From the NCBI GenBank assembly GCA_020636645.1, contig JACJXO010000002.1, positions 99,375 to 163,374 of the forward strand: 64,000 nucleotides of DNA, in the 5' to 3' direction. Positions 1-64,000 of this stretch are shown piece after piece (within the stretch, counting starts at the first letter, position 1; each line of letters opens with the position of its first letter). Source of the stretch: Chitinophagales bacterium. GTDB lineage: Bacteria; Bacteroidota; Bacteroidia; Chitinophagales; BACL12. The notes under the pieces are model-generated. The model made no database searches and was not told the DNA's origin. It saw only the letters and a program-made list of their open reading frames with translations. Made by a program: the position numbers and the translations under genes.

Positions 1-1506
1 TGCCGTGGTCGCATTGAGGAAACGGGCAATCATGGCCGATGTGTACTCCGGAAAAGACCGGGCAAGGGCTTCCCAGTTCTGAAAGATGTCACGCCAGTTT
101 CCTTCGTAGTCAAAAAGCTGCTCTCCGGTTTCTGTCTGGGTATGGATGTTGAATTCATTCCACGGGCGGCTCGGATCTCCATGTCTTCTGCTGAAGTACA
201 GAGGCAGGTATTCCATGGCCAGCCGGTAAAGAGAAGGATGGATACGGCAGGCATCCAGCAGATATCGGCGGGGGATGGTTCGTTTTCCGTTGTGCAACCG
301 GGTACGGTACACATGAGCTGCTTCTTTATTATGCTGTTCGAGATACTGCAGAAAATCTGCCGACCGCACCTCATATTGCTCTGTGAACACTCCACCCCTA
401 AGGATATTGAACAGCACGTTTGACTGATGTCTTGCTGTGCTCAGATGATCAGCAGAGTATTGAATACCATCTGCAGCTTGCAGCAGGGTGCGCAGCTGTT
501 CCTGTCCGTTTGCTGTATCATTCAGCACGGTTTGCCAAATATTCTGGTCGTTTCTGATGAGCTGTTGCAGGTTGATGACCTCGCCGGCACCCAGGCCAAT
601 GTCCAGCAGGATCAGCCATTCTTTCGTTTCACCGGGCTGTAATGTGACTCTGGTCTGCTTGATGAATGCACCGCGTTCTGCACGTATATCCTGCTCAGCA
701 TGAACCCGGCCTCCGGTAAGAAAACTGCGAATCTGACGACCGCATAACAGGGTGGTTGCATTTTCCAGCCCAAGGCTCCAGGCCACCGTAGCCCTCAGTG
801 ATTCACTGGGCTCAGGCTTATCAACGATCTGGGCACTCAGAGAAAACACAGCCATTTCCGGATCAGATAACAGCTCATTTTTCCGGTATGCATCCACCAG
901 ATTACTGCGCCAGGTCTGAAGTCTTTCGCCCACATTCGCAGGCAGAATATTCTGTACGCCATCCAGTATATCCAGAGAGATCTCCTGATCACCCCGGTTG
1001 ACCAAAGTGGCTGTTCTGACAATGCCAAAGCGATTGGAAAAAGACCATCCGTATTGAAAGCTGAGTTGGATGTCGTGATTCGTTTCTTCGAACAGGATCC
1101 TGTTTCCCAGTACACTTTTACTGATGCTGCGTTCTGAGTTGTAGCCTGGAAGGATATATCCTGCAAACGGCGACCATACATGCGTGTTGAAAGAAGAGTC
1201 GGTGTACCTGATATGGGTAACACTTCCGGTTACGGGTGCCAGATCTGTGATCTTGTCATCAGTATAGTAGGGAAAGATAGCTTGCTGTGAATTGATGCGT
1301 CCTGCAGTGATGCCGCCATTACTGGACAGGAACATCCAGAGGTTGTTGTCGCTTACCAGGTTCATGAAGAAGGGGCGCATCTCATCATAGTGCCTGATGC
1401 AATAGAATTCTTCACCCTGCACCAGGATCTTTTCCAGATGAGGTTCCGGTGTCCTGCGTGTTTCCTGCAATGTCATGGTTTCATTTCCTGCACTCTGCTC
1501 CTTCAT
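1..1506 (-). CDS. Large conserved hypothetical protein, partial (C-terminus runs off the window start). Co-oriented with the downstream glycoside hydrolase array. A carbohydrate-active role such as a glycoside phosphorylase or GH is possible but unverified.
   Basis: Hand translation of the minus strand gives one uninterrupted frame from the ATG at 1506-1504 (MKEQSAGNETMTLQETRRTPEP...) down to position 1. It is missing from the ORF track because its stop lies off-window. It ends 8 bp before the next minus-strand gene. Confidence 0.5.
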   Translation of the reverse strand, partial: MKEQSAGNETMTLQETRRTPEPHLEKILVQGEEFYCIRHYDEMRPFFMNLVSDNNLWMFLSSNGGITAGRINSQQAIFPYYTDDKITDLAPVTGSVTHIRYTDSSFNTHVWSPFAGYILPGYNSERSISKSVLGNRILFEETNHDIQLSFQYGWSFSNRFGIVRTATLVNRGDQEISLDILDGVQNILPANVGERLQTWRSNLVDAYRKNELLSDPEMAVFSLSAQIVDKPEPSESLRATVAWSLGLENATTLLCGRQIRSFLTGGRVHAEQDIRAERGAFIKQTRVTLQPGETKEWLILLDIGLGAGEVINLQQLIRNDQNIWQTVLNDTANGQEQLRTLLQAADGIQYSADHLSTARHQSNVLFNILRGGVFTEQYEVRSADFLQYLEQHNKEAAHVYRTRLHNGKRTIPRRYLLDACRIHPSLYRLAMEYLPLYFSRRHGDPSRPWNEFNIHTQTETGEQLFDYEGNWRDIFQNWEALARSFPEYTSAMIARFLNATTA

Positions 1507-1514
1507 GGATAGGG

Positions 1515-2810
1515 TCATTTAATATAGAAAGGAATATTGGCATGCGCAGCATGGTCGTGTCCATCAAAAGCATACAGAAACAAACGGTATGCTCCGGGCT
1601 GGTTCGGAACCACCAGTTGTGTGGTTGCCTGATCAGGTGTTGATATCCAGCTGGTAATGACAGGCGGAGTGGTTTCAAAATCACCGCCATCCCCCAGGTC
1701 TGTACTTTCCGGCATAATGATCCATTGGAATTGAAGCTGATCACCATCGGCATCTCTGATGGCAGAAAATGCTTCTGCCGTATCGCCCGGATGCAGAAAA
1801 ATATCACTGCCGGGGGCCATGCCGTTCAGTCTTACAGAATCTATTGCAGGACTGGTGTTTTCAGGCCAGGTGTTGTTCCATATGAAATGCATGGCATCTA
1901 TCGCTGCCGTTTCTTTTCCGTCTTCCATGTAGAGTCCGTACCAGGTGGGTGTGCGTTCCTGTTTTTGTCCCCACAAAAAAATGAATGCACCCAGACAACG
2001 GTCCAGTTCCGGAACGATACCGGTTTGGTAACGTTCCAGTATGTAGTTGGCTTTTACGGTACTGTTGTTCTCTACCGGTGCACCCCAGGAGGTTTCCTGC
2101 ACCTCCCAGTGACCGGTAGCTCCCCATTCAGTTACCAGATATGGTCCGGTCCAGCCGGATTCTCTGATGCGCTGCGGCAGGTTGATGATATCTGCATACA
2201 TCTGGATGCTGAGCAGATCCAGATCAGGCGCACGCTCGCGAATATCTTTGACCAGATCTGCGCTGATACCGGCCAGTGAGGTAGTGGTCAGGTGATTCGG
2301 ATCCACTTCATGTATCATGCGGCTGATATCGTTGACCGCATTCCAGACATTCGGATTGGTAGCACGCAGATTCAGTTCATTGCCTATGCCCCATATCAAC
2401 AGAGCGGGATGATCTTTGAGGGCGATGACCTGCTGCCTGACATCATTCAGCTGTTGCTGCACCACAACGGGGTCATTGTAATCAAACCCATGTCTCTCAC
2501 GGGCGATATCAATACCCATCACCACTTTGATGCCATATGAATGTGCTTCATCCAGGATGTCAATGGCTGACCGCACTCCGTTATCTGTACGCCAGGTGCG
2601 GAAAGTATTTCCTCCGTGTTCTGCCAGTTCAGCAATACTGCCAAATTCCAGACCTGCTCCTTTGATGGTATAGGGTGCCCCGTCCACCAAAAGTTCATAG
2701 CTGTTACCTTCCTGCCTGATGGATACCTGTTCAGGTAAACTCTGGGCATCTGTTTGCCGGCATGACATTAATACAGACAATGAAATAATATATAATGATC
2801 TTGATATCAT
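1515..2810 (-). CDS. Secreted clan GH-A (TIM-barrel) glycoside hydrolase with a C-terminal beta-sandwich domain. Candidate endo-beta-1,3-glucanase with GH158-like architecture. Paralog of 12700..14061.
   Basis: N-terminal signal peptide. WGIGNELNL catalytic-acid-like NE motif. A roughly 300-aa catalytic region followed by a roughly 120-aa C-terminal domain. Clear paralogy with the other GH. Family not verified. Confidence 0.6.
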   Translation of the reverse strand: MISRSLYIISLSVLMSCRQTDAQSLPEQVSIRQEGNSYELLVDGAPYTIKGAGLEFGSIAELAEHGGNTFRTWRTDNGVRSAIDILDEAHSYGIKVVMGIDIARERHGFDYNDPVVVQQQLNDVRQQVIALKDHPALLIWGIGNELNLRATNPNVWNAVNDISRMIHEVDPNHLTTTSLAGISADLVKDIRERAPDLDLLSIQMYADIINLPQRIRESGWTGPYLVTEWGATGHWEVQETSWGAPVENNSTVKANYILERYQTGIVPELDRCLGAFIFLWGQKQERTPTWYGLYMEDGKETAAIDAMHFIWNNTWPENTSPAIDSVRLNGMAPGSDIFLHPGDTAEAFSAIRDADGDQLQFQWIIMPESTDLGDGGDFETTPPVITSWISTPDQATTQLVVPNQPGAYRLFLYAFDGHDHAAHANIPFYIK

Positions 2811-4405
2811 GATCTCACCAGCTCTTTCTCCAGTGCTTCCAGGCTTTTGCCTTTGGTTTCAGGAACATAACGCCAGATGAACAGGAAACCCAGCAAAGCG
2901 AATACACCGTAAATGAAGAAGGTGGTTGCACTGCCCAGCTTTTCCAGCTCCCAGGGAAACACCAGTTGTACAATAAAACTCACAGCACTGTTGATCAGTC
3001 CTACAAAGGAAATAGCCAGCCCGCGAATTCGGTTGGGAAACAATTCAGAGAACAATACCCACATGACCGGTCCAATGGAAATAGCAAAGGATGCCACGAA
3101 GCCCAGAATACCTATCAGGATCAGAACCGGATTGATATGCAGGGCTGCATTGGAAAGTGTACTGCCATGTTCAGAGTAAAATGCAGTACCAAGCTGTTGT
3201 TCTGCTGCTTCCCGAAAAGCCTGTTCATCAGGGTAGGAATGATCATATAAAGCAGAGATGGATGCCTGATCTGCGGTAATGCCTGTTTTGGCAAACGCAG
3301 CTTCTGACAGGGAATATTCTGCAGCACGAAATCCGTAAGACAACAGGAACATGGACACCACAATTCCGGCCACACCCACGATGAGCAGCGGCTTGCGGCC
3401 AAACCTGTCTATGAACAGAATGGCCAGAACAGTGAATACCAGATTGGTTATACCTACCAGAATGGCCTGGACGAAAGAAGCATCTGTGCCGATGCCTGAT
3501 TGTTCAAATATCATGGGTGCATAAAAGAATACGGAATTGATACCTGTGATCTGTTGCAGTACAGCTACTACTATGCCGATGGTGATGACCAGGCGCAATG
3601 CCGGTTTGAACAGGTCAGCTACGCCTGCCTGTTTGCTGTGTTCTTTTTTACTTTCTTCTTCGATGCTCTGACGGATCTCTGCCATTTCGCGATCTGCTGT
3701 TTCGGCATTGGAGAATCGGGTCATGATCTTTTTGGCTTCTTCGAATCGACCCTTCAGGATAAGCCACCGCGGACTTTTCGGTACAAGAAATAGTCCGAAG
3801 AAGTACAGCACAGCAGGCAATGTTTCCAACCCGAGCATCCAGCGCCAGGGCTCGGTATCAATATGTGCCTTTTTTACCCATGCAGCATCAGACTGGCTGT
3901 AACGCAGAATCAGGTAATTGGTGAAGAATGCCAGGGAAATTCCGATCACGATATTGAGCTGGTTGAATGAGACCATGCGGCCACGCATTTCGGGCGGACT
4001 GATCTCTGCAATGTACATAGGTGCAATAATGAGCGAAGCACCCACACCAAAACCACCAATCATGCGGAAGATGACCAGCGACACAAAGTCAGGAGCCAGG
4101 GCAGAGCCGATGGCCGATATCGCATATAAAATAGCAGCATAGGTAAGCACCTTCTTCCTGCCGATGCGGTTACTCAAAGGTCCGCTTACCATCATGGCCA
4201 GCGTTGAGGTAAGGGTAAGTGAACTGACAGACCATCCTAGCTGGATCTTGGTCAGTTCAAATTTCGTTTCGATGAAACCCACCACACCGGAAATGACCGA
4301 TGCGTCGAATCCCATGAGCAGTCCGCCAAGGGCTACGATGAGGGCTATCAGCATCAGGCGATAGTTGCCTGTGCTGATGGGTTGTTCGTTCACAGGTGCT
4401 GCCAT
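2807..4405 (-). CDS. MFS sugar porter family transporter (sugar:H+ symporter) with an extended central cytoplasmic loop.
   Basis: Motifs GRKKVL, PKSPRWL and PETKGKSLE typical of sugar-porter MFS, about 12 TM helices. Its stop overlaps the start of the downstream GH by 4 bp. Confidence 0.85.
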   Translation of the reverse strand: MAAPVNEQPISTGNYRLMLIALIVALGGLLMGFDASVISGVVGFIETKFELTKIQLGWSVSSLTLTSTLAMMVSGPLSNRIGRKKVLTYAAILYAISAIGSALAPDFVSLVIFRMIGGFGVGASLIIAPMYIAEISPPEMRGRMVSFNQLNIVIGISLAFFTNYLILRYSQSDAAWVKKAHIDTEPWRWMLGLETLPAVLYFFGLFLVPKSPRWLILKGRFEEAKKIMTRFSNAETADREMAEIRQSIEEESKKEHSKQAGVADLFKPALRLVITIGIVVAVLQQITGINSVFFYAPMIFEQSGIGTDASFVQAILVGITNLVFTVLAILFIDRFGRKPLLIVGVAGIVVSMFLLSYGFRAAEYSLSEAAFAKTGITADQASISALYDHSYPDEQAFREAAEQQLGTAFYSEHGSTLSNAALHINPVLILIGILGFVASFAISIGPVMWVLFSELFPNRIRGLAISFVGLINSAVSFIVQLVFPWELEKLGSATTFFIYGVFALLGFLFIWRYVPETKGKSLEALEKELVRS

Positions 4406-4408
4406 AAG

Positions 4409-4453
4409 TAGCTTTTTGTAAAAATAACTATAAGTAGGAATTTTCCTACTTAT
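4409..4453. promoter_or_regulatory. Exact copy of the GTAGCTTTTTGTAAAAAT 18-mer (a half-site only), immediately followed by a 24-bp perfect palindrome ATAAGTAGGAA-TT-TTCCTACTTAT. It lies upstream of the MFS gene, in the gap after GH30.
   Basis: The 18-mer is identical to 14801-14818. The palindrome at 4430-4453 has 11-bp arms and a 2-nt centre. Located 25-48 bp upstream of the MFS start codon. Confidence 0.45.
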
Positions 4454-4464
4454 TGCACAAAAAA

Positions 4465-5892
4465 CTACCGGAGTATGCAGGTTTGAATGGCATGGGCGGG
4501 AATGGCCATTTTAGCAGATTCCTGACCGGTTTGAAGCTGGTAGGAGATCGGCAGATCGCTTTTGTTCATGACCACTACGGTAAGGCTGCCATCCGGATGC
4601 AGGTAAGCGGTGGTAAGCAGATCACTGTGATTGGTACCGGCTGCAACCCGTACTGCACCGGGTCTTATAAAACGGGAAAAATGCCCCAGGTAGTAATAGG
4701 CCGGGGTCAGCAGCAAGGTGTCTGATGCTACATCTGCGTGGATCGGAGCAAAGCAGTAATTGCCCACATGGTTAGGGCCGCCATACATATTGAGCATCAG
4801 GTTCCAGTCGGTCCAGGCAGTGGTACCATGGTTGAAGTCTTCTATGACAGCTTCGCCATATCGTTCGGCATGTGCCCAGCTACCCAGATATTCGCGTCTG
4901 AACAGCTCATTACATCCTTCAGTAAAGACCAATGCTTTATCGGAGAATGAGCTGTTCACCAGGCCCACATTCTCAAACATGGGCTCACCACCGGCCCAGG
5001 TCTCATACCAGTGAAAACCAACCCCCCACACATATGCAGAAGCTTCCGGATCGTTCAGGATGGTAGCAGCTCTTTGGAACAGCAGGTCACGGTTGTGATC
5101 CCACACGATCAGCTTCTTATCATCCATACCTGCTGCATGTAATGCCGGCCCCAGATGATCACGAACAAAATCACGTTCTTCTTCGGCGATATAGATACAG
5201 GATTCCCAGCGTTGCACAGCCATGGGTTCATTTTGTACCGTCAGACCCCATACCGGAAAGCCGGCTGCTTCATATTCCTGAATGAAACGTATATAATAAT
5301 TGGCCCAGGCAGTACGGTATTCAGGCAACAAACTTCCGCCGTGCAGCATATCCTTGTTCGTCTTCATGAAGGCCGGCGGACTCCAGGGGCTTGCGTACAG
5401 CAACAGGTCCTTACCTGCAACAGACTGTATATGCTGCAGCAGGGGAAAACGATAGGTCCGGTCATGATCAATGGAAAAGGTCTGCAGAGTACTGTCGCCT
5501 TCGGTAATGTAAGTATAACTTTCGGGCGAGAAATCACAGCTGTGTACAGGCACTCTGATCAGGTTGTATCCAAGCCCGTTTTTTTGATCAAAGCAGGCTT
5601 GTATGAATGCAGCACGTGTACTTTCACTGAGTGAATCATAGACCACAGCAACAGCGTCTGTTACAGCACCGCCCATACCGGTATGTACCTGAAAACGATG
5701 AGTAGTATCTGCAAAGACCACTCTTTCTGATTCGAGTGGCTGGACAGATCCTGCAGTGGGTATATCATCCAGCTGCTGCAACAGATGTTCGTTGCCCCTG
5801 GCGGTTTCATAGACCTGCCAGGTGTTCTTGTGCTGGGCGTGTACCTGAAGCACACACAGCCATACTACTGCAAGCAGGAAAAATTTTCTCAT
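4465..5892 (-). CDS. Glycoside hydrolase family 30 (glucosylceramidase-like), candidate beta-1,6-glucanase. Secreted.
   Basis: Signal peptide. GH30 hallmark ASPWSPPAFMK, plus LIRVPVHSCDFS. About 475 aa, typical GH30 length. Confidence 0.8.
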   Translation of the reverse strand: MRKFFLLAVVWLCVLQVHAQHKNTWQVYETARGNEHLLQQLDDIPTAGSVQPLESERVVFADTTHRFQVHTGMGGAVTDAVAVVYDSLSESTRAAFIQACFDQKNGLGYNLIRVPVHSCDFSPESYTYITEGDSTLQTFSIDHDRTYRFPLLQHIQSVAGKDLLLYASPWSPPAFMKTNKDMLHGGSLLPEYRTAWANYYIRFIQEYEAAGFPVWGLTVQNEPMAVQRWESCIYIAEEERDFVRDHLGPALHAAGMDDKKLIVWDHNRDLLFQRAATILNDPEASAYVWGVGFHWYETWAGGEPMFENVGLVNSSFSDKALVFTEGCNELFRREYLGSWAHAERYGEAVIEDFNHGTTAWTDWNLMLNMYGGPNHVGNYCFAPIHADVASDTLLLTPAYYYLGHFSRFIRPGAVRVAAGTNHSDLLTTAYLHPDGSLTVVVMNKSDLPISYQLQTGQESAKMAIPAHAIQTCILR

Positions 5893-6719
5893 TCTGCCTG
5901 ATAGCTGAAGGAACGTATCACGACCTCATGCTCCAGGCCATCAGACGGACCGGCACTTATCCAGGTCATGATCCAGAAATTGATACGTGCATTGGTGGTT
6001 TCGCCGGGTGCAGGAATGATGATGGGGTCTGAAGAGATACCGTTCTCATTCTTGACGCGAGGGGGATTGTCCAGATCAAAAAACCAGGAAGCAATGAGGT
6101 TATCAGGGTTGATACCTTCGCCGGAATAACTGTTCCAGACGATGATGCTATCGGTCCAAAGAAAAGAATGCGTACTCACACCTACCAGACTTCCGTCAGG
6201 TGTGTCAGCGTCGTAGGTACGTTCCGGATAATACGGTCCAAAGTTGAGGGGTTGAACAGAATAATGCAGTGTCTCTTCGGCCTCTGCATTTCCCCATTTG
6301 GCAAATTCAATATCGATCTCGCTGTTGCCATCGGTTTGAAAGGTATTGTTATCCCAGGTGAATAATCCCAATACAATGTTCTCCGGAATATTCTGAAGAT
6401 CTCCCTGCACCACCCAGGTATAAGTTCCGTAACCCATGGTATCACGGCTCACTACTTCAGAAGAATACCAGCGGCCGTCGTGCTCAGAAATGTGCATATG
6501 CAGATAACCATTTTCATCTACCCAGACATCTTCGTAACGACCGGAGAAATAGTTCGGGCCAGGACCCATGACACTGTTTTCAAAGATCTTGACATCCCAG
6601 AGGTAGCCTGAGAAATTCACTTCGTCGCCCTGACGTCCCAGCACATCTTCCGGATCAGATTGCGAACAGGACAGACTTAAGGAGATCAGGAACAGACCTG
6701 CTATATGTGTTGCTTTCAT
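5889..6719 (-). CDS. Glycoside hydrolase family 16 lipoprotein (laminarinase-type endo-beta-1,3(4)-glucanase).
   Basis: Lipoprotein signal (LSLSC). GH16 catalytic motif E-I-D-I-E (NSEIDIEFAKWGN). 276 aa. Confidence 0.8.
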   Translation of the reverse strand: MKATHIAGLFLISLSLSCSQSDPEDVLGRQGDEVNFSGYLWDVKIFENSVMGPGPNYFSGRYEDVWVDENGYLHMHISEHDGRWYSSEVVSRDTMGYGTYTWVVQGDLQNIPENIVLGLFTWDNNTFQTDGNSEIDIEFAKWGNAEAEETLHYSVQPLNFGPYYPERTYDADTPDGSLVGVSTHSFLWTDSIIVWNSYSGEGINPDNLIASWFFDLDNPPRVKNENGISSDPIIIPAPGETTNARINFWIMTWISAGPSDGLEHEVVIRSFSYQAE

Positions 6720-7915
6720 TTTGCTGATAGTTCTGAAGTCACATGAATGCTTCCCCAGGTAGAGGGGTTGCGTTCAAATGCCGGTTTGTCATCGCCGTTC
6801 CAACGATACCTGACCACCAGTTCTGATGACTGACGGTCCACTACGGCCACATCCAGCAGATAGTTTTCATCTTGTTCCCATTTGCTGATACCCAGCTCAC
6901 GGAATGACAGTTCTGCCGTTAAACGGTAACCGCTGGCGGTTTTTTCAAAAAGCACCGGACGTGCAAGGGTTTGCCGGTTCACGTCATCCCACACCAATCC
7001 GTTCTTCATGGCAGGCAGGAACAGCAACCGGTCGCTCAGAAACAGTTGTTTTCTGCTGTTATCCAGGTCCGGATTGGAAGAAAACGCCAGGATGAGTCCA
7101 TCGTTTTCCATTTTGGGCCATTCTTCAGAAGAGGTGCCAACATGTATGGCATCTTCTACTACCGCTGTCAGCACGATACTGCTGTCTGTCAAAGCCATCT
7201 GAACACCGGCACCGGGTTGGTCGAGCAGGGTCCGGCTACTACCGTTGTAACTGATATCAACTGAGCGATTGTTGTGCTCACCCAGGTCCACTACACGTAC
7301 ATCATCAATGTACACAACTCCATCTGCTTCCAGCTGGATGATGAGTTGTTTGACCATGCTGAGGTCTGCATGGAACATTTTCGTATCAAATGCTTTGAGG
7401 GGTACCTGTACCCTTGTCCATTGGCCGGTTATTTCCTGGTTGTCTATGAATTCAGGGAACACACCCGCCCATGCCTGTGCCCCGTTATAGTCTTCCAGTG
7501 CCATGGCCCAGGGCAGTCCTTTCAGGTTTCCGGAAGAGCTGCGTGCCATGAATTGTATAGCACCCCGGTCAACGATCTGACTCAGATTCTTGGAGGCCCA
7601 GCCATCCCATCCAAAACCGATTCCAAGCCAGCTGCAACCGGCCTGCTTATTCCATTGAAGCAACAGTGAACCGTTGCCATTGTCATTCAGATCAAATGCA
7701 TTGGTTACCTGCAGACAAGCTGCGGTATCAGGAGAGAACCAGAACTCATTGGTGATGTAATCGTTCCAGATATCAACGCTGTAGAAATTGCCAACATGAG
7801 ACAGTGTGTCTGCGGAAGCGGGCTGTTCATATACAGACATGGTCCGGAAGGAACAGGCGTGCAGGCTGCATACAAGCGGCAAAGTCAGCAACCAGATTCG
7901 TTCGTGATGGCTCAT
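6716..7915 (-). CDS. Secreted two-domain beta-sandwich protein, putative carbohydrate-binding or surface glycan-binding protein.
   Basis: Signal peptide. Trp/Gly-rich CBM-like N-terminal half (WLGIGFGWDGWASKN) and a second beta-rich domain. Embedded in the GH array with overlapping stop and start codons. Confidence 0.45.
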   Translation of the reverse strand: MSHHERIWLLTLPLVCSLHACSFRTMSVYEQPASADTLSHVGNFYSVDIWNDYITNEFWFSPDTAACLQVTNAFDLNDNGNGSLLLQWNKQAGCSWLGIGFGWDGWASKNLSQIVDRGAIQFMARSSSGNLKGLPWAMALEDYNGAQAWAGVFPEFIDNQEITGQWTRVQVPLKAFDTKMFHADLSMVKQLIIQLEADGVVYIDDVRVVDLGEHNNRSVDISYNGSSRTLLDQPGAGVQMALTDSSIVLTAVVEDAIHVGTSSEEWPKMENDGLILAFSSNPDLDNSRKQLFLSDRLLFLPAMKNGLVWDDVNRQTLARPVLFEKTASGYRLTAELSFRELGISKWEQDENYLLDVAVVDRQSSELVVRYRWNGDDKPAFERNPSTWGSIHVTSELSAK

Positions 7916-8916
7916 GGTTTCAGCGGACCGTTTTCGGTGAAGATGATGAGATCCATGAGTGCCTGCGCATAACCGGAAACCGGATTGGCCAGCATCAGTA
8001 TGCTCACCTGTATCAGTTTATCCGGTTCGTTCAGACCATTTCCAATTGGATCGGCGGGAGCGCCATTCACCAGCGTGACGAGATCAGCATAGCGTGCAGA
8101 GATCAGTTGCCAACCATCCTGATCATTCAATGCTACTTCCAGTGAGAACATATCTTCTTCTCCATCAGTATATACACCATCGCCATTATCATCTTCCCGG
8201 AACTGGAACAGCACCAGTGCATTGCTCAGGTCGGGCTGTTTGGACAGCAACACATTGAAATAGATATTATCCGGATTGGTTGCCAGGTCAAAGGTTGGAG
8301 CACCATAAGCACTTCCCGGAATATCGATCAGACCAATGAGCCAGTCCCAGCCCACTTCTCCTCCCATATCGTAGTAGGATCCGCCCTGTGCGGCATTTTC
8401 ATCGGTACGGATCACAAAGCTCATGTCAGCACCTGACTGAACGAAGCTTCCCCATCCAGGGTTCCAGCCGGCCTCAAAATCTTCCAGCAGAAGGCCTTCC
8501 ACAGGTCGGGCGGTCTCTACAGAAACGGAAGTTTCATATACTTCTTCTTCTGTTTCAAAAGTGAGTGATACGTCACATGCTTCTGGCCTGAACATGGGCA
8601 ACTGGGTGGTGGTGCCATCCCAGGTAGCGTTTGATGCATCCAGGGTCCTGGAAAATCCGGTTATTGTCTTCACAGCACCGGATTCCTGTCCGGTGATGGT
8701 CAGGGTCCAGTTTATGTTCTTCGAGAACTCTGCGGTGAAAACGGCTTTTTCACCAGCGGCGAAATCGATCTCTGAATCATTTACGGCAAGTGCCTGCAAC
8801 AGGTTGAATTCGCCATAGAGATCATTAAGATCCGGACCGTCAAACAGATCAGTTTCACGGGTACATCCTGCCAGAAGGAGGGTGCTTATTGCGGTTATAA
8901 GTGCTATTCTTTTCAT
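7912..8916 (-). CDS. Surface lipoprotein, SusE/F-like surface glycan-binding protein candidate.
   Basis: Lipobox MKRIALITAISTLLLAGC. CBM-like acidic Trp-rich domain (LLLEDFEAGWNPGWGSF...). Position in the locus. Confidence 0.45.
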   Translation of the reverse strand: MKRIALITAISTLLLAGCTRETDLFDGPDLNDLYGEFNLLQALAVNDSEIDFAAGEKAVFTAEFSKNINWTLTITGQESGAVKTITGFSRTLDASNATWDGTTTQLPMFRPEACDVSLTFETEEEVYETSVSVETARPVEGLLLEDFEAGWNPGWGSFVQSGADMSFVIRTDENAAQGGSYYDMGGEVGWDWLIGLIDIPGSAYGAPTFDLATNPDNIYFNVLLSKQPDLSNALVLFQFREDDNGDGVYTDGEEDMFSLEVALNDQDGWQLISARYADLVTLVNGAPADPIGNGLNEPDKLIQVSILMLANPVSGYAQALMDLIIFTENGPLKP

Positions 8917-8918
8917 AT

Positions 8919-10649
8919 TCAGAATTCCATTGAGAATAAGAGTGCTAACTGAGAAACGCCATAAGCAGGTAATGTGCCAATGACATTGCTAGTGCCAAAG
9001 TTGTTGTACTGCCCCATGACATACACCTGATCGCTGAAACGGTAACGGATACCTGCGCCACCCATCCACTGAGATCCATCTGCATTGAATTCATTAAAGT
9101 TGACAATATCTCCGTAGGCATCTGTCTGGTTCATGAATTCAAAACCACTGTATGAATGATATAACAATCCGGCTACCAGATCTGTTTTCTCCAGGATCTC
9201 TATTTCCAGTCCGGTGCCAGCTATCATCGTGCTGAGATCAACAGATGGAACGCCTTCCTGATCTGCCGGCCTGGAGGTGTTATCCATCCGTAAAGAAACG
9301 GAAGCCTTCAATGCTCTCGTTTTGTTTTTACTATAGCTTTCCTGCTCCCAGTTCAGACGTGCTTCAAGCCTGTTGAATTGCCTGTAACTGGTGGTTCCCT
9401 GACCCCTTACCTCAGTAAGCATAAGTCCATTCAGGTTGGCACTCAGCCGGTCATCCAGCAGTTTGCAGGTAGCGTTTGCCTGCAGCCCCTGTCTGTTGGG
9501 TGTGGCTGCACCGTAAGGAGTGATGTTATCATATCGTGGATCATAGACCATCAGACCTTCGCTGAGTTGCAGGTTGTACAATGATGATTCACGGATCAGG
9601 TCCAGCATGGTCAGAGAACGCACCAGCTGGTTATTGGTAAGACGATCAAAGGCTGCAGGATAGGCGTCAAACAACACACGCTTGGTCTGTGCACCCGGAC
9701 TTCTGAAATCCGGTCCTACCCATTTGTACCCTGCAGAGATGCTCAGTTTACCCCCGGCATCCTGCAGTTGAAACATCAGGTCAGAAAAGACATCAGACCG
9801 TTCAGGTGCCAGCGGATCTTCCAGGTAGCGGGTTTGCGACATACCTGCTTCCAGATCGCCGGAAAGGGTCCAGTTGCCAAAGCTTTTTTCGCTGCTCAAT
9901 GATGCGGTGTACACAGGGTTCTGCAACAGAATATCATTGCGTGAAGTACCCTTCAGGTCATACAGACTGGCGTAGGTAAATGCACCTGACAGATACGCTC
10001 CCTGCACCCATTCTATACTGGCTGAGCTGAACAGGCGGTCGCTTACCGTGGCAAAATTGGACGGCATGACCCTGCTGGTGAAGAGGTGCATATCTGCCGA
10101 TTCGATGACAGACCGGAAGTTGAATCCGAAGTCAACCGCGGCGCCCTGCTGCCTCCAGCTGTGATCCAGATTTTGGAAATTATCGTACATGACCTGATCG
10201 CTCAGATGTGCAAGCAGAACAGGCGACAGGTCATATAGTTCCTGATCGTTGTTGTAGAGGGTGTATTTGGTCAACTGATAATTGATATCGCCCAGCTGGT
10301 AGCGCACAACTTTGTTCAGCACACCTTTAAGGTAAAGCTGGCGTATATCGAATGTGACACCCGCACCCCAGAATCCACCAAAATCATTGCGGATGCGCAC
10401 CATTCCCTGGATCTCAAGATCTTCAGACGGACGGATATTCACACCGATATCAGCCAGCGCATGTCCGCTGTTCTGCCGGGGTGGAGTAACCGTGTCGGGC
10501 TCTGCCAGTTCCTGTTCCAGCACATCAGCAAAGTATATGGAACGGGCGGCACCATTCACGGTGAACTTGGGAGTTGTCTGTTGTGCCTGCACTGCGGTTG
10601 AAAGGCAGAGCAGCGTACAGAAGATTCCTGTGGTCAATTGTTTATGCAC
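8919..10649 (-). CDS. Outer-membrane beta-barrel protein (porin-like), candidate oligosaccharide channel. GTG start.
   Basis: Signal peptide ending AVQAQQ. Alternating-hydrophobicity beta-strand pattern throughout. C-terminal ...LLFSMEF with terminal Phe. 576 aa, too small for SusC. Its start overlaps the upstream stop by 1 nt (TAGTG). Confidence 0.55.
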   Translation of the reverse strand: MHKQLTTGIFCTLLCLSTAVQAQQTTPKFTVNGAARSIYFADVLEQELAEPDTVTPPRQNSGHALADIGVNIRPSEDLEIQGMVRIRNDFGGFWGAGVTFDIRQLYLKGVLNKVVRYQLGDINYQLTKYTLYNNDQELYDLSPVLLAHLSDQVMYDNFQNLDHSWRQQGAAVDFGFNFRSVIESADMHLFTSRVMPSNFATVSDRLFSSASIEWVQGAYLSGAFTYASLYDLKGTSRNDILLQNPVYTASLSSEKSFGNWTLSGDLEAGMSQTRYLEDPLAPERSDVFSDLMFQLQDAGGKLSISAGYKWVGPDFRSPGAQTKRVLFDAYPAAFDRLTNNQLVRSLTMLDLIRESSLYNLQLSEGLMVYDPRYDNITPYGAATPNRQGLQANATCKLLDDRLSANLNGLMLTEVRGQGTTSYRQFNRLEARLNWEQESYSKNKTRALKASVSLRMDNTSRPADQEGVPSVDLSTMIAGTGLEIEILEKTDLVAGLLYHSYSGFEFMNQTDAYGDIVNFNEFNADGSQWMGGAGIRYRFSDQVYVMGQYNNFGTSNVIGTLPAYGVSQLALLFSMEF

Positions 10650-12628
10650 TAGAAAAATATTTTAATTTCTACCATAGTTTCCTGGCCCTGAAATGCATCA
10701 TCGGCAAAACTGGCATCTTCAAATGCGAACCATCGGTGACGCAGATACAGGCGGGCATTAAATCCCAGATCGATATCCAGGCCGGCGCCATATCCTGTAC
10801 CGGTCTGATTTCGGGGTCTTCTGCTTTCTTCATCAATATCTGTCAGATAGTTGCCCAGGGTTCTTTCATAGCCTGCATAGCCAGAAATCAGTATCCGGTC
10901 GCCCAGTTCCAGATAGGCTTCCAGTTCATTGGCATATTGCCTGATGTAAGCTTCTTCGCTGGTAACCGTAAAGGCTGAGAACGATCGTTGTACTGAAGAA
11001 TAGTATCCCAGATAGAACAGGTAAATATTCTTGCCGAATACTTTGGAATGGTATTTTACCTGCGGTTCAAATACGCTGAAGAACTTCTTGTTGATGACCA
11101 CTCCGGAACTGTCGTCAAAGAGGTTTACGGTCTCATAGACATCGCGGTATATGACCGAATAACGCTGGTAAGGCCCCACTTCTGCAGGAAACAGCCAGCG
11201 CCACATGCGGCTTCTGGTCAGTTGATTGACAGGATGTCCATAAGTGATGACCGAAGAAATGGGTTCCAGTTCTGCCTGTGCAGCCAGACCGATATTGAAT
11301 TTAAAATCACCCAGGGTGTATTCCATATTCAGATCTGCTCCCTGTCGGTTATTAGACATCTGACCGATGCGCAGCATAGAACTGCCGAATGGCTGCAATA
11401 CCGCAGTGCTGCCTATTGTTCCGGCAGGTAATGCTGCAGGATTGTACTCTCGGATAGCAGTATTGAGAAAAATGGAATTGTCATTGATGACCTTCGGACT
11501 GATATAGAAATAGTGCAGGCTCCATCGGGGCAATGTCTTCTTCGCAGGTGTGGTCAGGGTAGCGGATATCAGCCCTCCGTTGCCGGCATCTTGCACCGGA
11601 CTGAAGTAATTTCCCAGTCCACCTTCGGCCAGCAATGAAAATCCTTTCATATGCACCATCCACTCCAGGGTGGTGAGGTGAAATCCTACCTTTTCTTCCG
11701 ACAGACTATCGGCCCAGGTGGTAGCATGCAAACTGTTGATGCTGATGTACTGTCCGGGTCCTGTTTTCTTTTGCAGTTTTCCCCCATAAGTATAACTTGG
11801 CCAGGGACTGAAGCCTCCGTTGAATTCAGATTTACCCACCAGGGCAGTAAAGGAAAGGTCTTTGGGAAGGCCGTTTCCATCCAGTATCAAACCCTTGAAT
11901 GCCCGGTTTCCCCAACGGGTATCCTGGTTGATACCACCTTCGTTGAAATAGGTCTCGTAGCGGGCCGGCAAAGAAGCTCCTGCCGGATCCCATGGATTGC
12001 GTTCAAACAGTGTAAAGCGATTATATCCCCTGAAAGAAGCCATGGTCAGGTCAGACAAACGCACCCAGTGAATGCCGCCTGCCCGCAAGGTAAATGTGCC
12101 GGAGCGGGTTTCCTGGATACCGGTAAAGTTCAGCCCGAGATTCAGGTTCATCTGTCCGCCAAGGCGTGTTCCGCTTAATGGATCCTGAAAAGAGGGACGA
12201 AGTGAATCCGGCACTTGTGCCCCATAGGTGGTGCCGATGGCACCATTGAGAAACTGAAAGGCAAACACATCAAATGAAAATGAAGTATGCGGAGCAGGTT
12301 TCCCGGAGATGGTGAGTTGCAGATTTGGAAGCTGGCTGTCATCACCAATGAAGAGACTGGCTGGCAATACAGTATCATTAATAACAGGATTCAGCACATA
12401 GGGAAGGTCATGTGTGGTATAGGTGGCAAAGAAGCGGTAAAATCCTGACACAGAGATCTTTCTGAGCGGCGATGGTTCTTCTGCAGGACGGATGCCCAAT
12501 GCAGTTTCCGTACTGTCTTCTACCTGTGCTACAGCTGTGTTGGCAGCCATCATACAGATCAGTATCAGCCACATGATAAAGCTGCCTGATACAAACATTT
12601 TCAGATTAGACGTACGGGTTCCTGACAT
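10649..12628 (-). CDS. Outer-membrane beta-barrel protein (porin-like), second copy. Not a TonB-dependent transporter.
   Basis: Probable true start at the internal Met (MFVSGSFIMWLILICMMAANTAVAQ, about 12598). Beta-strand periodicity. C-terminal VEIKIFF. No TonB box or plug. Confidence 0.55.
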   Translation of the reverse strand: MSGTRTSNLKMFVSGSFIMWLILICMMAANTAVAQVEDSTETALGIRPAEEPSPLRKISVSGFYRFFATYTTHDLPYVLNPVINDTVLPASLFIGDDSQLPNLQLTISGKPAPHTSFSFDVFAFQFLNGAIGTTYGAQVPDSLRPSFQDPLSGTRLGGQMNLNLGLNFTGIQETRSGTFTLRAGGIHWVRLSDLTMASFRGYNRFTLFERNPWDPAGASLPARYETYFNEGGINQDTRWGNRAFKGLILDGNGLPKDLSFTALVGKSEFNGGFSPWPSYTYGGKLQKKTGPGQYISINSLHATTWADSLSEEKVGFHLTTLEWMVHMKGFSLLAEGGLGNYFSPVQDAGNGGLISATLTTPAKKTLPRWSLHYFYISPKVINDNSIFLNTAIREYNPAALPAGTIGSTAVLQPFGSSMLRIGQMSNNRQGADLNMEYTLGDFKFNIGLAAQAELEPISSVITYGHPVNQLTRSRMWRWLFPAEVGPYQRYSVIYRDVYETVNLFDDSSGVVINKKFFSVFEPQVKYHSKVFGKNIYLFYLGYYSSVQRSFSAFTVTSEEAYIRQYANELEAYLELGDRILISGYAGYERTLGNYLTDIDEESRRPRNQTGTGYGAGLDIDLGFNARLYLRHRWFAFEDASFADDAFQGQETMVEIKIFF

Positions 12629-12666
12629 ACCGATCAGTTCTGTTGGAATGATAAATGTACTACTTT

Positions 12667-12681
12667 TTGTACTTTTTACAA
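12667..12681. promoter_or_regulatory. Second TTGTA-N5-TACAA palindrome (CTTTTTGTACTTTTTACAA) in the 71-bp gap between the GH at 12700 and the outer-membrane protein at 12628.
   Basis: Same half-sites and spacing as the site at 14809-14823. One of only two gaps wider than 4 bp in the 11-gene array. Confidence 0.45.
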
Positions 12682-12699
12682 TTAGTACCTGAATTTTTT

Positions 12700-14061
12700 T
12701 TAGAGCGACTGTTCCCGCAGCTGGATTGCCTTCTGGTATTGCTCACCTGAAGGATCGGGCAGGACATAAAAAGGTATGTTCAGGTATGCGTAATGATTGG
12801 CTGCATCATAGACATACAGGAACAGGCGGTAGGCACCTTCACTTTGCGGAGCTCGGAAACTTACCTGCTGGCTGTCTTTTCGCATGCCCAGACCTTTCAC
12901 GGAGGGCGGACGGGATTCTGCATCGCCACCGGCTTTTATATCCTGGCTTTCACTCACCACTTCCCAGATGAATTTCATCTGATCGCCGTCTGCATCTGTC
13001 ACAGTTGCCAGTGCCTGGCAGGGTTGCCCTGGTTGCAGAATGATGTCTGCACCTTTTGACTGTCCGTTTAGCGAAGCGGAAGCAATGGCAGGTGCCCTGT
13101 TGGCAGGTTCCTTTCCTGTCCAGGCTCTGATCAGCTCATCTATGGCTTCAGACTGGCGGCCGTCTTCAGAGAGCAGGCCATACCAGGTAGAGGTGGTTTC
13201 CTGTTTTTGTCCCCACAGGAAGACATAAGACCCCACGCATTTAACCCTGTCGCCGGCTATATAATTATTATATCTTGCTTTGTAGGAAGCGGCTTTTTCA
13301 CTGCTGCTCTGCTCTACAGGAGCATTCCATTTTGTCTTGCTGACCTCCCAGTGTCCGTTGGGCCCCCATTCACTGATGATGTATGGCCCTTGCCAGCCGG
13401 CAGACCGGATGGTATCAGGCACAATTCCAATGTCTCCGTATGTGTTTATACCGTATATATCAATAGAAGGAGCGTTGGCCATGATGAGTCTCACTTCAGC
13501 AGGATCCAGTCCTGCCGTAACGGTAGAAGTAGGATGGTTGGGATCAATCTGATGGATCATGGCAGCTATATCTTCAATGGCGTTCCAGACCTTTGTATTG
13601 CTGTAGAACAGATCCACTTCATTACCAACACCCCACAGCAAGAGGGCGGGGTGGTCTTTATAGGTCTTTACCACTTCTGTGAAATAGTCCAGCTGAGCCT
13701 TCACTTTGGATTCATTGTCATAGTCAAACCCATGTCTTTCATGCTGAACCCATAGGCCAAGCATGACCGTCATACCCAGGCGTTGTGCTTCATCAAGTAA
13801 TTCACCGGCATCATCCGGACTCCAGGTCCGGAAACTGTTGGCACCGCATGCTGCTGCCAGATCCAGGTGGTCTGTACCTCCAACACCGTTTATATAGTAT
13901 GGCTCACCATTGCGGTATAACTGCCACTGACCTTCGCTGTTCATGCCTACCGTAACAGGTATTGCCTGACCAGAAACAAGCACTGGGAGGAACAATAGTG
14001 AAGCCAGCAACCAGGACAAACGGCTATGATGCGATATGCGTTTCATGAATGGTATGATCAT
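12700..14061 (-). CDS. Secreted clan GH-A glycoside hydrolase with a C-terminal beta-sandwich (GH158-like architecture). Paralog of 1515..2810.
   Basis: Signal peptide. HERHGFDYD and WGVGNEVDL motifs shared with the paralog. C-terminal domain similarity (DADGDQ..F.WEVV). Overlaps the regulator's stop by 38 bp. Confidence 0.6.
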   Translation of the reverse strand: MIIPFMKRISHHSRLSWLLASLLFLPVLVSGQAIPVTVGMNSEGQWQLYRNGEPYYINGVGGTDHLDLAAACGANSFRTWSPDDAGELLDEAQRLGMTVMLGLWVQHERHGFDYDNESKVKAQLDYFTEVVKTYKDHPALLLWGVGNEVDLFYSNTKVWNAIEDIAAMIHQIDPNHPTSTVTAGLDPAEVRLIMANAPSIDIYGINTYGDIGIVPDTIRSAGWQGPYIISEWGPNGHWEVSKTKWNAPVEQSSSEKAASYKARYNNYIAGDRVKCVGSYVFLWGQKQETTSTWYGLLSEDGRQSEAIDELIRAWTGKEPANRAPAIASASLNGQSKGADIILQPGQPCQALATVTDADGDQMKFIWEVVSESQDIKAGGDAESRPPSVKGLGMRKDSQQVSFRAPQSEGAYRLFLYVYDAANHYAYLNIPFYVLPDPSGEQYQKAIQLREQSL

Positions 14062-14740
14062 ACGTGAATAATCGGGCAGGTCGATGCGATACGTCTTCCT
14101 GGAACAGCTCTGTTTCTACCAGGTAAGGCATCTCATGAAGCTTTTTTCTGAAATTCCCTTTGTCATAAGAACGGTTCAGTACTACCTCAAAGAACTGCTG
14201 CAATTCTGAAAGCGTGAAGAACTGAGGCAGCACAGCTTCCCACAGCGGCCTGCGCCGGGTGCTGTGCTGCGTGCGGTGTCTTAGTTTATCCAGGGCGTAG
14301 CGAATGATGTCTGCATGGTCAAAGGTCAGTTCCGGAATGTCATCAAGCGAAAACCATTGAGCTTTATTGGCCCAGTGTGACGGCTGCGGCTGCACATCCA
14401 GTTTGTTGACAATTGCGTAATATCCAATGGTTACCACCCGTCTTCCCGGCACCCTGTCAGCTTCTCCGAAGGCGTGTGCCTGCTGCAGAGGAATATGAGC
14501 AAGTCCGGTCAGGTCTCGCAGTACACGATGGGCTGCTTCATCAATGTCTTCCTGAGGATAGACAAGATCTCCCGGAAGTGCCCAGGACCCCTGAAGCTCT
14601 TCAGCACCTATTTCTATGAGCATGACCTCCAGTGACTGTACCCCGTAGCCAAACACTACACAGTCAATGGAAACCTCCATCATGCGGTCATTGTCCTGAG
14701 GCTTCTTCCTCCTGTTGGCATTATCGAAGTTGTTTTTCAT
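14024..14740 (-). CDS. NUDIX-domain transcriptional regulator of the NrtR family (AraR-like sugar-responsive type), with a C-terminal winged-helix domain.
   Basis: N-terminal NUDIX-like fold (GSWALPGDLVYPQEDIDEAAHRVLRDLTGL) and a C-terminal wHTH-like region. It is the first gene of the minus-strand array, divergent from the repeat-protein genes. An alternative start at MMEVSID is possible. Confidence 0.65.
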   Translation of the reverse strand: MKNNFDNANRRKKPQDNDRMMEVSIDCVVFGYGVQSLEVMLIEIGAEELQGSWALPGDLVYPQEDIDEAAHRVLRDLTGLAHIPLQQAHAFGEADRVPGRRVVTIGYYAIVNKLDVQPQPSHWANKAQWFSLDDIPELTFDHADIIRYALDKLRHRTQHSTRRRPLWEAVLPQFFTLSELQQFFEVVLNRSYDKGNFRKKLHEMPYLVETELFQEDVSHRPARLFTYDHTIHETHIAS

Positions 14741-14800
14741 CTGTTGTTGAATGAATCTTTCTACAAATGTGCTGCAGAAAGTCCTGTTTAGCTAAAATAG

Positions 14801-14823
14801 GTAGCTTTTTGTAAAAATTACAA
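14801..14823. promoter_or_regulatory. Candidate NrtR-type operator in the divergent promoter: 18-mer GTAGCTTTTTGTAAAAAT containing the palindrome TTTGTAA-AAA-TTACAAA (core GT-N7-AC).
   Basis: Perfect inverted repeat with 7-bp arms, between the regulator start (14740) and repeat-protein gene 1 (14911). The same 18-mer recurs at 4409-4426. Confidence 0.5.
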
Positions 14824-14910
14824 ATTCTTTTTCCAACTTTTTGTATTTTATACTAAAAGGGATATTTTTACTGAGTAAATAGCAGCTATAACCTTTTAAA
14901 ATTCCTACCA

Positions 14911-16506
14911 ATGAGATCCATTTTTACCTTCTTTGCAGCTGTTCTGCTCTCCACAGCCGCAATGGCTCAGACCTACAATGTCACCTTCCGGGTTGACATG
15001 AATGAAGTAGGTGACCCTTACACAACTCCTGAAGTAAACGGCAGCTGGGATGGCTGGTGTGGCGGTTGTACTCCGCTGGAAGATCCTGATGGTGATGGTG
15101 TGTGGACCATTACCAAAACACTGGATGCAGGCTTTTATGAGTATAAGTTTGCCTTTGACAGCTGGGCCGGATCTGAGACCCTGGCTCCGGGCTCATCCTG
15201 TACCATTACCACCGGTGGCTTTACCAACCGCTTTGTTGATGTGACCGGCGATGTTGCCCTCGATACCGTATGTTATGGTGCCTGTACTACCTGTTCAGAA
15301 GCCGTCACATATGACATCACTTTTTATGTGAACATGAATGAAGTAGGCGATCCTTATACCACTCCTGAAGTGAATGGTAACTGGGACGGCTGGTGCGGTG
15401 GTTGTACTCCGCTGGAAGATCCTGACGGAGATGGTATCTGGAGTATAACCAAGTCTCTCTCTCCCGGTACCTATGAATACAAGTTTGCCTATGACAGCTG
15501 GACAGGTTCAGAGAACCTCGCCCCCGGTACAGACTGTACCATCACCACCGGAGGCTTTACCAACCGGATTATAACTGTAGATGCAGATGCTGCCCTCCCG
15601 GTAGTATGCTGGGGAAGTTGCAGCAACTGCGGAGAGGCTGTACTGTATGATGTAACCTTCCAGGTCAACATGAATGAAGTGGCTGATCCGTTCACCACAC
15701 CAGAAGTGAATGGTACTTTCAATGGTTGGTGCGGCGGTTGTGCGCCTATGTCAGATGGCGATGGCGACGGTATCTGGGAGATCACCATTCCTCTGGAAGC
15801 CGGCACGTATGAATATAAATTTGCATATGATAGCTGGGCAGGACAGGAAACCCTGACTCCCGGCGATCCTTGTACTATGACCACTGATGTATTCACCAAC
15901 AGGGTGATCACCATCAGCGAAGAAACTGTGATAGGTGCAGTATGCTGGGGCAGCTGCGACAATTGTGTTGTGGCTACCTGCGAGCTTCCGTCTGATGTGA
16001 CCATTGACTATGTAGGAGGTACCGGCACGGAAGCAACCGTTACCTGGACCGCTGTACCTGGTGCTACCCAGTACGGACTCCGTTATCGTGAACTTGGTAC
16101 TCCTGAATGGCTTAAAAAAGCTACCACAGGTACCGGTGTTTTCCTGATCGGCCTGACCCCTGGTGCAACATATCAGTATCAGATGGTAAGCCGCTGCGGT
16201 GAAGACCGTGCAGGCCCCGGTTCCATTGCTACCTTCACTACTCCTACCAGAATGGGACAGTTTGGTTCTGATGACTGGATGGTATATCCTAATCCAAGCA
16301 ATGGTACCTTCCAGCTGGTTTCTTCAGGTCTGTCAGAACAAGCCATGCTGATGGTCATGAATGTGGCAGGTCAGCAGGTGTATGAGACCATGATCACCAA
16401 CGACAGCCAGACCATAACCCTGAATGGCCTTGCCGATGGCTTGTACACCCTGGTAATCGTTGCAGGTGAAAGTATGTCTGCAACTACCATTTCCATTCTG
16501 CAATAA
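14911..16506 (+). CDS. T9SS-secreted protein with 3 tandem copies of a roughly 112-aa six-cysteine repeat domain (CBM-like), then Fn3, then a T9SS C-terminal sorting domain.
   Basis: Signal peptide AAMAQ. The repeat (TF.VDMNEV.DP.TTPEVNG.WDGWCGGCTPLEDPDGDG.W...YEYKFA.DSW.G.E.L.PG..CT.TTG.FTNR.....VCWGSC) is seen three times. Fn3-like TVTWTAVPGATQY. CTD VYPNPSNGTFQL...ISILQ. Confidence 0.8.
   Translation: MRSIFTFFAAVLLSTAAMAQTYNVTFRVDMNEVGDPYTTPEVNGSWDGWCGGCTPLEDPDGDGVWTITKTLDAGFYEYKFAFDSWAGSETLAPGSSCTITTGGFTNRFVDVTGDVALDTVCYGACTTCSEAVTYDITFYVNMNEVGDPYTTPEVNGNWDGWCGGCTPLEDPDGDGIWSITKSLSPGTYEYKFAYDSWTGSENLAPGTDCTITTGGFTNRIITVDADAALPVVCWGSCSNCGEAVLYDVTFQVNMNEVADPFTTPEVNGTFNGWCGGCAPMSDGDGDGIWEITIPLEAGTYEYKFAYDSWAGQETLTPGDPCTMTTDVFTNRVITISEETVIGAVCWGSCDNCVVATCELPSDVTIDYVGGTGTEATVTWTAVPGATQYGLRYRELGTPEWLKKATTGTGVFLIGLTPGATYQYQMVSRCGEDRAGPGSIATFTTPTRMGQFGSDDWMVYPNPSNGTFQLVSSGLSEQAMLMVMNVAGQQVYETMITNDSQTITLNGLADGLYTLVIVAGESMSATTISILQ
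14968..15975 (+). repeat. 3 x 336-bp coding tandem repeat, one protein domain per unit.
   Basis: Units begin near 14968, 15304 and 15640. Nucleotide identity is high but with third-position divergence. Confidence 0.75.
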
Positions 16507-16515
16507 ATTTCATCC

Positions 16516-16541
16516 GGGGAGCTGACAATCAGCTCCCCTTT
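16516..16541 (+). terminator. Intrinsic terminator after repeat-protein gene 1 (GGGGAGCTG-acaat-CAGCTCCCC-TTT).
   Basis: 9-bp GC-rich stem and 5-nt loop, 10 bp after the stop codon. Short T run. Confidence 0.55.
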
Positions 16542-16554
16542 AAACACTACCCAA

Positions 16555-19014
16555 ATGAAACGTATTATTCAACTCGTGGTTATCGCACTGCTGATGTCTT
16601 CGGCAGCGATGGCCCAAACCTACAATATCACCTTCCGGGTGGATATGAATGAAGTAGGTGATGCTTTCACCACACCGGAGGTGAACGGCACCTTCAATGG
16701 CTGGTGCGGTGGCTGTGCGCCAATGTCTGACGGCGATGGCGACGGTATCTGGGAACTCACCATTCCACTCGCAGCCGGATTTTATGAATACAAATTTGCT
16801 TATGATTCCTGGGCAGGCTCTGAGTCTCTGATCCCGGGTAGTTCCTGTACCATCACCACAGGTGAATTCACCAACCGTGCACTGGACGTAACCGGCGATG
16901 CTACCCTCGATGCGGTTTGCTGGGGAAGCTGCCTGAGCTGTTCAGATATCATCACTTATGCGGTAACTTTTTCAGTAGATATGAACGAAGTGGCCGGCCC
17001 TTTCACTACACCTGAAGTGAACGGTAGCTGGGACGGATGGTGCGGTGGTTGTACCCCGCTGTCTGATCCTGATGGCGACGGTATCTGGTCCACTACCAAA
17101 ATGCTGGAACCCGGTTACTATGAATATAAGTTTGCATACGACAGCTGGTCTGGTGATGAGTCTCTGACCCCCGGCGATCCTTGTACAGTTACTACAGACA
17201 TTTTCACCAACAGATTCATCAACGTGTCTGATGATGCAGATCTGGGCGTGGTATGCTGGGCCAGCTGTGAGGCTTGTGAAACCATTGGCCTCGAACAAAT
17301 GGACCTTCCTGTAACATTCGAAGATGCTGGTGTAGATTACGGTGTCATCGGATTTGAAGGCGCTGAAGCTTCTTCCATTGTAACCGATCCTACCGATGCT
17401 TCCAACACAGTCGTGCAGGTCATCAAATCTGCTTCCGCTATGCCCTGGGCAGGTACTACCGTAACCAATGCCGCTGAAGAAGGATTCGCTACACCGATTC
17501 CTTTTACCGCAGAAAATACACAGATGACCGTTCGGGTCTGGAGTCCCGATGCAGGTATTCAGGTACGTCTGAAAGTGGAAGATCACCTGGATCCTACCCA
17601 CTCTGTAGAGACCGAAGCAACCAGCACCGTTGCCGGCGACTGGGAAACGCTGACCTTTAACTTCAGCAATGAAGCTCCCGGTACAGCAGAACTCAACCTG
17701 GCTTATACTTTTGACAAGGCTTCCATCTTCTTCAACTTTGGCGTAGATGGAGCTACTGCAGGTGAAAAGACCTACTATTTTGATGACATCTATTTTGCAG
17801 AAGGCGGTGGCGCTTCTTCCTATACTGTTACTTTCTGGGTGGATATGAATGAGGTGCTGGCACCTTTTACCACTCCTGAAGTGAACGGCAGCTGGGATGG
17901 CTGGTGTGGTGGTTGTACCCCGATGGAAGATCCTGACGGCGACAATATCTGGACCGCTACCAAGGTGCTGGATGCAGGTTATTATGAGTACAAGTTTGCC
18001 TATGACAGCTGGACAGGAAGTGAAACCCTGACTCCCGGCGATCCCTGTACCGTGACCACCGATATCTTTACCAACCGGTTTATCAATGTGTCAGAAGATA
18101 CCGAACTGGGCGTGGTTTGCTGGGAAAGCTGCGAAGCCTGTACCGGAGAAGAACCGGTCATGATCACCTTCTCTGTGAACATGAATACAGTGGCAGATCC
18201 TTTCACTACACCTGAAGTGAACGGCAGCTGGGATGGCTGGTGCGGCGGTTGTACCCCGATGGAAGATCCTGATGGCGACGGTATCTGGACCGCAACCAAA
18301 ATGCTTTCTCCCGGTTACTACGAATACAAGTTTGCTTATGACAGCTGGACAGGACAGGAAAACCTGACCCCCGGCGATCCCTGTACTGTGACCACAGATA
18401 TCTTCACCAACCGCTTCATTGATGCAGTTGCTGATGAAGTGCTGCCAGTGGTTTGCTGGGAAAGCTGTGAGAACTGTGCAGAAGATTGTAACGCACCGGT
18501 TGATGTAGTGGTAACAGATATCACCTCTTCAGGGGCTACCATTTCCTGGACCGGAACATCCGGTGCTGATCAGTACCTGATCACCCTGGCTGATTTTGCA
18601 GCTGGTACCAGCGGTAAACAACGCACAGGTCCTGCAACTACCTTTGTAATAGAGGATATGCTGGCTCCTTCCACTGAATATTCTATTCGTATCAAATCTA
18701 TCTGCTACGACCTCGGTTTGCGTTCAGAACCTTCAGAAACCGTGTATTTCACCACCGCACCTATGCGTTCAGGTGGCGAATTTCACTCTGCAGTGTATCC
18801 GAACCCTACTGCTGGAAATCTGCAGGTACAAACCAACCTCAGCGGCACTGTCATGCTGACCGTAACAGGAATGACCGGTCAGTTGCTGATGAGCACCATT
18901 ATCGAAGCCGGTAGCACTTCTCTTGATCTGAGCATGTTTGCAGATGGTCTGTATATGATCCGTCTGGATAACGGACAGTCTTCAGAGATCTTTACCGTTT
19001 CACTGAACAGATAA
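16555..19014 (+). CDS. T9SS-secreted protein: 2 Cys-repeat domains, then a CBM-like beta-sandwich insert, then 2 more Cys-repeat domains, then Fn3, then a T9SS CTD.
   Basis: Same six-cysteine repeat seen four times. Insert domain (about aa 246-420: DLPVTFEDAG...WAGTT...VWSPDAG...FNFG...YYFDDIYF) resembles galactose-binding-like CBMs. Fn3 (VVVTDITSSGATISWTG). CTD (AVYPNPTAGNLQVQ...). Confidence 0.8.
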   Translation: MKRIIQLVVIALLMSSAAMAQTYNITFRVDMNEVGDAFTTPEVNGTFNGWCGGCAPMSDGDGDGIWELTIPLAAGFYEYKFAYDSWAGSESLIPGSSCTITTGEFTNRALDVTGDATLDAVCWGSCLSCSDIITYAVTFSVDMNEVAGPFTTPEVNGSWDGWCGGCTPLSDPDGDGIWSTTKMLEPGYYEYKFAYDSWSGDESLTPGDPCTVTTDIFTNRFINVSDDADLGVVCWASCEACETIGLEQMDLPVTFEDAGVDYGVIGFEGAEASSIVTDPTDASNTVVQVIKSASAMPWAGTTVTNAAEEGFATPIPFTAENTQMTVRVWSPDAGIQVRLKVEDHLDPTHSVETEATSTVAGDWETLTFNFSNEAPGTAELNLAYTFDKASIFFNFGVDGATAGEKTYYFDDIYFAEGGGASSYTVTFWVDMNEVLAPFTTPEVNGSWDGWCGGCTPMEDPDGDNIWTATKVLDAGYYEYKFAYDSWTGSETLTPGDPCTVTTDIFTNRFINVSEDTELGVVCWESCEACTGEEPVMITFSVNMNTVADPFTTPEVNGSWDGWCGGCTPMEDPDGDGIWTATKMLSPGYYEYKFAYDSWTGQENLTPGDPCTVTTDIFTNRFIDAVADEVLPVVCWESCENCAEDCNAPVDVVVTDITSSGATISWTGTSGADQYLITLADFAAGTSGKQRTGPATTFVIEDMLAPSTEYSIRIKSICYDLGLRSEPSETVYFTTAPMRSGGEFHSAVYPNPTAGNLQVQTNLSGTVMLTVTGMTGQLLMSTIIEAGSTSLDLSMFADGLYMIRLDNGQSSEIFTVSLNR
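16612..17290 (+). repeat. 2 x roughly 340-bp coding repeat units (gene 2, repeats 1-2).
   Basis: Same repeat family as 14968-15975. Confidence 0.7.
17815..18490 (+). repeat. 2 x roughly 338-bp coding repeat units (gene 2, repeats 3-4).
   Basis: Same repeat family. Repeat 3 is nearly identical at protein level to repeat 2 across the insert. Confidence 0.7.
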
Positions 19015-19019
19015 GTAAA

Positions 19020-19049
19020 TTCGGGGGTGCCTGACACCCCCGAATTTTT
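19020..19049 (+). terminator. Intrinsic terminator after gene 2 (TTCGGGGGTG-cctga-CACCCCCGAA-TTTTT).
   Basis: 10-bp stem, 5-nt loop, T5 tail. Confidence 0.7.
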
Positions 19050-19061
19050 AAACACATATAT

Positions 19062-20051
19062 ATGAGAAAACTTAAAACATTATTTCTGGCAGGTCTGTGT
19101 TCTGTTGGCATATTGTCAGCACAGACCTATGATGTGCTCTTCATTGTTGATATGAATGAAGTAGCAGATCCGTTCACCACACCTGAAGTGAATGGCACTT
19201 TCAACGTCTGGTGTGGAGGTTGTGCTCCTATGAGTGATGATAACGGAGACAATATCTGGGAACTGACCATCCCCCTGGATGCAGGTACATATGAATATAA
19301 ATTCGCCTATGACACCTGGACCGGACAGGAATCACTTACACCCGGTGATGAGTGCACCCTGACCACAGATATCTTCACCAACCGATTGCTGGTTGTGTCT
19401 GAAGACATGGAACTGGATACTGTTTGCTGGGGAAGCTGCGATGCTTGTGAAGATGTACTGCCCTCCTATACGGTTACCTTCAGAGTAGATATGAGTCAGG
19501 TAACTGATACCTATACGACACCTGAGGTAAACGGAACATTCAATGACTGGTGCGGTGGTTGTGCTCCTATGGCAGACGATGATGCTGATGATATATGGGT
19601 GCTGGATATCGTGCTGGAGCAAGGCTCCTATGAGTACAAGTTTGCCTATGATGCATGGACAGGTCAGGAAGAACTGACTGAAGGCGATGCCTGTACCATC
19701 ACTACCGATGCATTCACGAACAGGGCGCTTGACGTCAGTTCTGATACGGTACTCACAGCGGTTTGCTGGGGATCATGCGATGAATGTGTGACAATACCTG
19801 AGGCCATTGAAAATGTTACGTCAAACTTGTCTGTATTTCCTAACCCGGCCAGTGAACAGATATTCATTAGTGGTTTGCCTGCTTCCGGAATTGTTCAGCT
19901 GTTTAACAGTCTGGGTCAGCCGGTCCGTTCAGAGCAAATTACATCAGTATCTGGCAGTATTTCTGTTGTAGGACTTTCCGCCGGGGTCTACACCATACAG
20001 GTGCAGGATCAGGACGGTCAAATACAGAGCAGCATTATATTGATACGGTAA
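19062..20051 (+). CDS. T9SS-secreted protein with 2 diverged copies of the six-cysteine repeat domain plus a T9SS CTD.
   Basis: Signal peptide. Two repeats (WCGGCAPMSDDNGDNIW..YEYKFAYD.WTGQE). CTD (LSVFPNPASEQIFISGL...IILIR). Confidence 0.8.
   Translation: MRKLKTLFLAGLCSVGILSAQTYDVLFIVDMNEVADPFTTPEVNGTFNVWCGGCAPMSDDNGDNIWELTIPLDAGTYEYKFAYDTWTGQESLTPGDECTLTTDIFTNRLLVVSEDMELDTVCWGSCDACEDVLPSYTVTFRVDMSQVTDTYTTPEVNGTFNDWCGGCAPMADDDADDIWVLDIVLEQGSYEYKFAYDAWTGQEELTEGDACTITTDAFTNRALDVSSDTVLTAVCWGSCDECVTIPEAIENVTSNLSVFPNPASEQIFISGLPASGIVQLFNSLGQPVRSEQITSVSGSISVVGLSAGVYTIQVQDQDGQIQSSIILIR
19122..19795 (+). repeat. 2 x roughly 337-bp coding repeat units (gene 3).
   Basis: Same family, more diverged. 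Confidence 0.65.
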
Positions 20052-20069
20052 TAACGTTCAGTTTGTTTG

Positions 20070-20097
20070 AAAGACGGCCGGAAGGCCGTCTTTGTTT
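20070..20097 (+). terminator. Intrinsic terminator after gene 3 (AAGACGGCC-ggaa-GGCCGTCTT-TGTTT).
   Basis: 9-bp stem, 4-nt loop, T-rich tail, about 20 bp past the stop. Confidence 0.65.
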
Positions 20098-20443
20098 GGC
20101 GACTATATACCTAATGGGAACAGCTTTGTAAGGCGTTAATATACAGCAATTTACACAGGTAATTAGCTGACCTGATTAGGTTTGTCTAAGAAATTTTTGA
20201 GAATAGCCTAAGTAATTTGTTCGGCTAAGACTGAATTTGAGGCGATTTCAGTTAATGGGGGTTAACTGATTGCGAGCTGTGAAACAATAGTTAACAAGTT
20301 CTAAATACAATTATTCTTGCATTATTGAAACAATCTAGTTTATTTGCAGTTAACTTTGTAAAACTAAGTGGACTTGGGGTCACTCTAAAACTGCCTTAAG
20401 TGGACCGCATGGAATTAATGGAAGAATTTATTGAGGGGCGAAG

Positions 20444-20515
20444 ACCGCATGGTGAGAATCGAACCCACATCTCCAGATTAGCAGTCTGGTGTTCTATCCG
20501 TTGAACTACATGCAG
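20444..20515 (-). tRNA. 72-nt class-I (short variable arm) tRNA whose anticodon loop CUGCUAA reads anticodon GCU. The isotype is anomalous: GCU is Ser, but there is no long variable arm and the acceptor pair is C1:G72.
   Basis: Hand fold of the reverse complement. Acceptor CTGCATG/CATGCGG (one G-U pair). D arm GTTC-AACGGATA-GAAC. Anticodon arm CCAGA-CTGCTAA-TCTGG. Variable loop AGAT. T arm GTGGG-TTCGATT-CTCAC. Discriminator T. Confidence 0.7.
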
Positions 20516-20703
20516 AATAGAAAGTAGGGGGGTCTAAATGATCCCCTTTTTTTCACCCCTTGCTTGTTGGGTGATCCATCTATTCAAATCTTCGCCTCAT
20601 CTTAAGGCACACAAATTTATCGAATTTTTTGTACCTAATCTCTTAAGATGTTTGTTGGAGGGCCCAATTTAAGTCGTGTTAATTCTTCACCAAATTCAAC
20701 TTA

Positions 20704-20913
20704 TTTATGATATTCTGGGGCTTCATACTGCTCCCTCCTGCCTACGGCTGCGCTGACTATGATGTAGTCTTTGCCCACTTCTAAGGCCTTGACGGTGCGC
20801 TCTCCCTTTTCCGGATGGTGTAGGCGTACTTCTGTGAGTTCTGGGTGCGGGGTGTTAAAGGCAGCGTCTATGACCTGCTCAAAGTCTCCGTGGATCTTCA
20901 GCTTCTTTTTCGT
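20704..20913 (-). pseudogene. Orphan 3' gene fragment (about 68 codons, no start codon), high GC, stranded between AT-rich segments. Remnant of a gene disrupted by island insertion.
   Basis: Minus-strand frame ...TKKKLKIHGDFEQVIDAAFNTPHPELTEVRLHHPEKGERTVKALEVGKDYIIVSAAVGRREQYEAPEYHK* bounded upstream by a stop with no ATG. GC is about 55%, against about 35% in the flanks. Confidence 0.45.
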
Positions 20914-20952
20914 ATTTCTTTGGTCGTTCTGCCATTATCTCCAACACTTGAT

Positions 20953-21615
20953 TTATTCAATGTATACCCATGATGGAGGGATTTCATAGCTAATTTCATC
21001 ATTTCCAATAATATTATCCATAATGGAACTGCGAAACTTACCCTCGTTATTCTCCAAACGTTTAGCTTTTTTCCGAACAAATCGATTCAGATCAAAACTG
21101 TTTCTTCTAGGTGGGAAAAAAATTTTTATTCTTTTATTAGGATAGTTTCTCCTTATAAACTCTAACGGTGGTACTAGGTCACTATCTGCAGAAATTAGTA
21201 CAATTAAATCAACATTGTCGAAAACACAGTCTTCAATTAGATTAACTGAAATATTAACATCAGTTCTTTTTTCCTCTCTTAAATCAAACTCCTGGTGGCA
21301 ACCTCCAATAGCATTACATTTAACCGTCTTAGTATAATACTTACCGTAAATCACCCTCAATAAATCGTTATTGACAAATCTGTTCGCATTAAAGAATGTT
21401 GTTTGCCTACTTGCTTTATTTGGATCAAGGGGCATGGCTGTGAAGTATTTCACACATACTAATTCATGAATATTTGGATCTAGAAATGATCTACAAAACC
21501 CCACTAAATCAATCCAATAGTACTGCTGCCAACGGGCATGTATTTTCGCCTTGGCTGTCCTTAAGCCATAGTAAAAATTGAATCCGTCAATATAGAATAT
21601 AGTTCTTAGTTGCAT
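20953..21615 (-). CDS. NYN-domain (PIN-like, LabA/DUF88-type) predicted ribonuclease.
   Basis: IDGFNFYYG...DVNISVNLIEDCVFDNVDLIVLISADSDLVPPLEF: acidic residues on an alternating beta/alpha pattern, typical of NYN. AT-rich codon usage. Confidence 0.6.
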   Translation of the reverse strand: MQLRTIFYIDGFNFYYGLRTAKAKIHARWQQYYWIDLVGFCRSFLDPNIHELVCVKYFTAMPLDPNKASRQTTFFNANRFVNNDLLRVIYGKYYTKTVKCNAIGGCHQEFDLREEKRTDVNISVNLIEDCVFDNVDLIVLISADSDLVPPLEFIRRNYPNKRIKIFFPPRRNSFDLNRFVRKKAKRLENNEGKFRSSIMDNIIGNDEISYEIPPSWVYIE

Positions 21616-21739
21616 AAAAAAACCGCCTGTATGTCGGCGGCAAACTAACCGAGTTACCAGTTAGCGAGGTTATACTGCAAATCTAACGTCCAACTAGACA
21701 AAAACGCAAAAATTTAACACTTATTTTCATACTATTTGC

Positions 21740-22600
21740 ATTTAACTTGCTAATTATCAAGTAATTAAATCAATATTTCTGAGCCGGGCATTGCCTACTC
21801 TCTCCAATACCTTGTCGAAGCGTTCGGTATCTGTGGCATTGCGGGTGTTGTACCTATATTCAAATTCATGGCAGTACTTCTGCAGGTGCTTCGGGCTGAC
21901 ATAATGGTAGATGCCAATAATACCCCTCTTCAACAGGCTGAACGCCCCCTCTATGGTGTTGATATGGACATTACCCCTGACATACTCTCCCCGACCATGT
22001 GCTACGCTGTCCACAAGATAGAGCCTGTGCGATGGCCGATAACCACTGTATTCGTCAGTATGTAGAATAGCCCCTGGCTTGACGTTGGCGAGGACAAACT
22101 CTCTCATATTCTTGGCCAATGCACGTTCTACCTGTAAATACCTGATCTCTCCCTTTCTCTCCAATGCACCCAATACATGCGTTTTCTTGTTCACCCATTT
22201 AGGGCCGTCAGTGTTCGGGTATTCTTTCGGAACTTGCCGTGCTTGTTGCTTTCTTTTCCTCCTATATAGGTTTCATCTAATTCCACGTCTTCGGTCAGGA
22301 GTTCGGCTGCATTTGTTCCTAACATAGTCCTGATGCGGTGCAGAATGAACCAAGCTGTTTTCTGAGTTACTCCCAGGTCACAGCTTAGCTGCAAACTGCT
22401 GATACCCGTCTAAGCCCCTGTCCTTAAACCTTGTCTTGGTCCGGTAATAGTGTTCACTCCCGCAATGCGGACACTCTGGCTTGCCATTCCATCGCTTCAG
22501 CTCCAAATACTCAAAACAAACCCGCTCATTGTGGAAGTGCTTTTGTAGCTGTAATAATGTCTTAAATTTAGTCATGGCTCAGGCTTTTAGTCACAAATAA
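21740..22600 (-). mobile_element. IS1595-family insertion sequence remnant. The transposase is split into three consecutive ORFs by frameshifts. Terminal inverted repeats not identified.
   Basis: ORFs 22378-22575 (Zn-finger CPHCGSEHYY), 22191-22394 (HTH-like) and 21757-22194 (DDE core ...HTDEYSGY...HINTIEGAFSLLKR...) together reconstitute an IS1595/ISXO2-like transposase. Confidence 0.65.
21757..22575 (-). pseudogene. IS1595-family transposase, frameshifted into 3 ORFs.
   Basis: See the mobile_element entry. Adjacent ORFs overlap by 4 and 17 bp in different frames. Confidence 0.6.
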
Positions 22601-22629
22601 ATCTATTCCCAATAAATACCTAAATTACA

Positions 22630-23142
22630 ATGAATGATTTTTACCACTTCATGAGTAGTGGCCATCCAAATGCAGTGCAAATCAATAGAATAATTGACTC
22701 TATCAGGGGTCGCTACATTAGTATTTTCACAATACTTGAAGGATCAATTGATAGAGTAATTGCAGGGTATTATGCTCCAACAAAAACAAAAAGAGATCAT
22801 CTTTTGACAAACCTTCTCGGACACCGATTCTGTTCCTTTGAATTAAAGTCATCTGTTCTAACAGAAATCCTTAAAGACTCAGGAATTGAAGGATATAAAG
22901 CCAAGCTGTCTGGTTTAGCTCAATTAAGAAATGCCCTTGCACATAGACCTATATATGCAATAGGGGAATTTACAGAAGACCCGAACGAACTATTTTACTA
23001 TATACCATCATATCAAATGAATTACGAACACAATTTAAGGTTAGAGTCAATCAAGTATGAGCTAACTGAAGAAAACTTTAATGAGTATAGCGAGAAAACA
23101 TTAGAAATAGCAAAAATGCTAGACCAGTTTGTTTCCAAATAA
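22630..23142 (+). CDS. HEPN-like / Abi-type (AbiD/AbiF-like) hypothetical protein.
   Basis: Helical 170-aa protein with an R-x4-H HEPN-type motif (LRNALAHRP). AT-rich. Lies in a mobile context. Confidence 0.4.
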   Translation: MNDFYHFMSSGHPNAVQINRIIDSIRGRYISIFTILEGSIDRVIAGYYAPTKTKRDHLLTNLLGHRFCSFELKSSVLTEILKDSGIEGYKAKLSGLAQLRNALAHRPIYAIGEFTEDPNELFYYIPSYQMNYEHNLRLESIKYELTEENFNEYSEKTLEIAKMLDQFVSK

Positions 23143-23475
23143 AAAACGGTATCACCTTGCCGCCTTTGGATTTGGTAATACCGTCTCGCTGAAAGCTGAA
23201 TATGCCTATTCCCTTTCAACTCCCCCACAGAGAAAACCTTCTGATAGCCCCCCTGTTCAGAACGAGGACAACAAATGTACCCATTATGTATATAGTTAAT
23301 AAATTATTAGGTGTTCTTCAAATATTTCTTAGATAGACTTAATCTGTTACGGTTGCAACCTCCGAGCATGCTGTATATAAATATCTTGTAAGGCTATTCC
23401 CAATAATGATATAGGTTCGTAAAAGAGAAGAATAAAATTAATATAGTATATTCGCAAAATCTAAATACAGTATAT

Positions 23476-26013
23476 ATGAAAACCAATTGGCTCTTGATAT
23501 TATTGACAATTTGCCATTCTGTTTATGGACAAACAAATTCAATATCAATTAGTGGAACAAACTATGATATTCAAGAGGATCTCTACGGAATCCATATTCA
23601 AAAATATTTTACCAATACATATACTAGCACAAGCTCAACAACATATGTTGGAATGGATCCAGAATTGGCAGAGGAGGGACTAATTGGACTTCAACCAGAA
23701 ATTGTTAGATTTCCTGGAGGCGGAAGTAGCAGATTTATGCATCCGCACCCGTCTTATGGTTCCAGCTACTCTTACGGTTGGAATCTAGTTGAGATATGTA
23801 ATTATTATGCGTATGTAATGGATGATTATTGTAGCTGTAATTGTGAGGAATTAGCTGCTACAGCTAGTGTTGACGGAACTTTTGACGATTTTGATGAGCT
23901 TGACGATTTTTTTTCAGAGATGGGAAGTGTAACTGATTGTTCAGATGCAGCAACTGATATGGAAAACAATGAAGGCGGTAGGTTAAGGGAAGTGATTAGC
24001 AATCAAAATGATGCCGCAAGTCCATATATTGATCAATTTATTACTCTAATTTTGAATATGGAGGATGAGCTTGAGAGAGATGTAGATGTTGTATACTGTG
24101 CAAACATACTTACGTCATCTGCCACGGAAATAGTTGAAACTTTAAATTATCTTATTACTTCGGGGGTTAATGTAGTAGCCGTTGAGCTTGGAAATGAAAC
24201 CTATTCTAACTTTAATGCTCCAGTTTTTAATGATGATATGAATTATAAAGGATTCGAAAATTATTGGGACTATATTAACGGAATTGGCTTGTCAGCGAGT
24301 TGCACTAAGTATGATGAATTAATTGCAAAGCCAAGAAATGGTAACACAGATCATGATTTTATTGATGCCATTAGAAGTACATATTCTTGGGGTATAAATA
24401 TAAAAATTGGAGTGCCAAGTATTGGACATGATGATTTTACCAATGTATTCAGATTTAGTGAGGAAGAGGAGGAGGAAGAGTTTACCCCCGGAACAATGCC
24501 AATGGGTTGCCCTGGAAGACATGGAGATTGGAATGCGGGTATACAGTCAAAAATGAGTGAAACAGTTGAAGTTTCAGGCATTGATTATCCTTCCTTTGAT
24601 GGCGTCGTAATTCACCCTTATTATGCTGACTATGACCTTTTTGATCGAATGGAGGCTATTGTATGTGCAGCTGGGGGTATTGAAGATGATGTACCAGACT
24701 GTGAGGATAATGAAATTCAGCAATTAACTGAGGAATATGATTTTTCGATGGTTGTAGAGGAACTTGATCCTGCATTCGACGGAAACTTGTTATTTACAAC
24801 TTACTTATTTTTAAAGAGAAATATGGAGTTGGCTGGTGTATCCAGTAACGATGGTTATTTTGAGCAGTTTATAAAAGCTATTCAAGATGATTATGGTTTT
24901 TTTGGAGGTGAATATGGAAAGGAACTTTGGACTACAGAATGGAATTATGCAAATCTTTCGGATGTGGTTCCATATGCTGGAGGTCCAAAAGATCTATTTA
25001 GCATATATGGTAATACTCTTTGGCAAGGTTATGTAGTATTTGAATATTTGATTAGGCAGATACAAGCAAATCTATTGTCTATTACAGATGATGATGGTCT
25101 AGGTTTTGATGCAGATTTTTATACTATTTCGACTATACATCATTTTTTGGGAGAATCAAATGTGCACCTTATATCCAATCGTAAGGATAATATTGGTGAT
25201 TATAATGCACCTGTCCTCGAAGATGATGAGTATGTTAGGAGGATTTCATTTTTGTCAATGGCAATGTTGGCACCTATTTTCAATCTTGATTTGAAATACA
25301 CTGCATGTTCATATGGAGGCGTTAACAAAAAGCTTTACTTAACTACATTTAATAAGTCTGGGGAATATTTTGTGTATTATGTTAACTTGAATAATACTGA
25401 TCAAGAAGTAACAATTTCAGGCTTAGATTCATATTATACTCCACCACCTATACCCATGGAATGTCCAACATGTTGGCGTCAACATTACCAGTTAAATTAT
25501 GTAGGTGGGGATGAATGTTATTTAGATAATTGCTATTTGTATAATACAATGGGATCATCATATTTGTTTGATACAGACTTCAACACATTTTATTCAGATC
25601 CTGCGGATATACCATTTACTATACAGCCTGACATAAATAAGGAGAATGTAATCTTGCCTTTGCCGGAGGAGGAAATGTCTGAGGATTTAAGTGTTATTCT
25701 ACCAAAAATGAGTTTCGGATATGTTTATATACCTGTTCATACCTGGGGCACTTTACGAGAAAGTGGTTATACCCAAAAGCTTATAGCATATCCAAATCCA
25801 ACAAGTTCCAATGTGCAAATTGAGTTATCAGATAGTATTTTTGGGGATATTGAAGTGTTTGATAATTTAGGCGCAATAGTTCTTCAATATAGCCCAAATA
25901 CATATGAAACACTCATTAACTTAGACTTGTCTAATTTGGCAAATGGCTTATATCATATTAAAATAGTTTTTAATGATATGGACGTTGAAATGATACCTAT
26001 AATAAAAAATTGA
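23476..26013 (+). CDS. Large AT-rich (horizontally acquired) T9SS-secreted protein. N-terminal region may be clan GH-A-like. Acidic, Cys-containing central region.
   Basis: Signal peptide. VAVELGNETYSNF (GNE motif). Poly-Glu stretch SEEEEEEEF. Canonical T9SS CTD (AYPNPTSSNVQIELSD...IPIIKN). GC is about 33%. Confidence 0.6.
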   Translation: MKTNWLLILLTICHSVYGQTNSISISGTNYDIQEDLYGIHIQKYFTNTYTSTSSTTYVGMDPELAEEGLIGLQPEIVRFPGGGSSRFMHPHPSYGSSYSYGWNLVEICNYYAYVMDDYCSCNCEELAATASVDGTFDDFDELDDFFSEMGSVTDCSDAATDMENNEGGRLREVISNQNDAASPYIDQFITLILNMEDELERDVDVVYCANILTSSATEIVETLNYLITSGVNVVAVELGNETYSNFNAPVFNDDMNYKGFENYWDYINGIGLSASCTKYDELIAKPRNGNTDHDFIDAIRSTYSWGINIKIGVPSIGHDDFTNVFRFSEEEEEEEFTPGTMPMGCPGRHGDWNAGIQSKMSETVEVSGIDYPSFDGVVIHPYYADYDLFDRMEAIVCAAGGIEDDVPDCEDNEIQQLTEEYDFSMVVEELDPAFDGNLLFTTYLFLKRNMELAGVSSNDGYFEQFIKAIQDDYGFFGGEYGKELWTTEWNYANLSDVVPYAGGPKDLFSIYGNTLWQGYVVFEYLIRQIQANLLSITDDDGLGFDADFYTISTIHHFLGESNVHLISNRKDNIGDYNAPVLEDDEYVRRISFLSMAMLAPIFNLDLKYTACSYGGVNKKLYLTTFNKSGEYFVYYVNLNNTDQEVTISGLDSYYTPPPIPMECPTCWRQHYQLNYVGGDECYLDNCYLYNTMGSSYLFDTDFNTFYSDPADIPFTIQPDINKENVILPLPEEEMSEDLSVILPKMSFGYVYIPVHTWGTLRESGYTQKLIAYPNPTSSNVQIELSDSIFGDIEVFDNLGAIVLQYSPNTYETLINLDLSNLANGLYHIKIVFNDMDVEMIPIIKN

Positions 26014-26114
26014 TCGTGCTTGTGATATGGTTCTCAGAGCGAATAAGATTATTTTTGTTAAATTGTAAATTACTCTTTTAATATCGTTATTTTCCTGCTG
26101 CTTACCTTTGCGGG

Positions 26115-27377
26115 ATGAATGTAATTGCGGGATACATGAGTCTGGATGAGGTGCGTGCCATGGATGCCACAGATCCGATGGCCTCCTTCAGATCACACTA
26201 CCATATACCTCAGCACGACGGAAAAGATGCCGTGTATCTGTGTGGCAACTCGCTTGGATTGCAACCTAAAAAGACACGACAGTATATAGAAGAAGAATTG
26301 AAAGACTGGGAGACACTTGGTGTGGAAGGTCATATGCACGGGCGTCATCCATGGTTCTATTACCACCATTTTCTGGAGGAATCCGTCGCCCGATTGGCGG
26401 GAGCATCTCCTCTGGAGGTAGTGATCATGAATACCCTCACGGTCAACCTCAATCTGCTGATGGTAAGCTTCTATCGTCCTACCAAATCACGCTATAAGAT
26501 CCTGATGGAATACATGGCTTTTCCGTCTGATCAGTATGCCATGGAAATGCAGGTGCGATACCACGGGTTCGATACGGCAGATGCCATCGTGGAAGTGAAA
26601 CCCAGAGAGGGTGAACACGCCCTGCGCACCGAAGACATCCTGCAGCTGATCGATGAACACCGGAATGAACTGGCCCTGGTTATGATGGGAGGGGTCAACT
26701 ATTATACCGGTCAGTTATATGACATGGCAACCATCACAAAAGCGGCGCATGATGCAGGTGCTCTTGCCGGTTTCGATCTGGCACATGCTGCCGGAAATGT
26801 ACCGCTGCACCTGCATGACTGGGGTGTTGATTTTGCCTGTTGGTGCACCTATAAGTATCTCAACAGCGGACCCGGTGGAGCAAGCGGCGTATTCATTCAT
26901 GAGCGGCATGCGCATGACGCCACGCTACCCAGATTTGCAGGCTGGTGGGGTAATGCAGAAGATACCCGCTTTCAGATGAAAAAAGGATTCCATCCGCAAC
27001 CCGGCGCTGCAGGCTGGCAGCAGAGCAATGCCCAGATCCTGCCCATGGCCGCCCATCGTGCCGCAATGGAATTGTTCGATCAGGCAGGTATGGATGCGCT
27101 GCGTACCAAAAGCCTGGCACTGACCGGACTGCTGGAGGAACTGTTGCAGATCCAGCCGGGAAAGTTCCACATCATTACCCCTGCAGATCCGGCACAACGC
27201 GGGTGCCAGCTGAGCATCCTTACAGGTGCGGGTGGCCGACAGTTGTTTGACAGACTGACGGCATCAGGTGTCATAGCAGACTGGCGTGAACCCAATGTGA
27301 TCCGGGTTGCCCCCGTACCAATGTATAACTCTTTTGAAGATGTATATCGGTTCGCAGAGCTGATGTATCAGGACTGA
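26115..27377 (+). CDS. kynU: Kynureninase.
   Basis: Class-V aminotransferase fold with a kynureninase-specific N-terminus (RAMDATDPMASFRSHYHIP...LCGNSLGLQPK) and PLP lysine region (CWCTYKYLNSGPGG). Confidence 0.85.
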   Translation: MNVIAGYMSLDEVRAMDATDPMASFRSHYHIPQHDGKDAVYLCGNSLGLQPKKTRQYIEEELKDWETLGVEGHMHGRHPWFYYHHFLEESVARLAGASPLEVVIMNTLTVNLNLLMVSFYRPTKSRYKILMEYMAFPSDQYAMEMQVRYHGFDTADAIVEVKPREGEHALRTEDILQLIDEHRNELALVMMGGVNYYTGQLYDMATITKAAHDAGALAGFDLAHAAGNVPLHLHDWGVDFACWCTYKYLNSGPGGASGVFIHERHAHDATLPRFAGWWGNAEDTRFQMKKGFHPQPGAAGWQQSNAQILPMAAHRAAMELFDQAGMDALRTKSLALTGLLEELLQIQPGKFHIITPADPAQRGCQLSILTGAGGRQLFDRLTASGVIADWREPNVIRVAPVPMYNSFEDVYRFAELMYQD

Positions 27378-27922
27378 GACTGTACTTCCTGCCAGGTTTC
27401 TTTTGCCTGGATCAGATGTCGCAGCTCATGTTGTGTCATGATGTCAATGGCCCCTCCAACGGTATAGGTAATGAATTTTCCTGCCGGAGAATGAATGATG
27501 ACATTCTGTTCCACCAGATCCTGAGCTTCGGTAATCCACCTTTTAAAGTCTTCCTGTTGCTGCAGAAACCGGTTTACGATACCAGGTTCTATTGAACTGG
27601 CAGATGGTTCCCAGATCGGGCGGGTCTTGTTCTTCTTCCGGTTATCAGGATGAATGGAACTATAAATGGTGCGATACCAGAAACGGGTCATGAAGGGACG
27701 GCTTCCCAACCAACCGGGTTTCCACTGACCGTTGCGAACAGTTCTGATCACTGGAATGTAGCTTTCGTTGATCAGGATCAGATGCTCCAACACCTGGGCC
27801 ACACTCCAGCGGTCTGGTGCAGGTTTTATGTTCAGTGAAAGGTCATCGGCAGTACCAAACAGTTCTTCCACCTGTTCAGAAACCTGGCTGATAACCTGCA
27901 TCCATTTCTCGTGGTTGTTCAT
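27368..27922 (-). CDS. DinB/YfiT-like (DinB_2) metal-dependent hydrolase family protein.
   Basis: WSVAQVLEHLI...HELRHL four-helix-bundle DinB_2 signature, about 180 aa. Confidence 0.6.
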   Translation of the reverse strand: MNNHEKWMQVISQVSEQVEELFGTADDLSLNIKPAPDRWSVAQVLEHLILINESYIPVIRTVRNGQWKPGWLGSRPFMTRFWYRTIYSSIHPDNRKKNKTRPIWEPSASSIEPGIVNRFLQQQEDFKRWITEAQDLVEQNVIIHSPAGKFITYTVGGAIDIMTQHELRHLIQAKETWQEVQSQS

Positions 27923-28009
27923 GGGTTAAAGGTAGTGGTTAGTCATCACCGGATGCTGCGTCCAACCAAAGTCACCTGTAAGTGATAACGCATTCCCTAC
28001 TTTTGTCTC

Positions 28010-29350
28010 ATGCAGGTTAAAAAGATCGCCATCATGGGAGCAGGTCTGGTAGGCTCCTTGCTCAGCATTTATCTGAAACGCCGTGGGTATGAAGTACAGG
28101 TGTATGAACGGCGTCCTGATCTTCGTTCTACCGGTGCTGCCGGCGGACGTTCCATCAACCTGGCCATCAGTGACCGGGGCTGGAAGGCACTGGCCGGTGC
28201 AGGGCTGGAAGAACAGATCAGAAAACTGGCCATACCCATGCATGGCAGGATGATGCACAGTGTGGAAGGTGGGCTCACCTTTCAGCCTTATGGTCAACCC
28301 GGGCAGTTCATCAATTCGGTATCACGCGGGCAACTGAACATAGATCTCATGAATGCCGCAGAATCTGCCGGAGTGCCCTTTCATTTTGAGCAACGGGTTT
28401 TGCGGATGGATGTGGAAGCAGGGAAAGCAACCCTGGAAAATCTTACAAACCAGGATCGCTATGAATTGGAGGCCGATCTCATCATTGGCGCAGATGGTGC
28501 CTATTCCATGGTGCGCAACAGCCTGATGAAGACCGATCAGTTCAACTACAGCCAGCTCTATGAATCTCATTGCTATAAAGAACTGAGTATTCCTCCTGCT
28601 CCGGATGGTGGATTCCTTATAGATAAGAATGCTTTACATATCTGGCCCAGGAAGAGCTTCATGCTCATAGCCCTGCCCAATCTGGATGGCAGTTTTACGG
28701 TAACCCTGTTTGCACCCACCAAAGGACCGGAATCATTTGAAACGATCACTACACCGGAATCACTGCAGGTATATTTTCAAAAATACTTTCCGGATGTGTT
28801 GCCCCTTATGCCAGACCTGGAAGCAGATTTCTTTGGCAATCCGACAGGCTCACTTATGACCGTGAAATGTTTCCCCTGGACTGTGGGAAATGGCATGCTC
28901 ATTGGCGATGCAGCCCATGCAGTAGTGCCATTCTATGGCCAGGGGATGAATTGCGGGTTTGAAGACTGTACCGTGCTGGATGAGTTGCTGAATACCCTGG
29001 ATGACAACTGGTCAAAGGTCTTACCTGCCTATCAGGAAAGCCGCAAGCCCAATGCCGATGGTATAGCAGATCTGGCCAGGTTGAATTTTATTGAAATGCG
29101 TGACCTGGTGGCTGACCCTGACTTTCTGTTCAAACGAAAGATAGCCGGAAAAGTAGCAGCCACACATCCTGACCGCTTCATACCAGTGTACAGTATGGTA
29201 AGCTTCAGTCATCTGCCCTATGCTGACGCATTAAAGGAGTACACCAGGCAGGATGAAGTGCTGTCTGATGTGATCACCTGGCCCCATATCGGGGAAAAAT
29301 GGGACAATGAGTACCTGCCCAGGATAACCGAATTGTTGCAGAATCAATAA
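28010..29350 (+). CDS. kmo: Kynurenine 3-monooxygenase (FAD-dependent).
   Basis: N-terminal Rossmann motif IAIMGAGLVGS. DG motif GADGAYS. GD motif IGDAAHAVVPFYGQGMN. 446 aa. Confidence 0.85.
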   Translation: MQVKKIAIMGAGLVGSLLSIYLKRRGYEVQVYERRPDLRSTGAAGGRSINLAISDRGWKALAGAGLEEQIRKLAIPMHGRMMHSVEGGLTFQPYGQPGQFINSVSRGQLNIDLMNAAESAGVPFHFEQRVLRMDVEAGKATLENLTNQDRYELEADLIIGADGAYSMVRNSLMKTDQFNYSQLYESHCYKELSIPPAPDGGFLIDKNALHIWPRKSFMLIALPNLDGSFTVTLFAPTKGPESFETITTPESLQVYFQKYFPDVLPLMPDLEADFFGNPTGSLMTVKCFPWTVGNGMLIGDAAHAVVPFYGQGMNCGFEDCTVLDELLNTLDDNWSKVLPAYQESRKPNADGIADLARLNFIEMRDLVADPDFLFKRKIAGKVAATHPDRFIPVYSMVSFSHLPYADALKEYTRQDEVLSDVITWPHIGEKWDNEYLPRITELLQNQ

Positions 29351-29380
29351 AAAAAGCCCGGCCTCAGGCCGGGCTTTTTG
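29351..29380. terminator. Bidirectional intrinsic terminator (AAAAAGCCCGGCC-tca-GGCCGGGCTTTTT) between convergent kmo and a lipoprotein gene.
   Basis: 13-bp GC stem flanked by an A-run and a T-run. Confidence 0.8.
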
Positions 29381-29397
29381 CTATATGAATAGGGTTA

Positions 29398-29790
29398 TCA
29401 GTTTCCGCCTCGCTTGTTGATATCCTTCTTGACGGTCTTTTCTGCATCTGAACCACCGCGGTCAGTTACCTTTTTCTCTACCTGGGTAGAACCACCACGA
29501 TCATTTACAGATTTGTCGTCGCTCTTGGTATCTGTTGTGGTTGTAGTGGTAGAAGTAGATGACTTGGTGCTGCCGCTGCTGGTCTTGTTGGCAGGAGCTG
29601 ACATTTCTTCCCACATCATGTGCAGGTTGGCAATAGAGTCCATCAACATGGCCTTGTCAGCCTGGCAGAGGCTGTCGGCGGCTGCCATGTCCATTTTCAG
29701 TTTTTCGATCTCTTCAGCTGCCTTTTTGTCGGTACATGAGGCAACAAGCAGGCCCAGAGAGAAAATGATAGCGAGATTCCTGATTTTCAT
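29398..29790 (-). CDS. Small Ser/Thr-rich lipoprotein, hypothetical.
   Basis: MKIRNLAIIFSLGLLVASC lipobox, then a poly-T/S low-complexity region. The true start is the internal Met at about 29790. Confidence 0.5.
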   Translation of the reverse strand: MKIRNLAIIFSLGLLVASCTDKKAAEEIEKLKMDMAAADSLCQADKAMLMDSIANLHMMWEEMSAPANKTSSGSTKSSTSTTTTTTDTKSDDKSVNDRGGSTQVEKKVTDRGGSDAEKTVKKDINKRGGN

Positions 29791-29888
29791 TGTTAAGATT
29801 TTAAAATTTGGAATAATATTTGACAACAAAAGTAAGAATAACCAAAATCCTAAGGTTAATTTTGCACCTAAATTTAAACGTTAACGTC

Positions 29889-30554
29889 ATGAAAAGAATG
29901 AAAATTTTAGTTCCAGCCCTGTTTTTGGGTGCCGGAGTACTGTTTATGACCGGTTGTGGTACCGATGATCTGGATGCCCCGGTGGTCACACTCAACGGCG
30001 ATAACCCACAGATCATCGATCTGGGCGATGCTTACACAGAAGCTGGCGCCATTGCTACCGATAACGAAGACGGAGATATCTCTGCTTCTATCGTTACTGA
30101 TGCTACAGGAGTAAATACCGCCATGGTTGGCAAGTACACTGTAACCTACACCGTAGTGGATGAAGCCGGCAACACCGGTACCGCAGAACGTGATGTATGG
30201 GTTCGTGCAACTGCAGATGACTATGTAGGTTTCTTCACCGTTACCGAAAACTGTATCGGCAGCATCGATCCTTATGAGATCAACATCGTTAAGATCAACG
30301 CCACTACTGTACGGGTATCTAACCTGGGCGATTTTGATGCCGGTGAGACCCTGTTTGACATGGAACTGAGCGGCGACCTGAACGACGTGGTTACCATCAA
30401 TGATTCTGATGATAATGATGCCACACTGTTCTGTACAGCTTCAGGTTCACTGGTTGACGGTATGAGCGGTGCTATGCACTTCAACGTCTCCTATACCTTT
30501 GACGATGGTACTGACTCCTTCACCTGTTCTGATGTAGATATCGAACAGAACTGA
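29889..30554 (+). CDS. Lipoprotein with a DUF5011/HYR-type Ig-like domain.
   Basis: MKRMKILVPALFLGAGVLFMTGC lipobox. VVTLNGDNPQIIDLGDAYTEAGAIATDNEDGDIS...YTVTYTVVDEAGN is typical of DUF5011. Terminator hairpin at 30578-30604. Confidence 0.6.
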   Translation: MKRMKILVPALFLGAGVLFMTGCGTDDLDAPVVTLNGDNPQIIDLGDAYTEAGAIATDNEDGDISASIVTDATGVNTAMVGKYTVTYTVVDEAGNTGTAERDVWVRATADDYVGFFTVTENCIGSIDPYEINIVKINATTVRVSNLGDFDAGETLFDMELSGDLNDVVTINDSDDNDATLFCTASGSLVDGMSGAMHFNVSYTFDDGTDSFTCSDVDIEQN

Positions 30555-30616
30555 TTCAGATCAAATCTTAGAGATGACCCCGGCCTTGTGCCGGGGTTTT
30601 CTTTTACCTTTAAGCC

Positions 30617-31240
30617 ATGCGCTGGTTTGTCCTTTCAGTCCTCCCTTTGATCTGGTCCTGTGAAAGACCTGATACCATCGCTCCGCGTATTACCCTCCTG
30701 CCGGACCCGCAGCCTGTTCATTATCTGGATGAACCGTATGTGGATCCGGGTGCTTCGGTGCTGGACAACCTCACCTGCAATACCGAAGGCATGCTGTACA
30801 CAGATTCGCAGGTGGACGTATCGCACTACGGATCTTACCAGGTCATCTATACAGCCACCGATGAGGCAGCTAACAGCCAGACCGCTGTTCGCGATGTAGA
30901 TATCGTGCTGGCCACCACGAACTACCACCACCTCTACTACCAGGCTACTGACACCTGTACCTCAGGCATCTATACTTATGTGGGTCTGATTCAGGATTGC
31001 GATTGCGAAGGGCAGGAAGTGACCGTAGCCAATATCAGCAACTTCGGTTTGTCAGCCACTTTTGATCTGCCTGTTACCGGCACTTATAATGAGATACTGG
31101 AACTGGATACACTCAAGACAGGCGTGTACTTCCTGGGTAATGCCACCATGTCATCAGGTGCAGATACCCTTTTCTGGACCTACACCATCACCGCCGATGG
31201 CGATGAAGATGTGTGTCATAGCCAGTGGGTGAAGGAGTGA
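30617..31240 (+). CDS. Second DUF5011/HYR-type Ig-like domain lipoprotein (paralog).
   Basis: LIWSC lipobox-like N-terminus. PRITLLPDPQPVHYLDEPYVDPGASVLDN...YQVIYTATDEAAN matches the same fold as the upstream gene. Confidence 0.55.
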   Translation: MRWFVLSVLPLIWSCERPDTIAPRITLLPDPQPVHYLDEPYVDPGASVLDNLTCNTEGMLYTDSQVDVSHYGSYQVIYTATDEAANSQTAVRDVDIVLATTNYHHLYYQATDTCTSGIYTYVGLIQDCDCEGQEVTVANISNFGLSATFDLPVTGTYNEILELDTLKTGVYFLGNATMSSGADTLFWTYTITADGDEDVCHSQWVKE

Positions 31241-31243
31241 TCT

Positions 31244-32758
31244 TTATTCCGTATCCTGAATTCCTGAATCAGCATCTCTTTTTTCATTCCCATCCCCCTT
31301 CAGATAACTGGGCAGATTCAGTCCGGCCATATCGAAGAGATCATTGAGTGGTGGCACCGTACGCATCAGCCCGGAAACAAAATTGGCAGTGGAACCCTGA
31401 CCACTTTCTTTATCATTACCAGAATCCCAGACAGTGATCTTGTCGATCTTGATATTCTTGATGGCTTCCACCTGTGTCTTAACCAGCTCGGGCAATTTCT
31501 CTATCAGCAATAAATGGAATGCTTTTGTAGGATCACCGCCAGCAGCAGCCACTACTTCACGGTAACCTTCGGCCTGTTTGGTCAGGATCTCATAAAGACC
31601 TTTTGCCTCGGCCTCCATTTTCGCATAGATGGCATCAGCTTCGCCCTTGGCATTTTCACGCACAGCTTCGGCAATGGCCTGAGCCTCAATGATCGCTTTT
31701 TGCTTGGAGATCTCAGCAGGTATCACCACGTTAGCCACCTGAGTAGAACGTTCCCGCTCACTTCGGGCTGTCTCCGCTTTTTGCTCTGCCTGGTAGGCAA
31801 GTTCCAGGGCTTTGGCCTGCTGAACTTTCTCAGCTGTGATGGCCACCCGTAAGGCCTCAGCCTCCTTTTCCCGCCTGTTTGCATCTGAATTGGCAATGGA
31901 GATCTTGGCGGTATTCTCTCCTTCAATTGCAAATGCATTCGCTTCAGATGTTTTGATACGGGTATCTCTGTCTGCTTCCGCTTTTCCGATAGCCTCATCT
32001 TTGTGCGCAGAGGCAATACTCACCTCCCGGTCTTTCTGTGTTATGGCGATCTTCACATCACGGTCTCGATGAGTTTCTGCTATCTGTACATCTTTCTCCC
32101 TGTCTGCAAGAGCCTTCCCGGTCTCCCCGATCTTTTCCTGTTCGGCCACACTGATCTTGGCATCGTTGATGGCTTTTGCGGCTGCTTCCTTTCCAAGTGC
32201 TTCAATGTAACCCGATTCATCTTTGATATCTGTTACGTTCACGTTGATGAGTTTCAGGCCGATCTTCTTCAGCTCTGAATCCACATTCTTCGAAATATTC
32301 TCCAGGAATTTATCGCGGTCTGAGTTGATCTCTTCGATCGTCATGGTAGCAATGACCAGACGCAGCTGACCGAACAGGATGTCTTTAGCCAGTTCCTGGA
32401 TCTGTTCTGAAGAAAGTCCCAGAAGACGTTCTGCAGCAGTGTTCATATTGTCAGCCTCAGTAGAGATGGCGATCGTGAACCGACAGGGCACATCGACCCG
32501 TATATTCTGCCGGCTCAGGGCGTTGGTGAGGTTGGCTTCAATAGACAAGGGCTTCAGGTCCAGGAATGCATAATCCTGTACTACAGGCCAGATAAATGCA
32601 CCACCACCATGTATACATTTGGCGGATGTACCACCCGTCCGGCCATAAATGACCAGGATCTTGTCTGAAGGGCAGCGCTTGTACCTTGATACCAGCACGG
32701 AAACGGTCACAAAGAATACGATCGCCGCTACAACAACGATGATAACAGGAGAAACCAT
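31244..32758 (-). CDS. Flotillin-family SPFH protein (YqiK/FloA-like).
   Basis: N-terminal TM helix, SPFH/band-7 domain, long Ala/Glu-rich coiled-coil (flotillin) repeats. Confidence 0.8.
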   Translation of the reverse strand: MVSPVIIVVVAAIVFFVTVSVLVSRYKRCPSDKILVIYGRTGGTSAKCIHGGGAFIWPVVQDYAFLDLKPLSIEANLTNALSRQNIRVDVPCRFTIAISTEADNMNTAAERLLGLSSEQIQELAKDILFGQLRLVIATMTIEEINSDRDKFLENISKNVDSELKKIGLKLINVNVTDIKDESGYIEALGKEAAAKAINDAKISVAEQEKIGETGKALADREKDVQIAETHRDRDVKIAITQKDREVSIASAHKDEAIGKAEADRDTRIKTSEANAFAIEGENTAKISIANSDANRREKEAEALRVAITAEKVQQAKALELAYQAEQKAETARSERERSTQVANVVIPAEISKQKAIIEAQAIAEAVRENAKGEADAIYAKMEAEAKGLYEILTKQAEGYREVVAAAGGDPTKAFHLLLIEKLPELVKTQVEAIKNIKIDKITVWDSGNDKESGQGSTANFVSGLMRTVPPLNDLFDMAGLNLPSYLKGDGNEKRDADSGIQDTE

Positions 32759-32769
32759 AGATATTTATT

Positions 32770-33339
32770 TTATATTTTTTCTACAATGAGAATTCTGTCG
32801 CTTTCCAGTCGCAGTACACGAACCGGGGTGCCTGATTCTATCCGGTCGCCGTCGGTCAGCGCTTCTAGTTCATGGGTGGAACCCTTGATGCTGATGAGAA
32901 CTTTTCCGATCCCCGCTTTCTGTCCCGGAATAGGTGTATAGGCTTCTCCAACTTTATCCAGTGTGTCCTGGTAGGTAAAGGAATTATTCTCCGCCAGTTT
33001 GATAAGTTGCTGCATCAGCCAGAGGAAGACCAGTACGAACAAGCCGCCGATCAGGGCAGACACCACGATCAGGAGCAAGGAATTGTGGATGGTACCAAAC
33101 AGAGAAATACCTGACCAGCTGAATCCAAGGAGGAAATGGATGAGGCTTCGGAAAGACAGGAGCTGAAATGGTGCATCGGCACCGTCCAGATCGCTGTCAA
33201 AATCTGCTGACATGCCGTCACCGCCGTCAGTCCCCATAAAGGTCATGATGGTCTGAATCAGAAAAATAATACTTACCGGAAGGGCAGTGTACCAGAAGAT
33301 CTTCAGTACCGGGTCCAGGTTTTCAAAGAAATGTATCAT
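32770..33339 (-). CDS. NfeD-family membrane protein (YqiJ-like) partner of flotillin.
   Basis: Multi-TM N-terminus plus a C-terminal OB-fold (GTPVRVLRLESDRILIV). Immediately upstream and co-oriented with flotillin. Confidence 0.7.
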   Translation of the reverse strand: MIHFFENLDPVLKIFWYTALPVSIIFLIQTIMTFMGTDGGDGMSADFDSDLDGADAPFQLLSFRSLIHFLLGFSWSGISLFGTIHNSLLLIVVSALIGGLFVLVFLWLMQQLIKLAENNSFTYQDTLDKVGEAYTPIPGQKAGIGKVLISIKGSTHELEALTDGDRIESGTPVRVLRLESDRILIVEKI

Positions 33340-33462
33340 GGGTGTTTGTCCGGTAAATATATTCTGTAGGGAAGTAAAATGAAAGCCATGAATGATATTA
33401 TGTGCAAACTGGTCTTACAATTCTCTGCCGGAAATATGGCCTTGCAACAAGTATGACCAGGG

Positions 33463-35136
33463 ATGAACGTTATAGCTCAACCTGTATTCTTCTTACCTTT
33501 AAGCGTGTTAATGAAGAAGTGGATCTGGATAATATGGTTTCTCCTGCCGGTGGTTACATCTGCCCAGGATAGCAACCGGGTGCCGGGACAACTGATCGTG
33601 GAGCTTTTCAGCGATGCCCGGCCGGAACAGCTGATCGCCGACCTGCAACAGGCAGGTTTTGATTGTCAATTGGCCTATGTCTGTGTGCAGGCACTGCACC
33701 TGTATGTCATTTCCATACCGGAAGAAGCTCATGAACAGGTATTCGCATATTGTCAGCAGCATCCTGATGTAAAGCAGCTGCAGTACAACCACTACCTCGA
33801 GATCAGGGGTTTTCCGGACGACAGCTCTTTTGACCTGCAGTGGGCTTTGTACAACGACGGTTCTACAGGTGGTACCGATGATGCAGACATCGATGCAGAT
33901 CTGGCCTGGGATCTCAGCACCGGTGGCTGGACCGCAGAAGGAGATACCATTGTGATAGCCATTGTGGACGATGGTTTCTACCTGCCCCACAATGACCTAG
34001 TGTTTCGCAAGAATTATTCTGAGATTCCCGGAAACGGATTAGATGACGACGACAACGGCTTTATTGATGATTTTGATGGCTGGAACAGCCTGGATAATTC
34101 TGATAACTTGCCTGAATTCAGTCACGGCACCCATGTGTCAGGCATTGCAGGTGCCCGCGGTGACAATGCACTCGGTGTGACCGGTGTCAACTGGAATGTA
34201 CAGATCCTGCCACTATCCATCGGTGCAGGTGCAGTGATAGAGAGTAATGTGCTGGAGTGTTACGGTTATGTCTATACAGAACGCAAACGCTATGATGACA
34301 GCAACGGAACAGAGGGGAGTTTCATTGTTGCCACCAATGCATCATTCGGTATCGACTTTGCAGACCCGAATGACTTTCCTTTGTGGTGCAGCATGTATGA
34401 CAGCCTGGGTACCCTGGGCATTCTCAGTGCAGGAGCAACGGCTAATTCCAATGTGAACATAGACCTGGTTGGTGATATGCCCACCGCATGCAGCAGTGAT
34501 TTTCTCATTACAGTGAACAGCACCAACAAGACCGATAATAAATCAACCTCCGGATATGGTTCAGTTTCTATTGATCTGGGCGCACCGGGTTCGCTGATAT
34601 ACTCTACCGTGGTAGGCAACTCCTGGAATTACCAGACAGGTACCTCCATGGCTGCTCCGCATGTGGCGGGTGCTGTGGCGCTGATGCTGAGTTATGGTTG
34701 TGAGAATTTTCTATATCAATATAAGCATGATCCGGAAACGGCTGCGCTGGCATTGAAGCAATTTATTCTGGATGGTGTGGATCCGCTGGAAGACCTGGAT
34801 ACCATTACCGTAAGTGGTGGCCGGCTGAACGTATATAATGCCATGCTGATGCTGGATGAATATTGTGATACCCTGACAGCCATCGCACAGGTGGACGAGG
34901 TGCAGTTCGGGCTGTATCCCAATCCCGCAACAGACTACCTGACCATACAAACCAATGGCGGGTATTTTCTTTATACTTTAGCAGACGTTTGGGGCAGGAC
35001 CTGCCGGTCGGGCGAAATATCCGGTCGTACAACTGCCCTGGTAGATATCCGGAACCTCCCCGCCGGCATCTATGTTTGTACACTACGCACTTCGGCAGGA
35101 AAGCCTGCCGGCTCTGCCAGGGTGGTAGTGGAGTAA
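33463..35136 (+). CDS. Subtilisin-like S8 serine peptidase with a T9SS C-terminal sorting domain.
   Basis: Catalytic triad motifs IAIVDDG (Asp), HGTHVSGIAG (His), GTSMAAPHVAGAVALM (Ser). CTD LYPNPATDYLTIQ...VVVE. Likely true start MKKWIWIIWFLL at about 33511. Confidence 0.85.
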   Translation: MNVIAQPVFFLPLSVLMKKWIWIIWFLLPVVTSAQDSNRVPGQLIVELFSDARPEQLIADLQQAGFDCQLAYVCVQALHLYVISIPEEAHEQVFAYCQQHPDVKQLQYNHYLEIRGFPDDSSFDLQWALYNDGSTGGTDDADIDADLAWDLSTGGWTAEGDTIVIAIVDDGFYLPHNDLVFRKNYSEIPGNGLDDDDNGFIDDFDGWNSLDNSDNLPEFSHGTHVSGIAGARGDNALGVTGVNWNVQILPLSIGAGAVIESNVLECYGYVYTERKRYDDSNGTEGSFIVATNASFGIDFADPNDFPLWCSMYDSLGTLGILSAGATANSNVNIDLVGDMPTACSSDFLITVNSTNKTDNKSTSGYGSVSIDLGAPGSLIYSTVVGNSWNYQTGTSMAAPHVAGAVALMLSYGCENFLYQYKHDPETAALALKQFILDGVDPLEDLDTITVSGGRLNVYNAMLMLDEYCDTLTAIAQVDEVQFGLYPNPATDYLTIQTNGGYFLYTLADVWGRTCRSGEISGRTTALVDIRNLPAGIYVCTLRTSAGKPAGSARVVVE

Positions 35137-35137
35137 G

Positions 35138-36847
35138 TTGACAACAATGGATAAACGCTGGGTGATCAGAGAGTCGGATGCCGGTGCCGTGCATATTTTG
35201 CAGGAGGCCCTGGGTATCCATCCCGTACTGTGCAAGCTGCTGGTGGACAGGGGTATCGACACATACGATAAAGCCAAACAATTCTTTCGTCCGCAACTGA
35301 GCGATCTGCACAATCCCTTTGAGATGAAGGGCATGCGGGAAGCCGTCAACCGTATCCTTCGGGCATCGGAACAGGGTGAACGCATTCTGGTGTACGGCGA
35401 CTATGATGTGGACGGCACCACTTCAGTGGCGCTGATGTTCTCCTTCCTCAACCGCTTCTATCCTAATATAGATTACTACATACCCGACCGCTACAAAGAA
35501 GGGTATGGCATTTCCTTTCAGGGGATAGATTATGCAGAAGACAACAACTGTGCACTCATCATTGCACTGGATTGTGGTATCAAGGCAGTGGAACAGGTAG
35601 CCTATGCCAATAGCAAGGGCATTGACATGATCATCTGCGACCACCACCTTCCCGGCGATGAACTGCCTGCTGCGGTGGCCATCCTCGATCCGCATCAGCC
35701 GGATTGCAACTATCCCTATAAATACCTGAGCGGTTGTGGCATCGGTTTCAAACTGGCACAGGCCATCACCCTGGAGGCAGGACTGGACGAAGACCGTGCC
35801 CTTGACCTCCTGGATCTTGTGGCAGTGAGTATTGCAAGTGACATTGTTCCCATCACAGGAGAGAACAGAGTGCTTGCGTTTTATGGACTGCGGAAGATGG
35901 ATACCAACCCTACCAAAGGTCTGAAAGCCCTGATGGAGATCAGCGATGTGCGCCCACCCCTGAGCATCAGCAAGATCGTGTTCGGTCTCGGTCCACGCAT
36001 CAATGCTGCCGGCCGGCTGGATGATGCCCGGAAGGCTGTGCGCATGCTCATCAGCAGTACTGATCAGTTTGCCCGCAACCATGCCGGCGATCTGCAGGGG
36101 CACAACATGGACAGAAAAGAAATTGACCGCAGCATCACTGCAGAAGCCCTGGAGATGCTGGACAATGATCCGCTTACTCCCGAACGGGTCACGAACGTGC
36201 TGTTCAATCCTGCCTGGCATAAAGGGGTCATTGGTATTGTGGCCAGTCGCATCATGGACCACTATTACAAACCCACCATCATGCTGACCGAGAGCAACGG
36301 TGTGGTTGCCGGATCGGCACGGTCAGTAAAAGGCTATGATGTGTATGAGGCCATCAGTGCATGTGGCGATCTCCTGGAGCAGTTCGGCGGACATATGTAC
36401 GCAGCCGGACTCACCATGAAGCCGGAAAATGTAGAGGCATTCAAAGACAGATTTGAGAAGGTGGTCAAGTCAACCATCAGACCTGAACAGCTGATACCAG
36501 AGATCGAGATAGACGCGGTACTGAACCTGAAAGACATCACACCCGGTTTTTACAAGATACTTCGTCAGTTCGCCCCGTTCGGTCCGGAAAACCTGCCGCC
36601 CGTTTTCATCACGGAAGAGCTGACCTGCAACGGCAGGAGCAAGGTGGTGGGCAACGGTCATCTCAAACTCGATGTGCGAGACAGAAACCGCTTCCGGGCA
36701 AGCGGCATCGCCTTCCAGCAGGGAGATCATTATCCCTATGTATCTTCGGGCTATCCGTTCGACCTGGCCTATTACCTCGAAGAGAATGAGTTCAACGGCC
36801 AGACGAATCTGCAACTAAACGTCAAAGACATCCGCGTACACGCATGA
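35138..36847 (+). CDS. recJ: Single-stranded-DNA-specific exonuclease RecJ.
   Basis: DHH ([17 protein letters not shown]) and DHHA1 motifs. 569 aa. Confidence 0.85.
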
Positions 36848-37593
36848 TACTCCGCTCAGAAGGACTGGTCAAGAAATACAAACGCCGCACCGTGGTGAAC
36901 GAGGTCAGTGTGCAGGTGGAACAGGGTGAGATCGTCGGGCTGCTGGGCCCCAACGGCGCCGGCAAGACCACCAGTTTCTATATGATCGTAGGGCTCATCA
37001 AGGCTGATGCAGGAGAAGTCTATCTGGACAACAAGCCCATCACCAAACTGCCCATGTACAAACGGGCTCAGCTGGGAGTGGGCTATCTGCCGCAGGAAGC
37101 CAGTGTATTCCGGAAGATGAGCGTGGAAGATAATATTGCCGCTGTATTGCAGATGACGAAACTGAGCAGGAAGGAACAGGCACACAAACTGGAAGAACTC
37201 ATAGATGAATTCGGTCTTGGACACGTGCGAAAAAGCAACGGCGATGTACTGTCAGGCGGTGAAAGAAGACGCACGGAAATAGCCAGGGCTCTGGCCGTGA
37301 ATCCCAAATTCATCCTGCTCGACGAACCCTTTGCCGGCATCGACCCCATTGCGGTAGAAGACATACAGGGCATCGTGGAAACACTGAAGTTCAAAAAGAT
37401 CGGTGTGCTCATCACTGACCACAACGTGCAGGAGACCCTGAGTATCACAGACCGTGCTTATCTGTTGTTTGAAGGGAAGATCCTGAAACAGGGCAGTGCA
37501 GAAGAACTGGCAGAGGATCCGCAGGTGCGAAAGGTCTATCTGGGCCAGAGCTTTGAGCTGCGCCGCAAGGTGCGGAACGGAAGTAGTAATTAG
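36844..37593 (+). CDS. lptB: LPS export ABC transporter ATP-binding protein LptB.
   Basis: Walker [10 protein letters not shown], signature LSGGERRR, Walker [10 protein letters not shown]. 249 aa. Confidence 0.8.
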
Positions 37594-37648
37594 CTGATCA
37601 GAGAATGAGCTGACCGGTCAATCAGATCTCTACCTGTATTCTCTTTCC

Positions 37649-38896
37649 TCACACATTCTCCAGCGCCTGTCTGATATCATCGATCAGATCTTCGTGGTGT
37701 TCCACACCGATCGATATACGCACCAGACTTTCAGATATATGATGTTTCAGTTTATCTGCAGGTGATACATCGGCATGTGTCATCGTAGCAGGATGTTCTG
37801 CCAGCGATTCGGTACTTCCCAGGGAAACCGCCAGGCGTATCAGCTTCAGTCCGTTCAGGAATCGGAAAGCTTCAGCCTCTCCACCCTTTACATCGAAGCT
37901 CAGCATGGCACCGGATGAGCTGTATTGTTTTTCGCGTATGCGGTACTGTTCACTGCCTTCTTCCAGATGCCCCAGGTAATACAGTTTCTCCACTTTAGGA
38001 TGATCCTTCAGAAAATCTGCCACCTGCCTGGCATTGGCTGCCTGGGTCTCCATGCGTGGTTTCAGGGTTTCCAGACTGCGCATCATGAGCCAGCCGGTAA
38101 AGGGACTGCACATGTTTCCCAGAAAAGTGCGCAATCCACGAACCCGGGTCATCAGCTCTCTGTTGCCCAGCACGGCACCTGCTATGAGGTCACTGTGACC
38201 TCCAATGTATTTGGTAGCGCTGTACACCACCAGATCGGCACCGAGCTGGAGCGGGTGGCTCCACAATGGTCCCATGTAGGTATTATCGACCACAACAAGC
38301 ACCTTTCGTTCATCAGTGGAAAAATGATCGGCGATCTCGCGGCACATTTCCAGATCGATCAGGGCATTGGTGGGGTTGGCCGGTGTTTCCACATAGATCA
38401 TCGCCAGTTTGCCACCTTGTTCCTGTTCCACTTTTTGGATGATCTCTTCCTTGCGCATGGAGGCATTGAATTCCACATGACCTACACTCCACTTGGGCAG
38501 CACATGGTTGATGCTGTGATCGGTTCCGCCATAAACCGGAGAGGAATACAACAGCACATCTCCGGGCTGCAGGAATTCCAGCATGACCGTGGTGATAGCA
38601 CCCATACCGGAAGCGAACACAGCGCAGTCTTCAGCCTTATCCCATAAACAAAGACGGTTCTCCAGGATCTCCAGGTCGGGGTTGTTCAGGCGGCTGTAGA
38701 TCAGTCCGGGCACTTCATTCACTTCTGCCTGCTGCAATCCATAGGCCAGCTCAAAGAAACGTTTGCCTTCTTCTGCAGTTTTGAAAACAAAGGTGGAGGT
38801 CTGAAAGATCGGGCATTTCACGGCCCCTTCACTGAGTTCCGGCTTATAGCCAAAGCCCATCATCAGGCTTTCCGGGTGGAGATTCTTGTTGTCCAT
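37649..38896 (-). CDS. Cys/Met-metabolism PLP-dependent enzyme (cystathionine gamma-synthase / beta-lyase / methionine gamma-lyase family).
   Basis: SATKYIGGHSDLIAGAV PLP-lysine motif and overall trans-sulfuration fold. Confidence 0.7.
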   Translation of the reverse strand: MDNKNLHPESLMMGFGYKPELSEGAVKCPIFQTSTFVFKTAEEGKRFFELAYGLQQAEVNEVPGLIYSRLNNPDLEILENRLCLWDKAEDCAVFASGMGAITTVMLEFLQPGDVLLYSSPVYGGTDHSINHVLPKWSVGHVEFNASMRKEEIIQKVEQEQGGKLAMIYVETPANPTNALIDLEMCREIADHFSTDERKVLVVVDNTYMGPLWSHPLQLGADLVVYSATKYIGGHSDLIAGAVLGNRELMTRVRGLRTFLGNMCSPFTGWLMMRSLETLKPRMETQAANARQVADFLKDHPKVEKLYYLGHLEEGSEQYRIREKQYSSSGAMLSFDVKGGEAEAFRFLNGLKLIRLAVSLGSTESLAEHPATMTHADVSPADKLKHHISESLVRISIGVEHHEDLIDDIRQALENV

Positions 38897-38968
38897 GATG
38901 CAAAGGTAGAATTACCCCTGACCGGAGACAGGGTGATTTTTATCAGCATAGATAAATGAACCGGATGT

Positions 38969-40066
38969 TTAGTTGTTATATACCCGTTTCATCCATCTGG
39001 GAAGAAAGAAAATTCCCATTAGCAGATAAGGGTAAAAGGAGATCATGCGCCAGAGCAAAGCCATGATTGGTACCAGTGCCGGACTGGTGATATCGCACAT
39101 CAAAGCACTGAAACTGATCTCAGCTACTCCGGCACCTCCGGGTGTGGCAGGTATCAGGGTGATCATCCAGACCACTGTTTGCCGGGCCATGACCACCAGG
39201 TATTCCAGTGTTGCAGGATCAAAAAATGCCATGAAAATAAATACGCTGATGAGAAAGAGAGATAACCAGGCCAACAGGGTGCTGCCAACGGCTTTCAACC
39301 AGAAGCGCAGGTTCTTTCCTTTCAGCATGTGAGAGGTGGCTACAATATCATCGCCGGTGCGAAGGGCCTCTGCTTTCCAGCGTTTCAGGAACGGGAGAGA
39401 AAACAATCTGCCCAGAAAGGATTTGAATGCGCCGGCATTGACAAAAAGTCCCCAGGCCAGTCCGATCACCACCAGCAGGTAAAAGATGTAGGCCACATAA
39501 TACAGGGTCTCTACATTGTGGAAGAGACGCATCATGGGCAGTTCACTCTGGGTGCGACAGCCCATGTCTTTGGCGAACATCTCTTCACTGCCTACAAGCA
39601 GGGTGAACAGAGGTGCGATGACCGCGAATACTGCCTGATCCAGAAAGACAGTGAGCATACTGGTGGTGGCACTTTGTCCTACACTCAGCTTTTCTTTTTT
39701 AAGAAGATAAACCGCCACAGCAGCACCACCTACAGTAGAAGGGGTCACGGCAGAGCTGAATAACCAAAGTGTGATGACCTCGAAACTTTGTCGCCAGCTC
39801 AGGTGCTTGTTGGTCAGATGGCGGATGCGGTACATGTATGCCAGGTGTCTGATACCCAGCAGGATATAGCCCAGAAAGAGGAGAAGCAGGCTGTTGGCAG
39901 TCCAGGAGATGAGCCGGAAGGCATCTACGTCAAAAGAGACAAATATGAGGTAGCCTGACAGGACCAGACTGAGTGCAATGACCCAGAGGACCTTACGATA
40001 ACTGAACTGTTTATTCAGTTGTTCGGCCTGATCTGAAACCGGTATGTCCGGTTCAGGCTGCGTCAT
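38969..40066 (-). CDS. Integral membrane protein, lysylphosphatidylglycerol-synthase-TM / flippase-like (UPF0104) family.
   Basis: 8-10 predicted TM helices with a basic C-terminus. 365 aa. Confidence 0.5.
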   Translation of the reverse strand: MTQPEPDIPVSDQAEQLNKQFSYRKVLWVIALSLVLSGYLIFVSFDVDAFRLISWTANSLLLLFLGYILLGIRHLAYMYRIRHLTNKHLSWRQSFEVITLWLFSSAVTPSTVGGAAVAVYLLKKEKLSVGQSATTSMLTVFLDQAVFAVIAPLFTLLVGSEEMFAKDMGCRTQSELPMMRLFHNVETLYYVAYIFYLLVVIGLAWGLFVNAGAFKSFLGRLFSLPFLKRWKAEALRTGDDIVATSHMLKGKNLRFWLKAVGSTLLAWLSLFLISVFIFMAFFDPATLEYLVVMARQTVVWMITLIPATPGGAGVAEISFSALMCDITSPALVPIMALLWRMISFYPYLLMGIFFLPRWMKRVYNN

Positions 40067-40820
40067 CTTCGCGGAACTGGTTGTAGCTTACCCAGAACTG
40101 ATTGAAACCTTCGCCAATGAGCAGATCGATTCGCTGCAGCTGGATCAGGTCGAGCACAGAGAGGAAACGGAATATGGCCTGGTGACGATCTGCGCAGGTG
40201 GAGAATAATTCCTCGAAGTCCACCCGGTCTTTCGACTTGCAGAAACTGATCACATTGTCTGCTTCTTCTTCGATGGTGTAGTTGTACTGAAACACTACGT
40301 GTTCTACCTCTTCCGGCTGATGCCGATAGCGTTCCATCACCTTTTCAAAAACCTTCAGCAGGGTGAACAGATTGACAGCGCTCAGCTCCATCTCATTGCT
40401 GAACTGTTTGGCCAGCACAGAATGTTCGGCCTGGATATTGCCACGCTGCATCTTGAAGCGGCGCTGGTCTTCCAGGTTGCCCAGTTCTTCCAGTACGTCT
40501 TTGTAGCGTTTGTATTCCACCAGACGATCCACGAGTTCTTTCCGCGGATCGATCTCATTGCCAAATTCATCCAGTTCTTTTCTGGGCAGCAGCATTTTGG
40601 CTTTGATGCGCATCAGGGTGGCTGCCACCAGGATGAACTCACTGGCCACCTCGATGTTGAGCTGGTTCATCTGGTGGATATAATCCAGAAAATCGTTGGT
40701 GATGCGGGAGATGGGAATATCATAGATATCCAGCTCATCCCGCTCAATGAAGAAGAGCAGCAGGTCGAACGGCCCCTCGAACTGGGGCAGTTTGATCTCA
40801 AAGGTCTCGTTAGACGCCAT
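40053..40820 (-). CDS. scpA: Segregation and condensation protein A.
   Basis: FEGPFDLLLFFIERDELDIYDIPISRIT kleisin N-terminal signature. Confidence 0.8.
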   Translation of the reverse strand: MASNETFEIKLPQFEGPFDLLLFFIERDELDIYDIPISRITNDFLDYIHQMNQLNIEVASEFILVAATLMRIKAKMLLPRKELDEFGNEIDPRKELVDRLVEYKRYKDVLEELGNLEDQRRFKMQRGNIQAEHSVLAKQFSNEMELSAVNLFTLLKVFEKVMERYRHQPEEVEHVVFQYNYTIEEEADNVISFCKSKDRVDFEELFSTCADRHQAIFRFLSVLDLIQLQRIDLLIGEGFNQFWVSYNQFREDDAA

Positions 40821-40847
40821 CGGGTTCGAAGTTAAGGAGTCTGCTGA

Positions 40848-43049
40848 TTAGTTGGCCACCTCACTCATGAACTTGATGTGGAGTAACTGGACCTCTTCGT
40901 AGCTCAATCCTTCATCCTTGAGTTCATTGAACGCTTCTTTCAGATCGCCGCTTTCCATCTCGCGGAAGAAATCCATGACCTCATCCTGCAGATCCTCTTC
41001 TATGATGTCATTGAGGTAATAGTCGAGGTTGAGTTTGGTGCCACTGGTTACGATGCTGCTGATCTCATCGATCAGCTCGATCATCTTCATCCCACGGTTG
41101 CGGGCGATCTCATCCAGCGGCAGCTTCTTGTCGATGTTCTGGATGATGTGGATCTTGTGCACGCTCTTGTTGGCCACCTGCTTCATGGTGTTGAAGTCGC
41201 CCGGGCGCTCGATCTCATTTTCCTCTACATACTTCTTGATAGCAGCTGCGAATTTGACGCCGTATTTGTTCGCCTTACCGGCACTCACCCCGCCTATCTT
41301 GCTCAGCTCTTCCAGATTGCAGGGATAGGTAGTAGCCATCTCTTCCAAAGAGCTTTCGCTGAAGATGACATAAGGTGGCAGCTTTTGTTCTTTCGCCACA
41401 CTTTCGCGGATCTTCACCAGCATACTGAACAGGGTTTGGTCGAGCACACTCTTTCCACCACTTCCTTCCACCTGCACATCGGCAGCTTCTGCCTCGTAAT
41501 CATGGTTGATGGAGAGCTTGATGTTCTTCGGCTTGTCGTTGAATTTTCGTCCTGCATCGGTAAGCCTGATGAGACCGTACTGTTCAATGTCTTTATACAC
41601 CAGTGATTCCAGCAAACACTGACGCAATACCGAATGCCAGAAATGGTCGTCCTTCTCTTTGCCGCTGCCGAATATTTCCAGCTGGTCGTGCCGGTAATTC
41701 CCGATCTCCGTGGTACGCTTGCCCATGAGCAGGTCCACCAGATAAGGAATGCCATAATTCTCGTTGACAGCCTGCACCACTTTCAGGGCGGTTTGCACGA
41801 AGGTCTTGCCTTCTATCTTTTCTTTCGGGTTGAGACAATTGTCGCAGTGCCCGCAGTTATCCTGGTCATATCCTTCGCCGAAATAGTGCAGCAGGAAGCG
41901 GCGGCGGCAGACAGAAGTCTCTGCGTAAGCAGCAGTTTCGGCGAGCAGCTGAGCGCCCATCTCCCGTTCAGCCAAAGGTTTATCACGCATGAACTTCTCC
42001 AGCTTCTCGATATCCTTATAGCTGTAGAAGGCGATGCATTTTCCCTCCAGTCCGTCACGACCTGCACGACCCGTTTCCTGGTAGTAGTTCTCGATGGATT
42101 TGGGAATATCGAAGTGGATGACAAAACGCACGTCCGGCTTGTCGATACCCATTCCGAAGGCGATGGTGGCCACGATCACATGCATCTCTTCCATCAGGAA
42201 CTGGTCCTGCACCTGGGTTCTGGTAGCAGCTTCCATACCGGCGTGGTAGGGCACCGCCTTGATGCCATTCACGTTCAGCAGTTCTGCGATCTCTTCCGTG
42301 CTCTTGCGGTTCAGACAATATACAATACCCGATTTATTGGGATGCTCCTGTATGTACTTGACGATCTGCTTGATGGCCTGCTCGCGGCTGCGTTTGGGGC
42401 GGATCTCATAGTAGAGGTTAGGGCGGTTGAACGACGACAGGAAGACGTTGGGGTCTTCGAGGTCGAGGTTCTTTTTGATATCGCTCTGCACCTTAGGGGT
42501 GGCAGTTGCGGTAAGGGCGATGATCGGGATCTTCGCATCGATCTGCCCGATCATGGTCTTGATCTGGCGGTACTCCGGGCGGAAGTCATGGCCCCATTCT
42601 GAGATACAATGGGCCTCGTCCACAGCGATGAAAGAAACCTTGATGCCCCGGAAGAATTCCAGGTTCTCTTCCTTCTTCAGGGTTTCGGGAGCTACATACA
42701 GCATCTTGGTCTTGCCTGAGGTAATGTCGGCCTTCACCTTTTTGATGGTGGTGCGACTGAGGGTCGAGTTCAGGAAATGGGCAATGTTGTCATTACTGCT
42801 GTAGCTGCGCACCAGGTCCACCTGGTTCTTCATCAGGGCGATCAGCGGAGAGATGATGATGGCAGTGCCCTCCAGCATGACAGCGGGCAGCTGATAGCAC
42901 AGCGATTTGCCGCCACCGGTGGGCATGATGACAAAGGTGTCACGTCCATCCAGCATACTTTGGATGATGGCCTCCTGATTTCCCTTAAATGTGTTAAAGC
43001 CGAAGTACTCCTGCAGGGCTTCTTTCAATGATAATTCACTGGTTAGCAT
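40848..43049 (-). CDS. recQ: ATP-dependent DNA helicase RecQ.
   Basis: DEAD/DEAH helicase motifs (MPTGGGKSLCYQLPA, DEAH), RQC zinc-binding Cys cluster, C-terminal HRDC domain. 733 aa. Confidence 0.9.
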   Translation of the reverse strand: MLTSELSLKEALQEYFGFNTFKGNQEAIIQSMLDGRDTFVIMPTGGGKSLCYQLPAVMLEGTAIIISPLIALMKNQVDLVRSYSSNDNIAHFLNSTLSRTTIKKVKADITSGKTKMLYVAPETLKKEENLEFFRGIKVSFIAVDEAHCISEWGHDFRPEYRQIKTMIGQIDAKIPIIALTATATPKVQSDIKKNLDLEDPNVFLSSFNRPNLYYEIRPKRSREQAIKQIVKYIQEHPNKSGIVYCLNRKSTEEIAELLNVNGIKAVPYHAGMEAATRTQVQDQFLMEEMHVIVATIAFGMGIDKPDVRFVIHFDIPKSIENYYQETGRAGRDGLEGKCIAFYSYKDIEKLEKFMRDKPLAEREMGAQLLAETAAYAETSVCRRRFLLHYFGEGYDQDNCGHCDNCLNPKEKIEGKTFVQTALKVVQAVNENYGIPYLVDLLMGKRTTEIGNYRHDQLEIFGSGKEKDDHFWHSVLRQCLLESLVYKDIEQYGLIRLTDAGRKFNDKPKNIKLSINHDYEAEAADVQVEGSGGKSVLDQTLFSMLVKIRESVAKEQKLPPYVIFSESSLEEMATTYPCNLEELSKIGGVSAGKANKYGVKFAAAIKKYVEENEIERPGDFNTMKQVANKSVHKIHIIQNIDKKLPLDEIARNRGMKMIELIDEISSIVTSGTKLNLDYYLNDIIEEDLQDEVMDFFREMESGDLKEAFNELKDEGLSYEEVQLLHIKFMSEVAN

Positions 43050-43204
43050 ACGTCACTAATTCTAAAACGGTCAATTTCACTCTTGCAGAACGGATATTTA
43101 TGCAACTTTGCATTGCAATTCCGCTCTCACAGGGCTACCGGTGTGCGTGTTTAAATATACTGAATAACAAACAGAACCGGAGTACAAAAATTACATAGGC
43201 AGGG

Positions 43205-44284
43205 ATGGATAACGTTTATGTGGCGATCATGGCCGGGGGTATCGGCAGCAGGTTCTGGCCAGAAAGCAGGGCGAGCAAACCAAAGCAATTCCTCGACATC
43301 CTGAACACGGGGGAGACCCTGATACAGACCACCTTCCGGCGGTTTTTGAAAATAGTTGCCAAAGATAACATTTTCATTGTTACCAATGAAGACTATGTAG
43401 GACTGATATTAGAGCAGATACCGGATGTGAATCCGGCCAATATCCTGGCCGAGCCGGCACGCCGTAACACTGCTCCCTGTGTTGCCTACGTGAGCCATAA
43501 GATCGCTGCCATCAACCCGGATGCCAGGGTTGTCGTGGCACCTTCTGATCATCTGATACTCAATGAGCCTAAGTTCCTGGAATTCATAGGCAAAGCACTC
43601 CAGCATACGGAGACCCACGACCACCTGGTCACCCTGGGTATTCACCCTACCAGGCCCGATACCGGTTATGGTTATATCCAGTTCACCGACCGCGAAGCAG
43701 CACCGGGCATCTTCAAGGTGAAGACCTTCACGGAAAAGCCCAACCTCGAACTGGCGGTCACCTTCCTGCGCTCCGGCGATTTCCTTTGGAATGCCGGTAT
43801 CTTCATATGGAAGGTAGAGGCCATTCTTGATGCATTTGACCACCATCTGCAGGATATGCACCAGGCTTTCTGGCAGGCGAGGAAGATGTTCGGTCACCCG
43901 GAAGAAAAGGCTGCAATAGAAAAAGCTTATTCCCTTTGTACCAATATATCCATTGACTACGGCATCATGGAAAAGGCCGATAATGTCTTCGTCATTCCCG
44001 CCAGTTTCGGCTGGAGCGACCTGGGTACCTGGGCATCGCTGTGGAACAACTACAACCGCGACTACTGGGGCAATGCCGTGAAAGGCAAGAAAGTCATGAT
44101 CTACGACAGCAAGGATTGTATGGTTATGGCACCCGACGATAAACTGGTCATCCTCCAGGGTCTGGATGAATACATCATCATAGATCAGGGCGATGTGCTG
44201 CTGATCTGTAAAAAGGAGCACGAACAGGAGATCAAGAACATCACCGCTGATGTGAAGCGCAGACTGGGCGACAGATTCCTGTAA
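43205..44284 (+). CDS. manC: Mannose-1-phosphate guanylyltransferase.
   Basis: AIMAGGIGSRFWPESRASKPKQF nucleotidyltransferase N-terminus. 359 aa. Confidence 0.8.
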   Translation: MDNVYVAIMAGGIGSRFWPESRASKPKQFLDILNTGETLIQTTFRRFLKIVAKDNIFIVTNEDYVGLILEQIPDVNPANILAEPARRNTAPCVAYVSHKIAAINPDARVVVAPSDHLILNEPKFLEFIGKALQHTETHDHLVTLGIHPTRPDTGYGYIQFTDREAAPGIFKVKTFTEKPNLELAVTFLRSGDFLWNAGIFIWKVEAILDAFDHHLQDMHQAFWQARKMFGHPEEKAAIEKAYSLCTNISIDYGIMEKADNVFVIPASFGWSDLGTWASLWNNYNRDYWGNAVKGKKVMIYDSKDCMVMAPDDKLVILQGLDEYIIIDQGDVLLICKKEHEQEIKNITADVKRRLGDRFL

Positions 44285-44471
44285 GGAGGGAAAGGAATTT
44301 AGGAAAATTATCTCCCTACCCGATTCAAAACATAGCAACCTGTCTCAGCCATGTCACAGGCCACAGGACATGGCGAGATACCAGAATATATCAGATGCCT
44401 GGTCTAGTTCTGCTGACCCGGCCGGGACGGTAGGGTCTAGAGGAGAAAAGAGCTGAACCCCAATACAAACC

Positions 44472-45980
44472 CTACTGTATCACCATCAGTTTCGTATCCA
44501 CCACTTTTCCATCCACCAGCAATGTATAGCTATAAGTACCTGCTGCCAATTGTGTAGCATCTACTTCTAAAACACCATTGCCCAGTTTTACATCAGCCAT
44601 GAACAGGCTTACCCCGGCAGCATCGGCTATTTTTATAATTGCCTGTTCGGCAGTTTCGGGTACAAAATAGCGTATGGAGGTACTACCGGTAAAAGGGTTG
44701 GGTCTGTTCTGAGAAAGGGTGGCCTGCGTTTGGTTTGAGGCTACAAAGATCCGTTGTACCTCATCCGTTGTTGACTCATTCATCTGAATACCTTGTTGAC
44801 CAAGCAGGGCTTCCAGTCTGGAAATGCGATCTTCCAGATTTGTATTCTCTGCATCCAGTTCCTGCACTGCTTTTACCAGCGGTACCACAAAGGTGGCATA
44901 GCGCAGGCCCAGGAGGCGACCGCTGGCATCTACGCCGCTGAACTCATACCCCAGGTCTTCTGCCGCAGCAGCCACTTCCTGGGCTATGAATCCGGAAAAG
45001 GCCTGTTCTTCAATGTCGTATTTGCCGGTCCACGTAGCGGTATCTACTCTGCCCATCAGCTGGTTCTGGGTAGTGATGTTGTAGTGGTAGGTAACCGGCC
45101 GCAGCTGATTGATGAAATCCAGCCCCGGCACATTCTCTTCCACCTGCTCTTTGATGCGGGCATCGCTGTACACGGTCCAGTCCACCTCACCACCGATGCT
45201 GGAGACGCTGGAGTTGCCGATTAGAACTTTATTGGAAGCATCTACTACAGCTATATATCCAACAGCTATTGAGTTCTCAAAATCATTACCAGTTGTAGTA
45301 GCATTGTAGCCAATTCCAATATTATAATTACCTGTTTTATTGACATTTAGAGCCAATGCTCCTATTGCTGTATTACTATTCCCCAGTGTATTATTTGATA
45401 AACTTGCACGACCTATCGCAGTATTTTCATTCCCCTTTGTATTATCACTCATTGCACTGGAACCTATCGCAGTATTCTCGTTTCCTATCTTATTGCTCAG
45501 CATAGCATTAGAACCGATGGAAACGTTATTATCACCACTCTTATTAGAAAAAAGCGAATAATTTCCAATAGCTACATTGCTTTCTCCAAAGTAGTTGTAT
45601 TTAAGAGACAAGTATCCAACGGCAACATTTTGTGATCCGGACTTGTTGTACCGCATAGCCTCTGCTCCAATGGCTGTGTTATATGATCCAATTAAGTTGT
45701 CAGTCAAAACAAGCCATCCAATAGCAGTATTGTAATCACCATCAAGATTGCTGGTAAGTACTCCTTCCCCAAACCCGATCCCGGCAGGTCCATTGTAAAT
45801 AGTTGAGGTTCCTAACCCAATACTGGCATGCCCATCAGGAGAATTGATGTCCAGCAGAAGTTCCGGTGTTGTGGTACCAATACCCACAAATCCGGAGTCG
45901 GGAAAGATATTCTGTGCGCTGGCCGGGTTAATGACAGCTGCCAGAAACGCCATGCAGATCAGTTGAATAAGGTTTTTCAT
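44472..45980 (-). CDS. Tail-fibre-like secreted protein: YadA-head-like NTAIG repeats, then a peptidase-S74-type intramolecular chaperone (autoprocessing) domain, then a T9SS CTD.
   Basis: About 12 copies of a 14-aa repeat (N[TV]AIG..A....G). SDARIKEQVEENVPGLDFINQLRPVTYHYN matches the endosialidase-chaperone/S74 motif. C-terminal ...TYSYTLLVDGKVVDTKLMVIQ. Confidence 0.7.
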   Translation of the reverse strand: MKNLIQLICMAFLAAVINPASAQNIFPDSGFVGIGTTTPELLLDINSPDGHASIGLGTSTIYNGPAGIGFGEGVLTSNLDGDYNTAIGWLVLTDNLIGSYNTAIGAEAMRYNKSGSQNVAVGYLSLKYNYFGESNVAIGNYSLFSNKSGDNNVSIGSNAMLSNKIGNENTAIGSSAMSDNTKGNENTAIGRASLSNNTLGNSNTAIGALALNVNKTGNYNIGIGYNATTTGNDFENSIAVGYIAVVDASNKVLIGNSSVSSIGGEVDWTVYSDARIKEQVEENVPGLDFINQLRPVTYHYNITTQNQLMGRVDTATWTGKYDIEEQAFSGFIAQEVAAAAEDLGYEFSGVDASGRLLGLRYATFVVPLVKAVQELDAENTNLEDRISRLEALLGQQGIQMNESTTDEVQRIFVASNQTQATLSQNRPNPFTGSTSIRYFVPETAEQAIIKIADAAGVSLFMADVKLGNGVLEVDATQLAAGTYSYTLLVDGKVVDTKLMVIQ

Positions 45981-46002
45981 TTTGCTTGATTTATAAGAAT
46001 AT

Positions 46003-47931
46003 TTAAAAATAAGTTATCACGATGACGACCCCGTTGGCGCCATCACCCCCGGCACCACTGGTATGTCCTGAGCCGGCAGCACCACCACCGCCACCTCCTG
46101 CGCCGTAGCTGGCTCCGTTGCCCCCGCTTCCGGCTGTTGCGGAAGCACTGGCAGCGCCCCCACCACCACCGGAGCCCAGGTAATTACCGCTCTCTGCTGT
46201 TCCATTACCACCACTGCCCCCGGAAGTACCTCCGCTGCCTGCTGCCGGAGAACTATTCATGAACTGGATATTGCCCCCGCCGTCACCACCCGAATAGGCG
46301 GTTCCGCCACTGCTGATACCACCTCCGGCTCCTCCACCCAGGCTAGCGTAGTTGCTGTTGCCCGCATCATCGCCCTGGTCTGCCGGGTCAGCACTGGCAC
46401 CAGAGCCTCCCTGAGACTTCAGCCCCGGACCACCTGACCCTCCGGCTGCCCCTGTCGAGGAGCCCCCGTTCCCACCGTTGCCTCCGCTTGCCTTCAGGTA
46501 ATCGCCAAAAAAGGATTTGGTGCCATTGCCACCGTCCTTTCCGTCGCCGGAACTTACGGCAGCTCCTCCTGTTCCACCGGCACCCGCATAGGCCAGTACA
46601 TTGGCATCCAGGTTGGCAGCGTTGAAGGTCATTTCACTCATGCCTCCGGCGCCTCCTCCCGATCCTCCGGACATGTCACCGGTAACCCCACCACTGCCTC
46701 CGCCACCACCACCGCCAATACAGATGACTGTCACCGAAACAGCCCCGGTAGGTTTAGCCCACAGAGTAGTTGTTCCTGTAAACACCTGTACGTCGGTTAC
46801 CACAGTCTCCCAGTCTAAGTTGCCTGACCCATCGGTCTGCAATACCTGGTTGGCATCGCCATCATCATCCGGCCAGGTGTAGCCAACGTCATTGATACGT
46901 ACCAGGTCGCCGGTGGAACTGACCTGAAATTCATCTCCGGATCCTACATTGAATGTATTTGACAATGTTGAACCGCTATTGCCGACACTGAATTTACCAG
47001 AACTCAAATCGCCATATAATAGATTTCCAATATTTAGCCTGTTGCTTAAATCCAAACCGGTTGATGGATTTACTGAAATATTGTTACCGATTACAATATT
47101 ATTATTACCTGATTGGCTTGGAAAGCTACCTTTCCCAGATTCCGAGCCAACAAAAATGTTATTGCTCCCGTCGCTAATAGATGAGCCAGCTGAATATCCA
47201 ATTACTGTATTTTCAACACCTTCTGTTAGGCCTATAACTGAATTATAACCTATTGCAACATTATAATCACCTGAAGTTACATTACCCAACACACCAGTAG
47301 TAGTTGAAGTACCGCCGATAGCAATGTTGCCATCACCGGTCACCTGCGGGCTATCTGAATTATTATAGTAGGTATTTTGGCCAATTCCAATATTTGATGA
47401 TCCGGTTGTAATCAACTCACCAGCTCTGCTACCGATCATTGTATTCTTGCCGCCGCTGGTAATATTGCTGGATGAGTACCATCCAACCGAAGTATTGTGC
47501 CCTGCAGAACCAGTGACTGTTTCTAAGGCTTTATATCCGATACCCACCGTTCCATGATTGGAGCTCGAAGCTGCATCCCCTGCATATTCACCAAGAAATA
47601 AACCATCATACGAACCTCCTGTAACGTGCAGAAATTTATTGCTGTTTAGTTTCAGCATATCTACATTGCTGTATCCTTCTGCTTCATCAAAGTGAATGAC
47701 CTTTTCCAGATAAATTTCTGACCAGCTGGAATCTTCAGACCCTAAATTCCGATCTGCATCAGGCAAAAGATGTGAATTGATATTAGTTGTTACGTCCAGA
47801 TTGCTCAGGTCTTCACAGGCGGGATCACATGTCTGTGCAAACATGCGGTTACCACACATGGATGTGAGCAACAAACAAACGATCAGTTTGTAAAATGGGG
47901 GGGGGGGGCTTAACAGGAAATTAACCTTCAT
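46003..47931 (-). CDS. Surface protein with N(T/I/V)xIG beta-helix-like repeats and a C-terminal roughly 250-aa glycine-rich low-complexity domain ending ...VVIVITYF. Contains a 5' C12 tract.
   Basis: Repeat motifs NTMIG/NIGIG/NIAIG/NVAIG/NTVIG. Long GGxGG stretch. A homopolymer encodes SPPPP at codons 9-12. Confidence 0.65.
   Translation of the reverse strand: MKVNFLLSPPPPFYKLIVCLLLTSMCGNRMFAQTCDPACEDLSNLDVTTNINSHLLPDADRNLGSEDSSWSEIYLEKVIHFDEAEGYSNVDMLKLNSNKFLHVTGGSYDGLFLGEYAGDAASSSNHGTVGIGYKALETVTGSAGHNTSVGWYSSSNITSGGKNTMIGSRAGELITTGSSNIGIGQNTYYNNSDSPQVTGDGNIAIGGTSTTTGVLGNVTSGDYNVAIGYNSVIGLTEGVENTVIGYSAGSSISDGSNNIFVGSESGKGSFPSQSGNNNIVIGNNISVNPSTGLDLSNRLNIGNLLYGDLSSGKFSVGNSGSTLSNTFNVGSGDEFQVSSTGDLVRINDVGYTWPDDDGDANQVLQTDGSGNLDWETVVTDVQVFTGTTTLWAKPTGAVSVTVICIGGGGGGGSGGVTGDMSGGSGGGAGGMSEMTFNAANLDANVLAYAGAGGTGGAAVSSGDGKDGGNGTKSFFGDYLKASGGNGGNGGSSTGAAGGSGGPGLKSQGGSGASADPADQGDDAGNSNYASLGGGAGGGISSGGTAYSGGDGGGNIQFMNSSPAAGSGGTSGGSGGNGTAESGNYLGSGGGGGAASASATAGSGGNGASYGAGGGGGGAAGSGHTSGAGGDGANGVVIVITYF
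47897..47908. repeat. G12 (coding-strand C12) homopolymeric tract inside codons 9-12 of the gene 46003..47931. Candidate slipped-strand phase-variation switch.
   Basis: aaaatGGGGGGGGGGGGcttaacagg is the only homopolymer longer than 10 nt in the window. It lies within the 5' coding region. Confidence 0.8.
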
Positions 47932-48318
47932 GGTCTGATTTTTTGATGTGGAACAATGAAGGCAGAATGGGGCATGTAGGGAAGTTACAAGTTGTTTTTG
48001 GAAAGTACAAATTACTTAGATACAGCACTTGGACTATGTCAAGTATGAGAGCTCTTCTTATGGCGGGGTTATTTTGTTTCAGCGTTGTTACTGGCCACAG
48101 GACGTGGCGTGATGCAGGAGATTCCTGTTATCAGTCTGCAGTCATTAATCCTGAGTCGGCTTCAGGAATAACGTGTTCTTTAGAAGGTGTTGTTCGACTA
48201 TCGGGAAGTCATGCCAACCGCCAGGAAACTAAGTCTCATTACCCAATACTCCCTACTCAATACCCGATACTAACCATCGTCCTTCCTCCTTTCACAATTT
48301 CCTCCTTACTTTACCCAT

Positions 48319-49476
48319 ATGCAATCGCCGATCATCATTCGTTCCAAATTACCCAACACAGGCATCAGCATTTTCGCCAGAATGACCGCTCTGGCCAATC
48401 AGCACGGAGCCATCAACCTGGCCCAGGGGTTTCCAGATTTTCCCCCGCCAAAAAGACTCGTTTCACTCGTGGCTGATGCCATGCGAAAAGGCCACAACCA
48501 GTATGCACCCATGCCGGGTGTGCCCGATCTGCGGGAAGCCATTGCAGACAAGACTAAAGACACTTATAAGTGCAAAGTGGATGCAGAAAAGGAAGTGACC
48601 GTAACAGCAGGGGCCACTTACGGACTGTTCGCTGCATTCCAGGCCTTGCTGCATGAAGGCGATGAGGTACTGGTGTTCGAACCGGCCTACGATTCATATG
48701 TGCCCGGTATCCAGCTGGCAGGCGCAGAACCTGTTTTTGTGGAACTGCATGCACCGGATTATAGCATCGACTGGGAAGGCGTCAAGAAAAAGATCAATGC
48801 CAGAACAAGGGCCATTCTGATCAACACCCCCCACAATCCGTCCGGAACCTGCTGGACGAAAAATGATCTCCTTCAGCTTGAAAAGATCGTGGTGGGAACC
48901 GACATCATCGTCATCAGCGATGAAGTGTATGAACACATCACCTTCGATGATGGCCGGCATGAAAGCGTGCTGCGCTATCCGAAGCTGGCACAGCAGAGCA
49001 TCGTCATATCCTCCTTCGGCAAAACCTATCACAACACAGGTTGGAAGATGGGTTATGTGATCGCCAATGAATCCATCACCAAAGAGTTCAGGGCAGTGCA
49101 TCAGTTCCTGGTCTTCAGTGTGAACACACCTATGCAGTATGCGGTGGCGCAGTTCATCCGCGAAGCGCCGGAACATTTTCAGGATCTGCCACAATTCTAT
49201 CAGCGCAAACGGGATTTTTTCCTGGAAGCCGTAAAAGATTCCCGGTTCTCCTTCACGCCCGCATCAGGCACCTATTTTCAACTGCTCGACTACAGTGCCA
49301 TCTCAGATGAACAGGATACGGTCTTTGCAGAACGGATCACCGCAGAGTTTGGCGTAGCTGCCATACCTTTGAGTCCGTTCTACCGCGGCCCGGTAGGCGA
49401 CAGGGTGCTGCGTTTCTGTTTTGCCAAAAGCGAAAAGACCCTGGAAAAAGCGGCCGCTATCTTATGCAGGATCTGA
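48319..49476 (+). CDS. Class I/II PLP aminotransferase, methionine aminotransferase (YbdL)-like.
   Basis: SFGKTYHNTGWKMGY PLP-lysine motif. 385 aa. Followed by an omega-amidase-like gene, as in ybdL-yafV pairs. Confidence 0.75.
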   Translation: MQSPIIIRSKLPNTGISIFARMTALANQHGAINLAQGFPDFPPPKRLVSLVADAMRKGHNQYAPMPGVPDLREAIADKTKDTYKCKVDAEKEVTVTAGATYGLFAAFQALLHEGDEVLVFEPAYDSYVPGIQLAGAEPVFVELHAPDYSIDWEGVKKKINARTRAILINTPHNPSGTCWTKNDLLQLEKIVVGTDIIVISDEVYEHITFDDGRHESVLRYPKLAQQSIVISSFGKTYHNTGWKMGYVIANESITKEFRAVHQFLVFSVNTPMQYAVAQFIREAPEHFQDLPQFYQRKRDFFLEAVKDSRFSFTPASGTYFQLLDYSAISDEQDTVFAERITAEFGVAAIPLSPFYRGPVGDRVLRFCFAKSEKTLEKAAAILCRI

Positions 49477-50237
49477 GAATTACACTGATACAATCTGACC
49501 TGGCCTGGGAAGACCCTGCCCGCAACCTCTCTTTGTTCGGCAAGCTGGTACAGTCAGCCGGCGAGACCGATATCATCGTCCTTCCCGAAATGTTCTCTAC
49601 CGGATTCAGCATGAATGCAGCTGACCTGGCCGAAGCACCAGACGGATCCACCGTGCAGTGGATGCACGAGATGGCAGAGAAGAAACAATGTTGTGTGGTG
49701 GGCTCGGTCATCATGGAGGAAGGCGATCAGTATTTCAACAGACTGGTCTGGATGTTCCCCGACGGGCATTATGAAAAGTATGACAAACGCCACCTGTTTT
49801 CACTTGCCGGCGAAGAGAATACCTATACTCCCGGTCACGAACGACTGCTGGTGGAAGTGAACGGCTGGACCATTTGTCCGCTCATCTGCTATGACCTGCG
49901 TTTTCCGGTCTGGTCACGTTTTAAAAACGATTACGATGTGCTGCTCTACGTGGCCAACTGGCCGGAAAAAAGAGTACACGCCTGGCGACAATTACTTATG
50001 GCCCGTGCCATCGAGAACCAGTGCTATGTGCTGGGAGTGAACCGCATCGGTGTGGATGGGAACACCGTTTATCACAGTGGCAACAGTGCGGTCATCGACC
50101 CCATGGGCGAACGTATCTGGGAGCTGGAACATGAAAGAGCGGTCTTTACCACTACTCTGAAATACGGGTATCTGGAAGAGATCCGCACCCGCCTGCCATT
50201 CCAGAACGACCGCGACATGTTCAGCGTGAACGACTGA
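49464..50237 (+). CDS. Carbon-nitrogen hydrolase (nitrilase superfamily), omega-amidase/YafV-like.
   Basis: Catalytic E-K-C region (VLPEMF...; CYDLRFP). 257 aa. Overlaps the aminotransferase stop. Confidence 0.75.
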   Translation: MQDLRITLIQSDLAWEDPARNLSLFGKLVQSAGETDIIVLPEMFSTGFSMNAADLAEAPDGSTVQWMHEMAEKKQCCVVGSVIMEEGDQYFNRLVWMFPDGHYEKYDKRHLFSLAGEENTYTPGHERLLVEVNGWTICPLICYDLRFPVWSRFKNDYDVLLYVANWPEKRVHAWRQLLMARAIENQCYVLGVNRIGVDGNTVYHSGNSAVIDPMGERIWELEHERAVFTTTLKYGYLEEIRTRLPFQNDRDMFSVND

Positions 50238-50246
50238 GTGCCGGTT

Positions 50247-50639
50247 CTAATTCCTGGAAGGAAAGATCCCGGATGTGCATATGATATAGTGCATTCCCAA
50301 TCCCTTGACACCATTGGCGTCTCTGCCCAGCTTCACGGATTCACCCACATCAAGGGTGTTGGCTCCATTGGATAGACCTACACCTACCGGAACCGCACCA
50401 CGCAGGTCAGGTAGCGCAAACGTGGTTCGTCCATCGCCGCCATAATAGGTACCGATGATGGAGAATAAAGCGGAGTATTCTGAGATGTTCAGTATCTGAC
50501 CATCGCAGAATGCCCAGCCGCGTGGGGCAAAACTTCCTGCAAATAAACGAACCTCGCCCAGCATGGCGTCCTGGGCCTTTGCACCACCTACGAAAAGTGT
50601 GGTGACCAGTGCCATGAGTAACAGATGTTTTTTCATCAT
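50247..50639 (-). CDS. Secreted phage-tail-collar-domain protein (MdpB/rhizobiocin-like).
   Basis: Signal peptide. GEVRLFAGSFAPRGWAFCDGQILNISEYSALFSIIGTYYGGDGRTTFALPDLRG is the tail-collar domain signature. Confidence 0.7.
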   Translation of the reverse strand: MMKKHLLLMALVTTLFVGGAKAQDAMLGEVRLFAGSFAPRGWAFCDGQILNISEYSALFSIIGTYYGGDGRTTFALPDLRGAVPVGVGLSNGANTLDVGESVKLGRDANGVKGLGMHYIICTSGIFPSRN

Positions 50640-50753
50640 TAGGTTTTATAGGTGGAAATAAAGATAAGATAAACCAGATTTCAGGTAAATGATCGGTAGT
50701 AGGGTGCATCTGCTTTACAGAGTCCTGCCTATATTCGTATTCAAACAAGCAAT

Positions 50754-51371
50754 ATGCGCATCACCATTCTCGGAGCAGGAAACATTGGCATGGCTGCTGC
50801 CATGAAGTGGCGTGAAGCCGGGCATACCATCACTTTTGGTGTGCGTGATGTGCAAAGCCAGAAAGCCTACGATGCTGTGGGGGAAGGATTCACAGTGTTG
50901 CCTTTCCAGGAGGCGATGGTTGATCCGGAAGTGGTGTTGTTCGCAGTACCGTTCGCCATTGCCGATGAAGTGGTCAAAGCCATCCGTTCTGACTGGGAAA
51001 ATATGATCATCATTGACGCCACCAATCCTGTCAATACGCCCACAGAACCATTTGATTCTGCAGCTGAAGCAATCAGCGCCTGGACCGGCGGAGAAGTGGT
51101 GAAGGCCTTCAATACCACCGGGGTAGCCAACATGCGCAACCCCAATTATGGTGATAAGACCATAGAGACCTTTATCTGTGGCGATGATGAAGCCGCTAAA
51201 AAAGTGGTGACCCAACTGGCAGAAGAACTGGGTTTTATTCCAGTTGATGCCGGCAGCCTGGAACATGCAGCCATGCTGGAGAACCTGGCCAAACTATGGA
51301 TCACCCTGGCTTACAAGCAAGGGAAAGGCCCGCATTTTGCCTTCACCCTGCTGCACAGACAGAAGAGCTGA
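50754..51371 (+). CDS. NADP-binding oxidoreductase, F420-dependent NADP reductase / P5C-reductase-like Rossmann family.
   Basis: ILGAGNIGMAAA dinucleotide-binding motif. 205 aa. Confidence 0.6.
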   Translation: MRITILGAGNIGMAAAMKWREAGHTITFGVRDVQSQKAYDAVGEGFTVLPFQEAMVDPEVVLFAVPFAIADEVVKAIRSDWENMIIIDATNPVNTPTEPFDSAAEAISAWTGGEVVKAFNTTGVANMRNPNYGDKTIETFICGDDEAAKKVVTQLAEELGFIPVDAGSLEHAAMLENLAKLWITLAYKQGKGPHFAFTLLHRQKS

Positions 51372-51505
51372 GCACATCCATACCATAATATTGGAATGTA
51401 GATCACGACCTTTCGGGGTTGCAGGTGCTGCTATGTGTTAAAAATCTTTAAGCCTCTTGTTTGTAAATCCAAAATGATATAATTTTGATATCAAATTGAA
51501 TTACC

Positions 51506-52357
51506 ATGATGACTGACAAGATCGTTAAACCAGGATCAGGATATCTCTGGCTTATTTTATTTTTTTTGACCCTGGCAGGCTCCATATACGGCATGGCGGC
51601 CGTACATCCTGCCTTTGCCATAGGCCTGCTTGTGCCGGTACTCATCATTTCAGGACTGTTTGTGGTCAATCCGAACGACAGTAAGGTACTGGTGCTTTTT
51701 GGAGCATATGTGGGTACTGTAAAGACCAATGGATTTTATTTTGCAAACCCTTTCTATTCAAAAAAGAAGGTCACCCTGCGTGTTCGCAACATTGAGGGTG
51801 ACAAGATCAAAGTGAACGACAAGGAAGGAAACCCCATCATTATAGGTACGGTCATCGTTTGGCAGGTTACAGATTCAGCCAAAGCCTCATTTGAAGTAGA
51901 TAATTATGAGCATTATGTGAAGCTGCAGAGCGATGCTGCGGTTCGTCACCTGGCTGGCACTTATTCCTATGACCATTTTGACGATGAACAGAAAGACATC
52001 ACCCTGCGTGCCGGCGGCGATCAGATCAATGCAGAACTTGTCAAAGAGCTGGAAGAGCGCCTCGGTCTGGCCGGTGTGCGGGTACTGGAAGCCCGTATAA
52101 CCCACCTGGCCTATGCAGAAGAGATAGCCGGTGCCATGTTGCAACGCCAGCAGGCAACGGCAGTGGTTGCTGCACGTACCAAGATCGTGGAGGGTGCTGT
52201 TGGTATGGTAGAAATGGCTCTCCAGATGCTGAGCAAACAGCAGATAGTAGAACTGGATGAAGAAAAGAAGGCAGCCATGGTCAGCAATCTGCTCGTGGTC
52301 TTGTGTTCTGATAAGGCAGCCAACCCGGTGGTCAATACCGGCACCTTACATCATTAA
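51506..52357 (+). CDS. SPFH/band-7 domain membrane protein.
   Basis: N-terminal TM helices, then an SPFH core (VLVLFGAYVGTVKTNGFYF...). Confidence 0.65.
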   Translation: MMTDKIVKPGSGYLWLILFFLTLAGSIYGMAAVHPAFAIGLLVPVLIISGLFVVNPNDSKVLVLFGAYVGTVKTNGFYFANPFYSKKKVTLRVRNIEGDKIKVNDKEGNPIIIGTVIVWQVTDSAKASFEVDNYEHYVKLQSDAAVRHLAGTYSYDHFDDEQKDITLRAGGDQINAELVKELEERLGLAGVRVLEARITHLAYAEEIAGAMLQRQQATAVVAARTKIVEGAVGMVEMALQMLSKQQIVELDEEKKAAMVSNLLVVLCSDKAANPVVNTGTLHH

Positions 52358-52366
52358 CAGGTAGTA

Positions 52367-52897
52367 TTGCAACTGATGGCATACAGTGAATACAATGAAC
52401 GATCAACCATTACAGACCTTGGCCTGAAGGTACTACTGGCATCTTCTGCCATCATGTCAACGGGAATCATGCTGGCTGTTTACATACAGGCCGACAGAAA
52501 TGGTGAAGATACCACTGAGCTGCTATGGGCTCTTGCACTGGTGCTGGTCATGGAAGTGGTATTATTCTTCCTGATTTTTCGCTCTCCAATGATCATAGAC
52601 GGCAGCCATGAGGGCATACAGGTTCGGTACAGGCCTTTTATGATCAGGAACCGTGTGTTTTTATGGAAGGAAGTGTCTGCCTGGCAGATCAGAAAAGTAA
52701 GCCCCTTTGGCGAGTTTGGAGGCTGGGGTCTTCGAAGATCATTCAGAAAGAAAAAAACCGGATTGATAACCGGAGGCGGCAAGGCACTGGAATTGCAACT
52801 TCAAAGCGGGCATACCTGGGTAGTCAGTACCGGTAATCCGGAAATGCTTGCTATGTTCTGCAGAAAATATGCCGCAGATAAGGAGGTACAGGTATGA
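52367..52897 (+). CDS. Hypothetical membrane-anchored protein.
   Basis: Two N-terminal TM helices and a basic C-terminal domain. No recognisable family. Confidence 0.35.
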   Translation: MQLMAYSEYNERSTITDLGLKVLLASSAIMSTGIMLAVYIQADRNGEDTTELLWALALVLVMEVVLFFLIFRSPMIIDGSHEGIQVRYRPFMIRNRVFLWKEVSAWQIRKVSPFGEFGGWGLRRSFRKKKTGLITGGGKALELQLQSGHTWVVSTGNPEMLAMFCRKYAADKEVQV

Positions 52898-53091
52898 GTG
52901 CTCCTAAGAAGCCATTTGCCCTGCGCCTGGGCTCAGATATAATGGAGGCTCTTGAAAAATGGGCTTCCGATGAATTCCGTTCTACCAATGGCCAGATCGA
53001 GTACCTGCTCCATGATGCCCTGAAAAGGGCAGGCAGGCTGCCGGGAAAGTCACAGGATAACAAAGATAGGAGCAGCTCTAAAAGCAGCTAG
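52894..53091 (+). CDS. Arc-like ribbon-helix-helix DNA-binding protein.
   Basis: PFALRLGSDIMEALEKWASDEFRSTNGQIEYLLHDAL matches the Arc/MetJ RHH pattern. 65 aa. Confidence 0.5.
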   Translation: MSAPKKPFALRLGSDIMEALEKWASDEFRSTNGQIEYLLHDALKRAGRLPGKSQDNKDRSSSKSS

Positions 53092-53180
53092 TACAGGAAT
53101 TTGGTTTATACCAAAGACTCCGTATCTTTGTGACAACTTCGAAAGAGGGGGCATTTTGTCCCCTCTTTTCTTTCTGTGGC

Positions 53181-53651
53181 ATGGAAAACCTGACAGCACG
53201 AATCGAACAATGGCTGGCTCCTAAACTGGAGGAGCTGGATTGCTTTCTGGTGGATATCAAAGTGAAACCATCGGGCAGCAAGATCGAGGTCTATATTGAC
53301 CGCGACAAAGGCCTGCAGATCGAGACCTGTGAACAGGTGAGTCGTTTTCTGGAATTCCATCTCGACAATGAAGCCGATGTGCCTTCCAACTATAACCTCG
53401 AAGTGTCATCGCCGGGCATGGACAATCCTTTCCGCGTAGAACGGCAGTACAGAAAGAACATCGGTAAAACGGTGGAAGTACTGCTTCACAGCGGAGTGAA
53501 ATACGAAGGCGTGCTGGATGCTTATGACGGAGAACAGCTTACACTGGGTATCCACCTGCCACCGAAGAAAAAGGGACAACAACCCGAAGTGCGATCGGAA
53601 ATGTTTTTGTTGAAGGATATTAAATATACAAAAAAGAAAATTTCATTCTAA
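53181..53651 (+). CDS. rimP: Ribosome maturation factor RimP.
   Basis: MENLTARIEQWLAP...CFLVDI.. typical RimP N-terminus. Located upstream of nusA-infB. The start is an internal Met of the track ORF. Confidence 0.8.
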   Translation: MENLTARIEQWLAPKLEELDCFLVDIKVKPSGSKIEVYIDRDKGLQIETCEQVSRFLEFHLDNEADVPSNYNLEVSSPGMDNPFRVERQYRKNIGKTVEVLLHSGVKYEGVLDAYDGEQLTLGIHLPPKKKGQQPEVRSEMFLLKDIKYTKKKISF

Positions 53652-53662
53652 AACCATCAGCC

Positions 53663-54904
53663 ATGAACAGTTTAGAACTGGTTGAAAGCTTCAGTGAATT
53701 TAAGGACGTCAAGAATATAGACCGTCCCACACTGATGAAAGTGCTGGAAGACATCTTCCGCAGTGTCATTCGTAAGAAGTACGAAACGGATGAGAATTTT
53801 GATGTGATCGTCAACACCGAAAAGGGTGACCTGGAGATCTGGCACAGACGGGAGATCGTTCCCGATGGTGAAGTGGAGAATCCCGCCACCCAGATCGCCC
53901 TCAGCGAAGCCCTCCTGCAGGAGCCGGACTTTCAGGTGGGTGAAGAGACCTATGAGGCGGTCAGCATTGAAAGCTTTGGACGACGTGCCATTCTTACCAT
54001 CCGTCAGACCCTGGTTCAGAAGATCCTCGAACTGGAAAAAGATGAGATCTTTAAGAAATACAATGACCGTGTTGGAGACATCGTGACCGGCGAGGTGTAT
54101 CAGGTTTGGAAAAAAGAAGTTCTCCTGCTTGATGATGATGGAAATGAACTGATCCTGCCCAAAGGAGAAATGATCCCTTCAGATATTTATAAAAAGGGAG
54201 ATACCCTGCGTGCTGTGGTCAAGTCTGTAGAATTCAGAAATAACAGTCCGCTGGTCATCATGAGCCGTACCTCACCGCTTTTCCTGGCCAAGCTGCTGGA
54301 ACAGGAAGTGCCGGAAGTGTTTGATGGTATCATCGTGATACGCAAGATCGTTCGTGCACCCGGCGAACGTGCCAAAGTGGCTGTAGAAAGCTATGATGAC
54401 CGGATCGATCCGGTAGGCGCCTGCGTAGGTATGAAAGGAAGCCGCATACATGGTATTGTGCGTGAACTGCGTAACGAGAATATCGATATCATCAATTTTA
54501 CCAATAACAATTCACTCCTGATACAACGTGCCCTGAGTCCTGCCAGGATCAACAGCATTGAATTGTACAATGATGTCATGAAGGCAGCCGTTTTTCTGGC
54601 CCCTGATCAGGTGTCGCTGGCAATTGGTAAGGGCGGTCTTAACATCAAACTGGCTTGTCAGCTGACCGGGTATGATATTGATGTGTTCCGCGATACAGAT
54701 GAGGAAGAATACGATGTGGATCTGGATGAATTTGCAGATGAAATTGAAGGATGGATCATTGATGAACTTAAGAGCATAGGCTGCGACACCGCCAAAAGCG
54801 TGCTGGAGCTGAGTGTAGATGACCTGGTGAGAAGGGCAGACCTGGAAGAGGAGACCATCCGTGAGGTGATCAAGATCCTGAAAGAGGAGTTTGAAGAAGA
54901 CTGA
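53663..54904 (+). CDS. nusA: Transcription termination/antitermination factor NusA.
   Basis: N-terminal domain, S1 and two KH domains (GACVGMKGSRI). 413 aa. Confidence 0.9.
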   Translation: MNSLELVESFSEFKDVKNIDRPTLMKVLEDIFRSVIRKKYETDENFDVIVNTEKGDLEIWHRREIVPDGEVENPATQIALSEALLQEPDFQVGEETYEAVSIESFGRRAILTIRQTLVQKILELEKDEIFKKYNDRVGDIVTGEVYQVWKKEVLLLDDDGNELILPKGEMIPSDIYKKGDTLRAVVKSVEFRNNSPLVIMSRTSPLFLAKLLEQEVPEVFDGIIVIRKIVRAPGERAKVAVESYDDRIDPVGACVGMKGSRIHGIVRELRNENIDIINFTNNNSLLIQRALSPARINSIELYNDVMKAAVFLAPDQVSLAIGKGGLNIKLACQLTGYDIDVFRDTDEEEYDVDLDEFADEIEGWIIDELKSIGCDTAKSVLELSVDDLVRRADLEEETIREVIKILKEEFEED

Positions 54905-54981
54905 TGATGATCCGCCCGGCACATCATGCTCCACATGATTGCTGAACGGATAATCTTAACTTTGTAACCAATGACCGGGCG

Positions 54982-57711
54982 ATGGTTTCGTGTAATCCAT
55001 CTCCCAAAGTGAATATGCCGGAAGAAAAGACCATAAGAATTGCCGCCGCCTCCCGTGAGTTTAACGTGGGTGTTCAGCACATTGTCGAGTTCCTTCAGGA
55101 GAAGGGATTCGAGGTGGATGCCAAACCCAATACCAAACTCACCCAGGAGATGTACACCCTGCTCATCAAGGAATACTCCAAAGACAAGGTGCTCAAGGAG
55201 AAAGCAGACCAGGTGAACATTGGTGTGGCCAGGCAGTTGGATAAGGAGGAAGCTGAAAAAGTGGAAACGGTAACTGAAGTGCCTCAGGTGGAAGTACCGG
55301 TTGAAGTAATAGCTGAAAAGAAAACGGAAGAAGAGGCACCTAAGCAAACCGAAAAGAAAGAAGAAGAACCTCCGGTTCAGGAAGAACAGCCGGCAGAAGA
55401 AGAGGTCATCAAGGCCCGAAAAGAGAAAGTAGAGATGAAGGTGCTGGGTAAGATTGACCTGGAAAGCACCAGGAAGAAACCAGCCAAAAAGACCACCACC
55501 AAGAAAGAAGAGCCTCCTGTAGTGGAAGAGAAACCGGTAGAAGAACCGGTTGTGAAGAAAGAAGAGCCTGTTGTTGCTAAAAAAGAGACTCCCCCCGAAC
55601 CGGAGATGATCGAGACCAAACGGGTCAAACTGGAAGGTCCGAAGGTGATGGGCAAGATCATCATCAAGGAAGAAAAGAAACCGGAGAAAAAGGCAGACGG
55701 CGACGATAAGAAAAAACGCAAGCGCATACGGAAACCGGAGCGGATCAATGTAGATCGCCACCGCGATACGAATGATCGCCGCGATAACCGCAACAAACCA
55801 CCACTCGATCCGGAAGAGCACCAGCGCCAGATTCAGGAACAGATCCGCAGTACACTGGCCAAACTGGGCACCGGTAAAGGCAAGTCGCAGAAGAGCAAAA
55901 TAAGAAAGCACAAACGGGAAGTTGCCAGAGAAGAACAGGACGGAATGCAGCCTGATTCCAGCATCCTGCAGGTGGCTGAATTCACCTCGCTGTCAGAACT
56001 GGCCAGCCTGATGAACATTGCTCCTACAGAACTTGTACAGAAATGTTTCGACTTGGGTACCATGGTGTCCATCAACCAGCGTCTGGATGCTGAGATCATA
56101 GAGCTGCTGGCTGAAGAATTCGGCTTCCAGGTCAAGTTCATCAACGTACTGGAAGACGACGAAGAAGCGGAAGAAATAGCAGATGCCCCTGAAAGCCTGT
56201 TAACCAGACCGCCCATCGTGACCATCATGGGTCATGTGGACCACGGTAAAACATCTTTGCTGGATTACATTCGTGAGTCTAACGTGGTGGCAGGCGAAAA
56301 AGGTGGTATCACCCAGCACATCGGTGCTTATGAAGTACAGACAGAAGCCGGTCGCCGCATTGCATTCCTGGATACTCCGGGTCACGAAGCCTTCACCGCC
56401 ATGCGGGCAAGGGGTGCCAAACTGACCGATATTGCCATCATTGTGGTAGCAGCTGATGACCAGGTGATGCCGCAAACCAGGGAAGCCATCAGCCACGCAC
56501 AGGCTGCCGGTGTGCCGATGGTCTTTGCCATCAATAAGATAGATAAGCCTACTGCCAATCCTGATAAGATCAAGGAGCAACTGTCGCAATTGAATATTCT
56601 GGTAGAAGACTGGGGCGGAAAGTTCCAGAGTCAGGAGATCTCTGCCAAGAGCGGACTCAACGTAGATGTACTGCTGGAAAAAGTATTGCTGGAAGCAGAC
56701 CTGCTTGACCTGAAGGCCAATCCAGACAAGGAAGCCATAGGTACCATCATTGAAGCATCTCTGGATAAAGGCCGTGGTTACGTGAGCAATATCATGGTGC
56801 AGGAAGGCACACTCAAAGTGGGCGATATGGTTGTGGCAGGTCCATACTTCGGACGTGTCAAAGCCATGTTCAATGAAAGAAACCAAAAGATCGATAAGGC
56901 CGGACCTTCTACACCTTTATTGTTACTCGGTCTGAACGGCGCACCACAGGCGGGCGAACGTTTCAAGATCTATGAAGATGAAGACGAAGCGAAGACTGTT
57001 GCCAACAGAAGGATGCAGATCGTTCGTGAACAGGGTATCCGAACCAAGAAACATATCACTCTGGAAGAGATCGGCCGACGCAAGGCACTGGGTACCTTCC
57101 GTGAACTGAATATCATCATCAAAGCCGATGTGGACGGTTCTGCAGAAGCACTGACAGACAGCCTGATGAAGCTGAGTACACCTGAAGTCCAGGTGAACGT
57201 CATCTTCAAGGGTGTGGGTCAGATCACCGAAAGTGATATCATGCTGGCTTCTGCCTCAGATGCGGTGATCGTGGGCTTCCAGGTGAGACCCTCCAGTGCA
57301 GTGCGTACCCTGGCCGATAAGGAAGGTGTAGAGATCAGGTTGTACTCCATCATCTACAAAGCCATCGAAGAAGTGAAGGATGCCATGGAAGGTCTCCTGG
57401 CACCGAAGGTGGAAGAAAAAGTGACCTGTACAGTGGAGATCCGAGAGACCTTCAAGATCAGCAAGGTGGGTACCATCGCCGGTTGTTATGTGCAGGATGG
57501 CAAGATCACCCGGAATACCCAGGTGCGCATCATCCGCGATGGCATCGTAGTGCATACCGGTACCCTGGCATCCCTCAAACGCTACAAAGACGACGCGAAA
57601 GAAGTCACTGCAGGTATGGAGTGCGGGCTGAACATCAACAACTTCAACGACATCCAGGTAGGTGATATCATCGAAGGATTCGAAGAAGTGGAAGTGAAGC
57701 GGAAGCTCTGA
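54982..57711 (+). CDS. infB: Translation initiation factor IF-2.
   Basis: Lys/Glu-rich N-terminal region and a G domain ([24 protein letters not shown]). 909 aa. The start may be the Met at 55015 (MPEEKT). Confidence 0.9.
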
Positions 57712-57866
57712 TAATCAGCGTACCAGCTGATGCAAAACGCCGCACAAGTTGGGCTGGTCATATTGCTGTCTGCCAGAATCTGCCGGACGTAATGAGGTGA
57801 GCGGAATAGTAAGTGGATTTCTGAATGTTCCTGGTATAAGTGTCTGCTGTTCGCTAATTACCGAAT

Positions 57867-57958
57867 TTTCTCATTCTCTCATTTTCACATTTCCCCATTC
57901 TCACATTTCCCCATTTCCCCATTTTCACATTTCTCACATTCTCACATTTTCTCATTTC
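57867..57958. repeat. Degenerate 8-bp microsatellite (ATTTYCMC) x about 11 in the convergent intergenic region between infB and the SDR gene.
   Basis: ttctcattctctcattttcacatttccccattctcacatttccccatttccccattttcacatttctcacattctcacattttctcatttcaag. Confidence 0.75.
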
Positions 57959-58632
57959 AAGTCCCGTCTTTCTGCCAGCACCAGTATGTCTGCCGGTGTG
58001 ATGATCGGTTTGTCATAGCCGTTCGCCGTTACTTCTGCCATGGCCTTACCGATCTGATCCGTATCTACCACTGATTTCGGCGACAGCCACTTGATCAGGT
58101 GTATGAGCCAGGTGAAGTATCTGACAAAAAAGCGATACAGTTTGCTGCTGGGTAGTATGCCACGACGGGGAATGATAGCTCCGGGCCGGAACATGAAAGC
58201 CTGGCGGAATCCCATTTTCAACAGGTCATTTTCGGTCTTCCCTTTTACCCTGGCCCACATGATACGGCCCTGTTCCGTGCTGTCTGTTCCCTGCCCCGAC
58301 ACATAGGTGAAAGTGGCCTGCGGGTTGTGGCGGTGTACTTCTTTTGCCAGCGCCATACTCATATCATAAGTGAACTTTTTGAAATCGGCTTCCTGCATAC
58401 CTGCTGAACTTACACCCATGCAGTGGAAGCAGGCATCATAACCGGCAAGCTGTGCTGATACCGGTGCAAAGTCCAGGAAATTGTCGTGCAGCAGCTCCTT
58501 GAGTTTGGGGTGTTGAATGCCGGCAGATCTTCTGGATACAGAAAGAACTTCTGTGACCATCGGGTCATCAAGACATTCCAGCAATACACCTTTTCCTACC
58601 ATGCCGGTAGCTCCAGTTACAATGATTTTCAT
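57952..58632 (-). CDS. NAD(P)H-binding SDR-family oxidoreductase (atypical SDR).
   Basis: MKIIVTGATGMVGKGV Rossmann motif. 226 aa. Confidence 0.7.
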   Translation of the reverse strand: MKIIVTGATGMVGKGVLLECLDDPMVTEVLSVSRRSAGIQHPKLKELLHDNFLDFAPVSAQLAGYDACFHCMGVSSAGMQEADFKKFTYDMSMALAKEVHRHNPQATFTYVSGQGTDSTEQGRIMWARVKGKTENDLLKMGFRQAFMFRPGAIIPRRGILPSSKLYRFFVRYFTWLIHLIKWLSPKSVVDTDQIGKAMAEVTANGYDKPIITPADILVLAERRDLK

Positions 58633-58637
58633 AGTTC

Positions 58638-60155
58638 TTATTTATGTACAATGACGAGTAGCTCTTCCAGGTATTTCCTGTCGTTGCTAAGTCGGGGCAC
58701 CTTGTGTTGTCCGCCCAGTTTTCCGCGGCTGCGCATCCATTCATAAAAAGTGCCTGTGGGTGCTATATGTACCAGCGGCATGACCAGTGCCATGTCTTTG
58801 TGCCGCTTGGCTTCATAGTCGCTGTTGAGGCTCTTCAGGGTACTGTCCAGTACTTCAGTGAACCTGCTCAGATCGTCCGGTTCCTGTTCGAATTCGATGA
58901 TCCATTCATGACCGCCCTTACCATCGCCGCCTGCCATATAAACTGGTCCGGCAGTGTATTCCTTCATGACAGCATGTGTGGCACTGCAGGCTTCGTCGAT
59001 GGCCTTGTCTGAATTGTCAACTATGACCTCTTCGCCAAAGGCATTGATGAAATGTTTGACTCGTCCGGATATCTGGATGCGGTGCGGGAAGAGCGTAGTG
59101 AAACGAACGGTATCGCCCAGTTTGTATCGCCATAAACCGCAGTTGGTTGAAATGACCACTGCATAATTTTTTCCGGCTTCCACGTCCTGCCATCCTACGG
59201 TTTGCGGGTCTTCCTGCTCAAATTCTTCTGCGGGAATGAACTCATAATAAATGCCATAGTCAGGCATGAGGAGCATGTCATCAGCATCAGCCCGGTCCTG
59301 GAAGGCAAAGAAACCTTCGCTGGCATTATAGGTCTCCATGTAGTGCATGCCTTCGCCGCGAATGAGCTGGTGGAACTGTTCGCGATAGGGGCGGAAGCTC
59401 ACGCCGCCGTGTATATATAACTCCAGATTAGGCCAGATATCACGCAGGTTGTCTGTGCCTTTCATCTCGAACAGGCGACGGATAAGTACGATGGTCCAGG
59501 TGGGTACACCGGCAATATGGGTGACGTTCTGGTTGACCGTATGTTCGGCCATCTTCTCGATCTTTTCTTCCCATTCGCTCATCAGGGCGATAGAGAGTTT
59601 CGGGGTCTTTACCAGTTGGCCGAAGATGGGCATGTTCTGCATCATGACCGCACTCACATCGCCGTATTTGGAATGCTCATTGAGTTGATTCACCTGGTGG
59701 CTGCCACCCATGATGAGTCCTTTTCCGGAAAACAGTTTGGATTCCGGATGCAGGTTCAGGTAGGTGGCCAGCAGATCGCGACCACCCTGGTAATGGCAAC
59801 TGTCCAGAGCTTCCTTGCTTACAGGAATGAATTTGCTCTTATCACTGGTGGTACCACTTGATTTCGCGAACCAGGAAATGGTGGATGGCCAGAGCAGATT
59901 CTGTTCGCCGTTCATGACCCGTTCTATCCACGGTTTCAGCGTGTCATAGTCCTGCACCGGCAGTCGTTTTTTCAGGTCTTCCGGTTGCTGGACACCTGCA
60001 AAGTCATGGGTCTTGCCGAACTCAGTATCACGGGCTTCCTGCATCAGATAGCGGAACACGGCCTCCTGGGTTTCCACCGGCCGGGTGGTTACCTGTTCTA
60101 TGCGGCTGATCTCTCGTTTGAAATACCAGCTGGCAACGGAATGTAGCAGGTTCAT
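58638..60155 (-). CDS. GH3 auxin-responsive-promoter family protein (acyl-acid amido synthetase-like, ANL superfamily).
   Basis: FAKSSGTTSDKSKFIPVS adenylation motif. About 505 aa, typical of bacterial GH3-family proteins. Confidence 0.7.
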   Translation of the reverse strand: MNLLHSVASWYFKREISRIEQVTTRPVETQEAVFRYLMQEARDTEFGKTHDFAGVQQPEDLKKRLPVQDYDTLKPWIERVMNGEQNLLWPSTISWFAKSSGTTSDKSKFIPVSKEALDSCHYQGGRDLLATYLNLHPESKLFSGKGLIMGGSHQVNQLNEHSKYGDVSAVMMQNMPIFGQLVKTPKLSIALMSEWEEKIEKMAEHTVNQNVTHIAGVPTWTIVLIRRLFEMKGTDNLRDIWPNLELYIHGGVSFRPYREQFHQLIRGEGMHYMETYNASEGFFAFQDRADADDMLLMPDYGIYYEFIPAEEFEQEDPQTVGWQDVEAGKNYAVVISTNCGLWRYKLGDTVRFTTLFPHRIQISGRVKHFINAFGEEVIVDNSDKAIDEACSATHAVMKEYTAGPVYMAGGDGKGGHEWIIEFEQEPDDLSRFTEVLDSTLKSLNSDYEAKRHKDMALVMPLVHIAPTGTFYEWMRSRGKLGGQHKVPRLSNDRKYLEELLVIVHK

Positions 60156-60186
60156 AGAGTGGCTGCAATAGGTTGAGGCAATGTGC

Positions 60187-60876
60187 TTATTTGTTGAACC
60201 GGGTCAGCACGGTTGATCCCTGCAGCTTACCCTTATCATCGTAGCTTTCGGTTTTTACAACCCCTACTCCGGGTGCATACCAGCTTACACTCCTGGCACG
60301 TATCCTGAAGATCATCTTAACTTCGGTTGACTCAGAATACCGCATACATTCAAAAGTACCTGCCGGAGTGGTAACGGATTCAAATCCTTCTATCAGTCTG
60401 TCTGTTACCAGTAATGTGATCGTCATCATAGGAGTGCCGTTCACCAGTGCAGCGATCTGCATATTACCATCGGGCAATTGCTGGCCGGCTTTCGGATTCC
60501 GGGGGAACTCCATGAATTCGCCGGTTATTTCTGCTTCCATTTCGCTGATGGATTCGACGACATCAGGAGGTATCATATTAGACATATCCACATAAAAACC
60601 TTCCTCTTTGCATTGCAGCAAGTAATCTCCGGTCATGGCTTCCTTGTCTTTATCGTCAAAAAGCTTTGTAGCGAAGATCGCTTCCAGACCGCCGTCTATA
60701 TCGTGTATCTCTGTAATGGTTTGTTCCTGTCTGCCTGTCAGCTTTCCTTTTTTGTCATAATTGGTGTATTCCATGCTGGTACCTTCCCTGAAAGGGAAAT
60801 ACCCGTCGCAGTCCATTTGTGCAAACAGCGTTGCGGCAGACAATAGTATGGTAGCAAACAAAATGAATCTTCTCAT
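60187..60876 (-). CDS. Secreted hypothetical protein (paralog pair A).
   Basis: Signal peptide. Lys/Asp-rich beta-rich sequence. Similar length and composition to 60888..61547. Confidence 0.45.
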   Translation of the reverse strand: MRRFILFATILLSAATLFAQMDCDGYFPFREGTSMEYTNYDKKGKLTGRQEQTITEIHDIDGGLEAIFATKLFDDKDKEAMTGDYLLQCKEEGFYVDMSNMIPPDVVESISEMEAEITGEFMEFPRNPKAGQQLPDGNMQIAALVNGTPMMTITLLVTDRLIEGFESVTTPAGTFECMRYSESTEVKMIFRIRARSVSWYAPGVGVVKTESYDDKGKLQGSTVLTRFNK

Positions 60877-60887
60877 GATACGGATTT

Positions 60888-61547
60888 TCAGGGTTTGTTA
60901 TAGCTGGTCATCATGCCGGTAAAGGCAAGTTTTCCTTTCTTATCGTAGATCTCTCTTTTTACAGTTCGCAGATCAGCATCTATCCAGTCTTTGTAGGTAA
61001 ATTCCTGCAGGTCCAGGCTGACCGTATAGTTCAGCACAATGCAATCAAGTTCTCCCAGTGGTGTAGTGATGGTTTCCCGGTTACCGTATTTGCCATCGGT
61101 AATATTGATCTTGTTGGATATATAGCTTTTCTGCCCGAGGTTTTCCACGGTATAGGTGCTTACCTTGCGCACATCACCTACTGCATCGCCGGGATTGGGG
61201 CTGCACGGAAGGCTTATGTTAGTGGGTTTGTCACTCTTATAATCAGGGATCATTGTTTCTGCATTCACAAGATACAGATCGCCGGCAGTGATGATGTTTC
61301 TGTTTCCCTTGTCTTCTTCTTTGCCTTTTTTATTAAGGGTCACATACCTGATGGCATACACCATACGCTCTTCTTCATCGTATATTTCATCTACTTTATA
61401 CTGATAGGTCTTGTACATGGCACCTTTGTCATCGTTCACCACGAACTCCCAGGTCACTCCTTCTGCATAGGTAGAAGCAATGATATCACAAGCCTGAGGT
61501 TGCGGGTTACAAAGCAATCCCATCATAAGTAAGAATGTTTGCAGCAT
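60888..61547 (-). CDS. Secreted hypothetical protein (paralog pair B).
   Basis: Signal peptide. YDKKGKL motif shared with the upstream paralog. Confidence 0.45.
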   Translation of the reverse strand: MLQTFLLMMGLLCNPQPQACDIIASTYAEGVTWEFVVNDDKGAMYKTYQYKVDEIYDEEERMVYAIRYVTLNKKGKEEDKGNRNIITAGDLYLVNAETMIPDYKSDKPTNISLPCSPNPGDAVGDVRKVSTYTVENLGQKSYISNKINITDGKYGNRETITTPLGELDCIVLNYTVSLDLQEFTYKDWIDADLRTVKREIYDKKGKLAFTGMMTSYNKP

Positions 61548-61572
61548 ACTGGTTGTTTGTTGTTAAAGGTAA

Positions 61573-64000
61573 TCAATTTCGGAGGTCCAGCCTGATCTTT
61601 TCCAGCAGTTTGCGGGCGTGTTCCATGCCATGAACCTGGTCCATGGCCAGGAGCAGGTGCCTGCTTGTCTGTTTCATATGCAGGGTAGCTTTCTGGCTGG
61701 CAATGTATTGCAGGAAGCGCTGAAAGAAAGCTGTTTCATAGTAAGCAGCATCCTGATTTTCGGGGAAATAGCAACGCAGTTTGCGCAGCTTGAAGATGAT
61801 GCGTTCAAAACCAAGGTCTTTTGCCACCCAACGCAGCCTGATGGCCTGAAACAGTTCATCTACCTGCGGTGGTATCCTGCCAAAACGATCCTGCAGCTCC
61901 TGCCTGAATGCCTCCAGTTCCTGTTCGTTGCGCACATTGTCAAGACGGGTGTACATGGCCATGCGTTCGGCAATATTGTTGATATAATCATCAGGTATCA
62001 GCATCTCCAGATCAGAATCGATCTGTACATCCTGAACAAAATCCATCTGTTCTTCTATTTCTTCCCTGAAGACCTCACGGAATTCATTTTGCTTGAGTTC
62101 GCGGATGGCTTCGTCCAGGATCTTGTGGTAAGTATCATACCCGATGTCTGTAATGAAGCCACTCTGTTCTGCGCCCAGCAGGTTGCCGGCACCACGGATA
62201 TCGAGATCACGCATGGCAATATGAAAACCGCTGCCCAGTTCTGCGAATTGTTCGATGGTGCGCAAACGCTTTTTGGAATCATCCGGCAGGGTGTATAAGG
62301 CCGGTGCTATCAGATAACAGTATGCTTTCCTGTTTGATCTGCCCACTCTGCCACGTAGCTGGTGCAGGTCGCTCAGACCGAAAAAATGGGCGTTGTTGAT
62401 GATGATGGTATTGGCATTGGGAATGTCCAGTCCGCTTTCTACAATATTGGTACATACCAGCACATCATATTCTTTATCAATGAAGCGCAGCATGTGTTCT
62501 TCCAGTTCTTCGCCTTCCATTTGCCCATGTGCTACACCTACACTAACATCCGGACATACCTGACGTATCAGCCTGGCTATCTCTTCAATATCACGCACAC
62601 GATTGTGTATAAAATACACCTGTCCGTTGCGATAGATCTCAAAGTAGATGGCATCGCGGATGAACTCTGCATCGAAGGTCTTGAGTTCTGTGGTGACCGG
62701 TTGTCTGTTAGGTGGTGGTGTATTGATGATGCTGAGGTCGCGGGCACCCATCAGCGAGAACTGCAGGGTGCGGGGGATGGGAGTGGCGGTCAGCGTCAGC
62801 GTATCTACCTGAGCCTTCAGGTTGCGCAGTTTTTCTTTGGCAGCCACTCCGAATTTCTGTTCTTCATCCAGAATGAGCAGACCCAGTTCCTTGTACTGCA
62901 CCGACTTCCCGATGATGGAATGGGTGCCGATGATGATATCAGTTCTTCCATCTTTCAATGCCTCCAGTGTGGCCTTTTTTTCTTTGGCAGATTTGAAGCG
63001 ATTGAGGTAATCAATGTTGCAGGGAAAATCTTTCAGTCGTTCAGAGAATGTGCGGTAGTGTTGTGAAGCAAGGATAGTGGTAGGTACAAGCACTGCTACC
63101 TGTTTGCCATCGGTCACTGCCTTGAATGCAGCACGTATGGCTATTTCCGTTTTGCCGAAGCCTACATCGCCGCACACGAGTCTGTCCATCGGATAAGATT
63201 TTTCCATATCCTTCTTTACATCAGCAGTGGCCTTTTCCTGATCGGGTGTGTCTTCATAAATGAAAGACGCTTCCAGTTCATTCTGGAGATAACTATCGGC
63301 AGAAAATGCAAAACCTTTTGAGGCCCGGCGCTTGGCATACAGTGCTATCAGATCTTTGGCAATGTCTTTGACCTGCTTGCGTGTTTTCCGCTTCAGATTT
63401 TCCCACGCATCACTTCCCAGCTTGTTGAGTTTGGGTGGCGTGCCATCCTTCCCGCTGAACTTGCTGATCTTATGCAGGCTGTTGATGTTTACATACAACA
63501 GATCTCCGTCTTTGTATTTTAACCTCACCGCTTCCTGTATCTTGCCACCCACATCCAGTTTTTCCAGGCCTGCATAAACGCCCACACCATGATCGATGTG
63601 TGTAACATAATCTCCCGGCTGTAGCTGCAGCAGCTCTTTGATGCTGATGGCTTCTTTGCGGGCAAAGCCGCTGCGCACCTGCGATTTATGGAAACGTTCA
63701 AAGATCTGATGGTCTGTGTAGCAAAGCAGTTTGTTTTGCCTGTCAATAAAACCGCCGCTCAGGCTTCCCAGCAGAACCACATACGGAAAGGTGGCTTTCA
63801 GGTCGCCGAAGATCTGATAGAACCGTTCTGCCTGCCGGGCATGTGATACAAAGATGACGATATCGAGACCCTGCCGGTGATGGTCTTCCAGGTCTTTCAG
63901 CAACAGGTTGAAATTCTTGTTGAATACCGGTTGGGGTGTGGCATCGCTGTCTATAGAGATGGCATGCTGCAGATGACTGTGCAGACCAAATTCCAGCAGA
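61573..64000 (-). CDS. mfd: Transcription-repair coupling factor Mfd, partial (N-terminus runs off the window end).
   Basis: SF2 helicase motifs (GDVGFGKTE, DEEQKFG), a CarD/TRCF domain and a TRG motif. The frame continues open beyond 63903 to the window edge. Confidence 0.85.
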   Translation of the reverse strand, partial: LLEFGLHSHLQHAISIDSDATPQPVFNKNFNLLLKDLEDHHRQGLDIVIFVSHARQAERFYQIFGDLKATFPYVVLLGSLSGGFIDRQNKLLCYTDHQIFERFHKSQVRSGFARKEAISIKELLQLQPGDYVTHIDHGVGVYAGLEKLDVGGKIQEAVRLKYKDGDLLYVNINSLHKISKFSGKDGTPPKLNKLGSDAWENLKRKTRKQVKDIAKDLIALYAKRRASKGFAFSADSYLQNELEASFIYEDTPDQEKATADVKKDMEKSYPMDRLVCGDVGFGKTEIAIRAAFKAVTDGKQVAVLVPTTILASQHYRTFSERLKDFPCNIDYLNRFKSAKEKKATLEALKDGRTDIIIGTHSIIGKSVQYKELGLLILDEEQKFGVAAKEKLRNLKAQVDTLTLTATPIPRTLQFSLMGARDLSIINTPPPNRQPVTTELKTFDAEFIRDAIYFEIYRNGQVYFIHNRVRDIEEIARLIRQVCPDVSVGVAHGQMEGEELEEHMLRFIDKEYDVLVCTNIVESGLDIPNANTIIINNAHFFGLSDLHQLRGRVGRSNRKAYCYLIAPALYTLPDDSKKRLRTIEQFAELGSGFHIAMRDLDIRGAGNLLGAEQSGFITDIGYDTYHKILDEAIRELKQNEFREVFREEIEEQMDFVQDVQIDSDLEMLIPDDYINNIAERMAMYTRLDNVRNEQELEAFRQELQDRFGRIPPQVDELFQAIRLRWVAKDLGFERIIFKLRKLRCYFPENQDAAYYETAFFQRFLQYIASQKATLHMKQTSRHLLLAMDQVHGMEHARKLLEKIRLDLRN

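What the first reader, a model, noticed from the sequence alone, without database searches (positions are those of the whole stretch)
20100..26050. AT-rich genomic island (about 35% GC against about 52%) carrying nuclease genes, a dead IS and a large T9SS substrate
GC drops sharply after the repeat-gene terminator and recovers at kynU. The interval holds an odd tRNA, a high-GC promoterless gene fragment (20704-20913, a host-gene remnant), a NYN nuclease, a three-piece frameshifted IS1595 transposase, a HEPN/Abi-like protein and an 845-aa secreted protein. A 10-bp copy of the tRNA 3' end (GACCGCATGG, 20402-20411) lies 41 bp from the tRNA. All of this fits horizontally acquired DNA that has been eroded.
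Basis: seen in the sequence. Interest (0 to 1): 0.6.

Follow-up and report, generated by a model that had tools for sequence, protein, structure and literature searches.

The report
Acquired AT-rich island, dead IS
About 6 kb of foreign, AT-rich DNA has replaced a resident secreted-protein gene in an activated-sludge Bacteroidota bacterium; it is an ordinary kind of genomic island, carrying a broken insertion sequence with a nuclease gene nested inside it, a second possible RNase, an arginine-type tRNA with a serine anticodon, and a secreted glycosidase-like protein.

Summary
Window 20102-26088 is the only compositional outlier in 64 kb (37% GC against 49-50%). It lies between a native terminator and the kynU leader.

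Horizontal acquisition is supported. The nearest other species (L008) has one intact 1038-aa BNR/sortilin T9SS gene at this position. It has no tRNA and none of the island genes. One conspecific MAG (L003) still carries a frameshifted remnant of that gene in place of 20524-25246.

- The "high-GC host-gene remnant" is the second ORF of the IS1595-family element. It is intact (97 aa) 10 bp after an intact 319-aa transposase on other contigs. Here it has a 1-nt frameshift and a truncated 3' end.
- The NYN gene (PADLOC HEC-09 family) is an 828-bp AT-rich insertion exactly between the transposase and that ORF.
- The "odd tRNA" has a tRNA-Arg(YCU) body (A20, C35, U36, short variable loop) with G34.
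- No integrase is present, and the island lies 5' of the tRNA, so this is not a classical tRNA-integrated island.
- The HEPN call rests only on an Rx4H motif and weak profile hits.
- The 845-aa protein is a clan GH-A-like T9SS cargo of an undescribed family.

This is an ordinary island with minor curiosities.

The parts
20070..20100 (+). Native intrinsic terminator of the 329-aa CBM/T9SS gene. It marks the left edge of the foreign DNA.
   Evidence: The hairpin GACGGCCGGAAGGCCGTC plus T-run has a counterpart after the orthologous gene in L008.
20102..26088 (.). AT-rich foreign interval (about 37% GC).
   Evidence: Composition and tetranucleotide outlier. Absent from L008. kynU-leader homology to L008 resumes near 26090.
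20102..20227 (.). Left arm of an imperfect (~72-75%) inverted repeat. It starts at the very edge of the foreign DNA.
   Evidence: the repeat finder I1-I3. Local alignment score 97 against 49 +/- 8 (maximum 77) in 500 shuffles. No other match in the window.
20403..20423 (-). Degenerate copy (10/10, then 16/21) of the 3'-terminal 21 nt of the tRNA, 19 nt downstream of it. It looks like an att-type scar.
   Evidence: (D6). The 10-mer occurs only at these two places in 64 kb.
20443..20515 (-). Class-I tRNA with anticodon GCU. The body is that of tRNA-Arg(YCU): A20, C35, U36, U73, 4-5 nt variable loop.
   Evidence: ARAGORN, Rfam and fold results. The nearest annotated phage tRNAs are all tRNA-Arg. 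In viral contigs, the same body pattern with a YCT anticodon gives >=120 hits, against 1 for GCT and 1 for ACT.
20524..25246 (.). Segment that is replaced in one conspecific MAG (L003) by a 2.06-kb, 51% GC, frameshifted remnant (aa ~95-793) of the ancestral BNR/sortilin gene.
   Evidence: blastn and tblastn. This allele was found in one assembly only.
20526..20557 (+). Terminator-like hairpin plus T-run at the polymorphic junction. Role unknown.
   Evidence: No counterpart after the BNR gene of L008.
20695..20935 (-). Decayed accessory ORF of the IS1595-family element. ATG at 20935-20933; +1 frameshift in the A-run 20906-20910; premature stop at 20704-20706. Homology ends at 20695, so the IS right end is missing.
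   Evidence: P0001 (97 aa, 85% identical) lies 10 bp after an intact 319-aa IS1595 transposase on L091-L094. DNA alignments.
20936..21764 (-). 828-bp AT-rich insertion (34% GC) relative to the intact IS, lying exactly between the transposase stop and the accessory-ORF start.
   Evidence: L091 1166-1188 (22 bp) corresponds to window 21764-20936. GC values.
20953..21615 (-). Intact 220-aa NYN-domain protein of the PADLOC HEC-09 family. Motifs IDGFN (9), TDVN (118) and SADSD (142) are present.
   Evidence: Pfam NYN E 1.1e-7. PADLOC HEC-09 E 4.4e-48 over profile positions 3-202 of 203. phrog_7929 E 7e-24. Plasmid relatives at 30-37% identity. Motif positions.
21622..21641 (-). GC-rich hairpin plus T-run immediately upstream of the NYN ATG.
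   Evidence: Function not determined.
21757..22639 (-). IS1595-family transposase pseudogene plus the IS left end. Three reading-frame pieces, a ~110-bp internal deletion (aa 66-101) and one further frameshift. The left-end motif TTAGGTATTTATTGGGAATAG is at 22603-22623.
   Evidence: Pfam Zn_ribbon_IS1595 and DDE_Tnp_IS1595. tblastn with the L091 transposase. DNA homology runs to 22639. Annotated IS1595 relatives.
22630..23142 (+). 170-aa ORFan with an Rx4H motif (RNALAH, residues 100-105), a possible HEPN RNase. Its ATG abuts the IS left end.
   Evidence: Weak hits only: HEPN_RiboL-PSP E 0.022 and RTasHEPN E 0.045. No homologues beyond itself. No PDB hit. The structure model is unusable, pLDDT 35.
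23293..23414 (.). Right arm of the inverted repeat, just upstream of the 845-aa gene. The best copy of the terminal 21-mer is at 23276-23296.
23476..26013 (+). 845-aa T9SS cargo: signal peptide, clan GH-A-like TIM barrel plus beta-sandwich, and a type A C-terminal sorting domain.
   Evidence: Por_Secre_tail and TIGR04183. 88 remote homologues, the best 34% identical. Invariant G239-N240-E241, H380, Y382 and E488. Foldseek matches to GH51, GH79, GH30 and GH86, E 8e-11 to 1e-6.

Best explanation
The interval is a roughly 6-kb patch of horizontally acquired, AT-rich DNA. It occupies the place of an ancestral BNR/sortilin-type T9SS gene between the CBM-repeat genes and kynU in an activated-sludge Bacteroidota species.

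It is a mosaic of at least three layers rather than one integrase-borne element:
1. AT-rich cargo of Bacteroidota type: the 845-aa GH-A-like T9SS enzyme, the 170-aa Rx4H protein, and the tRNA region.
2. An IS1595-family element of higher GC (transposase plus a 97-aa accessory ORF). Its left end landed right against the start of the 170-aa gene.
3. An AT-rich NYN (HEC-09 family) gene cassette, sitting exactly between the transposase and the accessory ORF of that IS, so the IS carried it as a passenger.

The IS is now immobile. The transposase has a deletion and frameshifts, the accessory ORF has a frameshift and a nonsense codon, and the right end is lost. The tRNA is a tRNA-Arg(YCU)-type gene that matches the AGR-rich codon usage of the cargo. 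A substitution at position 34 gives it the anticodon GCU. By bacterial ArgRS and SerRS identity rules it could be arginylated but not serylated, so it is most likely a decaying, redundant copy.

Shown here: composition, absence from the sister species, the BNR remnant in a conspecific, the IS anatomy, and the family assignments.
Inferred: the order of events, the AT-rich donor lineage, expression and RNase activity of NYN and the 170-aa protein, and the charging of the tRNA.
For: Composition and codon usage:
- Only compositional and tetranucleotide outlier in 64 kb. GC3 is 27% against 51%. AGR makes up 33/44 Arg codons in the island against 17/75 in the flanks.

Ancestral state:
- Sister species L008 (kynU 77% identical) has CBM331, an intact 1038-aa BNR/Sortilin T9SS gene, then kynU. 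It has no tRNA.
- None of 80 other kynU neighbourhoods encodes NYN, the 170-aa protein or the 845-aa protein.
- Conspecific L003 carries BNR aa ~95-793 with several frameshifts in place of 20524-25246. Another L003-specific gene (M48 peptidase, 662 aa) is intact, so the frameshifts are not general assembly noise.
- About 20 other conspecific contigs carry the island at 99.9-100% identity.

IS anatomy:
-.

Gene assignments:
- NYN matches HEC-09, E 4.4e-48.
- The 845-aa family, its invariant residues and its fold. Its closest relative sits on a 31% GC contig among other T9SS cargo genes.

tRNA:
- Nearest neighbours and anticodon-pattern counts.
Against: - No donor was identified. The 170-aa and 845-aa proteins have no close relatives.
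- Only one other species shares the synteny, so the ancestral state rests on L008 plus a single MAG, L003.
- L003 shares both AT-rich ends (20052-20523 and 25247-26114) with the window allele. A simple 'one insertion replaced the gene' history does not explain this. It needs either an ancestor carrying both blocks followed by alternative deletions, or recombination between alleles.
- L003 probably comes from a hybrid long-read project, judging by its accession block, so some artefact cannot be excluded.
- No IS terminal repeats or target duplications could be defined.
- HEC-09 gave no phage protection when tested (bioRxiv 10.1101/2024.01.29.577857).
Confidence: 0.8

Rival explanations
1. Classical tRNA-targeted genomic island. 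An integrase-borne element integrated into the 3' end of a resident tRNA gene, and the 10-bp/21-nt repeat is attL/attR.
For: A copy of the tRNA 3' end lies 19 nt downstream of the gene: the 10-mer is unique to these two sites, with 16/21 extended similarity. tRNA-Arg genes are common integration sites (general knowledge).
Against: - No integrase or recombinase in 20052-26114.
- The two repeat copies bracket only ~19-30 nt.
- The island body lies on the 5' side of the tRNA.
- The tRNA is itself in AT-rich DNA and is absent from L008.
- The strain polymorphism starts 8 bp upstream of the tRNA 5' end, not at its 3' end.
Confidence: 0.1
2. Two or more separate acquisitions. A 3.3-kb unit bounded by ~125-bp imperfect terminal inverted repeats (20102-23414) carries the tRNA, the IS with its NYN passenger, and the 170-aa gene. 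It is a mobile or once-invertible module distinct from the 845-aa gene beside it.
For: - The inverted repeat is significant and unique in the window.
- Its left arm starts exactly at the edge of the foreign DNA.
- The 13-mer TTATTGGGAATAG of the IS left end recurs in the right arm.
Against: - No target-site duplication.
- The arms are only ~72-75% identical.
- The right arm is simply the upstream region of the 845-aa gene.
- No inversion was seen in about 20 conspecific contigs.
- No second copy of the unit was found anywhere.
Confidence: 0.2
3. The AT-rich stretch is native, fast-evolving DNA (for example xenogeneic-silencer-like AT-rich cargo genes evolved in place), and the sister species lost it.
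For: The island is fixed in nearly all assemblies of the species.
Against: - L003 retains a remnant of the same BNR gene that L008 has intact at this position.
- GC3 of 27% against 51% and reversed Arg codon preference.
- An IS and a foreign-type tRNA are embedded in it.
- The nearest homologue of the 845-aa gene is in a 31% GC genome.
Confidence: 0.04
4. A working mini defence island. NYN (HEC-09) and the HEPN-like protein are active anti-phage RNases kept by selection, and the IS debris is incidental.
For: - Both ORFs are intact while everything IS-related has decayed.
- NYN keeps the acidic motifs and matches a defence-candidate profile end to end.
- Relatives sit on small mobilizable plasmids and in phage families.
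- The Rx4H motif is present.
Against: - HEC-09 gave no protection in the only test.
- HEPN assignment is not established.
- No Hma or other defence genes nearby.
- Conspecific copies are nearly identical, so no selection signal can be read.
- A terminator-like hairpin sits directly before the NYN ATG.
Confidence: 0.3

Closest known systems
Genomic islands / strain-variable replacement hotspots between conserved core genes
   Same: Compositional deviation, foreign codon usage, a tRNA, an IS, nuclease-type cargo, patchy distribution, and replacement of a resident gene between conserved flanks.
   Different: No integrase. The tRNA is part of the imported DNA rather than the target. Small size (6 kb). 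Nearly fixed in the species.
IS1595 family insertion sequences, including members with passenger genes (ISfinder description, from memory)
   Same: N-terminal Zn-ribbon plus the ISXO2-like DDE domain, and one extra small ORF right after the transposase, as in the intact relatives L091-L094.
   Different: This copy is dead (deletion, frameshifts, right end missing). It carries an AT-rich NYN gene between the transposase and the accessory ORF, which the intact relatives lack. The terminal repeats were not identified.
HEC-09, the NYN-domain candidate defence gene of PADLOC-DB (Payne et al., bioRxiv 10.1101/2024.01.29.577857)
   Same: Full-length profile match (E 4.4e-48), single small protein, conserved acidic residues of the NYN/PIN-like fold.
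   Different: Not embedded in an Hma system; here it sits inside an IS. The family has no demonstrated defence activity.
Clan GH-A glycoside hydrolases with a side beta-sandwich (GH30, GH51, GH79, GH86), secreted through the T9SS
   Same: TIM-barrel plus beta-sandwich model, invariant N-E (acid/base position) and a second invariant Glu (E488) in a TEWN context, signal peptide, and a type A CTD.
   Different: No Pfam or PDB sequence match outside the CTD, <=12% identity to structural matches, moderate model confidence (pLDDT 63). Substrate unknown.
Bacterial tRNA-Arg(UCU/CCU), often carried by phages and islands
   Same: Identical D-arm to a Bacteroides phage tRNA-Arg, A20, C35, U36, A37, A38, class-I shape.
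   Different: G at position 34 makes the anticodon GCU (Ser codons AGY). C1-G72 and U73.

Membership tests
Horizontally acquired genomic island | Base composition and codon usage deviate from the host genome. | tested here: met
   37.4% against 49-50% GC, a tetranucleotide outlier, GC3 27% against 51%.
Horizontally acquired genomic island | Absent from the syntenic site in related genomes. | tested here: met
   L008 has a BNR/sortilin gene there. L003 has a remnant of it. Only one other species shares the synteny.
Horizontally acquired genomic island | Integrase and flanking direct repeats at a tRNA 3' end (classical tRNA-integrated type). | tested here: not met
   No integrase. The repeat copies are 19-30 nt apart, and the island lies 5' of the tRNA.
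IS1595 family | Transposase with Zn_ribbon_IS1595 and DDE_Tnp_IS1595 domains. | tested here: met
   E 4.5e-12 and 1.3e-29. 77-92% identical to an intact 319-aa transposase.
IS1595 family | Intact transposase, terminal inverted repeats and a target-site duplication (a functional IS). | tested here: not met
   Three frame pieces plus a deletion. Homology ends at 20695, before the end of the accessory ORF. No IR or TSD found.
HEC-09 / NYN nuclease | Full-length match to the family profile and the NYN domain. | tested here: met
   PADLOC HEC-09 E 4.4e-48, profile positions 3-202 of 203. Pfam NYN above its cut-off.
HEC-09 / NYN nuclease | Conserved aspartates of the metal-binding pocket. | tested here: inconclusive
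   DGFN, TDVN and SADSD motifs are present. They were not mapped onto a structure or onto MARF1 D358/D426/D452.
HEC-09 / NYN nuclease | Embedded in an Hma or other defence system; gives anti-phage activity. | tested here: not met
   The neighbours are IS parts and an ORFan. Activity cannot be tested here, and it was negative in the original study.
HEPN superfamily | Rx4-6H motif. | tested here: met
   RNALAH at residues 100-105.
HEPN superfamily | Significant profile or fold match to a HEPN family. | tested here: inconclusive
   Only E 0.022 and 0.045. No homologues. No PDB hit. Model pLDDT 35.
T9SS type A cargo | C-terminal Por_Secre_tail / TIGR04183 domain and an N-terminal signal peptide. 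| tested here: met
   E 3.4e-10 and 7.2e-8. The profile also hits solved CTDs. The N-terminus MKTNWLLILLTICHSVYGQ was read from the sequence.
Clan GH-A glycoside hydrolase | (beta/alpha)8 barrel with an N-E acid/base motif and a nucleophile Glu. | tested here: met
   Invariant N240-E241 and E488 in 23 sequences. Foldseek matches to GH51, GH79 and GH30, probability 1.00. Model confidence is moderate.
Clan GH-A glycoside hydrolase | Assignment to a described GH family. | tested here: not met
   No Pfam or NCBIfam match outside the CTD, for the query and for 10 homologues. The PDB profile search hits the CTD only.
tRNA-Ser | Long variable arm (class II), which SerRS needs. | tested here: not met
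   4-5 nt variable loop. Identity rule from PMC9976931.
tRNA-Arg | A20, C35, U/G36 and a class-I body. | tested here: met
   Alignment with five tRNA-Arg genes. Identity set from PMC9976931.
tRNA-Arg | An Arg anticodon (NCG or YCU). | tested here: not met
   The anticodon is GCU.

The most novel reading that the evidence does not exclude
The Arg-bodied tRNA with the serine anticodon GCU may not be debris. It could be a maintained, mobile-element-borne tRNA that ArgRS charges and that reads AGY codons, or that acts as a decoy or target for the neighbouring RNases.

Twelve diverse tRNAs of this type were found. Every locus long enough to read has mobile or defence genes beside the tRNA. One pair (L114/L119) kept GCU through a compensatory T-stem change, while the flanks diverged to about 80% identity.
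Probability: 0.07. Interest if true: 0.8.

Novelty: new member of a known kind. Interest (0 to 1): 0.3.

Why it matters
Mostly for annotation and method.
- A compositional island here is a layered mosaic, with cargo, an IS, and a gene nested in the IS, rather than one element.
- A "high-GC host remnant" inside an island can be the island's own IS.
- A tRNA labelled Ser by its anticodon can be an Arg-type gene.

Biologically, the locus gives three things:
- A natural example of a HEC-09-type NYN gene travelling inside an IS1595 element.
- An unclassified family of clan GH-A-like T9SS enzymes, about 90 members in 1.8 billion representatives.
- A strain-level polymorphism (island versus BNR remnant) in an abundant activated-sludge bacterium, which could be followed in time series.

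Tried and rejected
- Word-index homology searches returned only the proteins themselves, for the 845-aa protein and the 170-aa protein.
- The single-sequence AlphaFold model of the 170-aa protein was unusable, pLDDT 35. phmmer against PDB found nothing. PHROGs gave only E >= 0.2.
- NCBIfam gave no hit for NYN, the 170-aa protein or the fragment.
- Viral-contig scans for NYN and for the IS accessory ORF found no relatives. The accessory ORF is absent from plasmids. A strict tRNA pattern found nothing in viral contigs.
- The E. coli genome search for the tRNA was uninformative.
- The hypothesis that the fragment was a piece of the ancestral BNR gene was rejected: tblastn with BNR finds no remnant anywhere in window 20052-26114.
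- The hypothesis that the hairpin at 20526 is the old BNR terminator was rejected: L008 has no such hairpin.
- IS terminal repeats could not be defined. L091-L094 are the same locus, so they give no independent ends.
- A look-up for more L003-type alleles found only L003 itself. The history of the two alleles therefore stays unresolved.
- A literature search for bacterial Arg-to-Ser anticodon shifts found nothing pertinent.

Full report
OBSERVATION

The GC trough is real and sharp. In 500-nt windows GC falls from about 0.48 at 19500-19999 to 0.39 at 20000-20499. It stays at 0.33-0.42, apart from a bump at 21750-22499, and returns to 0.50 by 26250. Over 20052-26114 GC is 37.4%, against 49-50% on both sides. 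No other 2-kb tile of the 64-kb window is below 0.46. The only tetranucleotide outliers (>2 SD) are the tiles covering 20001-26000.

Every listed feature is present:
- A tRNA at 20443-20515(-) with anticodon GCT.
- An open but start-less frame at 20704-20913(-) at 52% GC.
- A NYN ORF.
- Three IS1595 transposase pieces.
- A 170-aa ORF with RNALAH.
- An 845-aa ORF with a T9SS sorting domain.
- The 10-mer GACCGCATGG at 20403 and 20443, the only two occurrences in the window.

SOURCE AND RELATIVES

Exact-protein look-ups show that the window is identical to GCA_041392945.1 contig JAWKLA010000002.1 (L088, 100% over 17 kb). About twenty further contigs from activated-sludge metagenomes and MAGs carry the same interval at 99.9-100% identity.

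A genome-collection scan with kynU gave one other species with the same gene order, L008 (Bacteroidetes bacterium UBA3022, kynU 77% identical). In L008 the orthologue of the 329-aa CBM gene is followed by a homologous terminator. Next comes one intact 1038-aa BNR/Sortilin-type T9SS gene, and then kynU. L008 has no tRNA there. None of the 80 related kynU neighbourhoods encodes a relative of NYN, the 170-aa protein or the 845-aa protein.

Homology of the window to L008 stops after the terminator at about 20100 and resumes in the kynU leader at about 26090. The foreign DNA is therefore about 20102-26088.

THE ANCESTRAL OCCUPANT AND A STRAIN POLYMORPHISM

One conspecific MAG (L003, GCA_020636635.1) matches the window at 99.76% up to 20523 and at 100% from 25247 onwards. 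In between it has 2.06 kb of 51% GC DNA. tblastn shows that this DNA is the BNR gene of L008 from residue ~95 to ~793, broken by several frameshifts.

Another L003-specific gene, a 662-aa M48 peptidase, is intact. I therefore take the frameshifts as real decay rather than long-read error.

The BNR gene is thus the ancestral occupant in this species too. The puzzle is that L003 shares both AT-rich ends with the window allele: the tRNA block 20052-20523 and the last 256 codons of the 845-aa gene. Remote homologues of the 845-aa protein span the junction (P0004 aligns to residues 26-752). The 845-aa gene is therefore one unit, and the L003 copy is a truncation.

The simplest history is an ancestor that carried both the BNR remnant and the island core, followed by alternative deletions. 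Recombination between alleles is the other option. The coincident junctions are not explained by either. Only one assembly has the L003 allele. It probably comes from a hybrid nanopore/Illumina project, judging from its accession block. This point stays open.

THE "HOST-GENE REMNANT" IS THE SECOND ORF OF THE IS

A search with the 69-residue frame found one protein, P0001 (97 aa, 85% identical). On four contigs P0001 starts 10 bp after an intact 319-aa IS1595-family transposase. P0001 begins MAERSKKYEKKLKI, and the window has ATG-MAERPKKYEK at 20935. One extra A in the run 20906-20910 shifts the frame. A nonsense codon then ends the ORF at 20704, and DNA homology stops at 20695. The last ~55 bp of the ORF and the right end of the IS are therefore gone.

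The transposase matches the intact one in three pieces: aa 2-65, 102-165 and 162-316. Residues 66-101 are deleted.

DNA alignment shows that 22 bp between the transposase stop and the accessory-ORF start in the intact IS correspond to 828 bp in the window (21764-20936). This stretch is 34% GC and contains the whole NYN gene. NYN is therefore nested in the IS as a cassette. Its stop codon lies 17 nt before the accessory ORF's ATG.

The IS left end, with the conserved motif TTAGGTATTTATTGGGAATAG at 22603-22623, reaches to about 22639. It overlaps the ATG (22630) of the 170-aa gene.

THE CARGO PROTEINS

NYN protein:
- It matches the PADLOC model HEC-09 end to end (E 4.4e-48).
- It matches a phage protein family of unknown function (phrog_7929, E 7e-24).
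- It matches NYN proteins on many small mobilizable plasmids at 30-37% identity.
- It keeps the DGFN, TDVN and SADSD motifs.
- HEC-09 was proposed as a defence candidate because it sits inside Hma systems. It gave no protection against the phages tested (bioRxiv 10.1101/2024.01.29.577857).

170-aa protein:
- It has no relatives beyond itself.
- HEPN support is only the Rx4H motif and two weak profile hits, E 0.02-0.05.
- The structure prediction failed.

845-aa protein:
- It has a signal peptide and a type A T9SS domain.
- A full HMMER scan of 1.8 billion representatives found 88 relatives. The best is 34% identical. The ten relatives scanned against Pfam match only the sorting domain.
- An alignment of 23 members has invariant G-N-E (239-241), H380, Y382 and E488.
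- The AlphaFold model (pLDDT 63, pTM 0.67) matches GH51, GH79, GH30 and GH86 structures.
- I read it as a secreted clan GH-A-like glycosidase of an undescribed family.
- Its nearest relative lies on a 31% GC contig between other T9SS cargo genes. This fits an AT-rich Bacteroidota donor.

THE tRNA

It folds as a clean cloverleaf with a 4-5 nt variable loop. It therefore cannot be a bacterial tRNA-Ser, which needs the long arm (PMC9976931).

Its nearest annotated phage tRNAs are all tRNA-Arg with anticodons UCU, CCU or ACG. Its D-arm is identical to that of a Bacteroides phage tRNA-Arg. It has A20, C35 and U36, the bacterial arginine identity set, in which position 34 plays no part.

In viral contigs the same body pattern gives >=120 hits with a YCT anticodon. 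With GCT it gives one hit, and with the control anticodon ACT also one. The window tRNA is therefore best read as a tRNA-Arg(YCU) gene with a position-34 substitution.

This fits the cargo's codon usage: AGR makes up 75% of Arg codons in the island against 23% in the flanks. The degenerate copy of its last 21 nt, 19 nt downstream, looks like a scar of site-specific recombination in an earlier context.

No integrase is present and the island lies on the 5' side of the tRNA. The tRNA is absent from L008. It came with the foreign DNA rather than serving as its target.

OTHER STRUCTURE

A ~125-bp imperfect inverted repeat joins 20102-20227 to 23293-23414. The alignment score is 97, against 49 +/- 8 and a maximum of 77 in 500 shuffles, and there is no other match in the window.

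The left arm begins at the very edge of the foreign DNA. The right arm is the upstream region of the 845-aa gene. The repeat brackets the tRNA, the IS with NYN, and the 170-aa gene.

No target duplication was found, and no inversion appears in any conspecific contig. The repeat may mark a separate module, or it may be two copies of a donor intergenic repeat. I could not decide between these.

VERDICT

The details change in five ways:
- The island is a layered mosaic.
- The "host remnant" belongs to the IS.
- NYN rides inside the IS.
- The tRNA is an Arg-type gene with a Ser anticodon.
- This is not a classical tRNA-integrated island.

It is a new example of a well-known kind of feature.

The one thread with real upside is the Arg-bodied tRNA(GCU). 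Eleven metagenome loci and one viral locus carry such tRNAs. Every locus long enough to read has IS1-like transposases, Fic, AlwI, GmrSD, or relaxase genes next to the tRNA. One pair kept GCU through a compensatory stem change while the flanks fell to about 80% identity. The GCT variant is rare and no more frequent than the ACT control. This points to sporadic mutants of redundant, element-borne tRNA-Arg genes, so I give the functional reading a low probability.

Noticed in passing
L108 3194-3267; L109 3716-3788; L110, L111, L113-L119 (alignment A2): Class-I, Arg-bodied tRNAs with the Ser anticodon GCU recur in 11 metagenome contigs and 1 viral contig of very different GC content. The neighbouring genes are IS1-like transposases (L108, L118), Fic (L118), AlwI endonuclease (L114), GmrSD (L115), and relaxase plus NikA (L109). 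L114 and L119 differ by a compensatory T-stem pair and share only 133 bp around the tRNA.
   Followed up: partly
window 20102-20227 and 23293-23414 (also 23276-23296): A significant ~125-bp imperfect inverted repeat brackets the tRNA, the IS with NYN, and the 170-aa gene. The terminal 21-mer ACTATATACCTAATGGGAACA has a 19/21 inverted copy at 23276-23296. No target duplication, and no inversion in other assemblies.
   Followed up: partly
window 22603-22615 and 23394-23406 (both on the - strand): The 13-mer TTATTGGGAATAG from the conserved left end of the IS occurs exactly twice in 64 kb. The second copy lies inside the right arm of the inverted repeat. It may be a solo IS end.
   Followed up: partly
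window 21622-21641 (-): A GC-rich hairpin plus T-run sits directly in front of the NYN start codon, downstream of a TAGATTTG box that resembles a Bacteroidetes -7 element. It could be a leader or attenuator, or the end of the inserted cassette.
   Followed up: no
L003 12846-14834: The MAG that carries the BNR-remnant allele also has a 662-aa M48 peptidase gene between the 207-aa Ig-like gene and the Band_7 gene. The window lacks this gene. It is a second strain-level indel within 8 kb.
   Followed up: no
window 23476-26013 and P0004-P0091: The 845-aa protein defines a sparse family, 88 hits in 1.8 billion representatives, of 750-1000-aa T9SS proteins. They share invariant GNE...H.Y...E residues and have no Pfam domain apart from the sorting tail. 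This is probably an undescribed clan GH-A glycosidase family.
   Followed up: partly
L001 7316-7415; L002 6279-6918; L090 3463-3562; L097-L099: Several assemblies of the same species have runs of N or short gaps inside the IS, the 170-aa gene, or the upstream region of the 845-aa gene. Three scaffolds call a 786-aa product instead of 845 aa. The island is a recurrent assembly break point, which may hide further strain variation.
   Followed up: no
window 16555-20051 against L003 821-4317: The three tandem CBM48/X25-like T9SS genes contain internal ~340-bp repeats at 80-88% identity. All 11 differences between the window and L003 on the left flank are substitutions. Two of them change residues in the 329-aa protein (A to P and I to V) inside a repeat, which suggests gene conversion between repeats.
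   Followed up: no

Follow-up and report, generated by a model that had tools for sequence, protein, structure and literature searches.

Homopolymer contingency loci are textbook examples of phase variation in host-adapted pathogens such as Neisseria, Haemophilus, Campylobacter and Helicobacter. In Neisseria gonorrhoeae and N. meningitidis, pilC1 and pilC2 each carry a poly-G tract within the signal-peptide codons and encode paralogous pilus-tip adhesins that switch independently (PMC13017665). Intragenic G/C tracts in Campylobacter jejuni are 8-13 nt long (modal length 9), lie in genes for surface structures and become more mutable as they lengthen; tracts of G8-G11 switch at high rates, with short ones mostly gaining and long ones mostly losing a base (PMC3401435). 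In inlA of Listeria monocytogenes, a frameshift in a 5' poly(A) tract leads to a product of 8 aa, and such alleles have had recurrent independent origins (PMC2831843). Contingency loci in general switch at ~100-10,000 times the basal mutation rate, and in Bacteroides and other Bacteroidota the stochastic ON/OFF switching of surface structures is brought about by invertible promoters and site-specific invertases (PMC11868660). In our literature searches we found no description of a switch based on simple sequence repeats (SSRs) in Bacteroidota, only invertase-based switching.

The locus analyzed here, gene A, lies in a 64-kb stretch of DNA (hereafter the window) and has a paralog, gene B. Like pilC1 and pilC2, the two genes have a G/C homopolymer in predicted signal-peptide codons, follow the same frameshift logic and form a pair of paralogous fibre/adhesin genes, each with its own tract; in addition, they share a 5' cassette, and in one metagenome-assembled genome (MAG) gene A is ON and gene B is OFF. 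Unlike PilC/PilY1, however, they belong to an unrelated family (phage-tail-fibre-like, with a glycine-rich domain), and they come from a member of Bacteroidota rather than Proteobacteria, an uncultured Chitinophagales bacterium represented by metagenome assemblies only rather than a host-adapted pathogen. Moreover, pilC switching has been measured, whereas genes A and B are known from assembled sequences alone. The length changes observed here, C9 to C10 and C12 to C11, fit the gain/loss bias of the polyG/polyC tracts of C. jejuni, although the numbers are small; C. jejuni lacks mismatch repair and has ~30 loci per genome, whereas two loci are known here. As in inlA, the homopolymer is located a few codons into a secreted or surface gene, and the frameshift product is very short (14-28 aa here), but the inlA tract is A/T and short (A7) and that of gene A is G/C, 12 nt long and far outside the background expected from genome composition. 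With the invertible promoters of Bacteroidota the locus shares the phylum and the ON/OFF theme; the mechanism differs, there being no flanking inverted repeats at gene A. We propose, with a probability of roughly 60%, that the C12 tract is a hypermutable SSR that acts as a slippage ON/OFF switch in the signal-peptide codons of a secreted tail-fibre-like gene.

Position, rarity and coding context of the C12 tract

Gene A, its tract and its predicted signal peptide are located as follows.

46003..47931, minus strand: gene A, an open reading frame (ORF) with an ATG start for a predicted secreted, tail-fibre-like protein of 642 aa, with a signal peptide, tail-spike-like repeats and a C-terminal glycine-rich domain
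47897..47908, minus strand: C12 homopolymer, read directly (G12 on the plus strand); the proposed slippage site
47836..47931, minus strand: putative signal-peptide coding region, residues 1-32 (MKVNFLLSPPPPFYKLIVCLLLTSMCGNRMFA, then Q33), from the sequence and the AF2 model

On the plus strand the surroundings of the tract read ...GTAAAAT GGGGGGGGGGGG CTTAAC..., with G at 47897-47908, and direct reading confirms the C12 run of the first-pass annotation, which lies within a minus-strand ORF. Gene A begins with ATG AAG GTT AAT TTC CTG TTA AGC CCC CCC CCC CCA TTT, i.e., M K V N F L L S P P P P F. The same annotation had assigned the run to codons 9-12; its placement in the 5' SPPPP codons is correct, but the exact span is codons 8-12: the first C is the last base of codon 8 (AGC) and the final C the middle base of codon 12 (CCA), and the tract is read as S-PPPP. 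The run had also been called the only long homopolymer in the window, and this description stands: the runners-up are three T8 runs, and no other G/C run exceeds 6 nt. Based on the composition of the sequence, a G/C run of at least 12 nt is expected ~0.004 (iid) to 0.008 (first-order Markov) times per 64 kb, and long G/C tracts are otherwise absent across ~70 kb of this organism's DNA.

The C12 run is not imposed by the encoded protein, because CCC accounts for only 27.5% of the proline codons in the window ORFs and the three other PPP runs in these ORFs use mixed codons (CCACCACCT, CCACCACCT and CCCCCGCCA), none of them a homopolymer. In this codon-usage control, the probability that S-PPPP would be encoded as AGC CCC CCC CCC CCN is ~0.005. 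Gene A itself is 22.6% Gly, with runs of 5-7 Gly, and its longest G run is nonetheless 5 nt. In the ortholog L009/P0137 (59% identity) the corresponding codons contain G9 (N-GGG-I), a second ortholog, L010 (61% identity), has a decayed tract, AAAAAAGCGTGGAGGG, that is read in frame as KKRGG, and L011-13 (51% identity) have an A10 run directly after the ATG. Given that orthologs encode GGG or KKRGG at the tract site, proline is not what is conserved. The tract is kept at the nucleotide level and not at the amino-acid level, as is evident from the codon-usage control and from the occurrence of PPP, PPPP, GGG and KKRGG across relatives. The C9 of gene B, the C12 of gene A and the G9 of the ortholog all satisfy the cut-off of G>=9 used to define the Neisseria phasome (PMC5953494) and are in this sense of hypermutable length, which for G/C homopolymers begins at about 8-9 nt. 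The species is absent from a set of genome contigs scanned with a five-protein alignment: the sole match, with 41% identity over 79 residues, was an irrelevant one in a MAG of Saccharibacteria.

The description of the gene product as tail-fibre-like agrees with its domain, family and fold matches: residues 388-638 match Pfam Gly_rich_2, the protein matches PHROG tail spike/fibre families, and a Foldseek search with its AF2 model retrieved the Bxb1 tail tip and Pam3 fibre folds (9d93_Qa, E 2e-8; 7ypx, E 8e-5). The tract precedes the hydrophobic core (L16-C26) of the putative signal peptide and falls in its n-region; in the AF2 model, residues 14-31 form a lone helix. The predicted cleavage of this Sec signal peptide, ...MFA/QTCDPAC, would fit the Q-rule for signal-peptide cleavage in Bacteroidetes (PMC5837995), and Q-rule-type sites also occur in orthologs (MLQA/QCDPAC and MLHG/QCDPAC) and in the gene that follows gene A (PASA/QNIF). 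The gene A protein contains neither a T9SS C-terminal domain nor a lipobox; it may be exported or displayed at the surface. We considered whether gene A is the tail-fibre gene of a prophage and rejected this on the basis of its housekeeping flanks, its Sec signal peptide and a scan of viral contigs for the 5' cassette, which gave 0 matches.

The consequences of a change in length were simulated for tracts of 6-18 nt. In keeping with the earlier claim that a slip of one nucleotide in either direction shifts the frame, every length that is not a multiple of 3 terminates the ORF after 14-28 codons, at the following stops.

47883..47885, minus strand: TGA stop met in simulation by tracts of length 3n-1 read from the annotated ATG (e.g., C11, with a 15-aa product)
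47849..47851, minus strand: TAA stop met in simulation by tracts of length 3n+1 read from the annotated ATG (e.g., C13 or C10, with 26-27-aa products)

In these off-lengths the main frame can be restarted at L20, M25 or M30 only, residues that lie within the signal peptide's hydrophobic core or beyond it. Lengths other than 3n are thus taken as OFF, since no downstream start is able to rebuild the signal peptide, and gene A carries a 5' repeat within its ORF whose non-3n changes abolish the product. A 623-aa form with a TTG start was not on record in an exact-protein look-up. Gene callers mis-annotate the locus, with truncated calls of 613, 618, 456 and 441 aa on record. A gene that depends on programmed frameshifting or transcriptional slippage was rejected because the window and at least 150 assembly blocks are in frame and out-of-frame lengths are in the minority.

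Partner gene, candidate upstream signal and shared 5' cassette

Gene A is followed by a partner gene and preceded by a candidate promoter motif, and its 5' end belongs to a cassette that recurs at gene B.

44472..45980, minus strand: partner gene, separated from the end of gene A by 22 bp; its 502-aa product has tail-spike repeats between a signal peptide and a Peptidase_S74 chaperone domain, and its C-terminal tail is of the T9SS type
47802..47981, minus strand: 5' cassette of ~180 nt, about -50 to +130 relative to the ATG, from the identity profile of A versus B; boundaries approximate
47982..47987, minus strand: TAACTT motif upstream of the cassette, seen by eye

The partner matches Pfam Peptidase_S74 (E 4e-10) and contains an NRPNPF motif, and its T9SS tail scores below threshold in both available models (Por_Secre_tail, 18.9 vs 27 bits; TIGR04183, 21.1 vs 23 bits). 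The pair of gene A and partner is kept in orthologs and at the paralogous locus. The two genes are probably co-transcribed, and an OFF state of gene A may affect the partner through polarity. Neighbours of gene A include an aminotransferase, a CN-hydrolase, a GDP-mannose pyrophosphorylase-like (NTP-transferase) gene and RecQ, and IF-2 is also present in the flanks. There is no recombinase among these neighbours, and the only inverted repeats in 47700-48500 are two 11-nt pairs with 91% complementarity, which is chance level. An invertible promoter operated by an invertase at gene A was rejected on these grounds.

The TAACTT motif, which we take to be a possible Bacteroidota -7 promoter box (consensus TAnnTTTG), has counterparts, likewise found by eye, upstream of gene B (TAACTTAG) and of the orthologs L009 (TAACTTAG) and L010 (TAACTTGG). 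A scan for sigma-70 promoters and terminators gave counts at the level of shuffled sequence, the sigma-70 model being unsuited to Bacteroidota, and there was no Rfam match in 47400-48400.

Within the cassette, genes A and B are 80-98% identical per 60-nt window, compared with ~50% over the rest of the two genes, and the C-terminal domain of gene B is unrelated to the glycine-rich domain of gene A. Two polymorphisms are common to both loci, namely TTCCTG/TTGATG at codons 5-6 and ACA/TCA just after the cleavage site. A pattern scan of metagenome contigs found one locus, L002, which is the paralog. The upstream neighbours of gene B, a 428-aa aminotransferase and a 532-aa beta-propeller protein, proved to be different from the two ORFs of 431 and 532 aa with which the window opens; the latter encode a glycosyl hydrolase-like protein and a sugar transporter. 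Gene B lies elsewhere in the genome.

In the proposed mechanism, slipped-strand mispairing during replication would add or remove a C. Lengths of 3n (C9, C12) would remain in frame and leave the gene ON, and the resulting PPP or PPPP would do no harm in the n-region of the signal peptide, where insertions are tolerated; at other lengths translation would end after 14-28 codons and the gene would be OFF, in which case the S74/T9SS partner 22 bp downstream may drop as well through polarity. The tract is part of the ~180-nt 5' cassette, probably a promoter-proximal leader plus signal peptide, that is nearly identical in the gene B operon. Since the cassette is common to a second fibre operon, the cell would be able to switch two fibre variants independently of each other, each with its own C-terminal tip. 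We infer slippage as the mechanism, together with a high and reversible rate, polarity, and an ecological benefit, for instance the evasion of phage or grazers. A further and rather doubtful suggestion is that the cassette is a portable phase-variation module, which gene conversion keeps homogeneous across two or more fibre operons that switch independently, with combinatorial display of tips as the outcome. If this suggestion is true, conversion could also copy the state of the tract from one locus to the other.

Tract length among assemblies

Tract lengths were read from consensus assemblies only, many of them from the same sample series (ERZ27309xxx, WANG18-1), so the assemblies do not represent independent populations. 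The exact 642-aa product of gene A occurs in 150 assembly blocks and the exact partner protein in 163. Gene A has C12 in at least 150 blocks, the same length is found in L001, L003, L006, L007 and L031, and at the consensus level the gene is ON in about 92-96% or more of locus-carrying blocks. When the partner protein was used to look up alternative gene A contexts, all of the contigs read (24 of 24) carried the 642-aa form. The sole unambiguous OFF allele is a C11 tract in L008 (ERZ28656000), with gene-A-specific flanks on both sides. Two other candidates were rejected as gene A variants, and each may be a chimera: the contig of L005 (C10) starts within the 5' cassette common to genes A and B, and in L004 (C9) the upstream sequence, at the contig end, is of the gene B type. 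When 8 copies of the locus are compared, indels occur at the tract and nowhere else, if the gene-B-type upstream region of the suspect contig L004 is set aside. A poly-G read-end artefact of two-colour Illumina chemistry was also rejected, as the flanks of the tract are unique and reproducible in at least 150 blocks. If gene A is a switch, it is one that is usually ON at the consensus level.

Gene B occurs as two haplotypes whose defining SNPs are 6 nt from the tract. Haplotype 1 has C9 (ON) in 11 loci and C10 (OFF) in 3 (L019, L030 and L033); on haplotype 2, 8 loci have C10 and a single one, that of protein P0132, has C9. The presence of both lengths on both haplotypes, with the SNPs only 6 nt away, suggests that +/-1 changes arose repeatedly and speaks against recombination. 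Apart from the tract, the OFF alleles of gene B are intact to the normal stop, with no second disabling mutation, and the coding sequences of both gene pairs contain no indel other than the tract. In the MAG GCA_035447165.1, gene A is in frame (P0001) and gene B is at C10 (L030), i.e., A is ON and B is OFF. Comparison among strains, which the first-pass annotation had named as a check on phase variation, therefore yields length polymorphism that includes out-of-frame lengths within conserved flanks: gene A contributes one clean variant (C11 in L008 versus C12 in at least 150 blocks), and the paralog has C9 and C10 on both haplotypes.

Competing readings and biological meaning

The tract could instead be a passive mutational hot spot in a tolerated poly-Pro spacer, in which case the off-lengths would be sporadic and effectively irreversible loss-of-function alleles, with pseudogenes in individual strains, and there would be no bet-hedging. 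This reading would account for gene A being in frame in at least 92% of locus-carrying blocks, and also for the stable association of C10 in gene B with haplotype 2 across 8 assemblies, where a strain with a fixed loss-of-function allele would be just as good an explanation; in addition, neither a rate nor a reversal is observed in consensus assemblies. However, a hot spot does not readily explain why long G/C tracts are otherwise absent from ~70 kb, with poly-Gly and other poly-Pro stretches avoiding homopolymers, why these codons carry a tract in both paralogs and, in the form of G9, in the ortholog with 59% identity, or why C9 and C10 occur on both gene B haplotypes with OFF alleles that have acquired no second disabling mutation. 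We therefore regard it as unlikely, if still worth serious consideration. Errors of sequencing or assembly, with true lengths of C12 in gene A and C9 in gene B and with C10 and C11 arising from miscounts or from chimeric joins across the cassette, seem improbable to us. L004 and L005 do resemble chimeras at contig ends within the shared cassette, gene A offers a single clean variant, and homopolymers of at least 10 nt are described as error-prone in Illumina data in the Tatajuba report (PMC8808543); assemblers, too, can get the length of long homopolymers wrong. Against such errors, the lengths are reproducible by haplotype across pipelines and samples: C12 in at least 150 blocks, C9 of haplotype 1 in 11, and C10 of haplotype 2 in 8 assemblies that comprise MEGAHIT-style k141 contigs, WANG18-1 scaffolds and JGI data. 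Furthermore, L008, L019 (ERZ795053), L030 and L033 are not chimeras, since to the left and right of the tract their sequence is specific to the locus, and the tract aside, there is no indel in the coding sequences of either gene pair.

It is also conceivable that the tract tunes expression rather than switching it ON and OFF. Ribosomes are known to stall at poly-proline and transcription to slip on long homopolymers, and either EF-P-dependent translation of PPP or PPPP, or slippage by RNA polymerase, could turn C9, C12 and C15 into a volume control with partial rescue of OFF lengths. The two genes do differ in their in-frame length, gene B encoding PPP and gene A PPPP. However, the orthologs have GGG or KKRGG at this site, so that proline is not conserved, and out-of-frame alleles exist and are common in gene B. 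RNA polymerase slippage is documented chiefly for A/T runs. In light of these points we consider tuning very improbable, and the slippage ON/OFF switch remains our preferred reading.

If this reading is true, a poly-C switch in a signal peptide would extend SSR-based bet-hedging to Bacteroidota and, by inference, to pressure from phage or protozoan grazing. If the cassette is moreover a portable module, it would constitute an SSR contingency system in Bacteroidota that could be followed in metagenomic time series. The organism recurs in >150 public assembly blocks, the sample series included, and the ON/OFF state of both loci should therefore be trackable in existing reads without cultivation.

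A homopolymer in the putative signal-peptide codons of gene A

We estimate a probability of roughly 0.6 that the C12 tract in gene A is a translational contingency switch, driven by slipped-strand mispairing and present in duplicate by way of a 5' cassette that two fibre operons have in common. The features concerned are:

47897-47908, plus strand: G12, read on the minus strand as C12 within gene A
46003-47931, minus strand: gene A, an ORF with an ATG start encoding 642 aa
44472-45980, minus strand: partner gene, starting 22 bp 3' of gene A and encoding 502 aa

The 5' codons of gene A read ATG AAG GTT AAT TTC CTG TTA AGC CCC CCC CCC CCA TTT TAC, translated as MKVNFLLSPPPPFY. The C12 run placed by the first-pass annotation in codons 9-12 is real, with a small correction: it begins at the last base of codon 8 and ends at the second base of codon 12. 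When every homopolymer was counted, the statement that this is the only long one in 64 kb was borne out, the next being three T8 runs, with other G/C runs at most 6 nt. Approximately 0.004-0.008 G/C runs of at least 12 nt are expected in 64 kb, and the tract is confirmed to be far above chance. The homopolymer is also more than encoded poly-proline, because CCC makes up 27.5% of Pro codons in window ORFs, three other PPP runs in these ORFs are encoded CCACCACCT, CCACCACCT and CCCCCGCCA, the probability of S-PPPP being written as an unbroken C12 is ~0.005, and gene A (22.6% glycine) writes Gly runs of 5, 6 and 7 in mixed codons, with a longest G run of 5 nt. Homopolymers are avoided in gene A everywhere but at the 5' tract.

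The tract lies in the putative signal-peptide n-region, which is sequence-tolerant. Residues 14-31 form a lone helix in the AF2 model, and the inferred cleavage between ...MFA and QTCDPAC leaves Gln exposed; such exposure is predicted by the Bacteroidetes Q-rule (PMC5837995). The ortholog sites fall between MLQA or MLHG and QCDPAC.

Tract lengths of 6 to 18 were simulated in gene A. All lengths of 3n (ON) leave the frame intact and alter proline number alone, all 3n-1 lengths lead to a TGA stop at 47883-47885, and all 3n+1 lengths lead to a TAA stop at 47849-47851. Every non-3n length (OFF) in this range truncates the product, to 14-28 aa, as expected from the earlier claim that a one-nt slip either way shifts the frame. 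The main-frame restarts left are L20 (TTG), M25 and M30 only; these lie within or past the hydrophobic core, and therefore no exportable protein would be expected.

Gene A product, partner and neighbourhood

The description of gene A as tail-fibre-like is upheld by its matches. The repeat region matches PHROG tail-spike families, and the C-terminal glycine-rich domain matches Pfam Gly_rich_2, has pLDDT above 90 in the model, and resembles Bxb1 tail-tip protein 9d93_Qa (E 2e-8) and cyanophage Pam3 fibre 7ypx (E 8e-5). A surface location is plausible, but neither a T9SS domain nor a lipobox was found in gene A itself. The closest database entry is named Chitinophagales MAG protein by NCBI. In the partner, tail-spike repeats accompany a Peptidase_S74 chaperone domain, and the protein ends in a T9SS-type tail; the matches to this tail score below curated cut-offs, but it has an NRPNPF motif. 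The pair is kept in orthologous and paralogous loci.

A prophage context for gene A was rejected: the window is ordinary chromosome with housekeeping-type neighbours (class I/II aminotransferase, CN-hydrolase, RecQ and IF-2), together with a GDP-mannose pyrophosphorylase-like gene. Three further features of the window are:

50247-50639, minus strand: 130-aa protein bearing a signal peptide and made up of a Phage Tail Collar domain (PF07484, E 1e-29); 2.3 kb separate it from gene A, which it also adjoins in L001, a locus in another assembly; another phage-fibre-like secreted protein outside prophage
57865-57957: degenerate tandem repeats of 8 nt with the consensus ATTTTCAC, ~11.5 copies, 79% matches, variants CATTTTCA/CATTTCCC/CATTCTCA, in the convergent gap between infB (54982-57711, plus strand) and an epimerase-like ORF (57952-58632, minus strand)
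14978-15741: 336-nt unit repeated 2.3 times (73% matches) within the ORF 14911-16506 (plus strand), probably tandem protein-domain repeats

Tract alleles in orthologs, gene A and its paralog

Three kinds of ortholog were compared at the tract site, with percent identity to gene A:

L009 (protein P0003; full length P0137, on a second contig), 59%: ATG AAG ATG AAA TTA ATG TTA AAT GGG GGG GGG ATT, with the coding strand carrying G9 at the codons where gene A has its tract
L010 (P0002), 61%: TTA AAA AAG CGT GGA GGG ATT, in-frame KKRGG
L011-13 (P0004), 51%: ATG then A10 (MKKKI), the same in three assemblies

Because a long homopolymer of another base occupies the same site, this comparison argues that the tract itself is kept, rather than the amino acids; the argument holds for genomes in which long homopolymers are otherwise very rare. 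At the KKRGG site, a tract may have decayed or may never have arisen. In L009 (JGI Ga0558117_01764, 3001-4931), the gene for the G9 ortholog is broken up into ORFs of 455, 106 and 89 aa, and P0137 elsewhere is a single protein of 638 aa, which suggests that the glycine-rich region as assembled there contains frameshifts, whether erroneous or real.

The exact 642-aa product occurs in 150 blocks of public assemblies and the exact partner protein in 163. Truncated gene A products (618 and 613 aa) were looked up, giving nine contigs, and tract lengths were taken from six loci and L001:

L001, L003, L006, L007: C12; the last three are JGI records in which the gene caller picked a later ATG
L008: C11, flanked on either side by sequence specific to gene A
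L005: C10, suspect and uncounted, starting inside the cassette common to the paralog
L004: C9, suspect and uncounted, lying at a contig end where the upstream sequence is of the paralog type

Aside from the foreign upstream sequence of L004, the tract is the sole indel site in an eight-copy alignment. The gene A consensus is C12 (ON) in at least some 92-96% of blocks. The strain comparison proposed in the first-pass annotation did reveal length variation, mainly via the paralog; gene A itself contributes one clean OFF allele, the C11 of L008. In L004 (GCA_003448375.1 DMAC01000109.1, positions 1-112) and L005 (Logan SRR6747750, positions 1-74), the gene A body is preceded, right at the contig ends, by a 5' cassette (C9 or C10) that is of gene B type or common to both genes. 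The joins could be chimeric assembly products spanning the 54-74 nt that are identical in this cassette, or real 5'-cassette exchange between paralogs.

The paralog, gene B (P0005; 484 aa, N-terminus MKVNLMLSPPPFYKLIVCLLLTSICGNRMFAQ), is 53% identical to gene A across the repeat region and has a different C-terminal domain. Its locus order is aminotransferase V, beta-propeller protein, gene B, S74/T9SS partner and HSP20. Over an interval running approximately from -50 to +130, counted from the ATG, the two genes share 80-98% nucleotide identity per 60-nt window, the remainder being ~50%. The S74 partners (44472-45980, minus strand, versus L020 3974-5473, at the gene B locus) likewise share a ~360-nt patch, 85-100% identical per 60-nt window with the rest at ~50%, that roughly covers the Peptidase_S74 domain and is apparently a second gene-conversion tract besides the 5' cassette. 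Polymorphisms common to both loci are TTCCTG/TTGATG (codons 5-6) and ACA/TCA just past the cleavage site. These near-identical patches in otherwise ~50% genes, with the common polymorphisms, point to gene conversion between the loci. Both paralogs also keep an upstream ATG with a small C run after it (47932-47977, minus strand, and L020 about 2456-2500). In gene A the sequence is ATGCCCCATTCTGCC (C4), a 15-codon uORF with a TGA stop overlapping the main start codon. Gene B has C5 or C6 here, haplotype-linked, and C5 puts the upstream ATG in frame with the main start, giving 499-aa gene calls.

Gene B alleles, in a sampling biased towards truncated calls, were as follows:

Haplotype 1 (TTGATG): C9 (ON) at 11 loci; C10 (OFF) at 3 loci (L019, L030, L033)
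Haplotype 2 (TTCCTG): C9 (ON) at 1 (protein P0132); C10 (OFF) at 8 loci, from three pipelines

By cluster membership, ~137 contigs have in-frame products and 12-13 truncated ones, at least one truncated call being really C9. The OFF alleles are otherwise intact through the normal stop. All four combinations of haplotype and length are present, and just 6 nt lie between the tract and the haplotype SNPs; the simplest reading is therefore that +/-1 changes have recurred.

Proposed phase variation and its alternatives

The phase-variable reading of the first-pass annotation stands in part: anatomy, nucleotide-level retention and natural ON/OFF alleles (mainly of the paralog) favour it, but the consensus state of gene A is ON in nearly all cases. 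The changes seen are C9 to C10 and C12 to C11, and their direction, in small numbers, matches the pattern measured in Campylobacter, where base gain prevails in short tracts and base loss in long ones (PMC3401435). We think it unlikely that the tract is a passive hot spot at which loss of function is now and then fixed. A sequencing or assembly artefact is more improbable again, given lengths that are haplotype-consistent across pipelines, and quantitative tuning by poly-proline stalling or RNA polymerase slippage is the most doubtful of all, with GGG and KKRGG standing at the tract site in orthologs.

The closest analogue of the proposed switch is Neisseria pilC1/pilC2, a pair of paralogous adhesin genes in each of which the signal-peptide codons contain a poly-G tract (PMC13017665). 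Two other systems come close: the polyG/C contingency genes of Campylobacter (PMC3401435) and Listeria inlA, which has a 5' poly(A) tract (PMC2831843). The Chitinophagales locus differs from these systems in phylum and lifestyle. Its tract lengths fall within the Neisseria phasome criterion of G at least 9 (PMC5953494). Phase variation in Bacteroides is described as invertase-mediated in a recent review (PMC11868660); at the gene A locus, we looked for invertible-promoter repeats and an Rfam element and found neither, and a literature search found no reported SSR switch in Bacteroidota or Chitinophagales.

Slipped-strand mispairing would change tract length and act as a translational switch, duplicated in two fibre operons with a common 5' cassette. 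In the MAG GCA_035447165.1, gene A is in frame (P0001) and gene B is C10 (L030), and therefore the two loci are set independently.
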